This document shows positions 1 through 64,000 of a DNA stretch of 64,000 nucleotides, piece by piece. Numbering within the stretch: position 1 is the stretch's first letter; the number at the start of each line of letters is the position of its first letter. The notes beneath the pieces are model-generated. The model made no database searches. It was given only the letters and a program-made list of their open reading frames with translations, and was not told where the DNA came from. Origin of the DNA: Rhabdothermincola salaria (GTDB lineage Bacteria; Actinomycetota; Acidimicrobiia; Acidimicrobiales; Acidimicrobilacustridaceae). Location of the stretch: contig NZ_JAJQXW010000001.1 in NCBI RefSeq assembly GCF_021246445.1, positions 744,001 to 808,000 on the forward strand, in the 5' to 3' direction. A program made the position numbers and the translations under genes.

Positions 1-34
1 GGCGCACCGACGCCCCACGGGTGACCGGGGCCGG

Positions 35-1282
35 TCAGGCCCAGGGGCCCACCGTGCGGAAGGCGAAGGGGCTGGCACCGGCCGGGACGGCCTCGAGGGG
101 CCGGGTCAACTCGTCGTGGGTCGGGGCGCCGATGGCCGAGGCGACGCCGGCCAGGGCGCTGGCGTCGAGCCCGTACACCTCGATGGCGGTGCCCCCCACC
201 ATGGCCCGCACGACGTCCTCGGGGAGGTCGGCGAAGGTGTGGCGCAGCGACAGCAGGCTGTAGGGGGTGTCGCCCACCTGGAACGTGCTCTCCATGTGCG
301 GGTAGTCCGAGCCCCACATGACCCGATCGGCGTAGCCGTCACGCACCGCCCCGTGGGCCTCGGCCCGGGACAGGAAGCTGGCACCGATGAACACGTTGCG
401 GTGCAGGTACTCCGACGGCCGCTTCGGGACCTGGCGGGCCAGGGCCCCTCCGTAGCTGGTGTTGGCCATGTGCACGGTGTCGAGCTCGGTGACCAGGTAG
501 GGCCACCACTCCCCGGGCTGCTCGGTGAGCACCAGCTTGAGATCGGGATGGCGCTCGAAGACGCCGGCGAACACGAGCAGGTGGGCGGCGCGGCGGCTGA
601 ACCACCCGCCGCTCTCGATGGACATGAGCGCCACCAGCTCGGGGCCCTGGAACACCGCCGGGTCGCCGGCCCCCGAATGGGTGGTCAGCGGCATCGACAG
701 CTCCTCGGCCGCCTCCCACAGAGGCTCCCAGGCCCGATCGTTGTAGGGACGCAGCCAGGTTCGAGGGGCAGGGAAGTTGATCCCCCGCAACCCGGCCTCG
801 GCGGCCCAACGCACCTCGGCGACGGCGGCGTCGACGTCCCACATCGGCAGGTGGGCCAGGCCGATGTGGCGAGGGGCGCCGGCGGCGCACATCTCGGCCA
901 GCCAGGTGTTGTAGATGCGGATGCCGACGGCGGCCAGCTCGGGATCGTCGGGGGGCCCGAGCATCGAGGTCTGGAACGGGATGGGCTGGTTGTTCTGGCT
1001 CCCGTGGAAGACCACCTCGGCGGCGATGCCCTCGAAGTCGAGGTCGCGCCGGCGGGCGTCGGGGTCGTGGTGACCCGGTGTCCACTGGTTGCGCCACGGC
1101 GACAACGGGTCGTCGTTGCTGGGGTCGTGCTCGACGTAGCGGCCCCGGCTGCGCTCGCCGTCGGCCACGTAGGCGTCGAAGGCGGCGAGGTGCTCGGGTG
1201 GGCACAGTGGGCGCAGGTCCTCTTCGAGTCTCGGGCCGATGTGGCAGTCGGCCGAGACGATCACCACCGGGTCGTCGCTCAT
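35..1282 (-). CDS. Amidohydrolase family protein (amidohydro_2 type)
   Basis: MSDDPVVIVSADCH start after GGAGGGGG SD; LTTHSG, VFERHPDLKLVLTE and MWGSDYPH motifs. True start is well inside the 661-aa track ORF. Confidence 0.85.
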   Translation of the reverse strand: MSDDPVVIVSADCHIGPRLEEDLRPLCPPEHLAAFDAYVADGERSRGRYVEHDPSNDDPLSPWRNQWTPGHHDPDARRRDLDFEGIAAEVVFHGSQNNQPIPFQTSMLGPPDDPELAAVGIRIYNTWLAEMCAAGAPRHIGLAHLPMWDVDAAVAEVRWAAEAGLRGINFPAPRTWLRPYNDRAWEPLWEAAEELSMPLTTHSGAGDPAVFQGPELVALMSIESGGWFSRRAAHLLVFAGVFERHPDLKLVLTEQPGEWWPYLVTELDTVHMANTSYGGALARQVPKRPSEYLHRNVFIGASFLSRAEAHGAVRDGYADRVMWGSDYPHMESTFQVGDTPYSLLSLRHTFADLPEDVVRAMVGGTAIEVYGLDASALAGVASAIGAPTHDELTRPLEAVPAGASPFAFRTVGPWA

Positions 1283-1347
1283 GGTTCCCCCTCCAAGGTC
1301 TCGCCGCACCTTAGTGAGCCGGGTCGCCCGGGCTCGGGCGCCGGAGC

Positions 1348-2359
1348 TCAGTCCAGGGCGTCGGGGTCGCGTCGGGGGCGCCACCCCTGCAGCAGCCGGG
1401 TGTAGTTGACCCGCTCGAAGGCGTGGGGGTCGGCCACGTTGTCGAACGCAGTGGCCCCACGCGCTTCGTCGACCGTGCGGTAGCCACCCTCGTCGAGCCA
1501 GGCGACCAGCTCGTCGCGGATCGAGGCCAGGCCCGGCGCCCCGCCGACCAACAGCGCGGACGCCACCTGTACGGCGGAGGCGCCGCACAGGATGGCCTTG
1601 GCCGCGTCGTGGCCACGGTGCACCCCGCCGGTGGAGCCGAGGGAGAGGTCCACCCGCCCGTGCAGCAGGGCCAGGGCGTGGAGGCGCAGGGGCAGCTCGT
1701 CGGGAGAGGACAGGGTGAGGTGGCGATCGACGTCGAGGGTGTCGAGGTCGATGCCCGGTTGGTAGAAGCGGTTGAAGACGGTGACACCGGCGGCGCCGGC
1801 CGCGGCCAGACGGACCACGAACGCCGGCAGCGCGGTGTAGAAGGGCGAGAGCTTCACGGCCACCGGCACGTCGACGGCGGCGACCACTTCCTCCACCACG
1901 GTGATCTGGCGGCCCTCCACCTCGGCGCTCGACTCGTCGGTGGCGGTCACCACGTCGTAGAGGTTGAGTTCGATGGCGTCGGCGCCGGCGTCGGCCATCT
2001 GGCGGGCGATGTCGGTCCACCCGCCCGGGGTCACCCCGTTGAGCGAGCCCAGCACGGGCACGTCGACCGCGGCCCGCACCGCGGCGAGGTGGGCCAACGC
2101 CGGTTCGGGCCCGAGGGAGAAGACCTCCGACTCGGGCAGGAACGAACGGGCCTCGGCGTCGGTGTCGACGTAGCTGTCGATGAGGCGGTGGGCGGCCAGC
2201 TGCTCGGCCACGATCTGCTCCTCGAACACCGAGCGCACGACCACGGCACCGGCTCCGGCGTCGACGTAGCCGGGCAGGGCCTCGACGTCGTCGGCCACGG
2301 GGGAGGCCCCCACCACGAGCGGGCTGGGCACGCGCAGACCCAACCAGGAGGTGGACAGG

Positions 2360-2367
<8 letters not shown>
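1348..2367 (-). CDS. Dihydroorotate dehydrogenase-like FMN protein (PFOR-associated type)
   Basis: MVDLSTSWLGLRVPSPLVVGASP, AIELNLY, VAVKLSPFY, FNRFYQP, STGGVH motifs; start overlaps nifJ stop. Confidence 0.85.
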
Positions 2368-5929
<3,562 letters not shown>

Positions 5930-6072
5930 CGGCACACCTCCCTCGCGGGGAACCTACCGGCCCGGACCTCGGGGCGACACGGCCATCCGACCCCACCTGG
6001 CCGGCTCATCGGACACAGAGGGTTCACGAGATCCGGGTCGTGGGGCCCGCTTCCGTCTGCAAGCCTCGCGGG

Positions 6073-8796
6073 GTGACGTCTCCTCTCGACGATGCCCTGC
6101 GGGCCGACATCCGCCGCCTCGGACAGCAACTGGGCGACACCCTGATCCGCCAGGAAGGACGCGAGTTCTACGACCTGGTGGAGGAGGTGCGGGCCCTGGC
6201 CAAGCAGATCCGGGTGGGCGGCGACCGGCTGGCGTTGCTCGACCGCCTGGCCGGCATCGACGAGGTGACGGCCATCCGGATGGTGCGCGCCTTCAGCTCG
6301 TACTTCCACCTCGCCAACATCGCCGAGCAGGTCCACCGCCAGGCCGACCTGGTGGGGCCGTCGGAGCCTGCCATCGGGTTCGCCGCGTCCGGGGACACGC
6401 CGCGGCCGGTCTCGGTCGAGACGCTCGCCACCCTGGCCCGGAACCTCGACGTCCGTCCGGTGTTCACCGCCCACCCGACCGAGGCGACGCGGCGGACCGT
6501 GGCCCACAAGCGCCGCCAGATCGCCGACCTGTTGATGGCTCGCGGCGACCCTCGAGGCGACGACGCAGCTCGGGCCCGCATCGATCGCCACGTGGCCGAG
6601 ACCATCGACCTGCTCTGGCAGACCGACGAGCTGCGTCGCCGGAAGCCGACACCCGTCGACGAGGCCGCGAACGTCCTCGCCGTGCTCGACGACCTGCGCC
6701 GAGACGTCGTGCCCGGACTGTTGGAGGACTGGGCCGAGAGCCTCCGTCGGGCCGGCGTCGACCCCGACCCCACGCGGCGGCCCCTCCGCTTCGGCACCTG
6801 GGTGGGCGGCGACCGCGACGGCAACCCGTACGTGACCCCTGCGGTCACCCGCGACGTGCTCGGCACCCAGCGTCGGATGGCTCTCGACGGGGCGATCGAA
6901 GGGGTCGACGTCCTCATCAGCGAGCTGTCCGGGTCCACCGCGGTGCGGGGCTGCAGCGACGAGCTGGTCCAGCACCTGGCCCGCGAGGCCGAGGTGCTGC
7001 CCCGGGTGCAGGCCCGTTTCGGGGAGCTCGACGCCGAAGAGCCGTACCGTCTGGCCCTCACCTTCGTCCGCGACCGCCTGGAACGCACCCGGGCCGACCG
7101 TCGCGAGGGCTACGCGGACGTGGACGGGCTCGTCGCCGACCTGCTGCGCCTCCGGCGCTCGCTGATGGCGTCGCGCGGTGAGCGCATCGCCCAGGGGCCG
7201 CTCGACCGCTACCTGCGCACCGTGGTGGCGTTCGGGTTCGTCATGGCCACCATGGACATCCGCGAGGACGCGTCGGCGCACCACGACCTGTTGGCGGTCC
7301 TCTACGAGCGTCTCCCCGGCGCGACCACCTCCTACCGTGAGCTCGACCGTGAGGCCCGCATCGACCTGTTGGGGGCCGAGCTGGCGTCGGGGCGCCCGCT
7401 CGCCCCGCCCGGTCTGCGCCTCGACGAACGGCTGGGCGCCACACTCGAGCTCTTCGCCACCATCGACACCCAGCTGCGGCGCGTGGGGGCCGAGGCCATC
7501 GAGTCCTACATCGTGTCGATGGCGATGGACGTCGACGACGTGCTGGCACCGGCGGTGCTGGCCATGGACGCCGGGCTGGTCAGCGTCGCCGACGGCGTGG
7601 CCCGTCTCGGTTTCGTGCCGCTGTTCGAGACGCCCGATGCCCTCGAGCGGGCACCCGACGTCCTGCACCGCCTGCTGTCGGTCCCCGCGTATCGGCGTCT
7701 CGTCGAACTGCGAGGCGATCACCAGGAGGTGATGCTCGGGTACTCCGACTCCAACAAGATCGGCGGGACCACCACCTCGCTGTGGGGCATCCATCGGGCG
7801 ATGCGCGCCGTGCGCGACGTCGCCGCCGAGCACGGCGTGGTGCTCACCCTCTTCCACGGCCGCGGGGGCACCACCGGTCGGGGCGGGGGGCCGACGGCCG
7901 ACGCCATCCTCGCCCAGCCGGCTGGGGTGCAGCGGGGGTCGATCAAGATCACCGAGCAGGGCGAGGTCATCTCCGACAAGTACGCCACCCCGGAGCTGGC
8001 CCGCCACAACCTGGCCACGACCATGGGGGCAGTCGTCGAGGGAGCCCTCTTCCACACCGAGTCGCGTCTGTCGGACGATCGCCTGGCCCGGTGGGACGAG
8101 ATCATGGACCTCGTCTCGGACGCCTCCCGCCGGGCCTACCGCGAACTGCTCGAGCACCCGTCCCTGGTCGCCTACTTCCGCAGCTCCACGCCGGTCGACG
8201 AGCTGGCCGGTCTCAACATCGGCTCCCGGCCGGCGTCGCGGTCCACACCGGGTTCGCCCGGGGGTCGCGGGCCCGACGGAGTCGAGCAGCTGCGGGCCAT
8301 CCCGTGGGTCTTCGGGTGGACGCAGTCCCGCCAGAACGTCCCCGGGTGGTACGGGGTGGGCCGGGGGCTGGCCGCCGCCCGCGACGCCGGCCACGGCGAC
8401 GAGCTGGCCGAGATGGCCAGCGGGTGGCCCTTCTTCCGCAGCTTCTTGTCCAACGTCGAGATGGTGCTGGCCAAGACCGACCTCGGGATCGCCTCGCTCT
8501 ACGTCGACCGCCTCGTCGATCCCGACGATCGGGACCCGTTCGCCCTCATCGAGGGCGAGTACGCCACGACCGTCGGCGAGGTCCTCCGGGTGCTCGACCA
8601 GGGCGAGCTGCTCGAGGACAGCGCCGCGCTGGCGCGCACCCTCGAGCTGAGGGATGCCTACCTCGAGCCCCTCCACGTCGTGCAGGTCGAGCTGCTGTGC
8701 CGGGCCCGCGCCGACGACGACCCCTCGCCGACGTTGCGTCGGGCCCTGCTGCTGTCGATCAACGGGATCGCCAACGGCTTGCGCAACACCGGCTGA
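6073..8796 (+). CDS. ppc: Phosphoenolpyruvate carboxylase
   Basis: VFTAHPTE, GGDRDGNP, QEVMLGYSDSNK, FHGRGG-GRGG, LRAIPWVFGWTQSR, C-terminal GLRNTG; GTG start approximate. Confidence 0.97.
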   Translation: MTSPLDDALRADIRRLGQQLGDTLIRQEGREFYDLVEEVRALAKQIRVGGDRLALLDRLAGIDEVTAIRMVRAFSSYFHLANIAEQVHRQADLVGPSEPAIGFAASGDTPRPVSVETLATLARNLDVRPVFTAHPTEATRRTVAHKRRQIADLLMARGDPRGDDAARARIDRHVAETIDLLWQTDELRRRKPTPVDEAANVLAVLDDLRRDVVPGLLEDWAESLRRAGVDPDPTRRPLRFGTWVGGDRDGNPYVTPAVTRDVLGTQRRMALDGAIEGVDVLISELSGSTAVRGCSDELVQHLAREAEVLPRVQARFGELDAEEPYRLALTFVRDRLERTRADRREGYADVDGLVADLLRLRRSLMASRGERIAQGPLDRYLRTVVAFGFVMATMDIREDASAHHDLLAVLYERLPGATTSYRELDREARIDLLGAELASGRPLAPPGLRLDERLGATLELFATIDTQLRRVGAEAIESYIVSMAMDVDDVLAPAVLAMDAGLVSVADGVARLGFVPLFETPDALERAPDVLHRLLSVPAYRRLVELRGDHQEVMLGYSDSNKIGGTTTSLWGIHRAMRAVRDVAAEHGVVLTLFHGRGGTTGRGGGPTADAILAQPAGVQRGSIKITEQGEVISDKYATPELARHNLATTMGAVVEGALFHTESRLSDDRLARWDEIMDLVSDASRRAYRELLEHPSLVAYFRSSTPVDELAGLNIGSRPASRSTPGSPGGRGPDGVEQLRAIPWVFGWTQSRQNVPGWYGVGRGLAAARDAGHGDELAEMASGWPFFRSFLSNVEMVLAKTDLGIASLYVDRLVDPDDRDPFALIEGEYATTVGEVLRVLDQGELLEDSAALARTLELRDAYLEPLHVVQVELLCRARADDDPSPTLRRALLLSINGIANGLRNTG

Positions 8797-8829
8797 CCAT
8801 CGGGTGGGCGGCGGTGTGGGCGGCGCGGC

Positions 8830-9741
8830 TCAGCGCCGCCCGCCGACCAGGGCGGCCGCCTCCACCCGGATCACCTCGGCCACGGCTGGCAGCAGATCGC
8901 GGTACACGCTGGTGCGGCGCCAGAACATGGCGATGTCCCGACGGGGCGGAGGGTCGGAGAAGTCGCGCAGCACGACGCTCGGGGAGGCGGGCACGGGCGG
9001 CTGGACGGCGAGCTCCGGCAGCAGCGTCACCCCCACCCCGGCGGCGACCATCTGGCGCAGGGTCTCGAGGCTGGTGGCGCGGAACCCGCTGCGCTCGGAG
9101 GCCCCGTTGAGCTGGCACACGGCGAGGGCCTGATCGCGCAGGCAGTGGCCCTCCTCCAGGAGCAGGACGTGCTCACCGGCCAACACCGAGCTCTCGATCG
9201 CGCCGGTGTCGGACGCCAGCGGGTGCTCGGCGGGCACGGCCAGGACGAAGTCCTCGGAGAAGAGGAGCTCCTCGTGCAGGAGGGGCTCGTGGATGGGCAG
9301 GGCCAGGACGCCGGCATCGAGCTGGCCGTCGCGCAGCCGCTCGACCACGACCTCGGTCTTTTCCTCGACGAGCAGCAGCTCGAGGTGCGGGAAGCGGGCG
9401 TGGAGAGGCCCGACGACGTGGGGGAGGAGGTAGGGGGCGAGGGTGGGGAACAGCCCGAGGCGGATGCTGCCCGACTCGGGATCGCGGGCCTGGGCGGCGA
9501 TGTGTCGGATCTGATCGGCCTCGGCGAGGATCGAGCGGGCTCGCTCGGCCACGAGCTCGCCGGCTCGGGTGAGCGTGATGTGGCCGGGGTTGCGCTCCAC
9601 CAGCTCGACCCCGAGCTCGGCTTCGAGCTTCTTGAGCTGGGTGGAGAGGGTCGGTTGGCTCACGAAGCTGGCCGCCGCGGCCTTGCCGAAGTGGCGGTGC
9701 TCGGCGACGGCGACGAGGTAGCCGAGATCACGAAGGTTCAT
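8830..9741 (-). CDS. oxyR: Hydrogen peroxide-sensing LysR regulator OxyR
   Basis: LysR HTH (HFGKAA..VSQPTLS); redox pair GHCLRDQALAVC; ATSLETLRQMV; downstream of ahpCF. Confidence 0.93.
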   Translation of the reverse strand: MNLRDLGYLVAVAEHRHFGKAAAASFVSQPTLSTQLKKLEAELGVELVERNPGHITLTRAGELVAERARSILAEADQIRHIAAQARDPESGSIRLGLFPTLAPYLLPHVVGPLHARFPHLELLLVEEKTEVVVERLRDGQLDAGVLALPIHEPLLHEELLFSEDFVLAVPAEHPLASDTGAIESSVLAGEHVLLLEEGHCLRDQALAVCQLNGASERSGFRATSLETLRQMVAAGVGVTLLPELAVQPPVPASPSVVLRDFSDPPPRRDIAMFWRRTSVYRDLLPAVAEVIRVEAAALVGGRR

Positions 9742-9826
9742 CGGTGCTCCCCGTCGGGTGCCGTGCTCCCGAGTCGATGGGCCGGACCGTGGCGGACGGT
9801 GACAACGGTCACCGCCCGCCCGGACT

Positions 9827-11419
9827 CTATGCCACCGCCGGCTCGGGGCTCTGGTCGGCGGGGGCCGAGCTGCGGATCAGGTGGTCGAACGCCGACAGGG
9901 CGGCCGTGGAGCCGGCACCCATGGCGATCACGATCTGCTTGTAGGGCACCGTGGTGCAGTCGCCGGCCGCGAACACGCCCTCGACGGAGGTCTGGCCGCG
10001 ATCGTCGATGACGATCTCGCCGCGGGGTGAGAGGTCAACGGCCCCTTCGAGCCACTCGGTGTTGGGGAGCAGGCCGATCTGGACGAACACGCCGTCGAGC
10101 TCGACGTGGCGGGACGCTCCCGTGGTGCGCTCCTCGTACACGAGGCCCGTCACCTTGGCGCCGTCGCCGACCACCTCGGTGGTGAGAGCGCTGACCACGA
10201 TGTCCACGTTGGGCAGGCTCCGGGCCTTGCGTTGCAGGACCTCGTCGGCCCGCAGGCGATCGTCGAACTCGAGGAGGGTCACGTGGCCGACCACCCCGGC
10301 CAGGTCGATGGCGGCCTCCACGCCGGAGTTGCCGCCCCCGATGACAGCCACCCGCTTGCCCTTGAACAAGGGGCCGTCGCAGTGCGGGCAGTAGGTCACG
10401 CCCTTGTTGCGGTACTCGGCTTCGCCGGGCACGCCCATGTTGCGCCACCGGGCGCCGGTGGACAGCACGACGGTGCGGGCCTGCACGGTGGCCCCGCTGG
10501 CCAGCTCCACGGTGGCCAGGCCACCGGGTTCGCCGGCGGGCACCAGGCGCGAGGCGGCCTGGAGGTCCATGACGTCGACGTCGTAGTCCTTCACGTGCTG
10601 CTCGAGCGCGGCGGCCAGCCGGGGTCCCTCCGTGTGGGGGACCGACACGAAGTTCTCGATCGCCATGGTGTCGAGGACCTGGCCACCGAAGCGCTCGGCG
10701 ACCACGCCGGTGCGGATGCCCTTGCGGGCGGCGTAGATCGCCGCCGAAGCGCCGGCGGGCCCACCGCCGACGACGAGGACGTCGAAGGGCTCCTTGGCGT
10801 CGATCTCGCCCGCCACCCGTTCGGCGGCACCGGTGTCGAGCTTGGCCACGATCTGCTCGAGGCTCATGCGCCCGGAGTCGAACAGCTCACCGTTCAGGAA
10901 CACGGTGGGCACCGCCATCACCTGGCGGGCGTCGACCTCGTCCTGGAACAGGGCACCGTCGATGGCCACGTGGCGCACTCGGGGGTTCAGCACGCTCATC
11001 AGGTTGAGGGCCTGGACCACGTCGGGGCAGTTCTGGCAGGACAGCGACATGTAGGTCTCGAAGGCGTAGTCGCCGTCGAGGGCCTGGACGGCCTGGATGA
11101 TCTCGGGGGTGGCCGTGGAGGGATGGCCGCCGACCTGCAGCAGGGCCAGCACCAGGGAGGTGAACTCGTGGCCCAGCGGGATGCCGGCGAAGCGCACCGA
11201 GATCTCGGTGCCCGGTGAGGTGATGGCGAAGGAGGGTCGGCGCTCGTCCTGGTCGGTGCGCACGACGCCGACACGATCGGACAGCGCGGCGATCTCGGCC
11301 AGCAGGTCGGCCAGCTCGCGGGACTTGGGGCCGTCGTCGAGGGAGGCCACCAGCTCGACCGGACGCTGGAGCTTCTCGAGGTGGGTGCGCAGTTGGGTCT
11401 TCAGGGCGTCGTCGAGCAC
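9827..11419 (-). CDS. ahpF: Alkyl hydroperoxide reductase subunit F
   Basis: [40 protein letters not shown]. Confidence 0.97.
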
Positions 11420-11472
11420 GGTGATCTCCTCGGATCGGGCGGACGGGGGGAGGTCCTGGCGGGAGGGGGAAG

Positions 11473-11506
11473 GGTCGGGGAACCGGCGGCGACCGGTTCC
11501 CCGACC
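11473..11506 (-). terminator. Perfect 14-bp stem-loop between ahpC and ahpF (partial terminator or mRNA stabiliser)
   Basis: GGTCGGGGAACCGG-cggcga-CCGGTTCCCCGACC, followed on the minus strand by a pyrimidine-rich run. Confidence 0.65.
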
Positions 11507-11512
11507 GGAGGG

Positions 11513-12076
11513 TCAGATCTTGCCGACGAGGTCCAGCGAGGGGGCCAGGGTGTCCTCGCCTTCCTCCCACTTGGCGGGGCAGACCTCGCCGGGGTGGTTG
11601 CGGACGTACTGGGCGGCCTTGACCTTGCGCAGCAGCTCGGTGGCGTTGCGGCCGATGCCCTCGGCCGTGATCTCCATGAACTGGATGACGCCGTCGGGGT
11701 CGACGAGGAACGTGCCGCGGTCGGCGAGGCCCTGGCCGTCGCGCATGACCTCGAAGTTGCGGGTGATCTCGCCGGTGGGGTCGCCGATCATCGGGTACTC
11801 GATCTTGGCGATGGTGTCCGACGTGTCGTGCCAGGCCTTGTGGGTGAAGTGGGTGTCGGTCGAGACCGAGTAGATCTCCACCCCCAGGCGCTGGAAGTCG
11901 GCGTAGTGGTCGGCCAGGTCGCCGAGCTCGGTGGGGCAGACGAAGGTGAAGTCGGCCGGGTAGAAGAACACCACCGACCAGGTGCCCTTCAGGTCCTCGT
12001 CGCTCACGGGGACGAAGTCGCCGTTGTGGTAGGCGGTGCTGGTGAAGGGCTTGATCTCGGTGTTGACGAGTGCCAT
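11513..12076 (-). CDS. ahpC: Alkyl hydroperoxide reductase subunit C (2-Cys peroxiredoxin)
   Basis: [14 protein letters not shown] and [15 protein letters not shown] before ATG 12076. Confidence 0.97.
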
Positions 12077-12149
12077 CTGGGTTCCTCCGGGGGGATGTGT
12101 GTGGATAGGCACGCTAGATGGACAAGGCGGCGATCCATAGCGACAGACG

Positions 12150-12186
12150 ATCGTTTGGCCCCATCACGCCCATAGTCGAGGGCTAT
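12150..12186. promoter_or_regulatory. OxyR binding site upstream of ahpC
   Basis: ATCG-N7-CCAT-N7-ATAG-N7-CTAT, 14/16 match to ATAG-N7-CTAT-N7-ATAG-N7-CTAT; additional ATAG-N7-CGAT at 12137-12151. Confidence 0.8.
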
Positions 12187-12330
12187 CACCACTCCCAGTC
12201 GCGATCGTCGGCGCCGGGGCTCACGGCCCCGAGGAGGTCGTGTTCCGTCCGCCCGGGCGTCCGGGGCGGTGCGTCGTGAGCCAAGATGGCGGGGATCCGC
12301 CATGGGGGAGGATCGACGAGAGGGGCATCG

Positions 12331-13179
12331 ATGAGCAGTGAACGCGTCGCCGTGGTGACCGGCGCCAGCCGGGGGATCGGCAAGGGCATCGCCCTCGAGC
12401 TCGGAGCCTCGGGGGCCACCGTCTACGTCACCGGTCGCACGGTCACCGCCGGCGCCATGCCGGGGACCGTGGGCGAGACGGCCGCCGAGATCGACGACCT
12501 GGGCGGCCGCGGCATCGCGGTCGCCTGCGACCACCACGACGACGACCAGGTGACGGCCCTGTTCGATCGGGTGCGCACCGAGCAGGGACGCCTCGACGTG
12601 CTGGTGAACAACGTCTACTCGGCCCCCGACCTGGTGCCGTGGCTGGGCAAGCGCTTCTGGGAGCTGCCGGTCGAGGCGTGGGACCAGGTCATCGACATCG
12701 GCACCCGTTCGCACTACGTGGCCAGCGTGCTGGGCATGCCCCTGCTGCTGGCCGCCGGCGGCGGGCTGATCGTGAACATCTCCTCCTCGGGTGCGGTCAC
12801 CTACGCCCACAACGTCGTGTACGGCGTCGGCAAGGCGGCCGTCGACAAGATGACCGCGGACATGGCCGTCGACCTCGAGGGCACCGGGGTGAGCGTGGTG
12901 TCGCTGTGGCCCGGGCTGGTGCGCACCGAGCTGCTCGAGATGGGGGCGCAGTACGACGGCGACCAGGCCTATCTGGAGCTGCCGGGCGAGGGGCGCTTCG
13001 ACCTCTCCGGGGCGGAGTCGCCCCGCTTCCTCGGGCGGGCGGTCGTCGCCCTCCTCGGTGACGAGGGGCTCCCAGCTCGCACCGGACGGGCCTTCACGTC
13101 GGCCGGCCTCGCCCGTGAGCTCGGGTTCACCGACGTCGACGGTCGGGTACCCGAGGTGCTGCTGCGCCCCGAGGCGTGA
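12331..13179 (+). CDS. SDR family oxidoreductase
   Basis: VTGASRGIG, LVNN, YGVGK (YxxxK). Confidence 0.9.
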   Translation: MSSERVAVVTGASRGIGKGIALELGASGATVYVTGRTVTAGAMPGTVGETAAEIDDLGGRGIAVACDHHDDDQVTALFDRVRTEQGRLDVLVNNVYSAPDLVPWLGKRFWELPVEAWDQVIDIGTRSHYVASVLGMPLLLAAGGGLIVNISSSGAVTYAHNVVYGVGKAAVDKMTADMAVDLEGTGVSVVSLWPGLVRTELLEMGAQYDGDQAYLELPGEGRFDLSGAESPRFLGRAVVALLGDEGLPARTGRAFTSAGLARELGFTDVDGRVPEVLLRPEA

Positions 13180-13291
13180 GCGCGGCGTCGTCCGCCCCGG
13201 CCCGAGCCGATCGGGTCAGCGAGTGGAAACCCGACCGGAAGGTGGTTGGGCCACGCTGGGACCGATGGCGCGAACCGAGGAGGCCACGAGC

Positions 13292-14758
13292 ATGACCAAC
13301 GGCGATCCGCACGACATCAACAGCCACCTCGTCGACCCGGTCGACGCCCACGTCGTCGTGCTGTTCGGGGCCACCGGCGACCTGGCCCGGCGCAAGTTGA
13401 TCCCCGGGCTCTTCCACCTCTACCAGGCCGGCCTGCTGCGCCGCTGCCGTGTCCTCGGGGTGTCCCTCGACGACCTCGACGACGAGGGCTTCCGCTCGTT
13501 CGCCCGCGGCGCCGTCGACGAGTTCTCCCGTCGGGTGTTCTCCGACTCCGACTGGGCCCTCTTCTCGAGCTGTCTGCACCACATCGGCCAGGCCGAGGGC
13601 GCCGAGGCGCTGGCCGACCGGGTCTCCGCCCTCGAAGCCGAGCTGGGGGGCCAACCCCAACGGTTGCACTACCTGAGCGTGCCGCCGCGGGCCGCCCAGG
13701 AGGTGGTGGCCACGCTCGGCGCCGCCGGGCTCACCGACCGGGCGCGCATCGTCATGGAGAAGCCCTTCGGCACCGACCTGGCGTCGGCTTGCGAGCTCAA
13801 CGCCTCGCTGCACGAAGCCTTCGACGAGGACCAGATCTTCCGCATCGACCACTTCCTCGGCAAGGAGGCGGCGCTCAACATCCTGGCCTTCCGCTTCGCC
13901 AACGGGCTCTTCGAGCCGATCTGGAACCGCGAGCACATCGACCACGTCCAGATCGACGTGCCCGAGACCCTCAGCATCGGCCAGCGCATCGGCTTCTACG
14001 AGGGCACCGGGGCGTACCGGGACATGGTCGTCACCCACCTGTTCCAGGTCCTGGCCTTCATGGCCATGGAACCGCCCACCCACCTCGACTCGCGAGCCAT
14101 CCGCGAGGAGAAGAGCAAGGTCTTCCGCTCGCTCACGCCGCTCGAGCCGATGGACGTCGTGCGGGGGCAGTACAGCGGCTACCTCGACGAGCCGGGGGTG
14201 GCACCCCACTCCGACACCGAGACCTTCGTGGCGCTGCGCTGCGAGATCGACAACTGGCGCTGGGCGGGCGTGCCCTTCTACCTGCGTACCGGCAAGCAGC
14301 TGGCCGAGGGCGCCCGCATCATCTCGATCGCCTTCCGTGAACCGCCCAAGAGCATGTTCCCGGTCGGTTCCGGGGTGGGTGCCCACGGGCCGGACCACCT
14401 GACCTTCGATCTGGCCGACGTCTCCAAGCTGTCGCTGTCCTTCTACGGCAAGCGTCCCGGTCCGGGACTCACCCTCGACAAGCAGAGCCTGCAGTTCTCG
14501 CTGCACGAGACGGGTCGCAGCCACGACATCCTCGAGGCCTACGAGCGACTGATCCTCGACGCCATGGCCGGTGATCACACCCTCTTCAACTCCGCCGAGG
14601 GGGTCGAGCGCCTGTGGGAGGTGTCCCAGCCGCTGCTGGACAACCCACCGCCGGTACGGCCCTACCAGCCCGGCTCCTGGGGACCCAACGCCATCCACCA
14701 GCTCATCGCCCCCTACGCCTGGCGCCTTCCCTTCGAACGGCCCTGGCGCTCGAGCTGA
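13292..14758 (+). CDS. zwf: Glucose-6-phosphate 1-dehydrogenase
   Basis: FGATGDLARRKL, EKPFG, RIDHFLGKE, WAGVPFYLRTGK; GAGGAGG SD. Confidence 0.95.
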   Translation: MTNGDPHDINSHLVDPVDAHVVVLFGATGDLARRKLIPGLFHLYQAGLLRRCRVLGVSLDDLDDEGFRSFARGAVDEFSRRVFSDSDWALFSSCLHHIGQAEGAEALADRVSALEAELGGQPQRLHYLSVPPRAAQEVVATLGAAGLTDRARIVMEKPFGTDLASACELNASLHEAFDEDQIFRIDHFLGKEAALNILAFRFANGLFEPIWNREHIDHVQIDVPETLSIGQRIGFYEGTGAYRDMVVTHLFQVLAFMAMEPPTHLDSRAIREEKSKVFRSLTPLEPMDVVRGQYSGYLDEPGVAPHSDTETFVALRCEIDNWRWAGVPFYLRTGKQLAEGARIISIAFREPPKSMFPVGSGVGAHGPDHLTFDLADVSKLSLSFYGKRPGPGLTLDKQSLQFSLHETGRSHDILEAYERLILDAMAGDHTLFNSAEGVERLWEVSQPLLDNPPPVRPYQPGSWGPNAIHQLIAPYAWRLPFERPWRSS

Positions 14759-14770
14759 GGGTCGGCTCGC

Positions 14771-16432
14771 TCAGCTGATCTCGCGGTCGCCGAGGATCTC
14801 GTCGAGGCGCACGATGTCGGAGGTGCTCACCACCCCGACGAAGGTGGTGCCGTCGACGACCGGCAGGGTGTCGATGCCGGCCGCGTCCATCGTGCGGATC
14901 GCCTGCTCCAGGCGCCAGTCCGGGGCGCCCGTCGGCCAGCTCGCGTCGAGCGCCTCGGCCACCGTGGTGGTGGGCCACTCCTCAGGGGCCAGGCGGGCGA
15001 GGTCGTCGACCGAGATCATCCCCAGGTACTCGTTGCCGTCGAGCACGGGCACGTCCATCTTGCGGGTCAGCAAGAGGTGGTGGTCGTAGAACTCCTCGAT
15101 GGTGGCGTCCGGGGGCACGGCGCGCACGTCCGATGTCAGCGCCGCGGCGATGGGGAGCTGGAAGCGACGCTCGAGGTGTCCGACCCGGCCGGCCGACTGG
15201 TAGGCGGACACGGAGTCGTTGCCCATCACCAGCTGCGACGCCACCGATGCGATGAGTCCGGGGACCACGAAGCCGGGCCGGCCGGTCGCCTCGGCGACGA
15301 ACATCACGCCGGCCAGCGGCGTGCGGTAGCCGGCGCCCAGGAACGCGGCCACGCCGATGAGGGGGAACAGGCTCGACGGGTCGTCGAGCGCCGTGGAGGT
15401 GGCGTCGCCCACCAGGGCCCCGGCCACGACGAGCGGGATGAACAGCCCGCCCACCCCACCACCGGCCAGCGTGGCCGTGGTGGCCACCACCCGGATGGCC
15501 AGGAGGGCCACGATGAGCCCGATCGAACGCTCCGGCTCGCTCAGCCAGTCGAGCACCCGGTAGCCGGATCCGCTCGACAACGTGTCGTCGAAGAGCACCT
15601 GGGACAGCACCAGCAGGGCGATGAGGACCCCGGAGGCGGCGGCGATGCGGGTGAGGGGGTGGCCGAGCGTCGAGAGGCGCTTGGCCAGGCGGATCAGTCG
15701 GGCGAAGCCCCGCGCCCCCAGACCGCACACGATGCCGAGCAGCACCGCGCCGCCGAGCTCGCGCAGGTCGAACGGAGGCGACCCCTCGACCCTGAACAGC
15801 GGGGCCGTGCCCAGCAGGGCGACGAAGGTGAGGTAGCCCATGGCCGCGCCGACCAGCGACGGCAGCAGCATGCGGCGGGCGGTGTCGTCGCGGTAGGGCA
15901 CCTCCATGGCGAAGACCGCGCCGGTGGCCGGCGCCTTGAAGATGGCGGCCACGCCGGCGGCGGCACCGGCGACCATCAAGACCTTGGTGTCGTCGCGGGT
16001 GAACAGGCGCGACCAGCGGGCCTGCAGGGCCGAGCCGATCACGGCGCCCATGTAGAGCGACGGGCCCTCGAAGCCCAGAGAGCCACCGCTGCCGAGGGTG
16101 GCGGCGCCGGCGGTCAGGCGACCGATCACCGGCCGCAACGGCAGCACCCGATCGGGCTCGTGGAAGTTCTCGATGTAGGCGTCGGCCGTGGCGGGGGAGG
16201 CGCCCCCGGCGATCCAGAGCAGCGAGGCGGCGGCGACGAGGAGGCCCACGGCGAGCAACCCGGCCTGCACGGCCACCGGGGTCTCGATCACCCGCTCGAA
16301 GAGCTCCTGTTGGACGGCCCAGTCGTAGCCGGCGACGGCGCCACCGGTGAGCACCCCGGTGGCACCGGACAACAGCAGCGTGCGCTGCGAGCGCACGCCG
16401 AAGTCACGGACCAGCCGTGCCCGGACCTTCAT
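14771..16432 (-). CDS. ClC-family chloride channel/transporter with C-terminal CBS pair
   Basis: GFEGP, AGAAAGVAAIFKAP..G..FAME, GGLFIP; hydrophobic core plus CBS-like tail. Confidence 0.88.
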   Translation of the reverse strand: MKVRARLVRDFGVRSQRTLLLSGATGVLTGGAVAGYDWAVQQELFERVIETPVAVQAGLLAVGLLVAAASLLWIAGGASPATADAYIENFHEPDRVLPLRPVIGRLTAGAATLGSGGSLGFEGPSLYMGAVIGSALQARWSRLFTRDDTKVLMVAGAAAGVAAIFKAPATGAVFAMEVPYRDDTARRMLLPSLVGAAMGYLTFVALLGTAPLFRVEGSPPFDLRELGGAVLLGIVCGLGARGFARLIRLAKRLSTLGHPLTRIAAASGVLIALLVLSQVLFDDTLSSGSGYRVLDWLSEPERSIGLIVALLAIRVVATTATLAGGGVGGLFIPLVVAGALVGDATSTALDDPSSLFPLIGVAAFLGAGYRTPLAGVMFVAEATGRPGFVVPGLIASVASQLVMGNDSVSAYQSAGRVGHLERRFQLPIAAALTSDVRAVPPDATIEEFYDHHLLLTRKMDVPVLDGNEYLGMISVDDLARLAPEEWPTTTVAEALDASWPTGAPDWRLEQAIRTMDAAGIDTLPVVDGTTFVGVVSTSDIVRLDEILGDREIS

Positions 16433-16586
16433 GCCCCGCGGGGGGACGTCGACGTCACCGTGAGGGAGCTCACGGTGTGAGAGACGACGACCACCCACCC
16501 AGGATGGGTCGCCGCACGACCCGCGAGCAACCGCAGCCCGAGCTCCCACCGGCCGGCCGCGCCGAGGTCACCCGGGTGCGGACGCG

Positions 16587-16624
16587 CCACGGCCCGCCGG
16601 CGCAGGTGCACCGGCGGGCCGTGG
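16587..16624 (-). terminator. GC-rich stem-loop after amidohydrolase gene
   Basis: CCACGGCCCGCCGG-N10-CCGGCGGGCCGTGG, 14 nt past the stop at 16639. Confidence 0.65.
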
Positions 16625-16638
16625 TCCGAACGCGATGA

Positions 16639-17868
16639 TCAGCTGGCGCGAGCCAACTGGCGGGCGGAGCGCTCGAGGGCCTGGTTGGCGTTCTCGGGCA
16701 GCGCGTCCAGGGGCTGGGAGAGCTCGGCGACCGTCGGGCCGAACTGGTCGGCGAGGGGGCGCAGTGCGTCGAGGTCGAAGCCGTACAGCTCGGCGGCGTT
16801 GCCGGCCAGGTACTGCTGCTTCTTCTCGGGATCGAGGTCGGCCATCACCTGGCGGAGATGCTCGCGGGTGAAGGGGTAGGTCCCTTCGTCGTGGGGGTAG
16901 TCGCTGCCCCACATGACCCGCTCGAGACCGACCGGGCCGAGAGCGGCGGCGACGTCGGCCGGCGCGGGCTGGCTGGTGCCCACGTAGCAGCTCTGCATGA
17001 AGTACTCGGTGGCCGAGCGGGGCGGCACCAGCTCGCCACCGATGCGCATCTCACCCGACTTGTTCGAGCGGATGCCGTCCATGAGGTCGTCCATCTGCTG
17101 GAGGAAGGCGGGGATCCAGGCGCAGCCGGCCTCGGTGAGGACGAACTTGAGGTCGGGGAAGCGCTCGAAGACGCCGCCGAGGATCATGTAGGCCAGCGGC
17201 CGCTGCGAGTAGAAGGGGATCTCGAGGAAGTGGACCAGAGGCATCGCCGGGGCCTTCTGGTACACGGGGCCTCCCGTGCCGCTGTGGGCGTTGACGACCA
17301 CGCCGAGCTCCTGGCACTTGGCCCACACCGGGTCGTAGTCGGGGTGGTAGAGCGGCTTGATCCAGTCGGTCGTGGGGGGCACCGAGCCCACGAGGATGCC
17401 GCCGCGCAGACCGTTCTCGTGGCACCACTCGATGTCGGCGATGGTGTCGTCGATGTCGTTCAGGAAGACCTGCCCGATGCCGGCGCGGGACTCGGGCTTC
17501 TGGGAGACGAAGTCGGCCATCCACCGGTTGTGGGCCTGGATGCCGGCGTGGCGGTGCTCGTACTCGTCCGGCGTCGGGGGCTGGGCGAAGAGCACGAAGT
17601 TGGGGAAGAACGGCGGCACGGTGTTGGGGAAGATGACCTCGCCCACCACGCCGTCGGCGTTCATCTGCTCGTCGCGCATGTCGCCGTCCCAGTTCCGGAT
17701 CCTCATGTCGGTGTCCTTGAGGTCCTTGAACGGGTTCTTGTACTTCTCGCGCCAGGCGTCGAAGTCGTCGCGGTACTTCGGGTCGAGGTACTCGCGGTAC
17801 TGGGCGTGGCTGCCACCGGCATGGGTGTCAGCAGAGATCACGATGTAGCGGTCGTCGGGTCCAAGCAC
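16639..17868 (-). CDS. Amidohydrolase family protein (second paralog in window)
   Basis: VISADTHAG, VNAHSG, VFERFPDLKFVLTE, MWGSDYPH; GTG start after GAAGGA. Confidence 0.88.
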   Translation of the reverse strand: MLGPDDRYIVISADTHAGGSHAQYREYLDPKYRDDFDAWREKYKNPFKDLKDTDMRIRNWDGDMRDEQMNADGVVGEVIFPNTVPPFFPNFVLFAQPPTPDEYEHRHAGIQAHNRWMADFVSQKPESRAGIGQVFLNDIDDTIADIEWCHENGLRGGILVGSVPPTTDWIKPLYHPDYDPVWAKCQELGVVVNAHSGTGGPVYQKAPAMPLVHFLEIPFYSQRPLAYMILGGVFERFPDLKFVLTEAGCAWIPAFLQQMDDLMDGIRSNKSGEMRIGGELVPPRSATEYFMQSCYVGTSQPAPADVAAALGPVGLERVMWGSDYPHDEGTYPFTREHLRQVMADLDPEKKQQYLAGNAAELYGFDLDALRPLADQFGPTVAELSQPLDALPENANQALERSARQLARAS

Positions 17869-17932
17869 GGGAGTTCCTTCGCGTCGGGGGTGGGGGTTGG
17901 CTCGAGCGGCCGGGGGGACCGCGGGCTCCCCC

Positions 17933-17961
17933 ATACTAGAACACGGCTTCAGTTTCGTCAC
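17933..17961 (-). promoter_or_regulatory. Sigma70-type promoter with imperfect palindrome in the spacer
   Basis: Minus strand GTGACG-N17-TAGTAT; overlapped by AACTGAAGCCGTGTTCTAGT. Confidence 0.55.
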
Positions 17962-18041
17962 GCCCCGACGGAGGTTCCTCGGTTCCGGGCGCCGCGACCG
18001 GTCGCAGCCCGTCGTGCACCGGGTGTGGGCCGGTGGCCGAC

Positions 18042-18638
18042 TCAGGAGGGCATCACGGTGGCGTAGTCGCGGCGCGAGACGGCGTCGGCGGTGGTGGAGC
18101 CGTCGCCGCGGGCGACCTCCACGTTCACCCCGTCGACGAGGAAGCGCACCTGGCCGATCCCGGGCTGCTGGGTCAGCGTGCACACGATCTGGGCCACCGC
18201 GGCCAGCTGGTTGCGGGCCGAGCCCTCGACGACCCCCGCGCCGAGGTCCACGTTGGCCACCCCTGCGCTGGTCCGGACCTCGTTGACGACCGCGTCGTCG
18301 CTGATGGCGGTGGAGAGGCCGAGGGTGCGCTCGGCGTCGGTCGGTGGGTCGCCGAGGGCACCGAGGACCTCGGACAGCGAAGGGTTCGGGGCGAAGTCAC
18401 GGGGGATCGACACCAGCTGCCCGTCGGTGCGCACCAGACAGATGCTGATGGGCACGGCCGTCGGGGCCGCCACCGTCGTGGTCGCGCCGTCGCCCCGCTC
18501 CAGCAGGCCGAAGGGCACGTCCTCGTCGGGTTGGGCGCGCGGGGAGTCGTCGGGGCTGATGCCGCAGCCGGCCAGCACGGTGCCGGCCACCACGAGACCG
18601 AGCCCGAGGAGGACGAGGAGGCGGGCGAGGCGCGTCAT
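18042..18638 (-). CDS. GerMN-domain lipoprotein
   Basis: Lipobox LAGC; GPT..E..LGLSTAI-like segment, AVAQIVCTLT..PGI..VRFLVDG. Confidence 0.8.
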   Translation of the reverse strand: MTRLARLLVLLGLGLVVAGTVLAGCGISPDDSPRAQPDEDVPFGLLERGDGATTTVAAPTAVPISICLVRTDGQLVSIPRDFAPNPSLSEVLGALGDPPTDAERTLGLSTAISDDAVVNEVRTSAGVANVDLGAGVVEGSARNQLAAVAQIVCTLTQQPGIGQVRFLVDGVNVEVARGDGSTTADAVSRRDYATVMPS

Positions 18639-20023
18639 GTCGGTGTCGGGGGGAGCTCGATGACGAAGCGGGCGCCGCCCCCAGGGGCGTCCTCCACGGT
18701 GATGGTGCCGCCGTGCAGCGAGACGTGCTGGGCGCTGAGGGCGAGGCCCAAGCCGGTGCCCTTGGGCAGGTCGGGGTCGCGGTGCGCCCGCCCCCGCTCG
18801 TAGCGGTTGAAGATGGCGTCTCGGTCTTCGGGTGCCACCCCGGGGCCGGTGTCGTCGACGACGATGCGAACCCGTCCCTCCGAGCCCGGTTCGAGGATCA
18901 CCCGGGTGGGCCCGCCGGCATAGCGGTCGGCGTTCTCGAGCAGGTTGCCCATGGCCTGGCGGATGCGGCGGGGGTCCACGACGAGTCGGGGGTCGTAGCC
19001 GGGCGCCACCGACAGGGGTACGTCGGAGTGGGACTCGCCGAGGACGGCCCGCACGAACTCGATGCCCCCGACCTCGCGGGTCTCGAGGCTGGCGGTGCCG
19101 GCTTCGAACCGTGAGATCTCGAGCAGGTCGAGGACGAGGCGGTTGAAGGCCACGACCTGCTCGTCGAGGGCGTCGATCGCCTCCCCCGCCTCCTCGGGGA
19201 GCTGGTCGCGCCGGCGGTTCACCACCGACACGGCGGCGGACAGCGCGGTGAGCGGGCCCCGCAGGTCATGGCTGACATCGGAGGCGAACCGGGCTTCGCG
19301 CCGGGTCCGCTCTTCCAGTTCGTCGAGCATGCCGTTGAACGACTCGCTCAGGGGGTCGAGGTCGGGGTCGCCCACCACCTCGAGGCGGGCGCTGGGGCCG
19401 CCCTCGCGCACCTGCTGGGCCACCGCCGACACCCGACGTAGCGGCCGCAGCACCCGTCCGGTGACGGCGGCACCGGTGAGCGCCCCGATGAGGGCGGCGG
19501 CGATGGCCCCGACGGCGAGCGAACGCCCCAGGGTCTGCAACGTGGTCTCGGTGTCGCCGAGGTCGACGAGCTCGAAGTAGCGGGCGCCGACCTGGGGCAG
19601 GGGGATGCCGATGACGAGGTCGGGGCCGGTGCTGGTCATCGTGATCTGCCGGGCCACGTGGCCGTCGGCGACCGTGTCGCGCAGTCCCGAGGGCAGCGCG
19701 GAGCGGTCGACCCCGACCGCGCTGGCGTACCAGAGCCCGCCCTGCTCGAGCAGGACCTCCCCACTGCTGGAGACCTGCAGCCCCGAGAGGAGCTCGGGCA
19801 GATCGGTACCGGGCGCCCGCAGGCGGGTGCGTACCAGCCGGGCGTTGGTGTACGCCTGGGCCATCGCCGCGTCCTCACGGTCCTCCACGGTCCAGGTGCG
19901 CACCAGGGTGAAGGTGATGATCGCCAAGGTGCCGGCCAGGACGAGCGAGACCAGCCCGAAGGCCAGCATGGCGCGTACCCGCAGTGGGACGCGCAGTGGG
20001 CGGCGCTGCCTCCAGGTCGACAC
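18635..20023 (-). CDS. HAMP-domain sensor histidine kinase
   Basis: Two TM helices, HAMP, FASDVSHDLRGPL H-box, NLLENA, DTGPG, GTGLGL. Confidence 0.93.
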   Translation of the reverse strand: MSTWRQRRPLRVPLRVRAMLAFGLVSLVLAGTLAIITFTLVRTWTVEDREDAAMAQAYTNARLVRTRLRAPGTDLPELLSGLQVSSSGEVLLEQGGLWYASAVGVDRSALPSGLRDTVADGHVARQITMTSTGPDLVIGIPLPQVGARYFELVDLGDTETTLQTLGRSLAVGAIAAALIGALTGAAVTGRVLRPLRRVSAVAQQVREGGPSARLEVVGDPDLDPLSESFNGMLDELEERTRREARFASDVSHDLRGPLTALSAAVSVVNRRRDQLPEEAGEAIDALDEQVVAFNRLVLDLLEISRFEAGTASLETREVGGIEFVRAVLGESHSDVPLSVAPGYDPRLVVDPRRIRQAMGNLLENADRYAGGPTRVILEPGSEGRVRIVVDDTGPGVAPEDRDAIFNRYERGRAHRDPDLPKGTGLGLALSAQHVSLHGGTITVEDAPGGGARFVIELPPTPT

Positions 20024-20080
20024 CCCACCTTCCTAGCGCAGCCGCCCCCGCCGGCGACCGAGGGGCCCGTCGTGCCGGGC

Positions 20081-21199
20081 CTAGCCGCCGTCTCCCGGGG
20101 GCGTCTCGGTCTCGGGCACCGAGCGCCGCCGTGGGTTCTTGACGTTGTGGAAGTAGTCGACGACCTCGAAGCTGACGGCGGCGACCGGCACGGCCACGAA
20201 GGCCCCGATGATGCCGCCCAGGACCCCTCCCGTCGTCACCGCCACGAGGATGACCACCGGATGCAGCTTCACGGTCCTGGCCATCACGAGGGGATCGATG
20301 AGGTTGGTCACCACGTTCTGCACGATCAGCGCCAGGGCGATCACGATGAGGGCGGTGACGAACCCCTGGGTGACGAGGGCCACGGCCGCGGCCAGGGCCC
20401 CGGCGACCACGGCCCCGACCAGCGGGAAGTAGCCACCGAAGAAGGTGATGACCCCGAGCGGCAGGGCGAGGGGCACCCCGAGCACGGCCAGGCCGGTGCC
20501 GATCAGGACCCCCTCCACCACGCCGTCGATGGTCACCCCCTGGAAGTAGCCGGTGAGGGTGCGCCAGGCCCGCTGCCCGATCGCCCGCAGATCGGCGGCG
20601 GTCCCGGCGCTCATCTGGTCGAGGCCGAAGCGGAGCATCCGGTCGCCGTCCTTGACGAAGAAGAACGTCAGCACCAGGGTCAACACGGCGCCGACGGCCA
20701 CCTCGGCCGCCACGCTGGCCCCGGCGATGGCCCCGGTGGCCAGCTCGTCCTGGCGTTCGGAGATCTGGGCCTGAGCCGACTCGACCAGCTCGTCGATGTC
20801 GCCCTCGGCCATCTCCAGAGGACCGGTCTGCAACCAGGTGCGCAGGTCGTCGAGCGCGGCGGAGGTGGCGTCGCCCAGCTCGGCGAACTGGTCCACGAAG
20901 GGCGGCACGATGACCACACCGACGAGGGCCAGGATGCCGGCCAGGCCGAGGAAGACGAGGGCGGTCGCCGGCAACGGCGGAATGCCGCGGCGACGCAACG
21001 CCACGGCCGGGGGAGCGAGCACGGTGGAGAGGAACAGCGCCACGAAGATCGGGACGACCACGATCTTGAGCCGCCACAGCACGACCCCGAGCACGAACAC
21101 CGCCGCCCCAATGGCGAGGAGCCGGATGGCCACCGCCGCCAGCCAGGTCAGGCGCGGGGGGACGGGCAGGGTGCGGGGGCTGGGTTCGTCGGTCGGCAC
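20081..21199 (-). CDS. AI-2E family transporter
   Basis: FFFVKDG, GYFQG, FPLVGA, LHPVVILVAV..GG.LGGIIGAFVAVP. Confidence 0.88.
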   Translation of the reverse strand: MPTDEPSPRTLPVPPRLTWLAAVAIRLLAIGAAVFVLGVVLWRLKIVVVPIFVALFLSTVLAPPAVALRRRGIPPLPATALVFLGLAGILALVGVVIVPPFVDQFAELGDATSAALDDLRTWLQTGPLEMAEGDIDELVESAQAQISERQDELATGAIAGASVAAEVAVGAVLTLVLTFFFVKDGDRMLRFGLDQMSAGTAADLRAIGQRAWRTLTGYFQGVTIDGVVEGVLIGTGLAVLGVPLALPLGVITFFGGYFPLVGAVVAGALAAAVALVTQGFVTALIVIALALIVQNVVTNLIDPLVMARTVKLHPVVILVAVTTGGVLGGIIGAFVAVPVAAVSFEVVDYFHNVKNPRRRSVPETETPPGDGG

Positions 21200-21269
21200 C
21201 CCGGCCCCCTACCCCGTCGGGCCCGCGAGGAGCCGATCGGCGGGAGGGTCCTCTCCGCGAGGCCCGCGC

Positions 21270-22055
21270 TCAGCCACGGAGCCCGTCGACGTAGGCCCGC
21301 ACCGCGTCGTGGTACTCGTGCTCGGTGAAGGCCCACTGCTGGTGATCGGCGTCGCCCCAGGCGGCCGCCATCCCCGGTGTCGTCCGTCCGAGCGCGGCGG
21401 TCATCGAGCGGGTCATGGCCAGCGCGGCCGGGGGCATGGCCAGCAGCTCGCCGATGCAGGCCTCCACGGCGTCGTCGAGGTCCTCCGGCGCCGCGACCCG
21501 TTGGGCGAAGCCGCTCCGCGAGAGCTCCTCGGCGAGCACGACCCGCCCGGACATCACCCAGTCACGGGTGAGGGGCAGCCCCACCTCTCGGATCAGGCGG
21601 GGCAGACCGGCCCAGGTGAGGGGGATGCCGATGGCCAGCTCCGGAATGCGCAGGCGGGTGTCGGCCGAGGCCACGCGGATGTCGAACGCGGCGGCCAGGA
21701 GTGCCGCGCCTCCCACCACGTGGCCGTGCAGGCGGGCGACGGTGGCCTGGGGGACGCGCTCGAGCTGGTCGAGCAGCCGTTGCCAGGTGCCGGCCCGGTG
21801 TCGCCGGGTCGACCAGTCGCCCTCGATGGGGGGATAGGCGGTGGCGCGCAGGTCGGCGCCGGCGGAGAACGCCCGCCCGGCCCCGTCGAGGAGGACCACC
21901 CGGATGTCGGGCCGGTCCTCGAGCTCGGTGAGGACCTCGCGCAGGGCCAGTCGGATGCCGTCGTCGAGGGAGTTGAGCGACGCCGGCCGGTCGAGCGTCA
22001 GCCGGGTGAGCGGCGCCTCGAGGCGGACGTGCAGGCCGCGATCGTCGTGAGCCAT
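21270..22055 (-). CDS. Enoyl-CoA hydratase/isomerase family protein
   Basis: LTLDRP..LN, FSAGADL, GHVVGG, PELAIG. Confidence 0.9.
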   Translation of the reverse strand: MAHDDRGLHVRLEAPLTRLTLDRPASLNSLDDGIRLALREVLTELEDRPDIRVVLLDGAGRAFSAGADLRATAYPPIEGDWSTRRHRAGTWQRLLDQLERVPQATVARLHGHVVGGAALLAAAFDIRVASADTRLRIPELAIGIPLTWAGLPRLIREVGLPLTRDWVMSGRVVLAEELSRSGFAQRVAAPEDLDDAVEACIGELLAMPPAALAMTRSMTAALGRTTPGMAAAWGDADHQQWAFTEHEYHDAVRAYVDGLRG

Positions 22056-22106
22056 GCCCGATGGTGCCACGCGTCGAGGCGGGCGGCTGCCCTCGGCCCT
22101 CGGTCC

Positions 22107-23788
<1,682 letters not shown>

Positions 23789-23792
<4 letters not shown>

Positions 23793-24277
23793 CGGGCTCC
23801 GAGGCGGTGGCGCACCGCGTCCAGCTCCTCGGGTCGGGCCGCCACCACCAGGCGATCACCGACCCGCAGTGCGCGTGAGGGGTCGTCCTCGACGAGCTCG
23901 GGGGTGTCGTCGCGGATGACGGCGAGGACTCGCGCCCGTCCTTCGTCCGCGAGTTCGTCGGGCACGCGGCCCAGCGCGGGGGAGTCGGCAGCCAGCTCGA
24001 GGGTGACGACCTGGACGGGTTCGTCGTGGACGGCTGGCGCCGCGGCGTCGTGCCCGGTGACGACCAACCCGCTCAGCAGCATGCCCAGGGTCACCGCCTG
24101 GGCCTCCGAGAGCGTCACGGTGAGCTCCGGGCTGTCTCGACCCGGGGCGATGGCGGAGAGCTCGCGACGACCGTCGGCGCCGTGCACGACCAGTGTCACG
24201 CAGGCCCGATCGGGGAGTCGCAGCTCGTAGCTCCGGTCGCTGCCGGGAACGGGATGTTCGTGCAGGTGGACGTCCAC
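23789..24277 (-). CDS. KhtT-like antiporter regulatory subunit (RCK_C/TrkA-C)
   Basis: PVPG..YEL, GRREL, TLSEAQA..LG.LL, VLAVIR..GDRLVV; 4-nt overlap with the antiporter gene. Confidence 0.72.
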
Positions 24278-24338
24278 GGAGGTCTCCTTGCTGGGGATCG
24301 GGCGCTCTTCCAGGTGCCCCAGGGGGTTAGGGGTCTGC

Positions 24339-24794
24339 TCAGTCGGACTGGTCGCCGGTGACCAGGACGGGACACGGGGCGTGGCGCACGACGTGGTCGG
24401 ACACCGAGCCGAGCACCGCCCGGCGGATGCCGCCTCGACCCCGCGAACCGATCACGATGGCCCCCGCGCCGAGCTCCTCGGCGAGGGCGCAGATGGCCAC
24501 CCCGGCGTCGCCGTGCAGGGCCCGTGTCTCGACCGGGTCGAGCTCGAGCGCCTCGGAGGTCTCGTCGAGGACGGTCTCGGCGTGGGCCACCGCGGCGGCC
24601 GTGCGGGCCTCGAGCTCCTCGGGGGTCATGACCCCACCCGCGAAACCGGTGCCGGTGACGAGCGAGGGGTCCGGTTCGTCGACCACGGTCACGAGCACGA
24701 GCTCCCGGCCGGGGCCGAGGAGCTCCAGGCCCGAGGCGAGGGCCTCGATGGCCAACGGGGACCCGTCGGTGCAGAGCAGGATCGGAGCGACCAT
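24339..24794 (-). CDS. Universal stress protein
   Basis: ILLCTDGS, IVIGSRGRG..LGSVSDHVVRHAPCPVLV. Confidence 0.93.
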   Translation of the reverse strand: MVAPILLCTDGSPLAIEALASGLELLGPGRELVLVTVVDEPDPSLVTGTGFAGGVMTPEELEARTAAAVAHAETVLDETSEALELDPVETRALHGDAGVAICALAEELGAGAIVIGSRGRGGIRRAVLGSVSDHVVRHAPCPVLVTGDQSD

Positions 24795-24829
24795 CCCGGA
24801 ACCGTACCCGGGCCCCGACCGGCGCGGCG

Positions 24830-25177
24830 TCAGAGACCGAGCAGCTTGGCCTTGGCGGCGGCGAACTCGTCGTCGCTGAGCAGGCCCTGTGCCTTGAGCT
24901 CGGCGAGCTCCTTGAGCTTGGCGATGGGATCGTCGCCGCCCGCCGGCGGCGCAGGTGCCGCGGGCACGGCCTGCTGGGCGGCGACCTGGGCGGCGGCCTG
25001 GGTGGCCGCCTGGTCGACCATGGCCTGTTGCTGCTGGGCGGCGGTGGCCTGCTGGGCCTCGGCCTTCTGGGCCTGGCGGTTGTGGACCCCGCCCGAGACG
25101 GCGGTGGCGGTTCCGGCGATGACAGCGGTGCGGGCCATGGTGCCCATGAGACCGGGGCGACCCCTACGACGGCGCAT
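24830..25177 (-). CDS. SHOCT-domain protein
   Basis: ARTAVIAGTATAVS N-terminus, Q/A/P linker, LKELAELKAQGLLSDDEFAAAKAKLL. Confidence 0.85.
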   Translation of the reverse strand: MRRRRGRPGLMGTMARTAVIAGTATAVSGGVHNRQAQKAEAQQATAAQQQQAMVDQAATQAAAQVAAQQAVPAAPAPPAGGDDPIAKLKELAELKAQGLLSDDEFAAAKAKLLGL

Positions 25178-25187
25178 GCGTTGACTC

Positions 25188-25628
25188 CTACTGTTCCTGG
25201 AGGGCGGTGACGGCCCGCACGACGACGTCGTGGGGGATGCGGTCCTGGCTGATGAGGAAGCCGCCGGAGTCCCAGATGGCTCCGGCCAGGCGGGCCAGCC
25301 AGAGGTTCTCCCACACGACCACCATGGCGGCGGTCCCGACCTCGAGCTCCTCGGCGATGGACGACAGGTCCTCGTCGTTCAACATGTCGAGCGGGTCGTC
25401 GGCGAGGGCTCCGAAGGCGTCGGGGGCCTCGTCCTCGGTGACCTCGACCCAGGTGGTGGAGCCGTCGGCCGCCTTGCGCACGAAGACCAGGTCGATGATG
25501 CGAACCACGCCGCTCTCGGCCAGTTCCAGCAGCGCCGGGGCGATCTCGCCGTTGAAGGAATCGCCGGTGAAGCCGATGACGGCGACGTCGATCGGCGCGA
25601 GCCGGTGCGGATCGGGGACGACGGCCAC
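25188..25628 (-). CDS. DUF6325-like acidic protein
   Basis: PIDVAVIGF.G..F.GEIAPAL..L...GVVRIIDL, VWENLW, RIP; typical neighbour of SHOCT genes. Confidence 0.72.
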   Translation of the reverse strand: MAVVPDPHRLAPIDVAVIGFTGDSFNGEIAPALLELAESGVVRIIDLVFVRKAADGSTTWVEVTEDEAPDAFGALADDPLDMLNDEDLSSIAEELEVGTAAMVVVWENLWLARLAGAIWDSGGFLISQDRIPHDVVVRAVTALQEQ

Positions 25629-25676
25629 GAGTTGCCTCCAGGAGGGTCAAGGCCCGAGATGGGCAGCGGCGAGATC

Positions 25677-26870
25677 CTAGTGTTCGGTGTCGAGCACCGG
25701 GGTGGGCCCGTCGAGCAGGTCGAAACGGATGCCTCGGGCGATGAGGCGGTCGGTGAGGGCGGCCCCCATGGCGACGGCCGTGGTCGTCTGACCGACCACG
25801 TGGGGGAGGTCGTCGAACGCCAGGCACAGGGCGGCCTCGGCCAGCATCCGGGAGGTCTCGTCGTAGCCGGGATCGCCTCCGCGCACCGCAGTCGTCACCT
25901 CGCGGCGGCCGTCAGAACCGTGGAAGCGCACCTCGAAGTGGCCCCGCCGGCGTTGTTCGGCGTCGGGGCCCGAGCCCGCCGGCACCCGAGCCTCGAGGGC
26001 CGTGCGCACCGGTGGGAGCTGGGCCAGAACGGTCAGCGCGGTGGCGCCGAGCACGGCGGCGGCGGCGAGGGGGAGGGGGCCCACCACGAGGTTGTGCGAG
26101 TAGGTGAACGACGTGCCGTAGCGGGGAAGCGCAGCCGCCGAACGAGCGACGATCCGGGGGTCGAGCGACGGGAACGGCAAGGACCAGTCGCCCTGCTCCC
26201 GCCACGGCCCGAGCCGCACCTGGACCGGTCGGTCGGGTGGGTCCTCGACGCCGCGACGTTGCCGAGCAACCCGTACCCCCTGAGGGATGCGGCCGAGGAA
26301 TCCGAGCGCCGACGCGGCGGTGCCGCCGGAGAACCTCCCGCTGGCCCGAACGTGAGCGTGCACGGTGATCGGCCGGTCCGGGTCGAGCAGGCCGACCGTG
26401 AACCAGGCCCCGAGGTCGTGGGGCACCGAGTCGAAGCCGCAGGCGTGGACGAGGCGGGCGCCGGTGCGCACGGCGGTGGCGTGGTGGCGCAGGTAGGTGG
26501 CGTCGACGAACTCGGCCTCGCCGGTGAGGTCCACGTAGTCGGTGCCGGCCTGGGCGCAGGCCTCCACCACCCCATCGCCGTAGCGCAGGTACGGGCCGAC
26601 CGTGGTGGCCAGCACCATGGTGCGCTCGGCCATGGCCCGCAGGCTGGCGCGGTCGTCGACGTCGGCGATGACCAGGCCCACGTCCGCACCGTCGGGACCG
26701 AGGGCGTCACGTACCCGACCGAGCCGCTCACGGTCGCGTCCGGCCAACGCCCACCGGCACCCCCGGGGCGCCTGGGCCACGAGGCGTTCGGCGGTGAGAC
26801 CGCCCGTGAAGCCGGTGGCGCCGAAGAGCACGACGTCGAACTCCCGGGCGTTGCGGTCGCGCTGGGCCAT
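25677..26870 (-). CDS. Saccharopine dehydrogenase-like / trans-acting enoyl reductase family
   Basis: FGATGFTG, TVGPY, YVDLTGE, CGFDSVPHDLG, GDPGY. Confidence 0.9.
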   Translation of the reverse strand: MAQRDRNAREFDVVLFGATGFTGGLTAERLVAQAPRGCRWALAGRDRERLGRVRDALGPDGADVGLVIADVDDRASLRAMAERTMVLATTVGPYLRYGDGVVEACAQAGTDYVDLTGEAEFVDATYLRHHATAVRTGARLVHACGFDSVPHDLGAWFTVGLLDPDRPITVHAHVRASGRFSGGTAASALGFLGRIPQGVRVARQRRGVEDPPDRPVQVRLGPWREQGDWSLPFPSLDPRIVARSAAALPRYGTSFTYSHNLVVGPLPLAAAAVLGATALTVLAQLPPVRTALEARVPAGSGPDAEQRRRGHFEVRFHGSDGRREVTTAVRGGDPGYDETSRMLAEAALCLAFDDLPHVVGQTTTAVAMGAALTDRLIARGIRFDLLDGPTPVLDTEH

Positions 26871-27007
26871 GGGTGCCTCCTCGGACGGCTGCCAGCGCCA
26901 GTTCTAGCGTCACCGAGGCGCCACCGCGGGCTCCGGGCGAGCATCTGCGAGGTGGCTGAGCGAGCACTAGGGTCGCCGCCGTCCGAGCGCGAAGGAGTGA
27001 CGTTGTC

Positions 27008-29008
27008 GTGAGGTTCCGGGTCACCGGCCACCGGATCGTGACGGTCGTGGTGGTGGTCGTGGGGCTGGTGGCCTCGCTCCTCGGCCCCGAGCTCGCCGCC
27101 GCCCAGCCGGAACCGTCCGAGGCGCGCATCGGGGGCACCGTCCGCCTCGCCGACATCGGCCTCGGCGGCTACGAGGTGGCCCTGGTGGCCGCCGCCGATG
27201 CCGAACCGATGATCCTGGCCACGGCGACCGCCGATGGCGCAGGAGCCTTCGAGCTCGTGCTCGAGGGGAGCCCCCCGCCACGGGCGGTGCTGTACCTGGT
27301 GGCCAGCGCGCCCGACCCCCCGAGGGCATCGCTGGACCTCCGCCTCGTCAGCGTGCTCGGCGTGGGCACCGTCCCCGGCACGGCGGTGGTCAACGAGATG
27401 ACCACGGTGGCGGCCGCCTACGCCCTGGCCCGCTTCACCGCGCCGGGCACCAACGTCGTCCGGGGCCCGGACCCGGGGCTCCCGAACGCCGTGGGGATGG
27501 CCCACAACCTCGTCGATCCGTCCACCGGGGAGGCCGGCGTCGTCCTGCGCACCGCCCCGAACGGCGACGAGACCTCCACCCTGTCCACCGTCAACTCGCT
27601 CGCCAACATGGTCGTCGCCTGCGGCGACTCGGCCGCGGCATGCGGTGCGCTGCGCCGGGCCGCCACCTCTCCGGAGGGGCTCGTCCCCGCCGACACCCAC
27701 CAGGCCCTGGTGAACGTGGCTCGCGACCCGTGGAGCTCGGCCACCGAGCTCTTCGTGGTGGCCACGCGGGGGTCGGTGCCTCGCCAGCCCGCCCGGGTCG
27801 CGGCTCCCGAGGCCTGGACCGTCGCCCTGCGCTTCGCCGGTGACGGCCGCACGATGAACGGCCCGGGCAACGTCGCCGTCGACCACGAGGGCAACCTCTA
27901 CGTCGGCAACAGCTACGAGTACTCCCCGGACCCGACCGAACCGGTGTGCGCCGGCGAGGCGCTGCTGAAGTTCTCGCCGGACGGGCGCCACGTGCCCAGC
28001 TCCCCCTTCACGGGCGGCGGTCTGAACGGACCCGGTCACGGCGTCACCATCGACCCCTTCGGTGACGTGTGGGTGGGCAACTACGGCGCTGCCGCGCCGG
28101 GTTGCACCCAGGGGGATCAGCCCTCCCACGACAGCGTGTCCCGTTTCACCCTGGAGGGCACCGCGGTGTCGCCGCCTCGTGGCTACACCCAGGGGTCGGT
28201 CGACTGGCCCCAGGGCACGGGGGCAGACGATCGAGGCTCGATCTGGATCGCCAACTGCGGGTCCGACAGCGTGACCCTCTACTCGATGGGCGATCCCACC
28301 CGGCCGCGTACCCTCACCGACCTGGGCGTGAGCCAGCCCTTCGACGTGGCCTTCGACGACGAGGGCAACGCGTTCATCACCGGTGTCGGGAGCAGCAGCG
28401 TGGCCGTGCTCGATCCCGATGGACGACCCCGGCCCGGTTCCCCGCTCACCGGCGACGTGTTCAACCGGCCGATGGGCATCGCCGCCGACCAGGCCGGCAA
28501 CCAGTGGGTGGCCAACTCCGGGTTCGTGGAGCCCCCCTGCCCGGGGCGGGCCGGCACCGACGGCACCAAGGGATCCGTCGCGCTCATCAGTGCCGAGGGC
28601 GAGCCGGTGGCCGCGTTCGAGGGCGGTGGCCTGACCATCCCGTGGGGCATCGCCGTCGACGGTGACGACAACGTCTGGATCTCGAACTTCGCCGGCAAAC
28701 GCATCTCCCAGTTCTGCGGGGTGCCCGCCACCGACTGCCGCCCGGGTGGGTCGGTCGGGTCGGCCATCTCCCCGGACGCCGGCTACGGCTTCGACGGGCT
28801 CACTCGATCCTCGGCAGTGGCGATCGACCCCTCCGGCAACGTGTGGGCCACGAACCACTGGAAGGAGATCCCGGTGCCCACCAACCCGGGTGGCTACCAG
28901 ATCGTCGCCTACGTCGGCCTCGCCGCCCCGGTGCAACCCGCCGTGCCCCGAGCCCGACCGGCCGCCCCGGCGGTCGCCGTTGTCGCCCTGCCCACCTTCA
29001 CCGGTTGA
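27008..29008 (+). CDS. Secreted NHL-repeat (beta-propeller) protein
   Basis: Signal peptide ending AAA-Q; repeated P.G(I/V)A(V/I)D..GNVW(V/I).N units; ends ...VALPTFTG. Confidence 0.82.
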   Translation: MRFRVTGHRIVTVVVVVVGLVASLLGPELAAAQPEPSEARIGGTVRLADIGLGGYEVALVAAADAEPMILATATADGAGAFELVLEGSPPPRAVLYLVASAPDPPRASLDLRLVSVLGVGTVPGTAVVNEMTTVAAAYALARFTAPGTNVVRGPDPGLPNAVGMAHNLVDPSTGEAGVVLRTAPNGDETSTLSTVNSLANMVVACGDSAAACGALRRAATSPEGLVPADTHQALVNVARDPWSSATELFVVATRGSVPRQPARVAAPEAWTVALRFAGDGRTMNGPGNVAVDHEGNLYVGNSYEYSPDPTEPVCAGEALLKFSPDGRHVPSSPFTGGGLNGPGHGVTIDPFGDVWVGNYGAAAPGCTQGDQPSHDSVSRFTLEGTAVSPPRGYTQGSVDWPQGTGADDRGSIWIANCGSDSVTLYSMGDPTRPRTLTDLGVSQPFDVAFDDEGNAFITGVGSSSVAVLDPDGRPRPGSPLTGDVFNRPMGIAADQAGNQWVANSGFVEPPCPGRAGTDGTKGSVALISAEGEPVAAFEGGGLTIPWGIAVDGDDNVWISNFAGKRISQFCGVPATDCRPGGSVGSAISPDAGYGFDGLTRSSAVAIDPSGNVWATNHWKEIPVPTNPGGYQIVAYVGLAAPVQPAVPRARPAAPAVAVVALPTFTG

Positions 29009-29107
29009 GCCGCCCCCGTCGGCTACGTTGCCGCTGGGTTCCGGGTCCGCCTTCTGGGAGGTAGCGCCATCAACGTCCTCGCCGCGGCCGCCTCCGCCAG
29101 CGACCTC

Positions 29108-30454
29108 ATGGCCGCTCGCCAGCAGATGGCGTTCACCCTGGGGTTCCACATCGTGCTCGCCTGCCTCGGCGTGTCGTTCCCGGCCATCGCGCTCATCGCC
29201 AACTACCGCGGCATCCGCCACGGCGACGCCGAGGCCATGTTGCTGGCGCGCCGGTGGGCCAAGGCCATGGCGGTGCTCTTCGCCGTGGGGGCCGTCACGG
29301 GCACGCTGCTGTCGTTCGAGCTGGGCCTGCTCTGGCCCGGTCTCTTCGAGCAGTTCGGTGACGCCTTCGGTCTGCCGTTCGGCTACGAGGGCCTCTTCTT
29401 CTTCACCGAGGCCATCTTCATCGCCATCTACATCTACGGCTTCGACCGCCTCTCGCCCTGGAAGCACTTCCTGTCGGGCATCCCCATCGTGCTGGCGGGC
29501 ATCGGCGGCACCTTCTCCGTGGTGGCCGCCAACGCCTGGATGAACCAGCCGGGAGGCTTCGAGATCGGCGCCGATGGTCGCCTCTCGGAGGTCAACCTCT
29601 TCGGGGTCCTCTTCAACGACGGCGTCTGGCACCAGGTACCGCACATGTTGCTGGCCGCCTACATCGTGAGCGGGTTCGGTGTGGCCTCGGTCTACGCCTT
29701 CGCGATGCTGAAGGGACGGCGCGACCGGTACCACAAGGTGGGCCTGCTCATCCCGCTCACCGTGGCGGCCATCGCCATGCCGCTGCAGATGTTCGTCGGA
29801 GACTTCGCCGCCCGCCAGGTGTTCGACAACCAGCCCGTCAAGTTCGCGGCCATGGAGATGGTGCCGACGACCTCCACCGACGTCCCCGAGATCTTGCTCG
29901 GCCGCTACGTCGACGGGGAGGTCGAAGGCGGCATCCGCATCCCCGGCCTGGCCTCGCTGCTGTCGGGGTTCAGCACCGACACCGAGATCCAGGGCCTCGA
30001 CACCGTCCCGCCCGAGGACCGCCCGCCCGTCACCATCGTGCACTGGGCGTTCGACGTGATGGTGGGCATCGGCACCGCGCTCTTCGGCCTGGCGGTCTGG
30101 TTCGGGTTCGTGTGGTGGCGCAAACGTCGGATCCCGAACACCGACTGGTTCCTGCGGGCGGTGGCCGTCTCAGGTATCGCCGCCGTGGTCGCGACCTGGG
30201 CGGGGTGGGTGGTCACCGAGGTCGGCCGCCAGCCGTGGGTGGTCTACGGCTACCTGCGCACCGAGGACGCCGTCACCTCCCAGGGCGGCCTCTGGTACTG
30301 GTTCGCCGGCATCGTCGGCATCTACACGCTGCTCGGGGTCACCGCCGTCGTCGTGCTGCGACGCATGGCCCGACGCTGGCGCGAGGAGGCGGCGGTCGGC
30401 TCGCCCTACGGCCCCGACGTGCACGACGAGAAGACCCCCGAAGGGGCGTCGTGA
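29108..30454 (+). CDS. cydA: Cytochrome bd ubiquinol oxidase subunit I
   Basis: ARQQMAFTLGFH, FELGLLWP, NAWMNQP, QPVKFAAME, GWVVTEVGRQPW; start may be ATC at 29069. Confidence 0.95.
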   Translation: MAARQQMAFTLGFHIVLACLGVSFPAIALIANYRGIRHGDAEAMLLARRWAKAMAVLFAVGAVTGTLLSFELGLLWPGLFEQFGDAFGLPFGYEGLFFFTEAIFIAIYIYGFDRLSPWKHFLSGIPIVLAGIGGTFSVVAANAWMNQPGGFEIGADGRLSEVNLFGVLFNDGVWHQVPHMLLAAYIVSGFGVASVYAFAMLKGRRDRYHKVGLLIPLTVAAIAMPLQMFVGDFAARQVFDNQPVKFAAMEMVPTTSTDVPEILLGRYVDGEVEGGIRIPGLASLLSGFSTDTEIQGLDTVPPEDRPPVTIVHWAFDVMVGIGTALFGLAVWFGFVWWRKRRIPNTDWFLRAVAVSGIAAVVATWAGWVVTEVGRQPWVVYGYLRTEDAVTSQGGLWYWFAGIVGIYTLLGVTAVVVLRRMARRWREEAAVGSPYGPDVHDEKTPEGAS

Positions 30455-31494
30455 ACCTCGCCGACCTCGTCGCCCTCGTCCTCTGGCTCGGCGTCAGCGC
30501 CTACGCGGTGCTGGGCGGGGCCGACTTCGGCAGCGGCTTCTGGGACCTCACCGCAGGAGGGGCCCAACGCGGTGCCCGGCCGCGGGCCCTCGTCGACCTG
30601 GCCATCGGCTCGGTGTGGGAGGCCAACCACGTCTGGCTCATCTTCTGCCTCGTCGTGCTCTGGACGGCGTTCCCGCCGGCCTTCGTGGCCATCATGACCA
30701 CGCTCTTCGTGCCGCTCATGATCGCGGTCATCGGCATCTTGCTGCGGGGGTCGGGCTTCGCGTTCCGTCACGTCACCCGGGAGTTCGGCGCCCGGCGCGC
30801 CTTCGGCGTGGCGTTCGCGGTGTCGTCGATCGTGACCCCGTTCGCCATGGGGACCATCGCCGGCGCCATCGCCTCGGGTCGGGTGCCCCTCGACGGGTCG
30901 GGCGACCAGATGACGAGTTGGATCAACCCCACGTCCGTCTTCGCCGGGGTGCTCGCCGTCGCCACCTGTTCGTTCTTGGCCGCCACGTTCCTCGTCGACG
31001 AGGCCCGCCACCGCGACGACGCCGGTCTCGTCGAGTACTTCCGGCGCCGGGGCATCGGCGCCGGCATCGCCACCGGGGTGCTGGCCCTGGTGGGCATCGT
31101 CGTGCTGCGGGGCGACGCCGAGTGGCTCTTCGATCGTCTGGTCGGTCGGGCCCTGCCCCTGCTGATCCTGTCCGGACTCGGGGGCCTCGGCGCCATGTGG
31201 GCCCTTCACCGCCTGCGTCCGGCGCTCGCCCGGGTCCTCGCCGTGGTCGCCGTCGGAGCGGTCGTGTGGGGGTGGGGGGTGGCGCAGTACGACTACATGC
31301 TGCCTACCACGCTCACCATCGAAGAAGCCGCCGCGCCGTCGGGCACGATGTGGGCCCTCGTCGGCGTCGTGGTGCTGGCCGTGCTCATCGTCGGCCCGGC
31401 CCTGTGGCTCCTGCTCAGCCTCAGCCAGCAGAACCGCCTCGAGACCGAGGACCTGTCCGAGGTGGCCGCCGAGAACGTCCCCCACGGCCGCTGA
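30451..31494 (+). CDS. cydB: Cytochrome bd ubiquinol oxidase subunit II
   Basis: YAVLGGADFG.G, WEANHVWLI, LRGSGFAFR; GTGA overlap with cydA. Confidence 0.95.
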   Translation: MNLADLVALVLWLGVSAYAVLGGADFGSGFWDLTAGGAQRGARPRALVDLAIGSVWEANHVWLIFCLVVLWTAFPPAFVAIMTTLFVPLMIAVIGILLRGSGFAFRHVTREFGARRAFGVAFAVSSIVTPFAMGTIAGAIASGRVPLDGSGDQMTSWINPTSVFAGVLAVATCSFLAATFLVDEARHRDDAGLVEYFRRRGIGAGIATGVLALVGIVVLRGDAEWLFDRLVGRALPLLILSGLGGLGAMWALHRLRPALARVLAVVAVGAVVWGWGVAQYDYMLPTTLTIEEAAAPSGTMWALVGVVVLAVLIVGPALWLLLSLSQQNRLETEDLSEVAAENVPHGR

Positions 31495-31512
31495 CGTGCC
31501 AGCATCGGTGCC

Positions 31513-32658
31513 ATGAGCGACGCCGCGTCCCGCGCCTATGCCGCCGGTCTCCCGAACCCCGAGTTCGCCACCACGGCCCGCACCGAGCCCAAGGCGTTGT
31601 CCCAGGCCACCGTCGCCATCGTCACCACCGCCGCCATCCACCATCCCGGCGACGAGGGCTTCAGCTTCGACGACACGGGCTTCCGGGTCATCGACCAGGA
31701 TCGCCCCGAGGTCGTCATGGGGCACTGGAGCCCCAACTTCGACCACGCCGGCTTCGCCGCCGACCCCGAGGTCGTGCTGCCGCGAGCACGCCTCGCCGAG
31801 CTCGCCGACGAGGGCGTGATCGGACGGGTCGCCGCCCGCCACGTCTCCTTCGCCGGCAACCAGGAGGACACCGTCACCCGGATCCGCCTCGACTCCGGTC
31901 CGGCGGCCGGCGAGCTGCTGCGCGGCGACGGGGTCGACGTGGTGGTGCTCACCCCCGTCTGACCGCTCTGCACGCGCACCGTGTGTGTGCTCGCCCACGT
32001 CCTCGAGGCCGCCGGCCTCGCCACCGTCGCGCTCGTGTCCAACCGGGTCGTGGCCGAGAAGATGCACCCGCCGCGCGCCCTCTACGGCGAGTTCCCGCTC
32101 GGCCGACCGCTCGGCAAGCCGGGCGACCCCGCCTTCCAGCGTGACGTGCTGATGCGAGGGTTCGCCCTGCTCGACAGCCCCGAGGTGCCGGTGCTCGTCG
32201 ATCACCCCGAGGTCATCGAGATCGACGAGACGCCGCTCGCCTGTGCGCTCCCGCCCCGCTACGACACCTCGGTGCCGGCGGCCGTCGACGAGGCGCGGGC
32301 TCTGCGCCCGGCATGGGACCGCAGCCTCGACCGTCTGGGGCTCACCTCGGTCGGGCGGGTCACCGACGCCGACGGCATCCCCGATCTGGTCGGCCGGCTG
32401 GTCCGCATCGCCGAGGGCGAGCGGTGGGACGAGGTCGGCCTCCCGGGCGACCCGGTCAGCTGCGCCCACGACCTGCGCACCTACTACGAAGAGGCGGCCA
32501 TCGCCCTGGCCGACGACGTGACCGGCGGTTCCGCCGAGGTCTGGTTCTCCGAGGTCACCGAGGCCGGCCAGACGCTCCTGGCCGCCCGGCGGCGCATGAA
32601 GGAGCAGGACGCCCCGTTCGCCTTCTGGTTCTACATGGCCGCAGGCGTGCGCTCCTGA
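31513..32658 (+). CDS. PrdB/GrdB-family (glycine/betaine/D-proline reductase B-like) selenoprotein, Sec at TGA 31960-31962, 381 aa
   Basis: Track ORFs 31513-31962 and 31981-32658 are in one frame. Readthrough gives DGVDVVVLTPV-U-PLCTRTVCVLAHVLEAAGLATV (UxxC); also VAIVTTAA, DP.VVLP, EG.IG, PPRAL..FPLGRPLG. Confidence 0.85.
31970..31990 (+). promoter_or_regulatory. Candidate bacterial SECIS element
   Basis: GCACGCGCA-CCG-UGUGUGUGC: 8-9 bp stem with two G-U pairs, beginning 8 nt after the UGA. Confidence 0.55.
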
Positions 32659-32721
32659 ACAGGGAGGCGCGCCGGCGTGGGGTCACCGACCGGTCCGTCC
32701 GCAGGTGCTGGACTGGCCCCG

Positions 32722-33588
32722 ATGAGTTCCCCGCCCCAGCCCGACACCGATGCATCCGGCCCCGACCGGGCCGGGCCGAAGCGCTGGTGGCGTCGCCGCG
32801 CCGCCGCCCGCGCCGCCGCCCGGGAGACGCCCGCCTACGCGGCCTACGTGGCCCGCACCGAGGCGTATCTCGACCTCTTCGCGCTGGTCACCATCTGGCT
32901 GACGGTCGTGCCCATGACCCCGAGCCTGCGACCCGACCAGGGGTGGGGCTGGGACGTCGGTCGCATGGCGCTGTCGGTCGTCTTCGGCGTCGACCTGCTC
33001 GTCCGCTCCCGTCTCTCCGGGCAGGGATGGCGCTACGTGAGCCAGCACCCCGCGCTGAGCCTGGCCGTCATCGTCCCCCCGGTGCGCATCCTGTTCAGCC
33101 TCCGGTTGCTGCGCTCCATGTTCGCCCGCGGGAACCTGGCCCAGTTCCTCGTCGTCGCCGCGCTCTTGGTGCTCAACGGAGCCGTCATCGTCTTCGCGTT
33201 CGAGTCAGGCGCCGAGGGCTCGAACATCGAGACGATGGGCGAGGCGCTGTGGTGGACGGCCGTCACGGTGGCCACGGTCGGGTACGGCGACTTCACGCCC
33301 GTCACCGTCGGCGGGCGCCTCACCGCCACCCTGCTCATGGTGCTGGCCATCGTGGTGGCGGCGGTGGTGACCGCCCAGATCGCGTCGAACTTCAACGACC
33401 AGGCGGCCCAGTCGCGGGGTGATGAGCGGGGCCCCGCCGACGATGGCACCGACGTTCCGACCGGGCGGGCGACCCCGCTGCCGGCGATGAGCGCCGCGCA
33501 GCACGCCGAGCTCATGGCCCGGCTCGAGCGGATCGAGGGCCTGCTGCTCGACGGGCGCGGCGACGAGACGGGTCGCGACACCAGGTGA
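32722..33588 (+). CDS. Potassium channel family protein
   Basis: ALWWTAVTVATVGYGD selectivity filter; R-rich S4-like segment. Confidence 0.9.
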   Translation: MSSPPQPDTDASGPDRAGPKRWWRRRAAARAAARETPAYAAYVARTEAYLDLFALVTIWLTVVPMTPSLRPDQGWGWDVGRMALSVVFGVDLLVRSRLSGQGWRYVSQHPALSLAVIVPPVRILFSLRLLRSMFARGNLAQFLVVAALLVLNGAVIVFAFESGAEGSNIETMGEALWWTAVTVATVGYGDFTPVTVGGRLTATLLMVLAIVVAAVVTAQIASNFNDQAAQSRGDERGPADDGTDVPTGRATPLPAMSAAQHAELMARLERIEGLLLDGRGDETGRDTR

Positions 33589-34193
33589 CGTCCCCGCCGC
33601 CACTCGAGCGACGCCCGACCCGAGCCGAACTGGCGGCCTACGACGGGGCGACCGTCGACGACCTCCTGGCCGACCCGCTCCGGCTGCTGTTCGTGGGCAT
33701 CAACCCCGGGCTCTGGACGGCGGCGGTGAACGCCCACTTCGCCCGGCCCGGCAACCGCTTCTGGCCGGCCCTGCACCGCGCCGGGATCACCTCCCACGTC
33801 GTCGACGCCTCGGCCGGGCTCACTGCTGCCGATCGGCGCGTCCTGGCCGAGGCCGGGGTGGGCATCTCCAACATCGCCCCCGTGGCCACCGCCCGGGCCG
33901 ACCAGCTCAGCGCGGCGCAGCTCTCCGAGGGCGGCGATCGCCTCCGCCGGCTGGTCGCCGAGCGGGCCCCTCGGGTGGTGGCGGTGCTCGGCGTGACCGC
34001 CTATCGCCAGGCCTTCGGCCGACGCCAGGCCGCCATCGGTCGCCAGGACGACGACTTCGAGGGCGCCGAGCTCTGGGTGCTGGGCAACCCCAGTGGACTC
34101 AACGCCCACGAGACGGTCGAAACCTTGGCGACCTGGTACCGCCGGGCGGCCCAGGCCGCCGGCGTGGCGCTGCTCGACGTCGGACCCGACTGA
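33585..34193 (+). CDS. mug: Mismatch-specific uracil-DNA glycosylase
   Basis: LFVGINPG, HFARPGNRFW, NPSGLN. Confidence 0.9.
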   Translation: MTSPPPLERRPTRAELAAYDGATVDDLLADPLRLLFVGINPGLWTAAVNAHFARPGNRFWPALHRAGITSHVVDASAGLTAADRRVLAEAGVGISNIAPVATARADQLSAAQLSEGGDRLRRLVAERAPRVVAVLGVTAYRQAFGRRQAAIGRQDDDFEGAELWVLGNPSGLNAHETVETLATWYRRAAQAAGVALLDVGPD

Positions 34194-34225
34194 GGTCGGA
34201 CCGGTGATGCGCCGTCGACGTCAGC

Positions 34226-34528
34226 TCAGGCCCGGCGGTCAGAGAGCGCCCAGGAGGCCACCGCCGATGCCCCCGCGGCGCTGACCACAGCCGGCCAGGG
34301 GCCGATCTTCTTGGCCAGGGGGTGCGACGCACCGAAGGAACCCAGGTAGACCACGCCGAGCACCGAGGTGCCGACGGGTCCGGCGTGGCGGAGCCACTCT
34401 CGGCCGGCGACCGCCCCACCGAGGGCCAGCACGGCCCCACCGAGGGGACGGACCCCGGTCTCTCGGGCGACGAGGTAGCCCCCGATCAGGGAGGCGGCGA
34501 CGACGGGGGCGGTGGGGATCCGGGCCAT
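34226..34528 (-). CDS. Small conserved-looking membrane protein
   Basis: Hydrophobic; FGASHPLAKKIGPWPAV motif. Confidence 0.7.
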   Translation of the reverse strand: MARIPTAPVVAASLIGGYLVARETGVRPLGGAVLALGGAVAGREWLRHAGPVGTSVLGVVYLGSFGASHPLAKKIGPWPAVVSAAGASAVASWALSDRRA

Positions 34529-34591
34529 GGCGGCCACGGTAACCCCCAGGGCTGCCTACGATGCCCGAGCCGATCTCCGGGGGGAACCGAC

Positions 34592-35644
34592 ATGACGACG
34601 CAACGACCGCCGTATCGCGTGGTGCAGTGGACCACGGGCAACGTGGGCCGACGATCCGTGCGGGCGGTGGCAGCCCGCCCCGACCTCGAACTGGTCGGTT
34701 GCTACGCATGGAGCGCCGACAAGGCGGGGCGCGACGTGGGTGAGCTGTGCGGACTCGAGCCCCTGGGCGTGACCGCCACCGACGACGTCGAGGCCCTGCT
34801 CGCCCTCCGACCCGACTGCGTCGTCTACAACCCGATGTGGCCCGACGTCGACGAGATGGCGCGCATCCTGGCCGCCGGCGTCGACATCGTCAGCACGGCC
34901 GGCTTCATCACGGGCCATGCCTTGGGCGCGGGCCGCGACCGCCTGCTGGCGGCCTGCGAGACGGGGGGTTCCACGCTGTTCGGCTCGGGCATGAACCCCG
35001 GTTTCGCCAACCTCATCGCCCTGGTGTCCACGGGCATCTGCGACCGGGTCGAGCGCATCACCGTGCTCGAGTCGGTCGACTCCACCGGCTACGACTCACC
35101 GGACACCGAGCTGAAGGTGGGCTTCGCCCAACCGATCGACGCCCCCGGGCTGGCCGAGATGACCCGAGAGGGCACCGCCGTGTTCGGCGATGCCGTGCAC
35201 ATGATGGCCGACGCCCTCGGAGTCGACCTCGACGAGGTCCGGTTCGAGGCCGAGTACGCCCGCACCACCCACGCCCTCGACCTCGGCTCGTGGACGATCC
35301 CGGCCGACGGCGTGGCCGGCGTGGCCGCCAGCTGGCAGGGCTGGGTCGACGGTCGCTGCCTCATCGACCTGCGGGTGCGGTGGCGCAAGGGCCGGACGCT
35401 CGACCCGGATTGGCCGGTCGAACACGGGTACGTCATCGACGTCGAAGGTCAGCCCCGGGTCCACACCAAGGTGGAGGTGGCCCCGCCCCCCGACTTCCAG
35501 GCCACCTCCTTCGCCGACTTCATGGTGCTGGGCATGATCATGACGGCCATGCCGGCGGTCGACGCCATCCCCGCGGTGTGCCAGGCGCGTCCCGGCATCG
35601 TGACCTACGCCGACCTGCCGCTGATCGCCGCTCGCCCCTCCTGA
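34592..35644 (+). CDS. DapB-like / NAD(P)H-dependent amine dehydrogenase family oxidoreductase
   Basis: RVVQWTTGNVG, K.G.D.GELCG, GSGMNPG, AIPAVCQARPGI. Confidence 0.82.
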   Translation: MTTQRPPYRVVQWTTGNVGRRSVRAVAARPDLELVGCYAWSADKAGRDVGELCGLEPLGVTATDDVEALLALRPDCVVYNPMWPDVDEMARILAAGVDIVSTAGFITGHALGAGRDRLLAACETGGSTLFGSGMNPGFANLIALVSTGICDRVERITVLESVDSTGYDSPDTELKVGFAQPIDAPGLAEMTREGTAVFGDAVHMMADALGVDLDEVRFEAEYARTTHALDLGSWTIPADGVAGVAASWQGWVDGRCLIDLRVRWRKGRTLDPDWPVEHGYVIDVEGQPRVHTKVEVAPPPDFQATSFADFMVLGMIMTAMPAVDAIPAVCQARPGIVTYADLPLIAARPS

Positions 35645-35686
35645 GCGCGGGTTCTGCCCCGATGCGGCGATGGGCACGAACCCAGG

Positions 35687-35848
35687 ATGAGCGAGAACGA
35701 CGAGAACCGTGAGTACGAGCAAGGCGATCCGCTACAAGGGGCGGTCGATCGGCGCGACGGCACCGACGACGCCTACGCCGAGGTGTCCGACGAGCTGTCC
35801 GAGGCCATCGGCCTCGCCGACGACGACCCGGTGAGCAACGACACCTGA
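35687..35848 (+). CDS. 53-aa highly acidic small protein (not in the ORF track)
   Basis: MSENDENREYEQGDPLQGAVDRRDGTDDAYAEVSDELSEAIGLADDDPVSNDT; mostly G/C third positions; fills the intergenic gap. Confidence 0.5.
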   Translation: MSENDENREYEQGDPLQGAVDRRDGTDDAYAEVSDELSEAIGLADDDPVSNDT

Positions 35849-35889
35849 GCCTCGAGCAGGATGGGCACGACGGTCCGACGGGACGAACG

Positions 35890-36291
35890 TCAGGTGTCGT
35901 CGACGTCGATCGGGGGCAGGTCGGGAGGAGGGAGGCCCTTGAGCTGCTCGAGGCGGCGGCGGTCGCGCTTGGTGGGCCGGCCCGTCCCTCGGTCACGCAG
36001 CCCTGCGGGGCCGGCCATGACCCGGGGAGGGGGCGGGGGCGACTGGTCGACGTAGCAGGTGGCGGCCACCGCCGCACCCACCCGCTTCTCGATGGGCTCG
36101 AGCACCTCGAAGACCCGGTCCCGGCCGTGGGCTCGCACGTCGACCCGGCGGCCGGCGGCGACGGTCGTGGCCGCCTTGGCGGGGCGGCCGTCGACGCGGA
36201 CGTGACCGGCGCGGCAGGCGGCGGTGGCCTCCGATCGGGTCTTGAACACCCTGATGGCCCACAACCAACGGTCCACCCTCGCCTGGTCCAT
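35890..36291 (-). CDS. RNA-binding S4 domain protein (Hsp15/HslR-like)
   Basis: RVDRWLWAIRVFKTRSEA..AC..GHV, GRPTKRDRR. Confidence 0.9.
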   Translation of the reverse strand: MDQARVDRWLWAIRVFKTRSEATAACRAGHVRVDGRPAKAATTVAAGRRVDVRAHGRDRVFEVLEPIEKRVGAAVAATCYVDQSPPPPPRVMAGPAGLRDRGTGRPTKRDRRRLEQLKGLPPPDLPPIDVDDT

Positions 36292-36349
36292 GACCACAGT
36301 CTCCCTCCCTCGGCGCGCCACCGCGTCGCGGCGTGACAGGATCGACGCC

Positions 36350-36775
36350 ATGGAACTGACCCACTTCGCCTCGCTGACCCTCGGCCTCGCCTCCGACCGG
36401 CTCTACATGCTCGGCGCCACCCCCGCCGGCACCCGGATCATCCAGGAGATCGCCTCGGCCCGCCTCGAGGGCGAGAAGGTCAAGGCCTCCATGGTGGGCC
36501 AGGCCGGTGCCGACTGGTTGGCGGTCGACGCCTCCGGCGTCGCCACCTTCGACATCCGCATGACCCTCGAGACCGATGACGGGGCCGTGCTCTACCTGGC
36601 CTACGAAGGTCGGGCCGACTGGAGCGGCGGCATGGGGCAGGCGCCCGTGTACGTGGGCATGCAGTTCGAGGCGGGCGACGAGCGCTACCGCTGGCTCAAC
36701 GGCCTGCAGCTCTTCGGTCGCGGCGAGGTCGGCGGCGGCGGGGCTCTCACCTACGAGATCTACCAGCCCCACTGA
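36350..36775 (+). CDS. DUF3237 family protein
   Basis: GATPAGTR, GADW, DIR..LETDDGA, FEAGDERYRWLN. Confidence 0.82.
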   Translation: MELTHFASLTLGLASDRLYMLGATPAGTRIIQEIASARLEGEKVKASMVGQAGADWLAVDASGVATFDIRMTLETDDGAVLYLAYEGRADWSGGMGQAPVYVGMQFEAGDERYRWLNGLQLFGRGEVGGGGALTYEIYQPH

Positions 36776-36789
36776 GGACGGATCGACGC

Positions 36790-37215
36790 ATGGCGGAGGA
36801 GCCCGCAACAGGATCGCCCACCACGATGTCGGGCGACAGCGCGTTCGCGCAGGCCGTGGGCCTCGAGCTCGACGAGGTCGGGCCCACCCGCGTGGTGGGC
36901 CACATCGACCTCGGCGCCGAGCACCACCAGCCCATGGGCCTCGTGCATGGCGGTGTCTACTGCGCGGCGATCGAGGCGGCGGCCAGCATCGGGGCCAGCA
37001 TCTCGGCCCAGGAGCGGGGCCTGAGCGTCGTGGGTGTGAACAACAACACGCACTTCGTCGCCGGCATCAGCGAAGGTCGTGTCACCGTCGTGGCCGAGCC
37101 CATCGTCCAGGGCCGCACCCAACAGCTCTGGAGCGTCGACATCCGACGGGCCTCCGACGATCGTCTGGTCGCCACCGGCCAGCTGCGGGTGCAGAACGTG
37201 GAGCCGCGCCGCTGA
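36790..37215 (+). CDS. PaaI family thioesterase
   Basis: HHQPMGLVHGGVY, VGVNNNTHF, GRTQQLW. Confidence 0.9.
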   Translation: MAEEPATGSPTTMSGDSAFAQAVGLELDEVGPTRVVGHIDLGAEHHQPMGLVHGGVYCAAIEAAASIGASISAQERGLSVVGVNNNTHFVAGISEGRVTVVAEPIVQGRTQQLWSVDIRRASDDRLVATGQLRVQNVEPRR

Positions 37216-37228
37216 AGCCCCGCCCAGG

Positions 37229-38017
37229 TCACTCCGCAGCAGCCGACAGCTCCCGCACGGAGTGCACGGGCACCGCGCCCAAGGCGGACAGCAGGTCGGC
37301 GCGGTCGGCGGCGGCGATCTCCACCACGAGGCCGGTGCCGAGGTGGCGGGTCTCCATCCGCTGTCCTCGGTAGACCGCGGTGGTCGTCCACGACGTCGGG
37401 GCCTCACCCACCAGCTCCCCGATGGCGGCGAGGACCGGTCGCGCCGCGGCGGCGTGCTCCGCCGCCACCGTCACCTCGATCAGCTGGCGACCGGCGTCCC
37501 CGAGCGTCCCGGGTGGCGACAGCGGGGCGGGCGAGGACGGGCCCGGCTGTGACATGGCCGCGATGTCGCCCGGGGCCGGGTGGGAGGTGTCGTCGTCAGG
37601 AGTCGACGACGGTGGCCCGGCGGGGGCAGGCGCCGAGGCCGCCGCCATGCGCTCGAGGAGGTACCGCGTGGCGTCGAGCGCGCGGGTGCGCAGGTCTCGG
37701 GCCACGTCCAGCCGTCCGCGCGACATCGCCGCATACGGGCGCAGCGTGAACCCGGTGACCGCCCCGTCGTGGTCGGGACGGGTCCAGTCGATCGCGGTCG
37801 ACGGCGGGGGCTGGGGGACCAGGCCCACGAATCCGAGCGCTCGCAGGTGTCCGAGCAGCTCGAGCGGGGGCGCGCAGCCGTCGTAGCTGATCTCGACCTC
37901 CGGGGGTGCGGTCCCCTCGACGTGGAGCGTGAGCGCTGCGCCGAGAGAGGTGAGGGTGAACGTCGAAGAGGGCACCCCACCGGATCGTCGTGGCGGGATC
38001 GGTGCTTGAGGCGGCAT
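37229..38017 (-). CDS. Hypothetical protein with possible degenerate PII-like C-terminal domain
   Basis: Fills the gap between convergent thioesterase and divergent galE; Pro-rich linker; TAVYRG segment. Start uncertain (38017 or 37975). Confidence 0.55.
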   Translation of the reverse strand: MPPQAPIPPRRSGGVPSSTFTLTSLGAALTLHVEGTAPPEVEISYDGCAPPLELLGHLRALGFVGLVPQPPPSTAIDWTRPDHDGAVTGFTLRPYAAMSRGRLDVARDLRTRALDATRYLLERMAAASAPAPAGPPSSTPDDDTSHPAPGDIAAMSQPGPSSPAPLSPPGTLGDAGRQLIEVTVAAEHAAAARPVLAAIGELVGEAPTSWTTTAVYRGQRMETRHLGTGLVVEIAAADRADLLSALGAVPVHSVRELSAAAE

Positions 38018-38174
38018 CCGCGACACCTCGATGAAGGCCTGCTGTCGGCCATCTGACCTCAGGGGCCGGGCAACGGTCCGGGCGCGGCGGCCACCGGTCG
38101 CGTGGAGGCCTCCGGCGGTGGCATCCTGCAGGGATGCACGGGGACCAGCCAGGCAGACGGAGGCGGGCGCCACG

Positions 38175-39197
38175 ATGAGCGGCGCCGTCCTGCTCACCGG
38201 TGGTGCCGGCTACATCGGCAGCCACACCTGCCTGGTCCTGCTCGAAGCGGGCCACGACGTCGTGGTGGTCGACGACCTGTCCAACGCCAGCGAGGAGTCG
38301 CTGCGGCGGGTGGCCGAGCTCACCGGCCGTCCCGTGGCCTTCCACCAGGTCGACCTGCGCGACACCGAGGCCCTCGACGCGGTGGTGGCCGAGCACCCGA
38401 TCGAGTCGGTCGTGCACTTCGCCGGGCTGAAAGCGGTCGGGGAGTCGGTGGAACAACCCCTGCGCTACTACGACGTCAACGTCGGCGGCACCGTGAGCCT
38501 TCTGGACGTGCTGCAGCGCCGTGGCATCCGCCGCCTGGTGTTCTCCTCGTCGGCCACCGTCTACGGCGAACCCGAGACCGTCCCCATCGACGAGGCCGCG
38601 CCCGTCGGCGCCACCAACCCCTACGGCCGCACCAAGCTCGTGATCGAGCAGATCCTCGCCGACGTCGCCGTCGCCGACCCGGCGTGGCACATGGTGGCCC
38701 TTCGCTACTTCAACCCGGTGGGCGCCCACCCCAGCGGGCGCATCGGCGAGGACCCCCGCGGCATCCCCAACAACCTCATGCCGTTCGTGATGCAGGTGGC
38801 CGTCGGGCGCCGCGACGAGCTCGTGGTCTTCGGCGACGACTACCCGACCCCCGACGGCACCTGCGTGCGCGACTACATCCACGTGATGGACCTCGCCGAG
38901 GGCCACCGCGCCGCCCTCGACCGCCTCGACGACCTCCCCGGCTACCGACCCGTCAACCTGGGGACGGGCTCGGGATCGACGGTGCTCGAGGTGGTGGCGG
39001 CCGCGTCGCGCGCCGTGGGGCGCCGATTGCCCCGCCGGGTGGGTGACCGGCGGGCCGGGGACGTGGTCGCCAGCTTCGCCGACCCCTCCCGGGCCCAGCA
39101 GGTGCTCGGTTGGCAGGCCGGTCGTGGCCTCGACGAGATGTGCGCCGACGCCTGGCGTTGGCAGTCGAACAACCCGCAGGGCTACGCCACGCCCTGA
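38175..39197 (+). CDS. galE: UDP-glucose 4-epimerase
   Basis: TGGAGYIGSH, HFAGLKAVGESV, YGRTK, LRYFNPVGAH, RDYIHV. Confidence 0.96.
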   Translation: MSGAVLLTGGAGYIGSHTCLVLLEAGHDVVVVDDLSNASEESLRRVAELTGRPVAFHQVDLRDTEALDAVVAEHPIESVVHFAGLKAVGESVEQPLRYYDVNVGGTVSLLDVLQRRGIRRLVFSSSATVYGEPETVPIDEAAPVGATNPYGRTKLVIEQILADVAVADPAWHMVALRYFNPVGAHPSGRIGEDPRGIPNNLMPFVMQVAVGRRDELVVFGDDYPTPDGTCVRDYIHVMDLAEGHRAALDRLDDLPGYRPVNLGTGSGSTVLEVVAAASRAVGRRLPRRVGDRRAGDVVASFADPSRAQQVLGWQAGRGLDEMCADAWRWQSNNPQGYATP

Positions 39198-39254
39198 TCG
39201 CCCGTCGACCCGGCTCCGGGCCGCCGCTGGCGGGCGACGCCCGGGAACCCGGGC

Positions 39255-40214
39255 TCAGGCGGCGGGATGGTCGGCGTACCAGGCGCGCAGCCGGGTGAAG
39301 CCCTCGTCGAGGCCCACCCGCGGCCGCCAGCCGAGCACCCGGTGGGTCTCACGCTGGTCGAACCAGTGGGCCACCGAGAGCTGGCGGGCGGCGAAGTGCG
39401 TGAGGGGTGGCTCGTCGCCTCGCCAGACCCGTTCGACGGTGCGCCCCACCCACGCCGCCACCGGTGCTGGAACGCGGCGCGGGGCGGCGTCGACGCCGGC
39501 CGCGGCGAGGATGGCGGCGACCAGGTCCCGCACCGGACGTGGTTCGCCACCGGTGACCAGCCAGGCCCGGCCGGTGGCCTCGTCGCCGGCGGTCGTGTGG
39601 TCGAGGGCGGCCACGAGGGCGTCGGCGGCGTCGTCGACGTAGGTGGAGTCGATGAGGGCGCGCCCCCCGTCGGGCAGCGCCAGGCGCCCGGCTCGGGCCC
39701 GCTCGACGATCCGGCCGACGAGCTGGGTGTCGCCCGGGCCCCAGACGAGGTGGGGCCGTACGACCACCGTGGGCACCGGTGGGTCGGCGAGCACCAGCCT
39801 CTCGGCGACCGCCTTGGAGCGGGCGTATCCGTCGCGGCCGACGTAGTCGGCGGGTTCGGCGCCCACGCCGACGGCCGGGGCATCGTGGAAGGCCACCGAC
39901 GGCGTGGACACGTGCACGAACCGCCCGCTGCGCCGGGCCGCTTCGCGGGCGTGGATCGTGCCGTGCAGGTTGACGGCCAGGAAGTCCGCCCACGGAGCCC
40001 GGGGCACGACCAGGGCGGCCAGATGGACGACGGCGTCGTGGCCGGCGGCCGCCCCCAGCAGGGCGTCACGGTCGCGCACGTCTCCCGCCACGTCGCGCAG
40101 GCCGGTGCCCGAGGGGCGACGCTGGAAGCAGGTGACGTCGTCGCCCCGTTCGGCCAGGGCGGTGGCCACCCGTCCGCCGAGCAGGCTGGAGGCGCCGGTG
40201 ACGAGGACCCTCAT
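39255..40214 (-). CDS. oleD: OleD-like 2-alkyl-3-oxoalkanoate reductase (extended SDR)
   Basis: MRVLVTGAS.LLG, HVSTPSV, YARSK, RPHLVWGPGDTQL, QLSVAHWFD; ATGA overlap with oleBC. Confidence 0.82.
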   Translation of the reverse strand: MRVLVTGASSLLGGRVATALAERGDDVTCFQRRPSGTGLRDVAGDVRDRDALLGAAAGHDAVVHLAALVVPRAPWADFLAVNLHGTIHAREAARRSGRFVHVSTPSVAFHDAPAVGVGAEPADYVGRDGYARSKAVAERLVLADPPVPTVVVRPHLVWGPGDTQLVGRIVERARAGRLALPDGGRALIDSTYVDDAADALVAALDHTTAGDEATGRAWLVTGGEPRPVRDLVAAILAAAGVDAAPRRVPAPVAAWVGRTVERVWRGDEPPLTHFAARQLSVAHWFDQRETHRVLGWRPRVGLDEGFTRLRAWYADHPAA

Positions 40215-42709
40215 CGGCCGGCCAGGAGGGCGTCGGCGGCGGCGGCGAGGGCAGCCCGATCGACCTTGGAGCGGTGGCGGACGTCGACCGGCAGGGGCCC
40301 GGCGAGCACGGCCGCGACGGGATGGGCGGCGGCGGCGCGCACCGCGTCGGTGGTCGTGGCGTCGGCCAGCCCCAGGCGGCCGGGTTGGTCGACGACGACG
40401 ACCAGCACCTGGTTGCCGACCGGCCCGACGCCGACCGCGGCCACCGGGCGACCGAGCGCCTCGGCGATGGGCTGTTCGACGGCGACGCTGGCGAGAGGCT
40501 CGGGGTCCGACCACACGACGTGGGCCAACCGCCCCAGCTGGAACAGGCGACCCTCGTCGTCGGCGTAGCCGACGTCGCCGGTGCGATGGAACCGCCGGCC
40601 CTGGCGGTGCACCGTGGCGTCGGTGTCGGTGCGCCAACGTCGGTCGTAGCCGTCGCGCATCCACGGCGCGGAGACGAGGAGCTCACCCCACTGCCCCGCG
40701 GGAAGGGCCTCGCCGTCGGGGTCGTCGAGCGGTACGACCAGCACCTCGGCCCCCACGAGCGGCCAGCCCGTGGCGGTGCCCCCGAGCGGTCCGGGTCGGG
40801 TGGCGTCGGTGCCGTCGGTGACGGGCATGGCCTCGGTCATCCCGTACGGGGCTCGCACGTCGGCGCCGGTGACGGCGGTGATGCCCCGGGCCAGGTCGGC
40901 ATCGATGGGCGCGCCGGCCAGCATCACCAGGCGCAACGGCGCCCGGCGACCCTCGGCGGTCGCCACGATGCGACGCGCCGAGGCGGGGGAGAGCCAGGCC
41001 ACCCCGACGTCGTGGCCCTCGCAGGCGGCGACCAGCCGGTCGAGGTCGAGGTCGCCCGGGCGGGTCACGTCGATGTCGGGGAGCACACAGGGCACCCCCA
41101 GAGCCGGGCCGAGCAGGACGAACGGGGCGAAGGACGTGGTGAAGGCCTCGTCGCCGGTCATGGCGAACGACGACGCCACCACGTCTCGCTGGTGGGCCAG
41201 GGCCCCGTGGCGGTATCGCACCGGCTTGGCCGGGCCGGTGGCGCCCGAGGTGTGGACCACGGCGGCGACGTCGTCGGGGCCGAGGGCGGGAAGGGGAGCA
41301 GGGGCGCCGAGCAGGGGGGCGGCGAGCGCCAACGCGCCGGGGACGCGGTCGAGCGAGGCCCGCCGGGCCCCGGGGGTGAGACCGAGCAGGCGGGCGGCGA
41401 CGAGCGTGCGGCGGGTGCCGACGACCCAGGAGGGCGTGGCCCCGCGCAGGGCGTGGCGCAGGCCCTTGGGTCCGAGGCCGGCATCGGCCACGACGAGGAC
41501 GCCGCCGGCCTTCCAGATGCCGTAGGCCACCACCAACATGTCGCCGGACGGTGGCACCAGCAGGGCGACGCGGTCGCCCTGGGCCAGGCCGGCACCGAGC
41601 AGGCGACGGGCCACCATGTCACTGCGGGCGGCGAGCTCGGCCCACGTGACCGACCCGTCGGGACCGGTGTAGGCCGCACTGGTGTGGTCGGCGCGTTCGC
41701 CGAGGGCGGCGGTGACCGCTCGGAATCGGGCCTCGTCGGGGGCGGCGGTCGGGCCGGCGCTCGGCGCGTCGGTTGCGACGGCATCGGTCTCGGCGCTGTC
41801 GAGGTCGGGGGGTTCGGCGAGGACCCCGTCGAGCCAGGCCGCGGCCACCTCGCCGATGGGCTCGTCGAGGGGGACGAGGTGCCCGGCCCGGGGGAAGCGG
41901 TGGACGTCGGCATGGGGCGCCCGCTCGAGCAGGTCGGCCAGGAAGCGGTCGTGGAACACCGGGTCGCGTCCGCCCCACACCAACAGCAACGGGACGTCGA
42001 GCGCGGCGAGGGCGTCCGCGCTGCGGCCCAGGGCCGCCCATGACGGGTCCGACGGATCGAGAGGGATGTCGGCGACGAAGCGGGCCACCGCCTCCCGGCG
42101 ATCTGCAGCCCCGTACGGAGCCCGCAGCGCCGCCCGGTGCTCGGCGGCGGTCATCGCCGCGGTACCGGCCACGAACAGCGGTGTGCGCCGACAGGCCAGG
42201 TCGACCATCCGGCGGGCGGTGGCGATCAGAGGGGGGACGGCAACCCCCTCCGGCTTGGCCACGGCGGTGTTGGCCAGCACGACGGCCTGCACCGTCAGCT
42301 CGGCGGAGGCCCCCACCGCGATCGGACCGCCCCAGTCGTGGGCCATGAGCACCAGCGGTCCGGACACCTCCTGGCGGCAGAAGGCCACGAGCTCGTCGAC
42401 CCGCTCGGCCATGCTGCGGGGTCCGGTGCGCTCGGACCAGCCCATGTTCGTCTGGTCCACGGCCACCACCCGCCAGTCGGGTGAGAGCCGGCGCAGGACG
42501 TCGCGCCAGAGGTAGCCCCAGGTCGGGTTGCCGTGGACGCAGACGATGGTGCCCTTCGGGCCCGGGCCGGTGTCCAGGACGTGCCAGTCGACCGTCCGAC
42601 CATCGGCACCGGTGATGGTGATCCGGCGGGACCAGGCGGGGTCGAGGCCCCAGCGGCGCAGGTCATCGGCCGCGGGCGAGATGGCTCCGGGCGCGTCCGG
42701 TGGGGTCAC
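40211..42709 (-). CDS. oleBC: OleBC fusion: beta-lactone decarboxylase (alpha/beta hydrolase) plus beta-lactone synthetase (AMP-binding)
   Basis: HGNPTWGYLWR, HDWGG, DPVF; HTSGATGPAK, PYGMTE, HRTGDVG, PVDVRHRSKVDR. Confidence 0.85.
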   Translation of the reverse strand: MTPPDAPGAISPAADDLRRWGLDPAWSRRITITGADGRTVDWHVLDTGPGPKGTIVCVHGNPTWGYLWRDVLRRLSPDWRVVAVDQTNMGWSERTGPRSMAERVDELVAFCRQEVSGPLVLMAHDWGGPIAVGASAELTVQAVVLANTAVAKPEGVAVPPLIATARRMVDLACRRTPLFVAGTAAMTAAEHRAALRAPYGAADRREAVARFVADIPLDPSDPSWAALGRSADALAALDVPLLLVWGGRDPVFHDRFLADLLERAPHADVHRFPRAGHLVPLDEPIGEVAAAWLDGVLAEPPDLDSAETDAVATDAPSAGPTAAPDEARFRAVTAALGERADHTSAAYTGPDGSVTWAELAARSDMVARRLLGAGLAQGDRVALLVPPSGDMLVVAYGIWKAGGVLVVADAGLGPKGLRHALRGATPSWVVGTRRTLVAARLLGLTPGARRASLDRVPGALALAAPLLGAPAPLPALGPDDVAAVVHTSGATGPAKPVRYRHGALAHQRDVVASSFAMTGDEAFTTSFAPFVLLGPALGVPCVLPDIDVTRPGDLDLDRLVAACEGHDVGVAWLSPASARRIVATAEGRRAPLRLVMLAGAPIDADLARGITAVTGADVRAPYGMTEAMPVTDGTDATRPGPLGGTATGWPLVGAEVLVVPLDDPDGEALPAGQWGELLVSAPWMRDGYDRRWRTDTDATVHRQGRRFHRTGDVGYADDEGRLFQLGRLAHVVWSDPEPLASVAVEQPIAEALGRPVAAVGVGPVGNQVLVVVVDQPGRLGLADATTTDAVRAAAAHPVAAVLAGPLPVDVRHRSKVDRAALAAAADALLAGR

Positions 42710-42717
42710 GGGTCGCC

Positions 42718-43731
42718 CTACCAGACCAGCTCGACGACCGAGCAGTTGAGGCCGGATCCGATGCCCATCAGCAGCACCCGATCGCCGGGTGAGAGGTCGT
42801 CGGCGACGGTGGAGAGCGTGTAGGGGACCGCCGCCGGGCCGATGTTGCCGAACTCCGGATAGGTGAGGGGCACCTTGTCGGGGTCGATGCCGAGCAGCTC
42901 GCAGAGCTTGGAGGTGTGCACGGAGGAGACCTGGTGCATCACGTAGCGGTCGCAGTCGAGCCACGCCCAGCCCTCGGCGAGGGCGGCGTCGAGGGTCTCT
43001 CTGGCCAGGTCGAGCCCACCCACCAGGAGCGCCGCGGTGTCGGTGCGCATCTGGTCGAGGTCGCCGACGCACAGGTCGTGGTGCTCGGTGGCGGCCCGGG
43101 TCACCCCGCCCAGGAAGGCGTGGCTGCCCTCGCGAGGCGGGCCCATGACCATGGCGGCCGCTCCCGAGCCGAGGGTGAGCGAGGCGAACTGGTCGAACAC
43201 GTCGGTGAGGGTCGTGGAGTCGGCCTGAAGCCGTTCGATGGTGGTGCGCTGGGTGTGGCGGCTGCCCTCGCCGTCGACGATGAGCACGGTGCGGGCCCGG
43301 CCCCCCTCGATCGCGGTGGCGGCCAGGGTCATGGCGTTCACGAACCCGAGGCAGGCGTTGCCGAGGTCGAAGTTGGCGCAGGTGGCCGGCAGGTCGAGCT
43401 GGTGGTGCACGGCACAGGCTACGGAGGGCTCGAGGTGGTGCTTGCAGACCGACGTGGAGATCAACATGTCGATCTCGTGGGGGTCGACGCCGGCGGCGTC
43501 GATGGCCTTCTGGCCGGCGATGGCCGCAGCCTGGTCGAAGGTGACGTCCTCGGGCCACCACCTCCGGGCCTCGATGCCGGCCACCGAGGTCAGCAGTCCC
43601 GGGCGGACCCCCACCCGTTCGTAGGTCTCGGCAAGCTGCTCGTCGATCCAGTCCGAGGTCACGACCTCGGGAGCTTCGGCATGGGCGACCGACCAGATGT
43701 GGGCGCGCGTGAAGGCGGAGGGGGGAGCCAC
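42718..43731 (-). CDS. oleA: OleA condensing enzyme (thiolase/KAS III fold)
   Basis: LEPSVA, NACLGF, FASLTLGSGA, HQVS, GNIGPA, GIGSGLNC; heads the oleBC-oleD run. Confidence 0.88.
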   Translation of the reverse strand: MAPPSAFTRAHIWSVAHAEAPEVVTSDWIDEQLAETYERVGVRPGLLTSVAGIEARRWWPEDVTFDQAAAIAGQKAIDAAGVDPHEIDMLISTSVCKHHLEPSVACAVHHQLDLPATCANFDLGNACLGFVNAMTLAATAIEGGRARTVLIVDGEGSRHTQRTTIERLQADSTTLTDVFDQFASLTLGSGAAAMVMGPPREGSHAFLGGVTRAATEHHDLCVGDLDQMRTDTAALLVGGLDLARETLDAALAEGWAWLDCDRYVMHQVSSVHTSKLCELLGIDPDKVPLTYPEFGNIGPAAVPYTLSTVADDLSPGDRVLLMGIGSGLNCSVVELVW

Positions 43732-43782
43732 CAGGGCAGGTTACGGCGTGAGGGCGCTGACACCGACGGGGGCGGCCCCCGA

Positions 43783-44802
43783 TCAGCCCCTCGGCGTGTG
43801 GTCGTCGGGCACCTCTTCGCCGGGCGCCACCGGGCCGGGTGGGGTGCCGTCGCCGAAGGGTCGACCGCCCAGGTCATCCCGTCCGTGGGGCTCGAGCCAG
43901 TTGGCCAGGTCCGGGCCCGCCGGCACCACCCCGGTCGGGTTGATGTCGCGATGGACCTCGTAGTAGTGGCGCTTGATGTGGTCGAAGTCGATGGTGTCGC
44001 CGAAGCCGGGGGTCTGGAACAGGTCGCGGGTGTAGGCCCACAGCACCGGCATCTCGCTCAGCTTGGAACGGTTGCACTTGAAGTGCCCGTGGTACACGGC
44101 GTCGAAGCGGGCGAGGGTGGTGAAGAGGCGGACGTCGGCCTCGGTGATGGTGTCGCCCATCAGGTAGCGCTGGACCTCGAGGCGTTCCGACAGCCAGTCG
44201 AGGCGGTCGAAGAGCTTCTCGTAGTTGCGCTCGTAGGCCCGCTGCGACCCGCTGAAGCCGCACTTGTAGACGCCGTTGTTGACGTCGTGGAACACCAGCT
44301 CCATGACCTCGTCCATCTCGTCGCGGAGGGCTTCGGGGTAGAGGTCCGGGGCTCCGTCGCGGTGGTGTTCGCTCCACTCGGTGGAGAGGTCGAGGGTGAG
44401 CTGGGGGTAGTCGTTGGTGACCACCTGCCCGGAGTCGACCTCGACGATCGCCGGCACCGTGATGCCACGCGGGTAGTCGGCGTAGCGGGCGAAGTAGGCG
44501 TCCTGGAGCCGAGGGATCCCGAGCACCGGGTCGACGCCGTCGGGGTCGAGGTCGAAGGTCCAGCTGCGGGCGTCGTGGGTGGGTCCGCAGATGCCCATGG
44601 AGAGCACCGGTTCGAGGCCGAGCAGGCGGCGCACGATGATCGCCCGGTTGGCCCAGGGGCAGGCCCGGGCGACGACCAGGCGGTAGCGATCGGGCTCCAC
44701 CGGGTAGCCGTCGCGTCCGTCGGCGGTGATGCGGGTCGGGATGTAGTGCATGTCCCGGTTGAACTCGTCCTCGACGTAGGCGCCCTGGTCGTTGCTGGTC
44801 AT
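43783..44802 (-). CDS. Glutathionyl-hydroquinone reductase-like GST (YqjG/ECM4 type)
   Basis: ACPWA, ITVP, VNNGVYKCGF, RFDAVYHGHFKCN, HIKRHYY. Confidence 0.9.
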   Translation of the reverse strand: MTSNDQGAYVEDEFNRDMHYIPTRITADGRDGYPVEPDRYRLVVARACPWANRAIIVRRLLGLEPVLSMGICGPTHDARSWTFDLDPDGVDPVLGIPRLQDAYFARYADYPRGITVPAIVEVDSGQVVTNDYPQLTLDLSTEWSEHHRDGAPDLYPEALRDEMDEVMELVFHDVNNGVYKCGFSGSQRAYERNYEKLFDRLDWLSERLEVQRYLMGDTITEADVRLFTTLARFDAVYHGHFKCNRSKLSEMPVLWAYTRDLFQTPGFGDTIDFDHIKRHYYEVHRDINPTGVVPAGPDLANWLEPHGRDDLGGRPFGDGTPPGPVAPGEEVPDDHTPRG

Positions 44803-44963
44803 GGAACGGAGTCTCGCCCCGTCGCGCCCGCGACGGGGGATCGGGCGGCGCGCCCGGAGACGAGGGCGGGCCGTCGTCGGGAGGTCGAGGGCGAGGGTGA
44901 TGGACACTCTGCGCGTTTGGGGGGAGACTGTGAGCAGAGATCGACGAGATGTCGGGGTGCGTG

Positions 44964-45350
44964 ATGACGGTTGCCTTCGAAGCGGATGTCGGGTCCTTCG
45001 AGCGACGGATCGGGCGGCGCATCGACGTCCGCCCCGAGATCCCGGTTGCCGTGGGCGGGCCTGATGGCGCGTCGCCACCGGAGCGGGCGACCATGGTCGA
45101 CGTCTCGGTCACCGGCGCCGGCCTCGAGGGCCCCGAGTCGTTGTCCATGAGCCCCGGCACCGCGGCTCGCCTCGACATCGAGGGCCGTGTGTCGGCCGTG
45201 CGGGTGGCGCGGGCCACCGCCACGGATCAGCCGGGCGTGATCCACTACGGGGTCGAGTTCACCACCCTCCATCCCGACGTGCGCGAGCTGGTCAACGACC
45301 TCGTGGGCGAGGGCCGACCCGGCGAGAACGCCTGGTACAACGCCATCTGA
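44964..45350 (+). CDS. Stand-alone PilZ domain protein
   Basis: ERRIGRR (RxxxR), DVSVTG (DxSxxG), YGVEF. Confidence 0.78.
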   Translation: MTVAFEADVGSFERRIGRRIDVRPEIPVAVGGPDGASPPERATMVDVSVTGAGLEGPESLSMSPGTAARLDIEGRVSAVRVARATATDQPGVIHYGVEFTTLHPDVRELVNDLVGEGRPGENAWYNAI

Positions 45351-45483
45351 GGGGGGCGGTCCCCGCCGACAGCGTCGGCCCTCCCTCGCGGTGCGCCACG
45401 CGATCGGCCACGAGCCAGGTGTCGAACCCGCGCCACCGGCCAGCTCGTGGGCGGGGGAGCGGAGCATCTGGGATGCTCGTCGG

Positions 45484-46440
45484 ATGTTCCGGAACCGCAT
45501 CACCGAGCTCACCGGGGCCGAGGTCCCGATCCTGCAGGCCCCCATGGGCTACATCTCGCGCGCCCAGCTCGCCTCGGCGGTGGCCAACGCCGGCGCCATC
45601 GGCATGATCGAGACCTCGTCGGGCGACCTCGATGCCGTTCGCGAGGAGATCCGCAAGATGCCAACCCTGGCGCCGGACCGGCCCTTCGCCGTGAACATCG
45701 CCCAGGCCTTCGTCCGGGACCCCTCCATCGTCGACTTCGTCGTCGAGCAGGGCGTCCGGTTCGTCACCACCTCCGCCGGCGACCCCAACCGCTACACCGC
45801 CCAGCTCAAGGCCGCCGGCCTCACCGTGTTCCACGTGGTGCCCACCCTGCGAGCGGCGCTGAAGGCCGTCGACGCAGGTGTCGACGGCCTCGTCGTCGAG
45901 GGTGCCGAAGGCGGCGGCTTCAAGAACCCGCGCGACGTCTCCACCATGGTCCTGCTGCCCCTGGTGGCCTCACGCGTGGAGGTGCCGATCATCGCCGCCG
46001 GGGGGATCATCGACGGGGCCACCATGGCGGCTGCGTTCGCGCTCGGGGCCGAGGGCGTGCAGATGGGCACCCGCATGGTGGCCTCGGCGGAGTCGCCCAT
46101 CCACGACAACTGGAAGCAGGCCATCGTCGGGGCCGCCGAGACCGACACGGTGCTGCTCAACCGCCACCAGGCGCCGGCCGTGCGGGTGCTGCGCACGGAG
46201 GTCTCCGAGCGCTACGAGTTCGACACCGACCGCAACGCCATGGAGGCCATGGCCCGCCACATGGACCTCTACTTCGGCGGCGACCTCGGTGCCGGTCTGG
46301 CCTTCAGCGGGCAGGTGGCGGGTCGCATCGACGCGGTGCGCCCCGTGGCCGACGTCATCGCCGAGTGCGCCCACGACTGCCTGGAGGTCATCCACGAGCT
46401 GGGCCACCGCTACCCCCTCGACGCCCACCCGGTGGGCTGA
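45484..46440 (+). CDS. Nitronate monooxygenase / FabK-like flavoprotein
   Basis: PILQAPMG, AVANAGAIG, EGAEGGG, IAAGGI.DG, GVQMGTR, GQVAG. Confidence 0.88.
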   Translation: MFRNRITELTGAEVPILQAPMGYISRAQLASAVANAGAIGMIETSSGDLDAVREEIRKMPTLAPDRPFAVNIAQAFVRDPSIVDFVVEQGVRFVTTSAGDPNRYTAQLKAAGLTVFHVVPTLRAALKAVDAGVDGLVVEGAEGGGFKNPRDVSTMVLLPLVASRVEVPIIAAGGIIDGATMAAAFALGAEGVQMGTRMVASAESPIHDNWKQAIVGAAETDTVLLNRHQAPAVRVLRTEVSERYEFDTDRNAMEAMARHMDLYFGGDLGAGLAFSGQVAGRIDAVRPVADVIAECAHDCLEVIHELGHRYPLDAHPVG

Positions 46441-46443
46441 GCG

Positions 46444-46833
46444 TCACGACGCGGTCGACGGGGAGGTCTCGCGGGACGGTCCGGCATCGTCGCTCCCGGC
46501 GCTCTGCCACGGCCAGCGGCCCGTGACCTCCATCTCGAGGGTGAACGACAAGAAGGTGCGGATGGCGACGATGATGGCCAGCACGCCCACCGACGTGAAG
46601 GTCGGATCGGTGGCCACCGTGCGGATGATGTCGCCGGCGACGAGGACCTCGAGTCCCAGAAGGATGGCCCGTCCGACCTGGCGTCGGACCTGCACGTAGA
46701 GGCCGCCGTGCGTCCCGGCCAGCACCCGCCGGCCGCCGACGAGGAGCGCGCCCACCACGCCGACGCAGATGATGGCGACGCCCACCGCCTCGATGGCCAG
46801 GCCGATCCACTCGATGACCTCCTTGAACTCCAT
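46444..46833 (-). CDS. DUF1622 membrane protein
   Basis: GRAILLGLEVLVAGDIIRTV, IRTFLSFTLE.E..GRWPW. Confidence 0.85.
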   Translation of the reverse strand: MEFKEVIEWIGLAIEAVGVAIICVGVVGALLVGGRRVLAGTHGGLYVQVRRQVGRAILLGLEVLVAGDIIRTVATDPTFTSVGVLAIIVAIRTFLSFTLEMEVTGRWPWQSAGSDDAGPSRETSPSTAS

Positions 46834-46933
46834 GGGTGCGGTCCTCCTGGGCTCGGTCGCCGGGGTGGCGCCGCGGTGGCGCCCACCACCACCCGGATAG
46901 CATCGTCGCGACGGCAACCATCCAGGGGGGACC

Positions 46934-47410
46934 ATGCCGACCATCGACATTCCTGAAGGCGTCGACCCGATGGCCTACGTCTTCGGACAGGCCTCACCGG
47001 AGATCGGTGCCGCAGCCGGCGGGTTCTCCGGCGCGACCTACGCCGCCAGCCGCCTGCCGCTGCGCGAGTTCGAGGCCGCCCGGTACCGCATCGCCCAGAT
47101 CAACGACTGCCAGATCTGCCTCAGCTGGCGCAGCCAGCGCGACGACCAGGGCCCGGTCGGCGAGGACCTCTACGCCTCGGTCGAGCAGTGGCGCTCGGCG
47201 CCGGACCTCTCCGACCGCGAGCGCCTGGCCGCCGAGTACGCCGAGCGCTACGCCCTCGACCACCGCAACCTCGACGCCGAGTTCTGGACCCGCATGCGGT
47301 CGGCCTACTCCGACGACGAGATCGTCGAGCTGAGCCTCTGCATGGCCCAGTGGCTCGGCCTGGGTCGCCTCAACCAGGTCCTCGGCATCGACGTGGCCTG
47401 CACCATCTGA
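46934..47410 (+). CDS. Carboxymuconolactone decarboxylase / AhpD-like protein
   Basis: RIAQINDCQIC (CxxC), LSDRERLA..YAE, YSDDEIVEL. Confidence 0.85.
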   Translation: MPTIDIPEGVDPMAYVFGQASPEIGAAAGGFSGATYAASRLPLREFEAARYRIAQINDCQICLSWRSQRDDQGPVGEDLYASVEQWRSAPDLSDRERLAAEYAERYALDHRNLDAEFWTRMRSAYSDDEIVELSLCMAQWLGLGRLNQVLGIDVACTI

Positions 47411-47495
47411 GCCCCGCCGAGCCGCGCCGGCCGCCGCCCGGGCCCGAGCCGTCCCGCTCGGCACACCCGACGGGCTCCGTATCCTGGGCGACGCC

Positions 47496-50400
47496 ATGCC
47501 CGACCCTGCCCCCCGTCCCCGCCGACGTCGCCCGGCCCGGCGGGGACGTGGTTCCGGCGCCCCCCTTACCCCGGCCGCGATCGAGCGGCGTCGGGCGGCG
47601 GTGCCCGAGGTCCGCTACCCCGAGGACCTGCCGGTCTCGCAACGGCGCCAGGACCTCGCCGATGCCATCCGCGACCACCAGGTGGTGATCGTGGCCGGGG
47701 AGACCGGCTCCGGCAAGACCACCCAGCTACCCAAGATCTGCCTCGAGCTCGGGCGGGGAGTGACGGGCATGATCGGGCACACCCAGCCCCGCCGCCTGGC
47801 GGCGCGCAGCGTGGCCGCCCGCATCGCCGAGGAGCTCGGCGTCGAGCTCGGCGGCGCCGTCGGCTACGCCGTGCGCTTCACCGACCAGGTGTCGGACTCG
47901 ACGCTGGTGAAGCTGATGACCGACGGCATCCTGCTCAACGAGCTCCAGCGCGACCGCGAGCTGCTGGCCTACGACACGATCATCGTCGACGAGGCCCACG
48001 AGCGCAGCCTGAACATCGACTTCATCCTCGGCTACCTGGCCCAGCTGCTGCCCCGCCGCCCGGATCTCAAGGTCATCATCACCTCGGCCACCATCGATCC
48101 GGAGCGCTTCTCGGAGCACTTCGGCGGCGCCCCCATCATCGAGGTCTCCGGCCGCACCTATCCCGTCGAGGTCCGCTACCGGCCCTACCAGGTCCCACCC
48201 CCGAAGGAGGCGCCGGCGCCTCCTTCGTCTCGGCCGGCGGGGCGCCGCAGCCGGGGGCCCGGCGGTGGGGGCCAGGGCCGTCGAGCTCCCCGACGGGGCG
48301 GTGCCGACGTCGACCAGATCGACGCCATCATCGACGCCGTCCATGAACTGCGACGCGAACCCGAAGGCGACATCTTGGTCTTCCTCTCGGGCGAGCGCGA
48401 GATCCGCGACGCGGCCGAGGCCCTACGGGCGTTGGACCTGCCCGGCACTGACGTCCTCGCCCTCTACGGCCGCTTGTCCAGCGCCGAGCAGCACCGGGTG
48501 TTCGAGGCGCATCGCGGACGCCGCATCGTGCTGGCCACCAACGTGGCCGAGACCTCGATCACCGTGCCCGGCATCCGTTACGTCATCGACACCGGCCTGG
48601 CCCGCATCTCCCGGTTCAGCACGCGCCAGAAGGTGCAGCGCCTGCCCATCGAGCCCGTCTCGCAGGCCTCGGCCGCCCAGCGCGCCGGCCGGTGCGGGCG
48701 AGTGGCCGACGGCATCTGCATCCGCCTCTACGCCGAGGAGGACTTCGAGGACCGTCCGGCGTTCACCGAGCCGGAGATGCTGCGCACGAACCTGGCGTCG
48801 GTCATCTTGCAGATGACCGCGATCGGACTGGGCGACATCGAGGCCTTCCCGTTCGTCGATCCCCCGGACCGGCGAGCGGTCGCCGACGGCGTGCGCCTCC
48901 TGGAGGAGCTGGGCGCCCTGGCCCCCGACACCGACGGGCCGAACCGGCGCCTGACCGACGTGGGCCGGGCGATGGCCCGACTCCCGGTCGACCCCCGTTT
49001 CGCCCGCATGATCGTGGAAGCCGACCGCCGGGGCTGCCTCCGCGAGCTGCTGGTCATCACCGCCGGGCTGTCCATCCCCGACGTGCGCGAGCGGCCCAGC
49101 GACGACGCCGCCGAGGCCGATGCGCTCCACGCCCGCTTCGCCGATCCCACGTCGGACTTCCTCGCCCTGGTCGACCTGTGGCGCTACCTGCGTGACCAGC
49201 AGCGCTCGCTCTCTTCCAGCGCCTTTCGCCGCCGGTGCCGTCAGGAGCACCTCAACTTCCTGCGGGTGCGCGAGTGGGAGGACGTGCACAGCCAGCTCCG
49301 TCAGGTGGTGGCCTCGCTCGACATGGCCCAGAACGCCTCACCCGCCGACACCGAGCAGGTCCACCGGTCCATCCTCTCGGGGCTGTTGAGCCACGTCGGC
49401 CAGCGCGACGGCGAGTCCCGCGAGTACGTGGGGGCCCGCCACACCCGCTTCGCCGTGTTCCCCGGCTCGGCCCTGGCCCGCAAGCCACCGGCGTGGGTGA
49501 TGGCGGCCGAGCTCGTCGAGACGTCGCGGCTGTTCGCTCGCACCGTGGCCCGCATCGACCCGGACTGGATCGAGGAGCTCGCCGGGGACCTGGTCAAGCG
49601 GCACCACCACGAGCCGCACTGGTCGCGAAAGCGAGCGGCCGCCATGGTCCACGAGCGGGTCACCCTCTACGGTCTCCCGATCGTCGAGGACCGGGTCGTG
49701 CCCCTCGCTCGCATCGATGCCGAGCAGGCCCACGAGCTGTTCGTCCGCCACGCCCTCGTCGGAGGCGACTGGCCCGGCCGACCGGGGTTCGTCGACGAGA
49801 ACCGGGCTCTCCTCGCCGAGGTGGAGGAGCTCGAGCACCGCTTCCGCCGCACCGACCTGGTCGCCGACGAGGACGACCTCGACGACGCCTACCGGGCTCG
49901 GGTCCCGCCGTCGGTCGTGTCGGCCCGTCACTTCGACAAGTGGTGGAAGACCACCCGTCGCACCGACCCCGACCTCTTCGCCTTCACGCTCGAGGACCTC
50001 GTCGGCGACGCCACCGACACGCTCGACGAGGAGGCCTTCCCGGCCCGGTGGCGCCAGCGCGACCTCGAGCTGGCCATGTCCTACCGGTTCGAACCGGGCA
50101 CCGCCGACGACGGTGCCGCCGTGCACATCCCGCTGGTGGTGCTCAACCAGGTGCGCGCCGAGGGGTTCGATCGCCTGGTGCCGGGCCTGCGCGAGGAGCT
50201 GGTGACGTCGCTGCTGCGCACGCTGCCCAAGCACCTGCGCAAGGAGGTGGCGCCGCTCCCGGAGCGGGCCCGGGCCGTCGTCGCCACGCTGGCCGCCGCC
50301 GAGCCGGACGGACCCTTGTCGGGGTGTGCGCCGCTGACCACGGTGATCGCCGAGCACCTGCGCCACGAGGTGGGGGCGGCGGTGCGTCCGGCGGACCTCG

Positions 50401-51446
50401 ATCCCGGGGCGCTGCCCCCGCACCTGCGCATGATCTTCCTGGTCGAGGACGACGACGGCACGGTCCTCGGGCAGGGCCGTGACCTGGCCGCGCTGCAGGC
50501 CGCGCTGGCCGAGCCCGTGCGCCGCGCGCTCGGGGACGCGGCGGGTGACCTGGAACGCCACGGGCTCACCACCTGGGAGGTGGGGGACCTCCCCCGACGG
50601 ATCGACAGGGAGGTGGGTGCCCACCGAGTACAGGCCTTCCCGGCGCTGGTGGACGAGGGCGACACCGTCGGGGTGGCGTTGTTCGACGACCCGGTGGCCC
50701 AGGGTCGGGCCATGTGGGCCGGTACCCGCCGCCTGCTCGCCCTGGCCACCGTCGTCGCCCGTCGGCGGGTGGAGTCCGGGCTCGGCAACCAGCAGCGTCT
50801 CGCGCTGGCGAGCAACCCCTACCCCCGTGGGTTCGATGCGCTCGTCGCCGATGCCCACACCACCGTCCTCGATGCCCTGCTCCGAGAGCGGGGTGGGCCG
50901 GGGTGGACGGCGCACGAGTACGAGTCCCTCCGGCTCCGAGCCGTCGACGAGGTCCCCGGCCGACTGCGGCAGCTGCTGGCCACCACCGCCCGGGTCCTGG
51001 CCCTCGGCCGGGTGGTCGGCCGTCGTCTGGAGGCCCTGGCCGGGGTGCCCGGCGTGGCCGCGGCCGTGGGCGACATGGAAGGCCAGCTCGAGGGGCTCGT
51101 GTACGAGGGCTTCATGGCCGCCACCGGGCCCGATCGCATGGCGGACGTCGAGCGCTACCTGCGGGCCATGGTGGTCCGTCTCGACAAGCTGGCCGATGGC
51201 GTGACCAGGGACGGGACCCACATGGCGTCGGTGCACCGGGTGGTGCAGCGCTACGCGGCCGTGCTCGATCGGGTGCCCCCCGGTGGACCCCTCGATGCGG
51301 AGCTCGAGGAGCTCGGCTGGGCGATCGAGGAGCTGCGCGTGAGTCTCTTCGCCCAGTCCCTCGGCACGGCCGGGCCGATATCGGAGAAGCGGGTGCTGCG
51401 GGCCCTCGCCGACGTGGAGCGCCGCGACGAGGGTGGACAGGGATAG
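47496..51446 (+). CDS. hrpA: ATP-dependent RNA helicase HrpA
   Basis: GETGSGKTTQ, TQPRR, DEAH, SAT, QRAGRCGR, C-terminal EELRVSLFAQ.LGT. Confidence 0.96.
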   Translation: MPDPAPRPRRRRPARRGRGSGAPLTPAAIERRRAAVPEVRYPEDLPVSQRRQDLADAIRDHQVVIVAGETGSGKTTQLPKICLELGRGVTGMIGHTQPRRLAARSVAARIAEELGVELGGAVGYAVRFTDQVSDSTLVKLMTDGILLNELQRDRELLAYDTIIVDEAHERSLNIDFILGYLAQLLPRRPDLKVIITSATIDPERFSEHFGGAPIIEVSGRTYPVEVRYRPYQVPPPKEAPAPPSSRPAGRRSRGPGGGGQGRRAPRRGGADVDQIDAIIDAVHELRREPEGDILVFLSGEREIRDAAEALRALDLPGTDVLALYGRLSSAEQHRVFEAHRGRRIVLATNVAETSITVPGIRYVIDTGLARISRFSTRQKVQRLPIEPVSQASAAQRAGRCGRVADGICIRLYAEEDFEDRPAFTEPEMLRTNLASVILQMTAIGLGDIEAFPFVDPPDRRAVADGVRLLEELGALAPDTDGPNRRLTDVGRAMARLPVDPRFARMIVEADRRGCLRELLVITAGLSIPDVRERPSDDAAEADALHARFADPTSDFLALVDLWRYLRDQQRSLSSSAFRRRCRQEHLNFLRVREWEDVHSQLRQVVASLDMAQNASPADTEQVHRSILSGLLSHVGQRDGESREYVGARHTRFAVFPGSALARKPPAWVMAAELVETSRLFARTVARIDPDWIEELAGDLVKRHHHEPHWSRKRAAAMVHERVTLYGLPIVEDRVVPLARIDAEQAHELFVRHALVGGDWPGRPGFVDENRALLAEVEELEHRFRRTDLVADEDDLDDAYRARVPPSVVSARHFDKWWKTTRRTDPDLFAFTLEDLVGDATDTLDEEAFPARWRQRDLELAMSYRFEPGTADDGAAVHIPLVVLNQVRAEGFDRLVPGLREELVTSLLRTLPKHLRKEVAPLPERARAVVATLAAAEPDGPLSGCAPLTTVIAEHLRHEVGAAVRPADLDPGALPPHLRMIFLVEDDDGTVLGQGRDLAALQAALAEPVRRALGDAAGDLERHGLTTWEVGDLPRRIDREVGAHRVQAFPALVDEGDTVGVALFDDPVAQGRAMWAGTRRLLALATVVARRRVESGLGNQQRLALASNPYPRGFDALVADAHTTVLDALLRERGGPGWTAHEYESLRLRAVDEVPGRLRQLLATTARVLALGRVVGRRLEALAGVPGVAAAVGDMEGQLEGLVYEGFMAATGPDRMADVERYLRAMVVRLDKLADGVTRDGTHMASVHRVVQRYAAVLDRVPPGGPLDAELEELGWAIEELRVSLFAQSLGTAGPISEKRVLRALADVERRDEGGQG

Positions 51447-51469
51447 GGAGGGGGGGTATGGTAAACGCA
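51434..51469 (+). promoter_or_regulatory. Sigma70-type promoter, probably leaderless, with CsoR-like G-tract operator
   Basis: TGGACA (51434)-N17-TATGGT (51457)-N6-ATG (51469); spacer holds ATAGGGAGGGGGGGTAT. Confidence 0.65.
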
Positions 51470-51633
51470 TGAGCACACGACGACGGCTGACCGGGTTCGC
51501 AGCAGTCCTCGCCCTGGCCTTCGGGATCGGCTGGGGCGTCGGTCAGGCCGTGGGCCCGTTCGGCGACGAGCCGACGGGACCCGCGCCCGCGTCGACCCCG
51601 GCCGATCCCGACCACGCGGGAGGCCACCGGTGA
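51469..51633 (+). CDS. 54-aa single-TM protein preceding the copper ATPase
   Basis: [30 protein letters not shown]...DHAGGHR; GTGA overlap with the ATPase gene. Confidence 0.7.
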
Positions 51634-53900
51634 GCATCGACGCCGACAGCCGATCCGATGCCGGCGACGCCGCGCCCGTCACCGTCGACCTGGCCGTCAC
51701 GGGCATGACCTGCGCCTCGTGCGCCAACCGCATCGAACGCCGGCTCAACAAGCTCGACGGGGTGTCCGCGTCGGTGAACTACGCGACCGAGAACGCCCAC
51801 GTGGTCGCCCCCGCCGGCACCGACCTCGATCGCCTGGTCGCCGAGGTCGAGGCTGCCGGCTACGGGGTGCGTGAACCGGCGCCGCCCTCCAACGCGCCGG
51901 GGGAGGGGCCGGGCCCGGAGCCGGAGGGACCGGATCCCACCCGGGCCCTGCGCGACCGCCTGGCGATCTCCGCCGCCCTCACGCTCCCCGTGCTGTTGAT
52001 GTCAATGGTCCCGGCTCTGCAGTTCGACAACTGGCAGTGGCTCTCGCTCACCCTGGCCGCCCCGGTCGTGGTCTGGGGGGCCTGGCCCTTCCACCGGGCC
52101 GCATGGGTCAACCTGCGCCACGGCGCCGCCACCATGGACACGCTGATCTCGGTCGGGACCCTGGCGGCGCTGGGGTGGTCGCTCTACGCCCTCTTCTTCG
52201 GAGGCGCCGGCGAGCCATCCATGCGCATGCCTTTCGAGCTCACCGTCCAGCGCGGCGAGGGCGACCACCACATCTACCTCGAGGTCGCGGCGGGCGTCAC
52301 CGTGTTCATCCTCGCCGGTCGCTACTTCGAGGCCCGGGCCAAGCGTCGCTCCGGGGCCGCCCTGCGAGCCCTGCTGGAGCTCGGCGCCAAGGACGTGGCC
52401 GTGCTCCGCGACGGCGTCGAGGTCCGCATCCCCACCGACGATCTGCGTGTCGGCGACCACTTCGTGGTCCGGCCCGGCGAGAAGATCGCCACCGACGGCG
52501 TGGTCACCGAGGGCACGTCGGCCGTCGACGCCTCCCTGCTCACCGGCGAGAGCGTGCCCGTCGAGGTGGCCCCCGGCGACGCCGTGATGGGTGCCACCGT
52601 CAACGCCGGAGGCCGACTCGTCGTGCGGGCCACCCGGGTGGGCGCCGACACCGCCCTGGCCCAGATCGGCCGGCTGGTCACCGAGGCCCAGAGCGGCAAG
52701 GCGCCGGTGCAGCGCCTGGCCGACCGGGTGTCGGGGGTGTTCGTGCCGGTCGTCATCACCCTCGCGGCGGCCACGCTCGGCTTCTGGCTGGGGACCGGCG
52801 AAGGGGCCACGGCCGCCTTCACCGCCGCAGTGGCGGTGCTCATCATCGCCTGCCCCTGCGCCCTCGGTCTGGCCACCCCCACCGCGCTGCTGGTGGGCAC
52901 CGGGCGGGGCGCCCAGATGGGCATCGTCATCAAGGGCCCGGAGATCCTCGAATCGACCCGCCGGGTCGACACCATCGTGCTCGACAAGACCGGCACCGTC
53001 ACCACCGGCCACATGGCCCTGGTCGAGGTCGTGGTCGCCGACGGCGAGGACCGCGGCGAGGTGCTGCGCCTGGTGGCCAGCGTCGAGGACGCCAGCGAGC
53101 ACCCCATCGCCCGAGCGATCGCCGACGGGGCGCGCCGGGAGCAGATGGCGTTGACCGCGCCGAGCGACTTCGCCAACACCCAGGGCCTGGGCGTGCAGGG
53201 CGTGGTCGACGGCCACGCCGTCGTCGCCGGGCGCGAGCGCTTCATGGCCGACTGGGGACTGCACCTCCCCGCGGAGCTCACGGCCGCCAAGGAGGCCGCC
53301 GAAGCGGCCGGGCGCACCCCGGTGCTGGCCGGGTGGGACGGACGGGCGCGTGCCGTGCTGGTGGTGGCCGACACCATCAAGCCCACCTCCGCCGAGGCGA
53401 TCCGCCAGCTGCGGAGCCTGGGTCTCGCCCCGGTGCTGCTCACCGGCGACAACCAGCGAGCCGCCGGCGCCGTGGCCGCCCAGCTCGGCATCGACGAGGT
53501 GGTCGCCGAAGTCCTGCCCGAGGACAAGGTGATGGTCGTGCGACGCCTGCAGGACGAGGGGCGGGTGGTGGCCATGGCCGGCGACGGCGTCAACGACGCC
53601 GCCGCTCTGGCCCAGTCCGATCTCGGCCTGGCCATGGGCACCGGGACCGACGTGGCCATCGAGGCCTCCGACCTCACGCTCGTGCGCGGGGACCTCACGG
53701 CCGCAGCCGACGCCATCCGCCTCTCGCGTCGCACGCTCGGCACCATCAAGGCCAACCTCTTCTGGGCGTTCGCCTACAACGTGGCGGCCATCCCGCTCGC
53801 CGCCGCCGGCCTGCTCAACCCCCTCATCGCCGGCGCCGCCATGGCCTTCTCGAGCGTGTTCGTCGTCTCCAACAGCCTGCGCCTCCGGCGCTTCCGCTGA
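51630..53900 (+). CDS. copA: Cu(I)-type heavy-metal P1B ATPase
   Basis: GMTCASC HMA domain, TGES, CPC, DKTGT, SEHP, GDGVND, YN and MAFSS. Confidence 0.92.
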
Positions 53901-53979
53901 GGTACCCTCCCGGGTGCCCTCGGTGGCCTAACCTGCGACATCAGGCGGGCGTCGTGGCGGGGGGAGCCGGGGGGCACGC

Positions 53980-55986
53980 TTGGGGGCACAGAGCAGGACG
54001 TGGGGGCCGATGCTGGTCGCCGTCGGCGTCTCCCTCGTCGGGCTCGCCTTGGCGGCGAGCCTCGTCTACGACGACTTCCACCCCACCGTCGACCACGTGG
54101 TCTACGAGGCACAGGCTCGCGCCCTGCTCGACGGGTCGCTCACCCTCCCGAGCGACGATCCCGGAGGCCCGTTGGTGTTCACCGCCACGCGAGGCGATGG
54201 CCTGGTGCCCAAATACCTCCCCGGGACGGCGGTGCTGGGGGCGGCGAGCCACGCGGTGGTGGGGACGTTCGGACTGGCCTCCGTCGCCGCGATCGTGCTG
54301 CTCGTCGTGGCTGTGGGAGGGGTCGCTCGTCGGGTGGGCCTCGGACCTTGGGGGGCGGCGCTCGCCGGGGCCGCCGCCGGCCTGTCGCCGATGGTGCTCG
54401 CCCTCGACACCCGCCTGCTGAGCTACGTGCCGGGGGTGGCCCTCGGGGCCACGTCGCTGTGGGTGGTGTTGGCCGCCGTCGACCAGGAGCGCCTCCGGCT
54501 GTTGGTGGTCGCGGGTGCGGTGCTGGGGGCGACGTTGTTCTTCCGCCAGCTCGAGGCCGTGGCCTGGGGCCTCGTCATCGTGGGCTGGCTGGCGGTGACC
54601 TCCCGCTCGCGGCGGTGGCACGGCGGGGGCCCTCGGTCGACGGACGAGCCTTTCGGGCAGGCCCACCCCGGTGCCGGCCACATCGACGACGCCGCCCTCC
54701 CGACGGCCCCCGGGCGCCAGCGCCGCGAGCCATGGGACGCAGCGCTGGCGTTCGCGGCCGGGGCGGCGCCGGCCATCGTGGCGGTCGTGGTCACGACCTG
54801 GGTGCTCACCGGTTCGCCGCTGCGGCCCCCGTTCGTCTTCGTGTCGCCCGACGACGGCCCCGGGTTCGGCCTGCGCCGTGCCCTCGACACCGATCCGTTC
54901 ATGGGCTTCGACCTCCTGGGTGGGCTTTGGGCGGCGGTGGTCGGCGCCGGCCTGCTGCTCCCGTGGACGGCAGTGGGGTCGGCCCTGGCGGTGGGTGCGG
55001 CGGTGGCGGTGTGGCGGTTCGGAAGCAACCCCGCAGTCGTGCTGCTGGTGGCTCTCGGAGCAGTCGTCCCGCTCGCGTATGCGGTGCAGTGGTCGCACAA
55101 GAACGCGCTGCGGGGTGGCCACTACGACGCCGTGGGCCCCTTCTACCTGCTCTGGGTGGTGCCTCCGCTGGCCGTCCTGGGTCTGCTCGGCCTGCGCGCC
55201 GTGCGCCCTCGCCTGCTGGTGGGGGCGCTCGTGGTCGGCGCGCTGGCGGTCCAGGCGACGGTGTTGTGGGCACCGGTCAGCCGCCAGCTCCAGCTGGCGG
55301 ACGCGTGGGCGGCGTTCGATGCGGAGCTCTCCGCGACGGAGAAGCCGGCGCTGGTCCTGCTCGAGTCGCGCCACCGGGGCAAGCCGTTCGACGACGTGGC
55401 GAGCGATTCCGGCTCGGTCGTCGCCGTCCCCGCGGAGGACCCCGGCCCGATCTTCGACGCCGTCGAGCGGTGGCCGGGGCGCCACACCTTCGTCGCGTTG
55501 ACCGAGCTCGAATCCGTCGAGGGCCGCGACGTCTCGGTACCGCAGCTGCACGAGGTGGCCGTCTCTGCCTGGGCGACCGCACACGAGGGACGCGTGGCCG
55601 TGGGCTGCGCCGGCGCGCCCCGCGGGGCTGCCGCCGAGGTGGTGCTCCGCCCGACGGGCGACATCGCCAACCCACCGACGGGCGCCACGACGGTGCCCTG
55701 CGGCTCGGTCGTGGCACTGTCGGTGCGGGCCGACGAGGTGGTGCTGGTCGTCGAGGGGGAGCCCCGTGGTCGGGTGGAGCTCGCCGAAGGCGCCACGAGC
55801 GTGAGCCTCTGCGCCGGGGACCCCACGAGCCCGGCGCGGCGGGCCGCGTGCCGGCGCGTGGCCGTGCAGCGCGAGGGCGACCGGACCCGATGGGTGCTTC
55901 CCGGTCGCCTCGACGCCGATGCCGGCATCCGGGGAGTGCGCGATCTGGTGGGAGCGATCGAAGCGACCACGACGTCCCGCCGCTGA
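53980..55986 (+). CDS. Multi-pass membrane protein, possibly GT-C fold glycosyltransferase
   Basis: About 10 hydrophobic segments; D..VY..QA and PKY.PG in the first loop; soluble C-terminal region. Start 53980 or 54010. Confidence 0.55.
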
Positions 55987-56027
55987 CGCGCCACGGTGGC
56001 GGCGGAGAGGAAATTCGCAGATTTCCG

Positions 56028-56054
56028 TCATCCGCGACGAAGGGCGGTTCCGAA
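56028..56054 (+). promoter_or_regulatory. SigK-like ECF sigma promoter
   Basis: TCATCC-N16-CCGAA upstream of an MPT83/MPT70-like gene. Confidence 0.6.
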
Positions 56055-56073
56055 GAAATCACGTGGGTCGGGA

Positions 56074-56085
56074 ATTAGCGCTAAT
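56074..56085. promoter_or_regulatory. Perfect 12-bp palindrome, LacI-type operator candidate
   Basis: ATTAGCGCTAAT, AT-rich with central CG, in a very GC-rich background. Confidence 0.5.
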
Positions 56086-56134
56086 CACGGCCGGTTCACA
56101 CCCACCACACACCGATAACTGGAGGAACCCCCCG

Positions 56135-56713
56135 ATGAAGCTCAAGACCCCTGTCCTCGCCGCCGCCGTCTCGCTGGCGCTGTTCGCCGGCGCGTGCAGC
56201 AGCGATTCCGACGACGACGCCGCCACCACCACCACGGCCGCCGAATCCTCGGAGACCACCATGGCCGAGACCGAGGAGATGGAAGCCAGCGAGACGATCG
56301 TCGAGATCGCCGCCGGCAACGACGACTTCTCCACCCTCGTAGCCGCGCTCGAGGCCGCTGATCTGGTCGACACCCTCTCGGGTGACGGCCCCTTCACCGT
56401 GTTCGCCCCCACCAACGAGGCGTTCGAGGCGCTGCCCGAGGGCACCGTCGAGACTCTCCTCGAGCCCGAGAACATCGAGCAGCTCCAGGCCGTGCTGACC
56501 TACCACGTGGTCGCCGGTGAGGTCATGGCCGCCGACGTCGAGCCCGGTGAGGTCACCACGGTCGAGGGTGGCACCTTCACCATCTCGGTCGAGGACGGCA
56601 ACGTCTTCATCACCGACGCCGAGGGTGGCCAGGCCCAGGTCGTCACGACCGACATCGTGGGCTCCAACGGCGTGATCCACGTGATCGACGCCGTGCTGCT
56701 GCCCGGCTCCTGA
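56135..56713 (+). CDS. Fasciclin (FAS1) domain lipoprotein, MPT83-like
   Basis: Lipobox AGAC, Thr-rich linker, [35 protein letters not shown]. Confidence 0.93.
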
Positions 56714-56774
56714 GCCAGGACCGTGGGACAACGGCGCCAGCTTCCCCGCTCAGGCTGAGCGACGGACCCACGAC

Positions 56775-56806
56775 GACAGGGCCGGACCCCAGGGTCCGGC
56801 CCTGTC
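56775..56806 (+). terminator. Inverted repeat after the fasciclin gene
   Basis: GACAGGGCCGGACCC-CA-GGGTCCGGCCCTGTC (15-bp arms). Confidence 0.7.
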
Positions 56807-56894
56807 CCGCGCCCGGCCCCGTCCGGCAGCCCGGACCCACCCCGTACAGTGAGGCCGCCCCGCACGAAGGGGCGTCGATCGGGAGGGGCGACAC

Positions 56895-58376
56895 GTGGCG
56901 ACGAGGAACGGTGAGCCAGAGGCGCGGGCCATGCTCGAGGGGTTGGCCGGTCGGGGGCTGTTGATCGACGGCGACTGGGCCGGTCCCGGACGCGGGGGGA
57001 CCTACGCCCACCACGATCCCGCCACCGGTCGCCACCAGGCCGATGTGGGCCTGGCCAGCGCCCGGGAGGTGGACGATGCGGTCCGTGCCGCCCGCGCCGC
57101 GTTTCCCTCCTGGCGGCGCACGCCTCCGCACCGACGCGCCGCCGTACTGGCCCGTCTGGCCGACCTGCTCGACGAGCACGCCGCGTCGTCGGCGGCACTC
57201 AACGCCCTCGACAACGGCACCCCCGTGAGCGCCATGCCGTCGGGCCACTACGCCGCCAGCTGGACGCGCTACTACGCGGGGTGGGTCGACAAGCTCGACG
57301 GTGAGGTGCTCCCGGTCCACGACACCGGAGCGCTGGACTACACCCGCACCGAGCCCTACGGCGTCGTGGCCGCCATCGTGCCCTGGAACGGCCCGATGAT
57401 GGGGATGGGCCAGAAGGTGGCGCCCGCCCTGGCCGCCGGCAACACGGTGGTGGTCAAGCCACCCGAACTGGCCCCCTTCGGCGCGCTGCGCTTCGCCGAG
57501 CTGGCCCTGGAGGCCGGTCTGCCCGCCGGCGTGCTCAACGTCGTACCGGGCGGAGCGGCGACGGGCCAGGCGCTGGTCGGACACCCCGGCGTGGCCAAGA
57601 TCAGCTTCACCGGCGGCACCGCGACCGCTCGCGAGGTCATGGCGATCGCGGCTCGCCACTGCACCCCGTTGGCCCTCGAACTCGGGGGCAAGTCGGCCAA
57701 CATCGTCTTCGCGGATGCCGACCTCGACACGGCCGTGCCCGTCGCTGCCGTGCTCGGCGCCGGGTTGCTGAGTGGGCAGGGGTGTGCCCTGCCCACCCGG
57801 CTCTACGTCGACGAGCGCGTGGTCGACGAGGTGGTGGCGCGAGTGGTGGCTCAGGTCGAGTCGCTCCCGATCGGCGATCCACTCGACCCCTCCACCCTCG
57901 TCGGACCCCTGGTCAACCAGGCCGCGTGCACCCGGGTGCTCGGAGTGATCGAGCGAGCCCACGCCGATGGGGCCCGCCTCGCCACCGGCGGGCGACGACT
58001 CGCCGACACCCTCGAGGAGGGCTACTACGTGGCCCCGACCGTGTTCTGCGACGTCGACCAGCACAGCGACCTGGCAACCCAGGAGGTGTTCGGGCCGGTG
58101 CTCGCCGTCCTGCCCTTCGCCGACGAGGACGAGGTGGTCTCCCGGGCCAACGACAGCGCGTTCGGGCTGGCGGCCTACCTTCACACCCGGGACCTGTCGC
58201 GAGCCCTGCGGCTGGTGGAAGCGCTCGAGGTGGGCACCGTCACGGTGAACGGCTTCCCCCCGATGTCGCCGTCGGCCCCGTTCGGCGGCATGAAGGCCAG
58301 CGGCTTCGGTCGCGAAGGGGGGCGAGCTGGCATCGAGGAGTTCGTGCAGCGCAAGAACGTCACCCTGCGCTACTGA
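56895..58376 (+). CDS. Aldehyde dehydrogenase
   Basis: PWNGP, SFTGG, LELGGKS, GQGC, EVFGP, PFGGMKASG; start 56895 or 56931. Confidence 0.94.
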   Translation: MATRNGEPEARAMLEGLAGRGLLIDGDWAGPGRGGTYAHHDPATGRHQADVGLASAREVDDAVRAARAAFPSWRRTPPHRRAAVLARLADLLDEHAASSAALNALDNGTPVSAMPSGHYAASWTRYYAGWVDKLDGEVLPVHDTGALDYTRTEPYGVVAAIVPWNGPMMGMGQKVAPALAAGNTVVVKPPELAPFGALRFAELALEAGLPAGVLNVVPGGAATGQALVGHPGVAKISFTGGTATAREVMAIAARHCTPLALELGGKSANIVFADADLDTAVPVAAVLGAGLLSGQGCALPTRLYVDERVVDEVVARVVAQVESLPIGDPLDPSTLVGPLVNQAACTRVLGVIERAHADGARLATGGRRLADTLEEGYYVAPTVFCDVDQHSDLATQEVFGPVLAVLPFADEDEVVSRANDSAFGLAAYLHTRDLSRALRLVEALEVGTVTVNGFPPMSPSAPFGGMKASGFGREGGRAGIEEFVQRKNVTLRY

Positions 58377-58538
58377 GCGGCCGTCCGCCGATTCGATGAC
58401 GCTCGGCCTCGGGATCGACCGCGAAACGGCGCGACAGCCCTACGGTGACGTATGACCGCAGCCGTTCGGGATGACCTCACCGGTGCGGCTGGTTGTACCT
58501 CTCACGACGCAAGATCCGACCAGGAAGGCGACACCCAC

Positions 58539-58790
58539 ATGCTCGACACGGTCTCCACCACGGTCAACACCGGCCTCGACTCCCTCGTGGCCCTCGTGGC
58601 CGACGCCGAGGCGGCCGGCGACATGCTGTTGTCGTCGAACCGGCTGGTCGACGCCCTGCTCGACGCCCGGGCCGAGACCACGGGTCCGGCCACGGACGCC
58701 GTCGACGACGCCCTGCGGGCGTCCGCGCACCGCCAGGTCGTCCCGGTCGACGAAGCGGTCGAGTTCGTGGCTGCCGTCCGGGCCGCCTGA
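58539..58790 (+). CDS. Small helical hypothetical protein
   Basis: AGGAAGG SD, high GC3; alternative in-frame ATG at 58452 just after TACGGT. Confidence 0.65.
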   Translation: MLDTVSTTVNTGLDSLVALVADAEAAGDMLLSSNRLVDALLDARAETTGPATDAVDDALRASAHRQVVPVDEAVEFVAAVRAA

Positions 58791-58812
58791 CCGACCCGCA
58801 ACAGACCGGTGG

Positions 58813-59190
58813 TCAGCGCCGGTAGGTGACCACGTAGTCGACGATGGCGTCGATCTCGTCGTCGTCGAGAGTCGTCTCGTAGGCGGGCATGCCCGACTCG
58901 AAGCGACCCACGCGCACGGCGTCCTCCACCAGCACGGGATCGGGATCGAGCGCGACGAGATCCGCCCCGGTGCCTCCCGGTCGGTGGCAGGTGCCGCAGT
59001 GCTCGGCGAAGAGCGCGGCGCCGGTCACCGCGCTGTGAGCCTCGCCCATCGCCGGTCCCCGGCCGGGCTCGGCCGAGGACCCGCACCCGGTGGCGACGAG
59101 GGCGACCAGAGCCAGGGCGACCGCGACGGGCTCCCGTCGGCGTCGCAACCGCAGGCCCCGCCAGGCTCGGGTCGGATCAGGCGCCGGCAT
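58813..59190 (-). CDS. Monoheme c-type cytochrome lipoprotein
   Basis: Lipobox ATGC, CGTCH heme motif, distal GMPAY, EIDAIVDY; start overlaps the upstream gene by 14 nt. Confidence 0.85.
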   Translation of the reverse strand: MPAPDPTRAWRGLRLRRRREPVAVALALVALVATGCGSSAEPGRGPAMGEAHSAVTGAALFAEHCGTCHRPGGTGADLVALDPDPVLVEDAVRVGRFESGMPAYETTLDDDEIDAIVDYVVTYRR

Positions 59191-60277
59191 CGCCCTCGCC
59201 GGGCCGGTCGTCGACCGTCAGGCCCACGTAGTCCGGACGGCCGGCGTCGTCCCAGATCTGCCACAGCTCGAAGAAGTCCTGACCGAAGGGATCGAGGCCC
59301 CGAGCGGGCATCGACCCCCGGCTGATCGTCCAGTCCAGCGGCGCCAGCTCGACGGCGCGTGCGTAGTGCCCCTCGGCCTCCGCGTCGAAGCTGTGGCGGG
59401 CCAACCACGACGCGAGGCGCCGTTCGACCCGAGCGGCCTGCTCCTCAGGTGTGGGTGGGCGCGCCGTCCCCGAAGGTGCCTCGTGGCCGCCCATGGCCGG
59501 CAGCACTCCGTCGTGCACCCAGCGACGCAGCGCGTCGTGGTGCTCCTCGGCATCGATGCGGGTGAAGTCCTTGAACTCGTTGGTGCCCGGTGTGATCGTC
59601 GGCGGCTTCACCACCCGACCGTCCTCGTCGAGCCACACCGTGGCCGGCACGTTGGTGATGCCGTAGGTCTCGGCCACGGCGTGGTCGGCATCGAGGACGA
59701 CGGTCATGGTGGTCACCGGCGGCTCGGCGTCCTGCACCCATGGGCGGATCGCCTCAGGGGAGTCGTCGAGAGCAACGGCGACGATGTCGAGGCCGAAGGG
59801 GGAGAGCTCGTCGTGGAGGGTCTGCCAGACCGGCAGCTCGTAGCGGCACCCTCACCACGAGGACCAGGCCAACAGGACCCGCTTGCGGCGTTCCAGCGCC
59901 GGGACCTCCACGAGCGTCCCCGACAGGTCGGGGAGGCGGAGCTGGGGCGCTCGTCCACCGGCGAGGGCGGCCGCCCGCTCGTGGGCAGCATCACCGATGG
60001 AGACCACCGTGGGTCCACCGGACGGGCGAGCCACCGCGAACGGGCGCTGCAGGGCCGCGGACACCGCCGCGAGGTCGAGGCGACCATCGGCGTGCCGCGC
60101 CCCTGGATCGCGGACCGGGACACACAGGTCCCCCCGGCACAGGCCCTCGGGCTTGGGCTCCCACCCGGTGAGGCGATGGATCGCGTCGGCCTCGAGCCAC
60201 ACGCGGTCGCCGTCGTCGTGGGCGTCGACCTCGGTGTCGCCCTCCGCGGTCAGCACGGTCACGGCGCGTCGGGACAT
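59177..60277 (-). CDS. Thioredoxin-fold (ResA/TlpA/redoxin-like) selenoprotein, W-S-S-W-U-G-C, Sec at TGA 59852-59854, 366 aa
   Basis: Track ORFs 59852-60403 and 59177-59737 are in one frame. Readthrough: APQLRLPDLSG...VLLAWSSW-U-GCRYELPVWQTLHDELSPFGLDIVAVALD...YGITNVPATVWLDEDGRVV. Confidence 0.88.
59816..59853 (-). promoter_or_regulatory. Candidate bacterial SECIS element
   Basis: U-GAGGGU-gccgcuacgag-CUGCC-GGUCU-GGCAG-ACCCUC: 6-bp lower stem, 5-bp upper stem, G-starting loop 21 nt after the UGA. Confidence 0.72.
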
Positions 60278-60389
60278 GGCCGGAGCGTAGCGGGGCAGCT
60301 CTCCCGCCGGCCGGGTCGAGCGTCGTCCGGCGGTCCTCGCCGCGCAGGGGGTCCGCGAGCCGGGACGGCCGGCAGGTACCGTCCGGGCC

Positions 60390-60809
60390 ATGACCGATGA
60401 CACGCTCCTGCGCCGCGTGGCCGACGACCTCGAGATCCGCTCCGTCGTGGCCCGCCTGGCCCAGTACGCCGACGGAGGTGATCTCGACGACTACGTCGAG
60501 CTGTTCACCGAGGACGCCTTCTGGAACATGCCGGGGGCCCCTCGCCGGGGTCGCGACGACATCCGGGCCGGGGGAGAGGCCCGCCGGGCCTCGGGCGAAG
60601 CCGGTCCGGGCAGCAACAGCCGCCACATGATCACCACCATCACCGTCGACGTCGATGGCTCCGATGCAGCCGTGGCCGACTCCTACTGGCTCTTCTACGT
60701 CGACACCGCCGAGAGCCCCACCCTCAAGGTGTGCGGGTCCTACCGCGACACCTTCCGGCGCACGCCCTCGGGCTGGAAGCTGGCCCGGCGCGACGTGAGC
60801 TTCGGATGA
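60390..60809 (+). CDS. SnoaL-like / NTF2 family protein
   Basis: EIR..ARLA..AD.GD...LFTEDA, RH.ITT, GSYRD.FRRT..GWK. Confidence 0.87.
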   Translation: MTDDTLLRRVADDLEIRSVVARLAQYADGGDLDDYVELFTEDAFWNMPGAPRRGRDDIRAGGEARRASGEAGPGSNSRHMITTITVDVDGSDAAVADSYWLFYVDTAESPTLKVCGSYRDTFRRTPSGWKLARRDVSFG

Positions 60810-61924
60810 CGCCGCCACGCGAGCGGGTGCTGGTCATCGGCGGCACCGGCCCCACGGGCATCCCCATCGTCGCCGGTCTCGTCGAACGGGGCCACACCGT
60901 CACCATCTTGCACCGCGGCACCCACGAGCGGGCCGAGACGCCCGACTCCGTCGAGCACATCCATGCCGACCCCTACGACGCCGACTCGCTGACCGCCGCC
61001 CTGCAGGGCCGGACCTTCGATGTCGGCCTGGCCATGTACGGCCGGCTGCGACGGGTGGCCGAGGTGACCCGCGGTCGGGTGGGACGGTTCCTCTCGGTGG
61101 GGGGTGTCCCCGCCTTGCGGGGCTGGATGAACCCCTTCCTGGCCGACCCGGCGGGAACCCCGGTGCCGCTCTCCGACACCGCACCCACGGTGGCCCACCC
61201 CGACGAGGACGAGAAGGGCTTCCGGGTGGCCCGCACCGAGGAGCACGTCTTCGAGCAGCACCCCGACGCCGCCCACTTCCGCTACCCGTACGCCTACGGC
61301 CCGTACCAGGTCGTGCCCCGGGAGTGGATGGTCGTGCGGCGCATCCTCGACGGCCGCCGCCGCATCATCGTGGCCGACGGTGGGCTCACGCTCCACCACC
61401 ACGGCTACACCGAGAACCTGGCCCACGCCGTGCTGCTGGGCGTCGACCACCCCGAGGCCGCATCCGGGCAGATCTTCAACTGCGGTGACGACGAGGTCCT
61501 GTCGGTGGCCCAGGTCATCGAGCTGTGCGCCGCCGCCCTCGACCACGAGCTCGAGGTGGTGTCGCTGCCCTTCGAACTGGCCGTGCCCGCCCGACCGCTG
61601 GTGATGCAGCCCCTGCCCACCCACCGGGTTCTCGACACGTCGACCTTGCGGGATCGGCTCGGCTACCACGACGTCGTGCCGGCCCGCGAGGCCGTCGGAC
61701 GCACTGCGCGTTGGCTGGCCGCCAACCGACCGGAGCCCGGCGGGATGGAGGAGGTGATCCTCACCGACCCGTTCGACTACGACGCCGAGGACCGCCTGCT
61801 CGCGGCGTGGGACTCGGCCCTCGCCGGGTTCCCGGAGGTGACGTTCGAACGGGCTCCCGGGTGGGGCCACGCCTACAGCGGTCCCGGGGGACGCCCCCGG
61901 TCGAGGCCGACGTTCGAGGCCTGA
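60806..61924 (+). CDS. NAD-dependent epimerase/dehydratase family protein
   Basis: VLVIGGTGPTG, RYPYAYGP, IFNCGD; ATGA overlap with the upstream gene. Confidence 0.85.
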   Translation: MTPPRERVLVIGGTGPTGIPIVAGLVERGHTVTILHRGTHERAETPDSVEHIHADPYDADSLTAALQGRTFDVGLAMYGRLRRVAEVTRGRVGRFLSVGGVPALRGWMNPFLADPAGTPVPLSDTAPTVAHPDEDEKGFRVARTEEHVFEQHPDAAHFRYPYAYGPYQVVPREWMVVRRILDGRRRIIVADGGLTLHHHGYTENLAHAVLLGVDHPEAASGQIFNCGDDEVLSVAQVIELCAAALDHELEVVSLPFELAVPARPLVMQPLPTHRVLDTSTLRDRLGYHDVVPAREAVGRTARWLAANRPEPGGMEEVILTDPFDYDAEDRLLAAWDSALAGFPEVTFERAPGWGHAYSGPGGRPRSRPTFEA

Positions 61925-61957
61925 CAGCCCGACACGGAGACCGACACCGACAAAGGT

Positions 61958-61989
61958 TGCTTGACGGAAGCATTGCGTCTGCCTAGTCT
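61958..61989 (+). promoter_or_regulatory. Sigma70-type promoter with inverted repeat over the -35
   Basis: TTGACG (61961)-N17-TAGTCT (61984); TGCTT-N5-AAGCA at 61958-61972. Confidence 0.6.
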
Positions 61990-62036
61990 GGATCGACGGC
62001 ACCGGACCGCCGGCGTCGCGACGAGGGGGAGAGCGC

Positions 62037-62990
62037 ATGGAGTTCCCGACGCCACCACCGGCGCCGAGCGCCGAGCAGGTCGAGGCCTACTACGAGGCCA
62101 CCAGCAACTGGGGGCGGTGGGGCGACGACGACCAGCGGGGGGCGCTCAACTCCCTGACCGACGAGCACCGGGCGGCCGGCGCCGCCCTCGTGCGGCGGGG
62201 CCGCAGCGTGAGCCTGGCCCACGACCTGCCCGTCACCCCGTCGCCCGAGACCCCCTCGCCGGCCCACCACCACATGCTGGCCAGCGGCGACGCCCGCGAC
62301 TCCAACGGCATCCCGGGCTACGAGGCGTCGCGCGACTACGTCGGCACCGACGTGCACGGCATGGGCGTCACCCACGTCGACGCCCTCTGCCACATGTTCA
62401 TCCGAGGCCAGATGTACAACGGCCGACCCGCCGAGCAGGTCAAGAGCACCGGCTCGGAGGCCAACACCATCATGGCCCTGGCCGAAGGTCTGAGCGGCCG
62501 GGGCGTGTTCCTCGACGTCCCCCGGGCGTTCGGCCTGCCGCACCTCCCGGGCAACACCGCCCTCGGCGTGGCCCACCTCGAGGCCGCCGAGGCGGCCCTC
62601 GGCGTGGCCGTCGGCGAGGGCGACATCCTCGTCGTCGGCACCGGTCGCGACGCCCGCAAGGCCGAGACGGGCCGCCTCGACCCGTTCCGCGACGGGCTGG
62701 CCGGGCTGCACGCCGAGTGCCTCCCGTGGCTGCACGACCGGGGCATCGCCGTGCTCGGCAGCGACGGCATCTCCGACCCCACACCCGGGCTGGGCATCCC
62801 CGACTGGCCCTTCCCCATCCACCAGGTGGGCATCGTGGGCATGGGCCTGCACCTCATCGACAACCTGGCCCTCGGGCCCCTCGGCGACGTCTGTGCCGAG
62901 GAGGGCCGTTGGGAGTTCTTCTTCACCCTGGCCCCGCTGCGGGTCGTCGGGGGCACGGGCTGCCCCGTCAACCCCGTCGCGGTGCTGTGA
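62037..62990 (+). CDS. Cyclase family (kynurenine formamidase-like) metal hydrolase
   Basis: NWGRWGDDDQRGALN, HGMGVTHVDALCH, GGTGCPVNPVA. Confidence 0.9.
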   Translation: MEFPTPPPAPSAEQVEAYYEATSNWGRWGDDDQRGALNSLTDEHRAAGAALVRRGRSVSLAHDLPVTPSPETPSPAHHHMLASGDARDSNGIPGYEASRDYVGTDVHGMGVTHVDALCHMFIRGQMYNGRPAEQVKSTGSEANTIMALAEGLSGRGVFLDVPRAFGLPHLPGNTALGVAHLEAAEAALGVAVGEGDILVVGTGRDARKAETGRLDPFRDGLAGLHAECLPWLHDRGIAVLGSDGISDPTPGLGIPDWPFPIHQVGIVGMGLHLIDNLALGPLGDVCAEEGRWEFFFTLAPLRVVGGTGCPVNPVAVL

Positions 62991-63772
62991 TGACCGACCG
63001 CACCCGCCTCGACGGCAAGGTGGCGCTCATCTCCGGCGGGGCGCGGGGGCAGGGCGCGGCCGAAGCCCGCCTGTTCCTCGAACGTGGTGCCCGGGTGGTC
63101 GTCGCCGACGTGCTCGCCGACGAGGGCCGGGCCCTGGCCGACGAGTTGGGGGCCGACTGTGCCTTCGTCGAGCTCGACGTCACCGACGCCGAGCAGTGGG
63201 CCGCGGCCGTGGCCCGCACCGTCGAGCACCACGGGCACCTCGACACCCTGGTCAACAACGCCGGCATCGTGCGAGCTGGTTGGATCGACTCGGTGAGCGA
63301 GGACGACTACATGGAGGTCGTGCGGGTCAACCAGCTCGGCACCTTCCTGGGCATGCAGGCCGCCGTGGGAGCGCTGCGCCAGGCCGGGGGCGGGGCCATC
63401 GTCAACGTGTCCTCCATCGCCGGGCTCCAGGGCGTGGCCGGAGCCGTGCCCTACGTGGCCTCCAAGTGGGCCATCCGGGGCATGACCAAGGCGGCGGCCA
63501 TCGAGTTCGGACCTGACCGCATCCGGGTCAACGTGGTGCACCCGGGGGTCATCGACACGCTCATGGTCAACAACCCCCAGTTCGGCTCGGTGGACCCCGA
63601 GGCCGCCTGCCGCGGCTTCCCCATCAGCCGCATGGGCCGCCCCGAGGAGGTGGCCGAGCTGGTCGCCTTCCTCGTGTCCGACGCCGCGTCGTACTCCACG
63701 GGAGCCGAGTTCCTGGTCGAGGGCGGCGCCCTCGCCGGACGACCGGCCGAGATCTCACGGAGCGAGCCGTGA
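62990..63772 (+). CDS. SDR oxidoreductase, 3alpha(20beta)-hydroxysteroid dehydrogenase-like
   Basis: ISGGARGQG, LVNNAG, YVASKWAIRGMTK. Confidence 0.9.
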   Translation: MTDRTRLDGKVALISGGARGQGAAEARLFLERGARVVVADVLADEGRALADELGADCAFVELDVTDAEQWAAAVARTVEHHGHLDTLVNNAGIVRAGWIDSVSEDDYMEVVRVNQLGTFLGMQAAVGALRQAGGGAIVNVSSIAGLQGVAGAVPYVASKWAIRGMTKAAAIEFGPDRIRVNVVHPGVIDTLMVNNPQFGSVDPEAACRGFPISRMGRPEEVAELVAFLVSDAASYSTGAEFLVEGGALAGRPAEISRSEP

Positions 63773-64000
63773 CCGTCCCGATCGGCACCGACGAACGCCT
63801 CGCCGCCATCCAGGACGCGCTGGGCGTGGCGGCCCGCCGGGCCAAGGACTTCGCCCTGCACGAGGCTCTCGGCCAGCGGGTCGGCTACAGCCTCGAAGGC
63901 CCGTACTACGCCACCCTTGCACGCCTGGGACTGGGTGGGCCCTGCACCGTCTCACAGCTCGCCGAGGGCCTCGGCCTCGAGCTGTCCACCATCTCGCGAC
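63769..64000 (+). CDS. MarR family regulator (runs off the window end)
   Basis: GTG overlaps the SDR stop; ...LARLGLGGPCTVSQLAEGLGLELSTISR HTH. Confidence 0.8.
   Translation, partial: MTVPIGTDERLAAIQDALGVAARRAKDFALHEALGQRVGYSLEGPYYATLARLGLGGPCTVSQLAEGLGLELSTISR

Follow-up and report, generated by a model that had tools for sequence, protein, structure and literature searches.

The interval 31513-32658 on the forward strand of the window (by which we mean the whole stretch of 64,000 nucleotides of Rhabdothermincola salaria DNA that was analysed) is very probably one gene, coding for a cytoplasmic selenoprotein of 381 residues that belongs to the GRDB superfamily, with an internal UGA codon that would be decoded by means of a SECIS element and a product that would act as a stand-alone PrdB/GrdB-like enzyme. 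Its features are as follows.

31513..32658, + strand: the whole CDS of the proposed selenoprotein (381 residues plus a terminal TGA), starting at ATG 31513
31960..31962, + strand: putative Sec codon TGA (U150), which opens the UxxC motif U-P-L-C, at a conserved aligned site
31969..31971, + strand: TGC codon of Cys153, second residue of the UxxC motif, an invariant column
31970..31994, + strand: SECIS-type hairpin (lower stem 31970-71/31993-94, upper stem 31974-79/31985-90, loop 31980-84, CGUGU)
31591..32223, + strand: core alpha/beta Rossmann-like domain (residues ~27-237), shared with PrdB/GrdB, with the UxxC motif and an invariant FPLGRPLGxP loop
32260..32655, + strand: family-specific helical C-terminal domain (residues ~250-381; AlphaFold helices 256-373), without counterpart in the PrdB model

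The interval is a single frame of 381 codons whose sole interruption is the TGA at 31960-31962. The ORFs on either side of it, 31513-31962 (149 aa, ATG start) and 31981-32658 (225 aa, GTG start), lie in an identical frame, and the sequence between them (ACC CCC GTC TGA CCG CTC TGC ACG CGC ACC GTG TGT GTG) gives on read-through a product of 381 residues with U150 within TPV-U-PLC-TRTV, exactly as an earlier note on this DNA had proposed. The ATG at 31513 follows the cydB stop after a gap of 18 nt, and the coding signature of the genome is kept in both halves (GC3 0.94, GC2 about 0.5); promoter and terminator scans over 28900-34300 found nothing. A genome-wide scan gave 42 in-frame TGAs with coding-like sequence on both sides. 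Since a Pfam domain crosses the TGA in only one of the 40 other candidates scanned, and the NCBIfam PrdB profile runs across the TGA of the present gene (residues 26-215), the joined frame is more than chance would produce.

The interrupting codon is conserved. Full-length orthologues were found in 11 other genomes among 60 relatives (48-79% identity); they align from residues 1-3 through 380 and have exactly one TGA each, at LTPV-U-PLC, and in relatives the TGA falls on the identical aligned site in 12/12 TGA-bearing orthologues. It is also present in 80/80 of the best genome-contig loci, labelled as Acidimicrobiia or Actinomycetota MAGs with the exception of one 'Acidobacteria' and one 'bacterium', and in 78/80 of the best metagenome loci, which were retrieved with a query alignment containing no Sec form. 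In more than 170 loci (47-79% identity) the two halves are always adjacent and in frame, with one TGA at the same codon. These counts contradict the possibility, raised in the earlier note as one that would speak against a selenoprotein, of a TGA private to this assembly. A pseudogene or an assembly error, with a nonsense mutation found in this genome alone, could be read from the stop codon itself, and one relative (G033) does have a copy split by a shift of frame at about residue 79, but the recurrence of the same TGA in independent assemblies from many sources, the coding signature and conserved residues of both halves and the presence of Sec machinery leave this explanation with practically no likelihood.

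The database annotation has two genes here, with a genuine TGA stop and proteins of 149 aa and 225 aa made separately. As the earlier note had suspected of ORF callers, the gene is commonly split: among the 120 database relatives listed, 66 consist of the C-terminal half alone (223-231 aa), the source genome's own entry included, which together with the GTG found 19 nt past the TGA favours the annotated arrangement. That GTG (31981), however, lies within a conserved hairpin, where the nucleotides past the TGA are conserved as RNA structure, and inspection by eye found no GGAGG-like motif upstream of it, in agreement with the earlier claim that the second half lacks a Shine-Dalgarno sequence. 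Two separate genes would also have to be reconciled with one profile and one predicted fold that cross the TGA, with halves that stay adjacent and in frame around the same single codon in all of the loci just mentioned, and with homologues that have another residue at this site and are all single polypeptides (16 Cys forms and 13 Gly/Ala/Ser forms). This arrangement is therefore extremely unlikely, and the internal TGA, judged from sequence comparison, most likely encodes selenocysteine.

The replacements at this position are informative in their own right. In 29 aligned full-length database homologues the residue at the TGA site is Cys (16), Gly (9), Ala (2) or Ser (2), so that the Cys homologues sought by the earlier note do exist, and Cys codons at the Sec site are seen in the DNA of four loci (L032, L133, L184 and L211). 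Cys153 is invariant in the 30-sequence alignment and in one further alignment. In a FastTree phylogeny without outgroup, the non-Sec forms are nested within Sec clades, and the Gly/Ala clade forms a long branch. The Sec position is not always redox-active, and the Gly/Ala/Ser homologues either dispense with Sec or act otherwise. Sec decoding competes with termination, and the UGA and the SECIS could accordingly form a selenium-sensing switch that sets the proportion of full-length and 149-aa products by selenium supply, a role compatible with the gene encoding a selenoprotein and with the Gly/Ala/Ser homologues, which show the residue to be dispensable for folding. The invariant Cys153 and the UxxC geometry at the N-terminus of a helix point to chemistry instead, as does the fact that Cys is the commonest replacement (16/29), and such a switch seems very unlikely.

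Selenocysteine insertion at codon 150 would depend on the hairpin that follows it, which the earlier note had placed at 31970-31990 and which does exist, though folded singly it has a z of only -1.64. Its upper stem (6 bp) begins 11 nt past the UGA, 17 nt separate the UGA from the loop, and the hairpin has an MFE of -12.9 kcal/mol. With 12 of 200 shuffles folding as well or better, the hairpin by itself is thermodynamically not exceptional for a 72% G+C genome. RNAalifold recovers the stem unaided from the alignment, and over 143 distinct Sec-form sequences pairing holds in 98.8% of cells (3.6-68.8% for slid partners), with the stem in register in 138/143 and double-sided changes at three stem pairs. 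Pair 21-31 is UA in 72 sequences, CG in 68, UG in 2 and another combination in 1; the C-G/U-A swap at this pair, by which a synonymous Arg codon (CGC/CGT) is tied to a Val/Thr codon at a distance of 10 nt, requires no fewer than 20 changes on a FastTree tree of 183 proteins (no outgroup). None of 500 shuffles matches the observed values on 4 of 5 measures (on 'further standard pair types', 51/500 do), statistics that are inflated by kinship among the sequences.

The stem is maintained at the expense of codon usage. Column 30 is T in 142/143 sequences, at the cost of rare NNT codons; in R. salaria the T of the TGT158 codon pairs with A31978, and TGT is, as the earlier note had remarked, avoided in favour of TGC (5 versus 73 in the window, 204 versus 3420 genome-wide, or 5.6% TGT). 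In the four Cys forms the hairpin is out of register: no more than 2-4 of its 6 core pairs survive, and none of these forms has T at column 30. Seven short PrdB-like paralogues (29-38% identity) likewise carry a TGA, and in six of these a stem of 6 bp, made of other bases (CCAGAC with GUCUGG), occupies an identical register, with loops of CGUGR in five and AGUUG in one. The bacterial SECIS rules given in the legend of Fig. 2 of PMC13188914 are a loop of 3-9 nt with a G in its first two positions, a stem of 4-16 bp, a distance of 16-37 nt from the UGA and an MFE of -7.5 kcal/mol or lower, and the hairpin agrees with all four constraints quoted in that paper (5-nt loop whose second base is a G with a U after it, 6 bp, 17 nt). 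It resembles the consensus of the bSECISearch model, as that paper presents it, in its site within the CDS just past the UGA and in its loop, stem, spacing and MFE, and departs from it in its shortness and in a CGUGN loop peculiar to the family. A search of the element against Rfam returned no SECIS family, only one miRNA match at chance level (E 8.6). This is a clean and richly sampled candidate for a bacterial SECIS within a CDS. Its stem imposes rare codons on the gene and ties a silent position to an amino-acid replacement, which makes it well suited for testing tools that predict SECIS elements and for examining recognition by SelB in Actinomycetota.

The genome holds the machinery that decoding would need, all of it outside the window, as the earlier note had expected. 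selA (402.8 bits) and selB (260.2 bits) lie side by side on contig C4; these two and selD (364.8 bits) all score above their curated cut-offs, and the genome also has a tRNA-Sec (70.6 bits, anticodon TCA). We infer that UGA codon 150 escapes termination with the hairpin 31974-79/31985-90 (loop CGUGU) serving as a bacterial SECIS, which would recruit SelB carrying Sec-tRNA(Sec) and so lead to the insertion of selenocysteine, the Sec being supplied by the genome's own selA, selB, selD and tRNA-Sec. The genome search found neither a Sec-containing FdhA (the best match to TIGR01553, at 88 bits, is without internal stop) nor a Sec-containing SelD. A second selenoprotein, Prx-like and with a UGC motif, lies in the window at 59177-60490 on the reverse strand.

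The distribution of the gene is patchy, with full-length copies in 13/61 relatives and any match in 14/61; it is absent from a 100% complete genome of the same genus in which selA is present. selA was found in 11/12 relatives holding the TGA form, the remaining holder (G038) being an 84% complete genome, versus 16/49 without it. A sample of 401 genomes taken evenly across the phylum gave 9 matches at E<=1e-40, of which 8 (source genome included) have the TGA and 1 does not.

The read-through protein is a member of the GRDB superfamily. The comparison with Pfam GRDB (PF07355) suggested by the earlier note gives 23.5 bits against a gathering cut-off of 22 (24.4 bits in a six-frame search of the genome), so that the sequence exceeds the threshold by a small margin. 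The best NCBIfam match is PrdB (TIGR04483), with an E-value of 5.7e-28; positions 24-213 of its 238 align to residues 26-215 and thereby cross the TGA. AlphaFold predicts one compact fold (pLDDT 92.3, pTM 0.90) in which a strand (143-147) is followed by U150 and then by a helix (153-166). Structural comparisons yielded generic matches only and no hint of function: Foldseek against the PDB gave no match at E<=0.001, a sequence profile run against the PDB returned 0 matches, and the best hits of VIA-align (Z 8.7) are LacI- or SDR-type alpha/beta domains covering residues 27-237 only. Past the last residue aligned to PrdB the protein continues for some 165 aa (about 150 in the earlier note's estimate), a region that matches no Pfam family. 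With residues 232-381 as query, phmmer returned 182 matches at E<=0.001 from the whole library; among the 150 listed, the longer ones are full- or half-length proteins matched where this family would lead one to expect, and many others are shorter pieces. An apparent fusion of the C-terminal domain in the 1019-aa P0134 was rejected, this looking like a spurious long high-GC ORF without Pfam domain.

Could the protein be a true PrdB/GrdB subunit that acts in a reductase complex for D-proline, glycine or betaine, its pyruvoyl partner being encoded at another locus or too diverged to be recognised? Its top NCBIfam match is a PrdB equivalog model, several relatives are named 'D-proline reductase (dithiol) PrdB' by JGI, and UxxC is the motif given for PrdB and GrdB in Table 3 of PMC1088965 and in a table of PMC13188914. 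The scores argue otherwise, at 98 bits versus a cut-off of 300 for PrdB, 31.5 versus 602.2 bits for GrdB (TIGR01917) and 39.9 versus 65.45 bits for TIGR01918. The partners are missing as well: neither PF09338 (PrdA/GrdE) nor PF04723 (GrdA) was found in the 97.8%-complete genome, in searches run without a positive control, a circumstance that favours the subunit reading to some degree. The C-terminal extension has no place in the 238-position PrdB model, and the carriers also encode aerobic respiration, as exemplified by the cydAB genes next to the gene in R. salaria.

Genetic context points in the same direction. The neighbours here are cydA, cydB, a K+ channel gene and a UDG-family gene, with no prd or grd gene adjoining. 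No neighbour is conserved over 80 related loci, the largest flanking cluster being found in 12/80. No prd/grd family is among the ten largest clusters, which are ordinary metabolic genes, each in at most 12/80 loci (acyl-CoA synthetase, enoyl-CoA hydratase, SDR, sulfatase, acyl-CoA dehydrogenase and TetR are examples). Because the scores are far below the cut-offs, PrdA/GrdE and GrdA were not found, no neighbour is conserved and there is an extra C-terminal domain, the likeness to PrdB/GrdB drawn by the earlier note stands at the level of the superfamily only, and on all of these grounds we consider a role as a proline or glycine reductase subunit very improbable. A functional link to cytochrome bd was also rejected because neighbours are not conserved across related loci: cydA, cydB and the K+ channel gene stand beside the gene in 0/92 of them.

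PrdB was reportedly described by Kabisch et al. in 1999, a paper cited in PMC1088965 and PMC13188914, as the selenoprotein of D-proline reductase in Clostridium sticklandii. Compared through the profile (TIGR04483) rather than residue for residue, the R. salaria protein has in PrdB its best profile match and shares with it a Sec-containing UxxC motif and a similar core size; it differs in the added helical C-terminal domain, in the aerobic respiration that its carriers encode and in that neither a PrdA proprotein nor a prd operon turned up here. With GrdB, GrdF and GrdH it shares the Pfam family (PF07355) and the UxxC motif. Its core aligns to their C-terminal half (e.g. 203-421 of 435), whereas the N-terminal half of about 200 aa is absent, the scores are 31-44 bits versus cut-offs of 602-800 and the GrdA and GrdE of glycine/sarcosine/betaine reductase were not found in this genome.

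The stand-alone selenoprotein would work without a pyruvoyl partner (PrdA/GrdE) and without GrdA. In the predicted fold, Sec150 and Cys153 lie where a beta-strand of the Rossmann-like domain gives way to a helix, which is the usual location of a redox-active UxxC pair. By analogy with the selenium subunit of proline/glycine reductase, the selenol may attack a bound substrate or a disulfide; an Se-S bond to Cys153 would form next, and a thiol system such as thioredoxin would re-reduce it. The helical C-terminal domain (~165 residues, found in this family only) would be the likeliest site for binding of a substrate or partner. More tentatively, and with some doubt, the long-form PrdB-like proteins could be seen as an enzyme class of their own, pyruvoyl-independent selenol/thiol reductases whose private helical domain binds a small molecule (an osmolyte or an amino-acid derivative, for example), with Sec as the ancestral state since non-Sec forms are nested inside Sec clades. 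Together with the Prx-like UGC protein, such an enzyme could be the reason why the expensive Sec machinery persists in Acidimicrobiia that respire oxygen and in which, as in this genome, neither a Sec-containing formate dehydrogenase nor a Sec-containing SelD is found.

Acidimicrobiia are abundant in soil, sludge, fresh water and the sea. Public copies of the gene are usually stored as a stray C-terminal half, and on some of them the D-proline reductase label is almost certainly wrong; split and mislabelled annotation of this kind distorts metabolic reconstructions of the class.

PrdB-type UxxC selenoproteins as a kind are already known, having been reported from ocean metagenomes since 2005 (PMC1088965, PMC2398784): 42 'proline reductase PrdB' UxxC sequences are given for the Sargasso Sea (PMC1088965) and 235 'PrdB' sequences from 38 samples for the GOS survey (PMC2398784), predicted selenoproteins of pfam07355 that are abundant in oxic surface water. 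They resemble the present family in the UxxC motif, in pfam07355 and in the existence of marine relatives, and the surveyed forms may be of the long or the short type. The relevant passages of the two surveys describe no long Acidimicrobiia subfamily, nor its SECIS or stand-alone status, and a literature search for a named description of the long form gave nothing specific in the papers themselves, though the supplementary tables of the surveys may list such sequences. Some of the unexplained 'PrdB' signal among the selenoproteins of oxic ocean metagenomes may come from the long-form family; marine contigs, one of them from TARA, are among its metagenome relatives. It also offers a tractable single-gene target for establishing the function of environmental 'PrdB' selenoproteins, as the record titles of its carriers include the cultured genera Ilumatobacter and Microthrix.

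The stretch from 31513 to 32658 on the forward strand is well supported as a genuine selenoprotein gene that has been mis-split by annotation. The ORF caller divided it into two open reading frames, in a window whose G+C content is about 72% over its whole length:

31513-31962, forward strand, upstream open reading frame of 149 codons, ending in TGA
from 31981 (the ORF caller's GTG restart), forward strand, downstream open reading frame, in the same frame and ended by another TGA (32656-32658)

Read through the first TGA, the product has 381 residues, with U150 within ...VVVLTPV-U-PLC-TRTVCVLA..., and both halves carry the coding signature of the genome (GC3 0.94, GC2 about 0.5). The earlier note had read the two frames as a single protein, and this is borne out by the PrdB profile and by a single AlphaFold model, both of which span the TGA. 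Positions 24-213 of the 238 in the NCBIfam PrdB model align with residues 26-215 (E 5.7e-28), and Pfam GRDB scores marginally on the N-terminal half (23.5 bits, cut-off 22). The confident AlphaFold model (30-sequence alignment; pLDDT 92.3, pTM 0.90) shows an alpha/beta domain and, after it, a helical domain (256-373); U150 lies in the turn joining strand 143-147 to helix 153-166 of the former. The best 120 database relatives comprise 54 full-length proteins (372-439 aa, 45-56% identity) and 66 pieces of 223-231 aa (62-100% identity) confined to the query's C-terminal 58-60%, the protein called in this genome among them; such pieces are the mark of a gene that is regularly split at its TGA.

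Chance juxtaposition of two genes was weighed by scanning the whole genome (3.9 Mb) for in-frame TGAs with at least 40 coding-like codons on each side. This gave 42 junctions; apart from the one in this gene and another at C6:6147-8846 (contig C6), all were run against Pfam (40). A domain lies across the TGA in just one of these 40; the other 39 have no TGA-spanning domain, the majority being plainly tandem genes, which argues that the observation is real and goes beyond chance juxtaposition.

The TGA is not private to this assembly. Among 61 genomes (60 relatives and this one), 14 have a match of some kind and 13 a full-length copy, so that the gene is accessory; a complete genome of the same genus that has selA lacks it. 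Exactly one in-frame TGA is present in 12 of the 13 full-length copies (this genome and 11 others, 48-79% identity), always at LTPV-U-PLC[TS]RTV, and the remaining copy (genome G007) has Cys at the site. A scan with each species represented by a single genome gave 535 relatives, and the TGA is present in all of the best 80 loci, labelled Acidimicrobiia, Acidimicrobiales, Iamiaceae, Ilumatobacteraceae, Microthrix or Actinomycetota except for one 'Acidobacteria' and one 'bacterium'. The best 80 metagenome loci, retrieved with a seed alignment of non-Sec forms only, were 78 TGA forms and two Cys forms. Of 401 genomes sampled evenly across the phylum, nine have a match at E<=1e-40 (TGA in eight, none in one), which indicates that the family is concentrated in the order Acidimicrobiales. 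In another relative (G033:C2:162850-163987; loci L026 and L038) the orthologue is split over two frames near residue 79, owing to a frameshift or else to an error of assembly, and keeps both TGA and hairpin despite the frame change.

Homologues with Cys at the TGA, a further expectation, were found: of 29 full-length database proteins aligned, 16 have Cys opposite U150, nine have Gly, two Ala and two Ser, so that 13 of the 29 lack a redox residue there, and Cys153 is invariant. When the tree is rooted at its midpoint, the Cys, Ser and Gly/Ala forms fall within groups of Sec forms, and the residue at the site has changed at least 11 times; the Gly/Ala clade is on a long branch. Assuming that root, these sequences fit Sec as the older state, which would have been lost repeatedly.

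The hairpin noted earlier downstream of the TGA consists of the following elements:

31974-31979 (G to C) with 31985-31990 (G to C), forward strand, upper stem of six pairs (the core), loop CGUGU
31970-31971 with 31993-31994, forward strand, two further pairs below the upper stem

Folded from this sequence alone it is unremarkable (z = -1.64), and RNAalifold predicts the same stem from 12 orthologues. In an alignment of Sec forms (143 distinct sequences), standard pairs fill 98.8% of the 1144 pair cells; shifting the 3' partners by 1-3 columns lowers this fraction to 3.6-68.8%. None of 500 shuffles matched the observed paired fraction, pairs and cells with two-sided changes or covariation score, and 51 of 500 matched the further standard pair types, statistics that are inflated by kinship among the 143 sequences. 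One stem pair (alignment columns 21 and 31) is U-A in 72, C-G in 68, U-G in two and broken in one; it couples the synonymous third base of Arg155 (CGC/CGT) to codon 159 (GTG Val/ACG Thr) at its first base, with no protein-level reason apparent, and its type changed at least 20 times on a FastTree phylogeny of 183 proteins, a count that is rough because FastTree is approximate. The hairpin is indeed partly built from an avoided codon, TGT making up 5.6% of the genome's Cys codons: column 30, in which a TGT, AGT or GGT codon has its third base, is T in 142 of 143. All six core pairs are kept in 138 of the 143 Sec forms, and four Cys-form genes with DNA keep 4, 3, 2 and 2, with the column-30 T in none. 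The bacterial SECIS model in the Fig. 2 legend of a 2026 review (PMC13188914) has a loop of 3-9 nt with G in its first two positions, a stem of 4-16 bp, 16-37 nt from UGA to loop and an MFE <= -7.5 kcal/mol; the hairpin agrees with these constraints, with 17 nt and -12.9 kcal/mol. No matching family was found in Rfam. Judged on this comparative evidence, the hairpin is read as a SECIS.

The organism should then encode the Sec machinery, and all four components are present in its assembly (7 contigs, 97.8% complete):

selA, contig C4, adjoining selB, 402.8 bits, above the curated cut-off
selB, contig C4, adjoining selA, 260.2 bits, above the curated cut-off
selD, elsewhere on contig C1, 364.8 bits, above the curated cut-off, no internal stop
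tRNA-Sec (selC), 70.6 bits, called tRNA-SeC with anticodon TCA by ARAGORN

Among the relatives, selA was found in 11 of 12 with the TGA form, the exception being an assembly 84% complete in 510 contigs, and in 16 of 49 without it. A Sec-containing formate dehydrogenase was not found in this genome (TIGR01553: best match 88 bits, no internal stop). As selD also lacks an internal stop, the PrdB-like protein and a Prx-like one are the sole selenoprotein candidates in a rough scan, whose strict thresholds may miss others. By that scan the genome, with neither Sec-FdhA nor Sec-SelD, differs from a 2006 generalisation, in the available text of PMC1794560, that every selenoproteome includes FdhA or SelD.

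The second candidate is also split:

59177-60490, reverse strand, TGA at about 59852-59854, AhpC-TSA/Redoxin domain crossing the TGA

PF00578 covers residues 178-294 of its stop-to-stop frame, with the motif LLAWSSW-U-GC-RYELP, and one TGA is present in 24 of 29 matches from relatives. Its hairpin, CUGCC-GGUCU-GGCAG, lies 15 nt past the UGA and folds no better than shuffles. UGSC proteins are a known selenoprotein family elsewhere; this genome has a Cys form (CGSC; PF24696; G000:C2:720540-722183, reverse strand), whose start comes directly behind the TGA that ends the preceding gene. The second candidate resembles the 'Prx-like (UGC-containing)' family in Table 2 of PMC2398784.

The description as PrdB/GrdB-like stands as far as the GRDB and PrdB profile matches and the UxxC motif go, but true PrdB, GrdB, GrdF or GrdH identity is rejected, all scores being far under the cut-offs (PrdB 98 against 300 bits, GrdB 31.5 against 602.2; the selenoprotein-B subfamily gives 39.9 against 65.45). 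The genome has one GRDB copy, and searches run without a positive control found no match in it to PF09338 (PrdA/GrdE proprotein) or PF04723 (GrdA). The extra C-terminal region proposed earlier amounts to about 165 residues, for which no Pfam family was found and which the model folds largely as the helical domain. Searching residues 232-381 with phmmer against 1.84 billion representatives returned only 182 matches at E<=0.001; among those listed, the longer ones are full- or half-length proteins matched where the family predicts, and many others are shorter pieces. A lone long 'fusion' with the C-terminal domain looks spurious and was rejected. Solved structures gave no match beyond a generic Rossmann-like alpha/beta domain.

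We suggest that the hairpin would recruit SelB carrying Sec-tRNA(Sec), with Sec inserted at codon 150. By analogy with what is proposed for PrdB/GrdB, Sec150 and Cys153 at the strand-to-helix junction could form a selenenyl-sulfide redox couple. The predicted enzyme may work alone, with its C-terminal domain as the candidate site for the substrate and with a thiol system as putative reductant.

PrdB selenoproteins as such are familiar from surveys, as far as their available text goes: 'Proline reductase PrdB' with UxxC is the third most abundant Sargasso Sea selenoprotein family (42 sequences; PMC1088965), 'PrdB' is among the top GOS families (235 sequences in 38 samples, pfam07355; PMC2398784), and genome surveys list them too (PMC1794560, PMC5029168). 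PrdB is absent from the text of a 2026 preprint on Actinomarina selenoproteins. Our term searches of the literature turned up no account of this long subfamily from Acidimicrobiia, of its SECIS or of its working alone; supplementary tables may list such sequences. The gene, a moderate surprise, is of value to annotation and as a model SECIS.

Short PrdB-like paralogues occur in some relatives, up to four per genome (loci L034-L041; genomes G047, G058, G059 and G060); their stop-to-stop frames span 267-352 aa, and each has one TGA. Seven with TGA, at 29-38% identity, have the motif U-PVCHQTV; in six of these a 6-bp stem made of other bases (CCAGAC with GUCUGG) stands in the same register, with loops of CGUGR in five and AGUUG in one. 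A separate GrdB-like TGA site, TAT-U-GTGTRC, is found at locus L033 (genome G046).

The selenoprotein gene lies between the following neighbours:

29108-31494, forward strand, cydA and cydB (cytochrome bd oxidase), ending 18 nt before it
32677-33588, forward strand, K+ channel gene, starting 18 nt after it

None of 92 related loci has cydA, cydB or the K+ channel gene beside the orthologue, so the gene order around it differs locally in this genome. No conserved neighbour was found, the largest flanking cluster being acyl-CoA synthetase (12 of 80 loci). In relatives of the same genus the nearby genes are saccharopine-dehydrogenase-like, UDG-family and DAP-dehydrogenase-like.

Follow-up and report, generated by a model that had tools for sequence, protein, structure and literature searches.

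The UGC-containing Prx-like proteins were predicted computationally in 2008, when Zhang and Gladyshev reported a 'Prx-like (UGC-containing)' family with 46 selenoproteins and 855 Cys homologs, commoner in non-marine samples (PMC2398784). Reviews still place UGC-containing Prx-like proteins among the predicted families (PMC9312934, PMC13188914), and a search of mostly open-access literature found no functional or experimental study of the family. Selenocysteine (Sec) use has also been described in small-genome Actinomycetota (bioRxiv 10.64898/2026.04.03.716425). The gene described here lies on the minus strand, at 59177..60277, of a window of 64,000 nucleotides (the whole stretch of DNA that was analysed) from Rhabdothermincola salaria. 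It is a further member of the family predicted in 2008 rather than a discovery, and for a specialist the findings hold no surprise. By eye, reads in Dataset S1 of the 2008 paper share with the window protein the 15-residue string WSSWUGCRYELPVWQ, the N-terminal GLC-x4-C-x-P hairpin, and the C-terminal RASMPLRG-x-DPFG tail. Nothing of substance differs between the window protein and the published family, and the accessible text of PMC2398784 neither separates two subfamilies nor gives a function. The window protein also contains a pfam00578 domain (51.9 bits against a cut-off of 26).

The closest curated model is NCBIfam NF041054 (WAxxUGC_long, 'ResA-like WAxxUGC motif-containing protein'), an equivalog of 354 positions. 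It is the best NCBIfam match of the read-through product (E 1.1e-58), shares with it the three-part layout and the position of the motif, and is matched by all 117 aligned family members. An earlier reading of this DNA, made from the sequence only, had mentioned a named family of ResA-like WAxxUGC proteins. The family exists, but the window protein falls below its cut-off; it scores 199.3 bits against 300, and its best-matching stretch extends no further than model position 200. The window protein reads W-S-S-W-U-G-C, with Ser for the Ala of WAxxUGC (many homologs have W-A-S-W), and has 366 residues rather than 354. Among six Sec paralogs from relatives, five score 399-545 bits and one, the ortholog of the window gene, 249; four Cys homologs score 191-234. 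The C-terminus of the paralogs scoring 399-545 bits differs from that of the window subfamily. The scores and sequences point to two sister subfamilies, both of which appear by eye in the 2008 set, with NF041054 covering the other one. The curated model thus misses the whole window subfamily, a common one in Acidimicrobiia: a near-full-length match at E<1e-60 was found in 39 of the 151 genomes that were searched. At one locus (L130, G091:C142, minus strand, 1419-2441 and 2530-3603), both subfamilies occur in tandem, each with a TGA and the same hairpin; one of the pair passes NF041054 (545 bits) and the other fails (249).

Other known systems resemble the window protein in part. TlpA, ResA, and CcmG/DsbE share its fold, the W-x-x-W before the attacking residue, and the proline loop, whereas they have CxxC in place of UxC, and the window protein has no anchor or signal and carries two extra domains. 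Its ResA model score is 58 bits against a cut-off of 170. The bacilliredoxins BrxA (YphP) and BrxB (YqiW) have a CGC motif (PMC8301015), comparable to the UGC of the window protein and the CGC of its Cys forms. They are a different family, since no DUF1094-type Pfam match was found: DUF1094 is absent from the window protein's Pfam matches at E<=0.1 and from the 25 families listed, out of 27, for the 117 members. CnoX/YbbN chaperedoxins also combine a thioredoxin domain with TPR-type helices, whereas the window protein has a single helical hairpin, and its core is of TlpA type and preceded by an additional N-terminal domain. To our knowledge, bacillithiol is not expected in this host.

Translation from 60277 to 59177 gives 366 residues with a single internal TGA, codon 142 (59852..59854, minus strand), and a terminal TGA. 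Codon 142 sits in the context W-S-S-W-U-G-C-R-Y-E-L-P, and the codons quoted in the sequence-only reading (TCC TCG TGG TGA GGG TGC CGC TAC GAG CTG CCG) match the window exactly. The read-through gene proposed there holds as a single 366-codon gene, to which the minus strand, previously unstated, can be added. Standard ORF calling yields two pieces, one of 183 aa upstream and one of 186 aa downstream from a GTG at 59737 (residue 181). The 38 codons between the TGA and this GTG have a GC3 of 0.89, compared with 0.88 before the TGA and 0.90 downstream, and are coding-like in this respect. In the structure model these codons supply helix 143-161 and strand 163-169 of the redoxin fold, as had been proposed. 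Gene callers split the gene: the database call (P0003) retains a 219-residue fragment without the active site, and two N-half fragments (P0256 and P0267) terminate at the motif Trp. A promoter and terminator scan of window positions 58700-60500 returned none of either.

The host genome, which is 97.8% complete, encodes the Sec machinery. selA, selB, and selD score 402.8, 260.2, and 364.8 bits (cut-offs 267.9, 242.25, and 125), and a tRNA-SeC with anticodon UCA lies at C2:662642-662737; the host SelD has C-A-C rather than Sec. In the window protein, Sec142 stands where CxxC proteins have their first, attacking Cys. Across 111 homologous sites (110 loci, from relatives and GTDB genomes), the codon is TGA in 31, TGC in 72, TGT in 8, and never any other, counts that are not frequencies because the contig search used Cys-based patterns and the best 80 of 266 matches were taken. 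Five identical duplicate pairs among the 80 Cys forms leave 75 for comparisons. Eleven further loci add 4 TGA and 7 Cys forms, and all 117 full-length aligned proteins read W-C-G-C at this position (the first row being the window protein with C for U). TGA occurs at the identical codon in all four congeners and also in distant lineages. Searching 26 genomes with a 12-letter pattern for the W-U-G-C codons was uninformative, since matches turned up everywhere.

The presence of TGA also follows that of selA, which was tested in the 40 best-matching relatives of 56 with any match. It is present in 18 of 18 TGA relatives (17 above the cut-off, and G002 in three frameshifted pieces) and in 3 of 22 Cys relatives, whose genomes are often incomplete (8 of the 22 are at least 90% complete, two of those eight with selA); kinship among related sequences still inflates these counts and those of TGA and Cys. 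On a quick maximum-likelihood tree with the Sec site masked, there are at least nine Sec/Cys changes, five of them forced by strong branches, so the TGA-selA association is not one inherited event. Three genomes with selA (G055, G060, and G029) have the Cys form, Sec having been lost from the gene or a Cys copy acquired. We put the probability at about 97% that TGA142 is a Sec codon, predicted to be served by a coding-region SECIS and the host SelA, SelB, SelD, and tRNA-Sec. The selenoprotein call made from the letters alone is supported by the HMM match, the Cys/TGA alternation, the SECIS model, and selABCD.

The bSECIS core lies at 59822..59836 on the minus strand, 20 nt after the UGA, and consists of a 5-bp stem (CUGCC/GGCAG) with a 5-nt loop (GGUCU). 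It can be extended by GAG/CUC (59839-59837 with 59818-59816). Published bSECIS criteria specify a loop of 3-9 nt with G[G/U] in its first two places, a stem of 4-16 bp, a distance of 16-37 nt from the UGA, and a minimum free energy of <= -7.5 (PMC13188914). The values computed for the window hairpin (loop 5 nt, stem 5-8 bp, spacing 20 nt, and -9.1 kcal/mol for nt 13-45) lie within these ranges. A loose version of these criteria of our own also passes 50 of the 75 Cys forms and is weak alone. A 40-nt piece at the locus has a folding z of -1.31, with 19 of 200 shuffles as good and a different register, and longer pieces give z values that are positive or near zero. When the same peptide, with its L-P-x-W-Q, is recoded with the synonymous codons of a GC-rich genome, the 5-bp stem arises in 46% of cases. 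The hairpin at the window locus alone is no better than chance; its support is comparative.

Across homologs, every one of the 31 TGA forms has a perfect stem at +19..23/+29..33, as do 12 of 75 Cys forms. A G at +25 with U or G after it is found in 31/31 and 15/75, respectively. In a fixed register, the stem and the loop G-[U/G] coincide in every TGA form (31/31) and in 3 of 75 Cys forms. Among proteins with L-P-x-W-[Q/E], the stem is present in 31 of 31 TGA and 10 of 28 Cys forms, and CTG encodes the Leu in 30 of 31 and 13 of 28. The sole CTG exception (L023) has a double change from C-G to G-C that leaves the stem intact. All TGA forms encode Val or Gly in the loop; most Cys forms encode Ala there. 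At the 11 further loci, stem and loop G-[U/G] are present in 4 of 4 TGA forms. The full stem is also found in five of the seven Cys forms there, some of them with loop G-G as well, which shows that the hairpin is not confined to TGA forms.

The sequence-only reading described this element as an fdhF-like SECIS on a GAGGGU/ACCCUC base stem, and both parts of that description need qualification. E. coli fdhF, fetched and folded, does contain the GGUCU sequence, as GGUCUG at +22..+27, two bases nearer the UGA, but it has a 4-nt loop and a stem with a bulged U, whereas the window hairpin has a 5-nt loop and an unbulged stem. The loop is also variable among the 31 TGA homologs (GGUCU in 22, CGGGU in 6, CGUGU in 2, and AGGUU in 1), its constant part being G-[U/G] at +25/+26. 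Two other selenoprotein genes in the host genome have unbulged stems and loop G-U, and their hairpins are a better comparison than that of E. coli fdhF. The base stem can be located at 59853-59848/59821-59816, but this 6-bp pairing uses two bases of the UGA and is complete in 1 of 31 TGA forms. At least four pairs form in 25 of 31 TGA and 12 of 75 Cys forms, a difference that arises partly by construction, with the A of the UGA as one partner.

AlphaFold2 modeling on 117 sequences yields a model with pLDDT 93 and pTM 0.90. The N-terminal beta/alpha domain (residues 1-97; 59987..60277, minus strand) carries C47-x4-C52 on a beta-hairpin. Both cysteines are invariant in the 117 sequences and are found in 258 of the 259 rows covering each position in a wider set, in keeping with the N-terminal Cys domain proposed earlier. 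Foldseek returned no match for this domain at E<=0.001. Its best VIA-align match is 5h3k (Z 5.9, rmsd 3.7, 89 aligned), followed by usher N-domains at Z 4.3, in a search that used a single-sequence model (pLDDT 84) and shows neither a new nor a known fold.

The TlpA/ResA-like thioredoxin-fold domain spans approximately residues 100-258 (59504..59980, minus strand). Pfam AhpC-TSA (51.9 bits) and Redoxin (45.6 bits) both match above their cut-offs, and VIA aligns the domain with 3gl3 (Z 15.2, rmsd 2.0, 140 aligned) and ResA 2f9s (Z 14.2, rmsd 2.3, 137 aligned). When aligned with 3kcm and ResA, the window protein lacks one residue of CxxC, and its Sec falls at the position of the first Cys. The TlpA/ResA-type fold and the contraction of CxxC to UxC, both put forward in the earlier reading, are confirmed by these comparisons. 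Cys144 (59846..59848, minus strand), the second Cys-type residue of U-G-C, is invariant in all 117 sequences, and R145 is invariant as well. The proline loop of the thioredoxin fold is N-V-P 209-211 (59645..59653, minus strand), which aligns with VP of 3kcm and LP of ResA; V210 and P211 are invariant and N209 is at least 90% conserved. Distant members mostly have CGC, with single CSC, CEC, CLC, and CRC forms and one CES variant.

The C-terminal part (residues 277-350; 59228..59449, minus strand) is helical, with a TPR-like hairpin of two modeled helices (277-294 and 298-311) and a strongly conserved tail (D315, R320, P330-F331, W342, G346-R-P, and Y350). The TPR-like C-terminus of the sequence-only reading is present as a two-helix hairpin in the model. 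TPR Pfam models do not match the window protein, although at E<=0.1 they match as many as 67 of the 117 family members. Weak covariation, with D172-I318, L170-T317, and Y146-P324 among the top 20 pairs, puts residues 317-324 near 146 and 170-172 and hints at packing of the tail beside the active site; the analysis is shallow (266 rows, Neff 160, 336 columns), with rows selected for the CxC motif. A crude hydropathy test detected no signal or membrane segment (highest 19-residue value 0.77, N-terminus -0.14), in agreement with the absence of a signal peptide noted before. Three homologs (P0169, P0182, and P0188) have N-termini that resemble signal peptides by eye, and some family members may be exported.

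The window protein is best explained as a soluble, probably cytoplasmic selenoprotein of the 'UGC-containing Prx-like/TlpA' family. We give somewhat better than even odds to its being a thiol-disulfide oxidoreductase in which Sec142 acts as the nucleophile and either C144 or a small thiol does the resolving. From its place where the active-site helix begins, the Sec142 selenolate would attack a substrate disulfide or a protein mixed disulfide, and Cys144 would then resolve the adduct to a strained U-G-C selenenyl-sulfide ring. Alternatively, a low-molecular-weight thiol could resolve it by a monothiol route, the mechanism by which the CGC bacilliredoxins BrxA/B work (PMC8301015). Mycothiol genes in the host score below their cut-offs (MshC-like 431 bits against 485; best mycothione reductase match 253 against 636). 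The helices at the C-terminus probably form a lid or partner site beside the active centre. Sec would be a catalytic upgrade rather than a requirement, because Cys orthologs replace it freely. CxC sites in other proteins have potentials of -130 to -200 mV (PMC3173608), and since CxC rings are fairly oxidising, an isomerase or de-thiolating activity seems more likely than a strong ResA-type reductase role.

An internal relay, in which the C47-x4-C52 pair would return the U-G-C selenenyl-sulfide to its reduced state, either intramolecularly or between the subunits of a dimer, refines the oxidoreductase explanation and does not exclude it. The invariance of the pair in a protein without a signal peptide and a pTM of 0.90, suggesting a fixed three-part arrangement, are both consistent with such a relay. 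So is weak covariation linking the hairpin region to redoxin residues 214-243 (K42-A243, G38-D237, V53-V214, and L46-P225), and there is precedent in nDsbD, which uses a Cx5C pair (PMC3173608), and likewise in fused thioredoxin modules. The covariation is shallow (Neff 160 for 336 columns), however, and the pair could instead be a plain structural disulfide in the homologs with signal-peptide-like N-termini or could bind metal; we regard the relay as unlikely. A fuller version, a self-recycling three-part enzyme in which an N-domain of previously undescribed fold would use its invariant C-x4-C to re-reduce the strained Sec-Gly-Cys ring while the C-terminal lid selects one substrate, is a longer shot, and if true would make the protein a naturally occurring UxC catalyst of thioredoxin fold that contains its own relay. 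About as doubtful as this fuller version is a Sec-dependent peroxidase, in which the selenolate would, like that of glutathione peroxidases, reduce H2O2 or organic hydroperoxides and be recycled by C144 or a small thiol. The published name 'Prx-like' and the 'peroxiredoxin' names given by JGI to many homologs agree with a peroxidase, as do weak GSHPx Pfam matches in 56 of 117 members, Bcp/AhpE structures matching at Z 11-12, and the invariant R145. Peroxiredoxins, however, are defined by a P-x-x-x-T/S-x-x-C motif, which is absent in the window protein, where L-A-W-S-S-W-U-G precedes C144. They also have a catalytic Arg where the thioredoxin fold has the proline loop that the window protein retains, and its best sequence and structure matches are ResA/TlpA/DsbE.

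By far the least probable account is that the TGA is a true stop (through a pseudogene, a sequencing error, or two genes) or a Trp codon, and this account is already largely refuted. The gene-caller splits (P0003, P0256, and P0267) and a hairpin that is not significant at the window locus alone would fit a stop, but the same-codon TGA recurs in each of the four congeners as well as in distant lineages, TGA forms track selA, and homologs have Cys, never Trp, at codon 142. The host also has both tRNA-Trp(CCA) and tRNA-Sec(UCA), and the gene itself ends in TGA. The family can readily be expressed and assayed through its naturally occurring Cys orthologs, and matched Sec/Cys pairs, the switch having happened repeatedly, offer a ready test set for the contribution of Sec in a UxC site.

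Neighbouring genes were considered as a clue to the substrate and rejected, no neighbour being conserved across lineages. Clustering of 1629 ORFs around the homologous loci gave nothing common to the whole family, many clusters being shadow frames; synteny is at lineage level only (acyl-CoA dehydrogenase-like, ligase-like, and similar genes, named by eye). In the window, a monohaem cytochrome c gene (PF13442; 58813-59190, minus strand) overlaps the end of the selenoprotein gene by 14 bases. It is probably a recent insertion, because it is found at the window locus only and is absent from the loci of all four congeners. An 83-aa helical ORF without a Pfam match (58539-58790, plus strand) lies beside the selenoprotein gene in 4 of 4 congeners.

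A scan of 68001 TGA codons in the host genome gave 33 candidates, three of them convincing, by a crude procedure that may miss others. Conceivably, these Acidimicrobiia retain the Sec machinery for only a few proteins, the redoxin among them. No Sec formate dehydrogenase was seen in the host genome (TIGR01553 best 88 bits, no internal stops). Another selenoprotein gene in the window (31513-32658, plus strand, TGA at 31960) is PrdB/GrdB-like, with T-P-V-U-P-L-C, a long C-terminal extension, a hairpin loop of CGUGU, and a TIGR04483 score of 97.9 bits against a cut-off of 300. It is probably the first selenoprotein of the sequence-only reading. Elsewhere in the host genome (G000:C1:1335636, plus strand; L126:1400-1879), a UGSC-family selenoprotein gene (NF041046, 156.3 bits; cut-off 125) directly follows a larger gene with, by eye, a thioredoxin-like N-terminal part.
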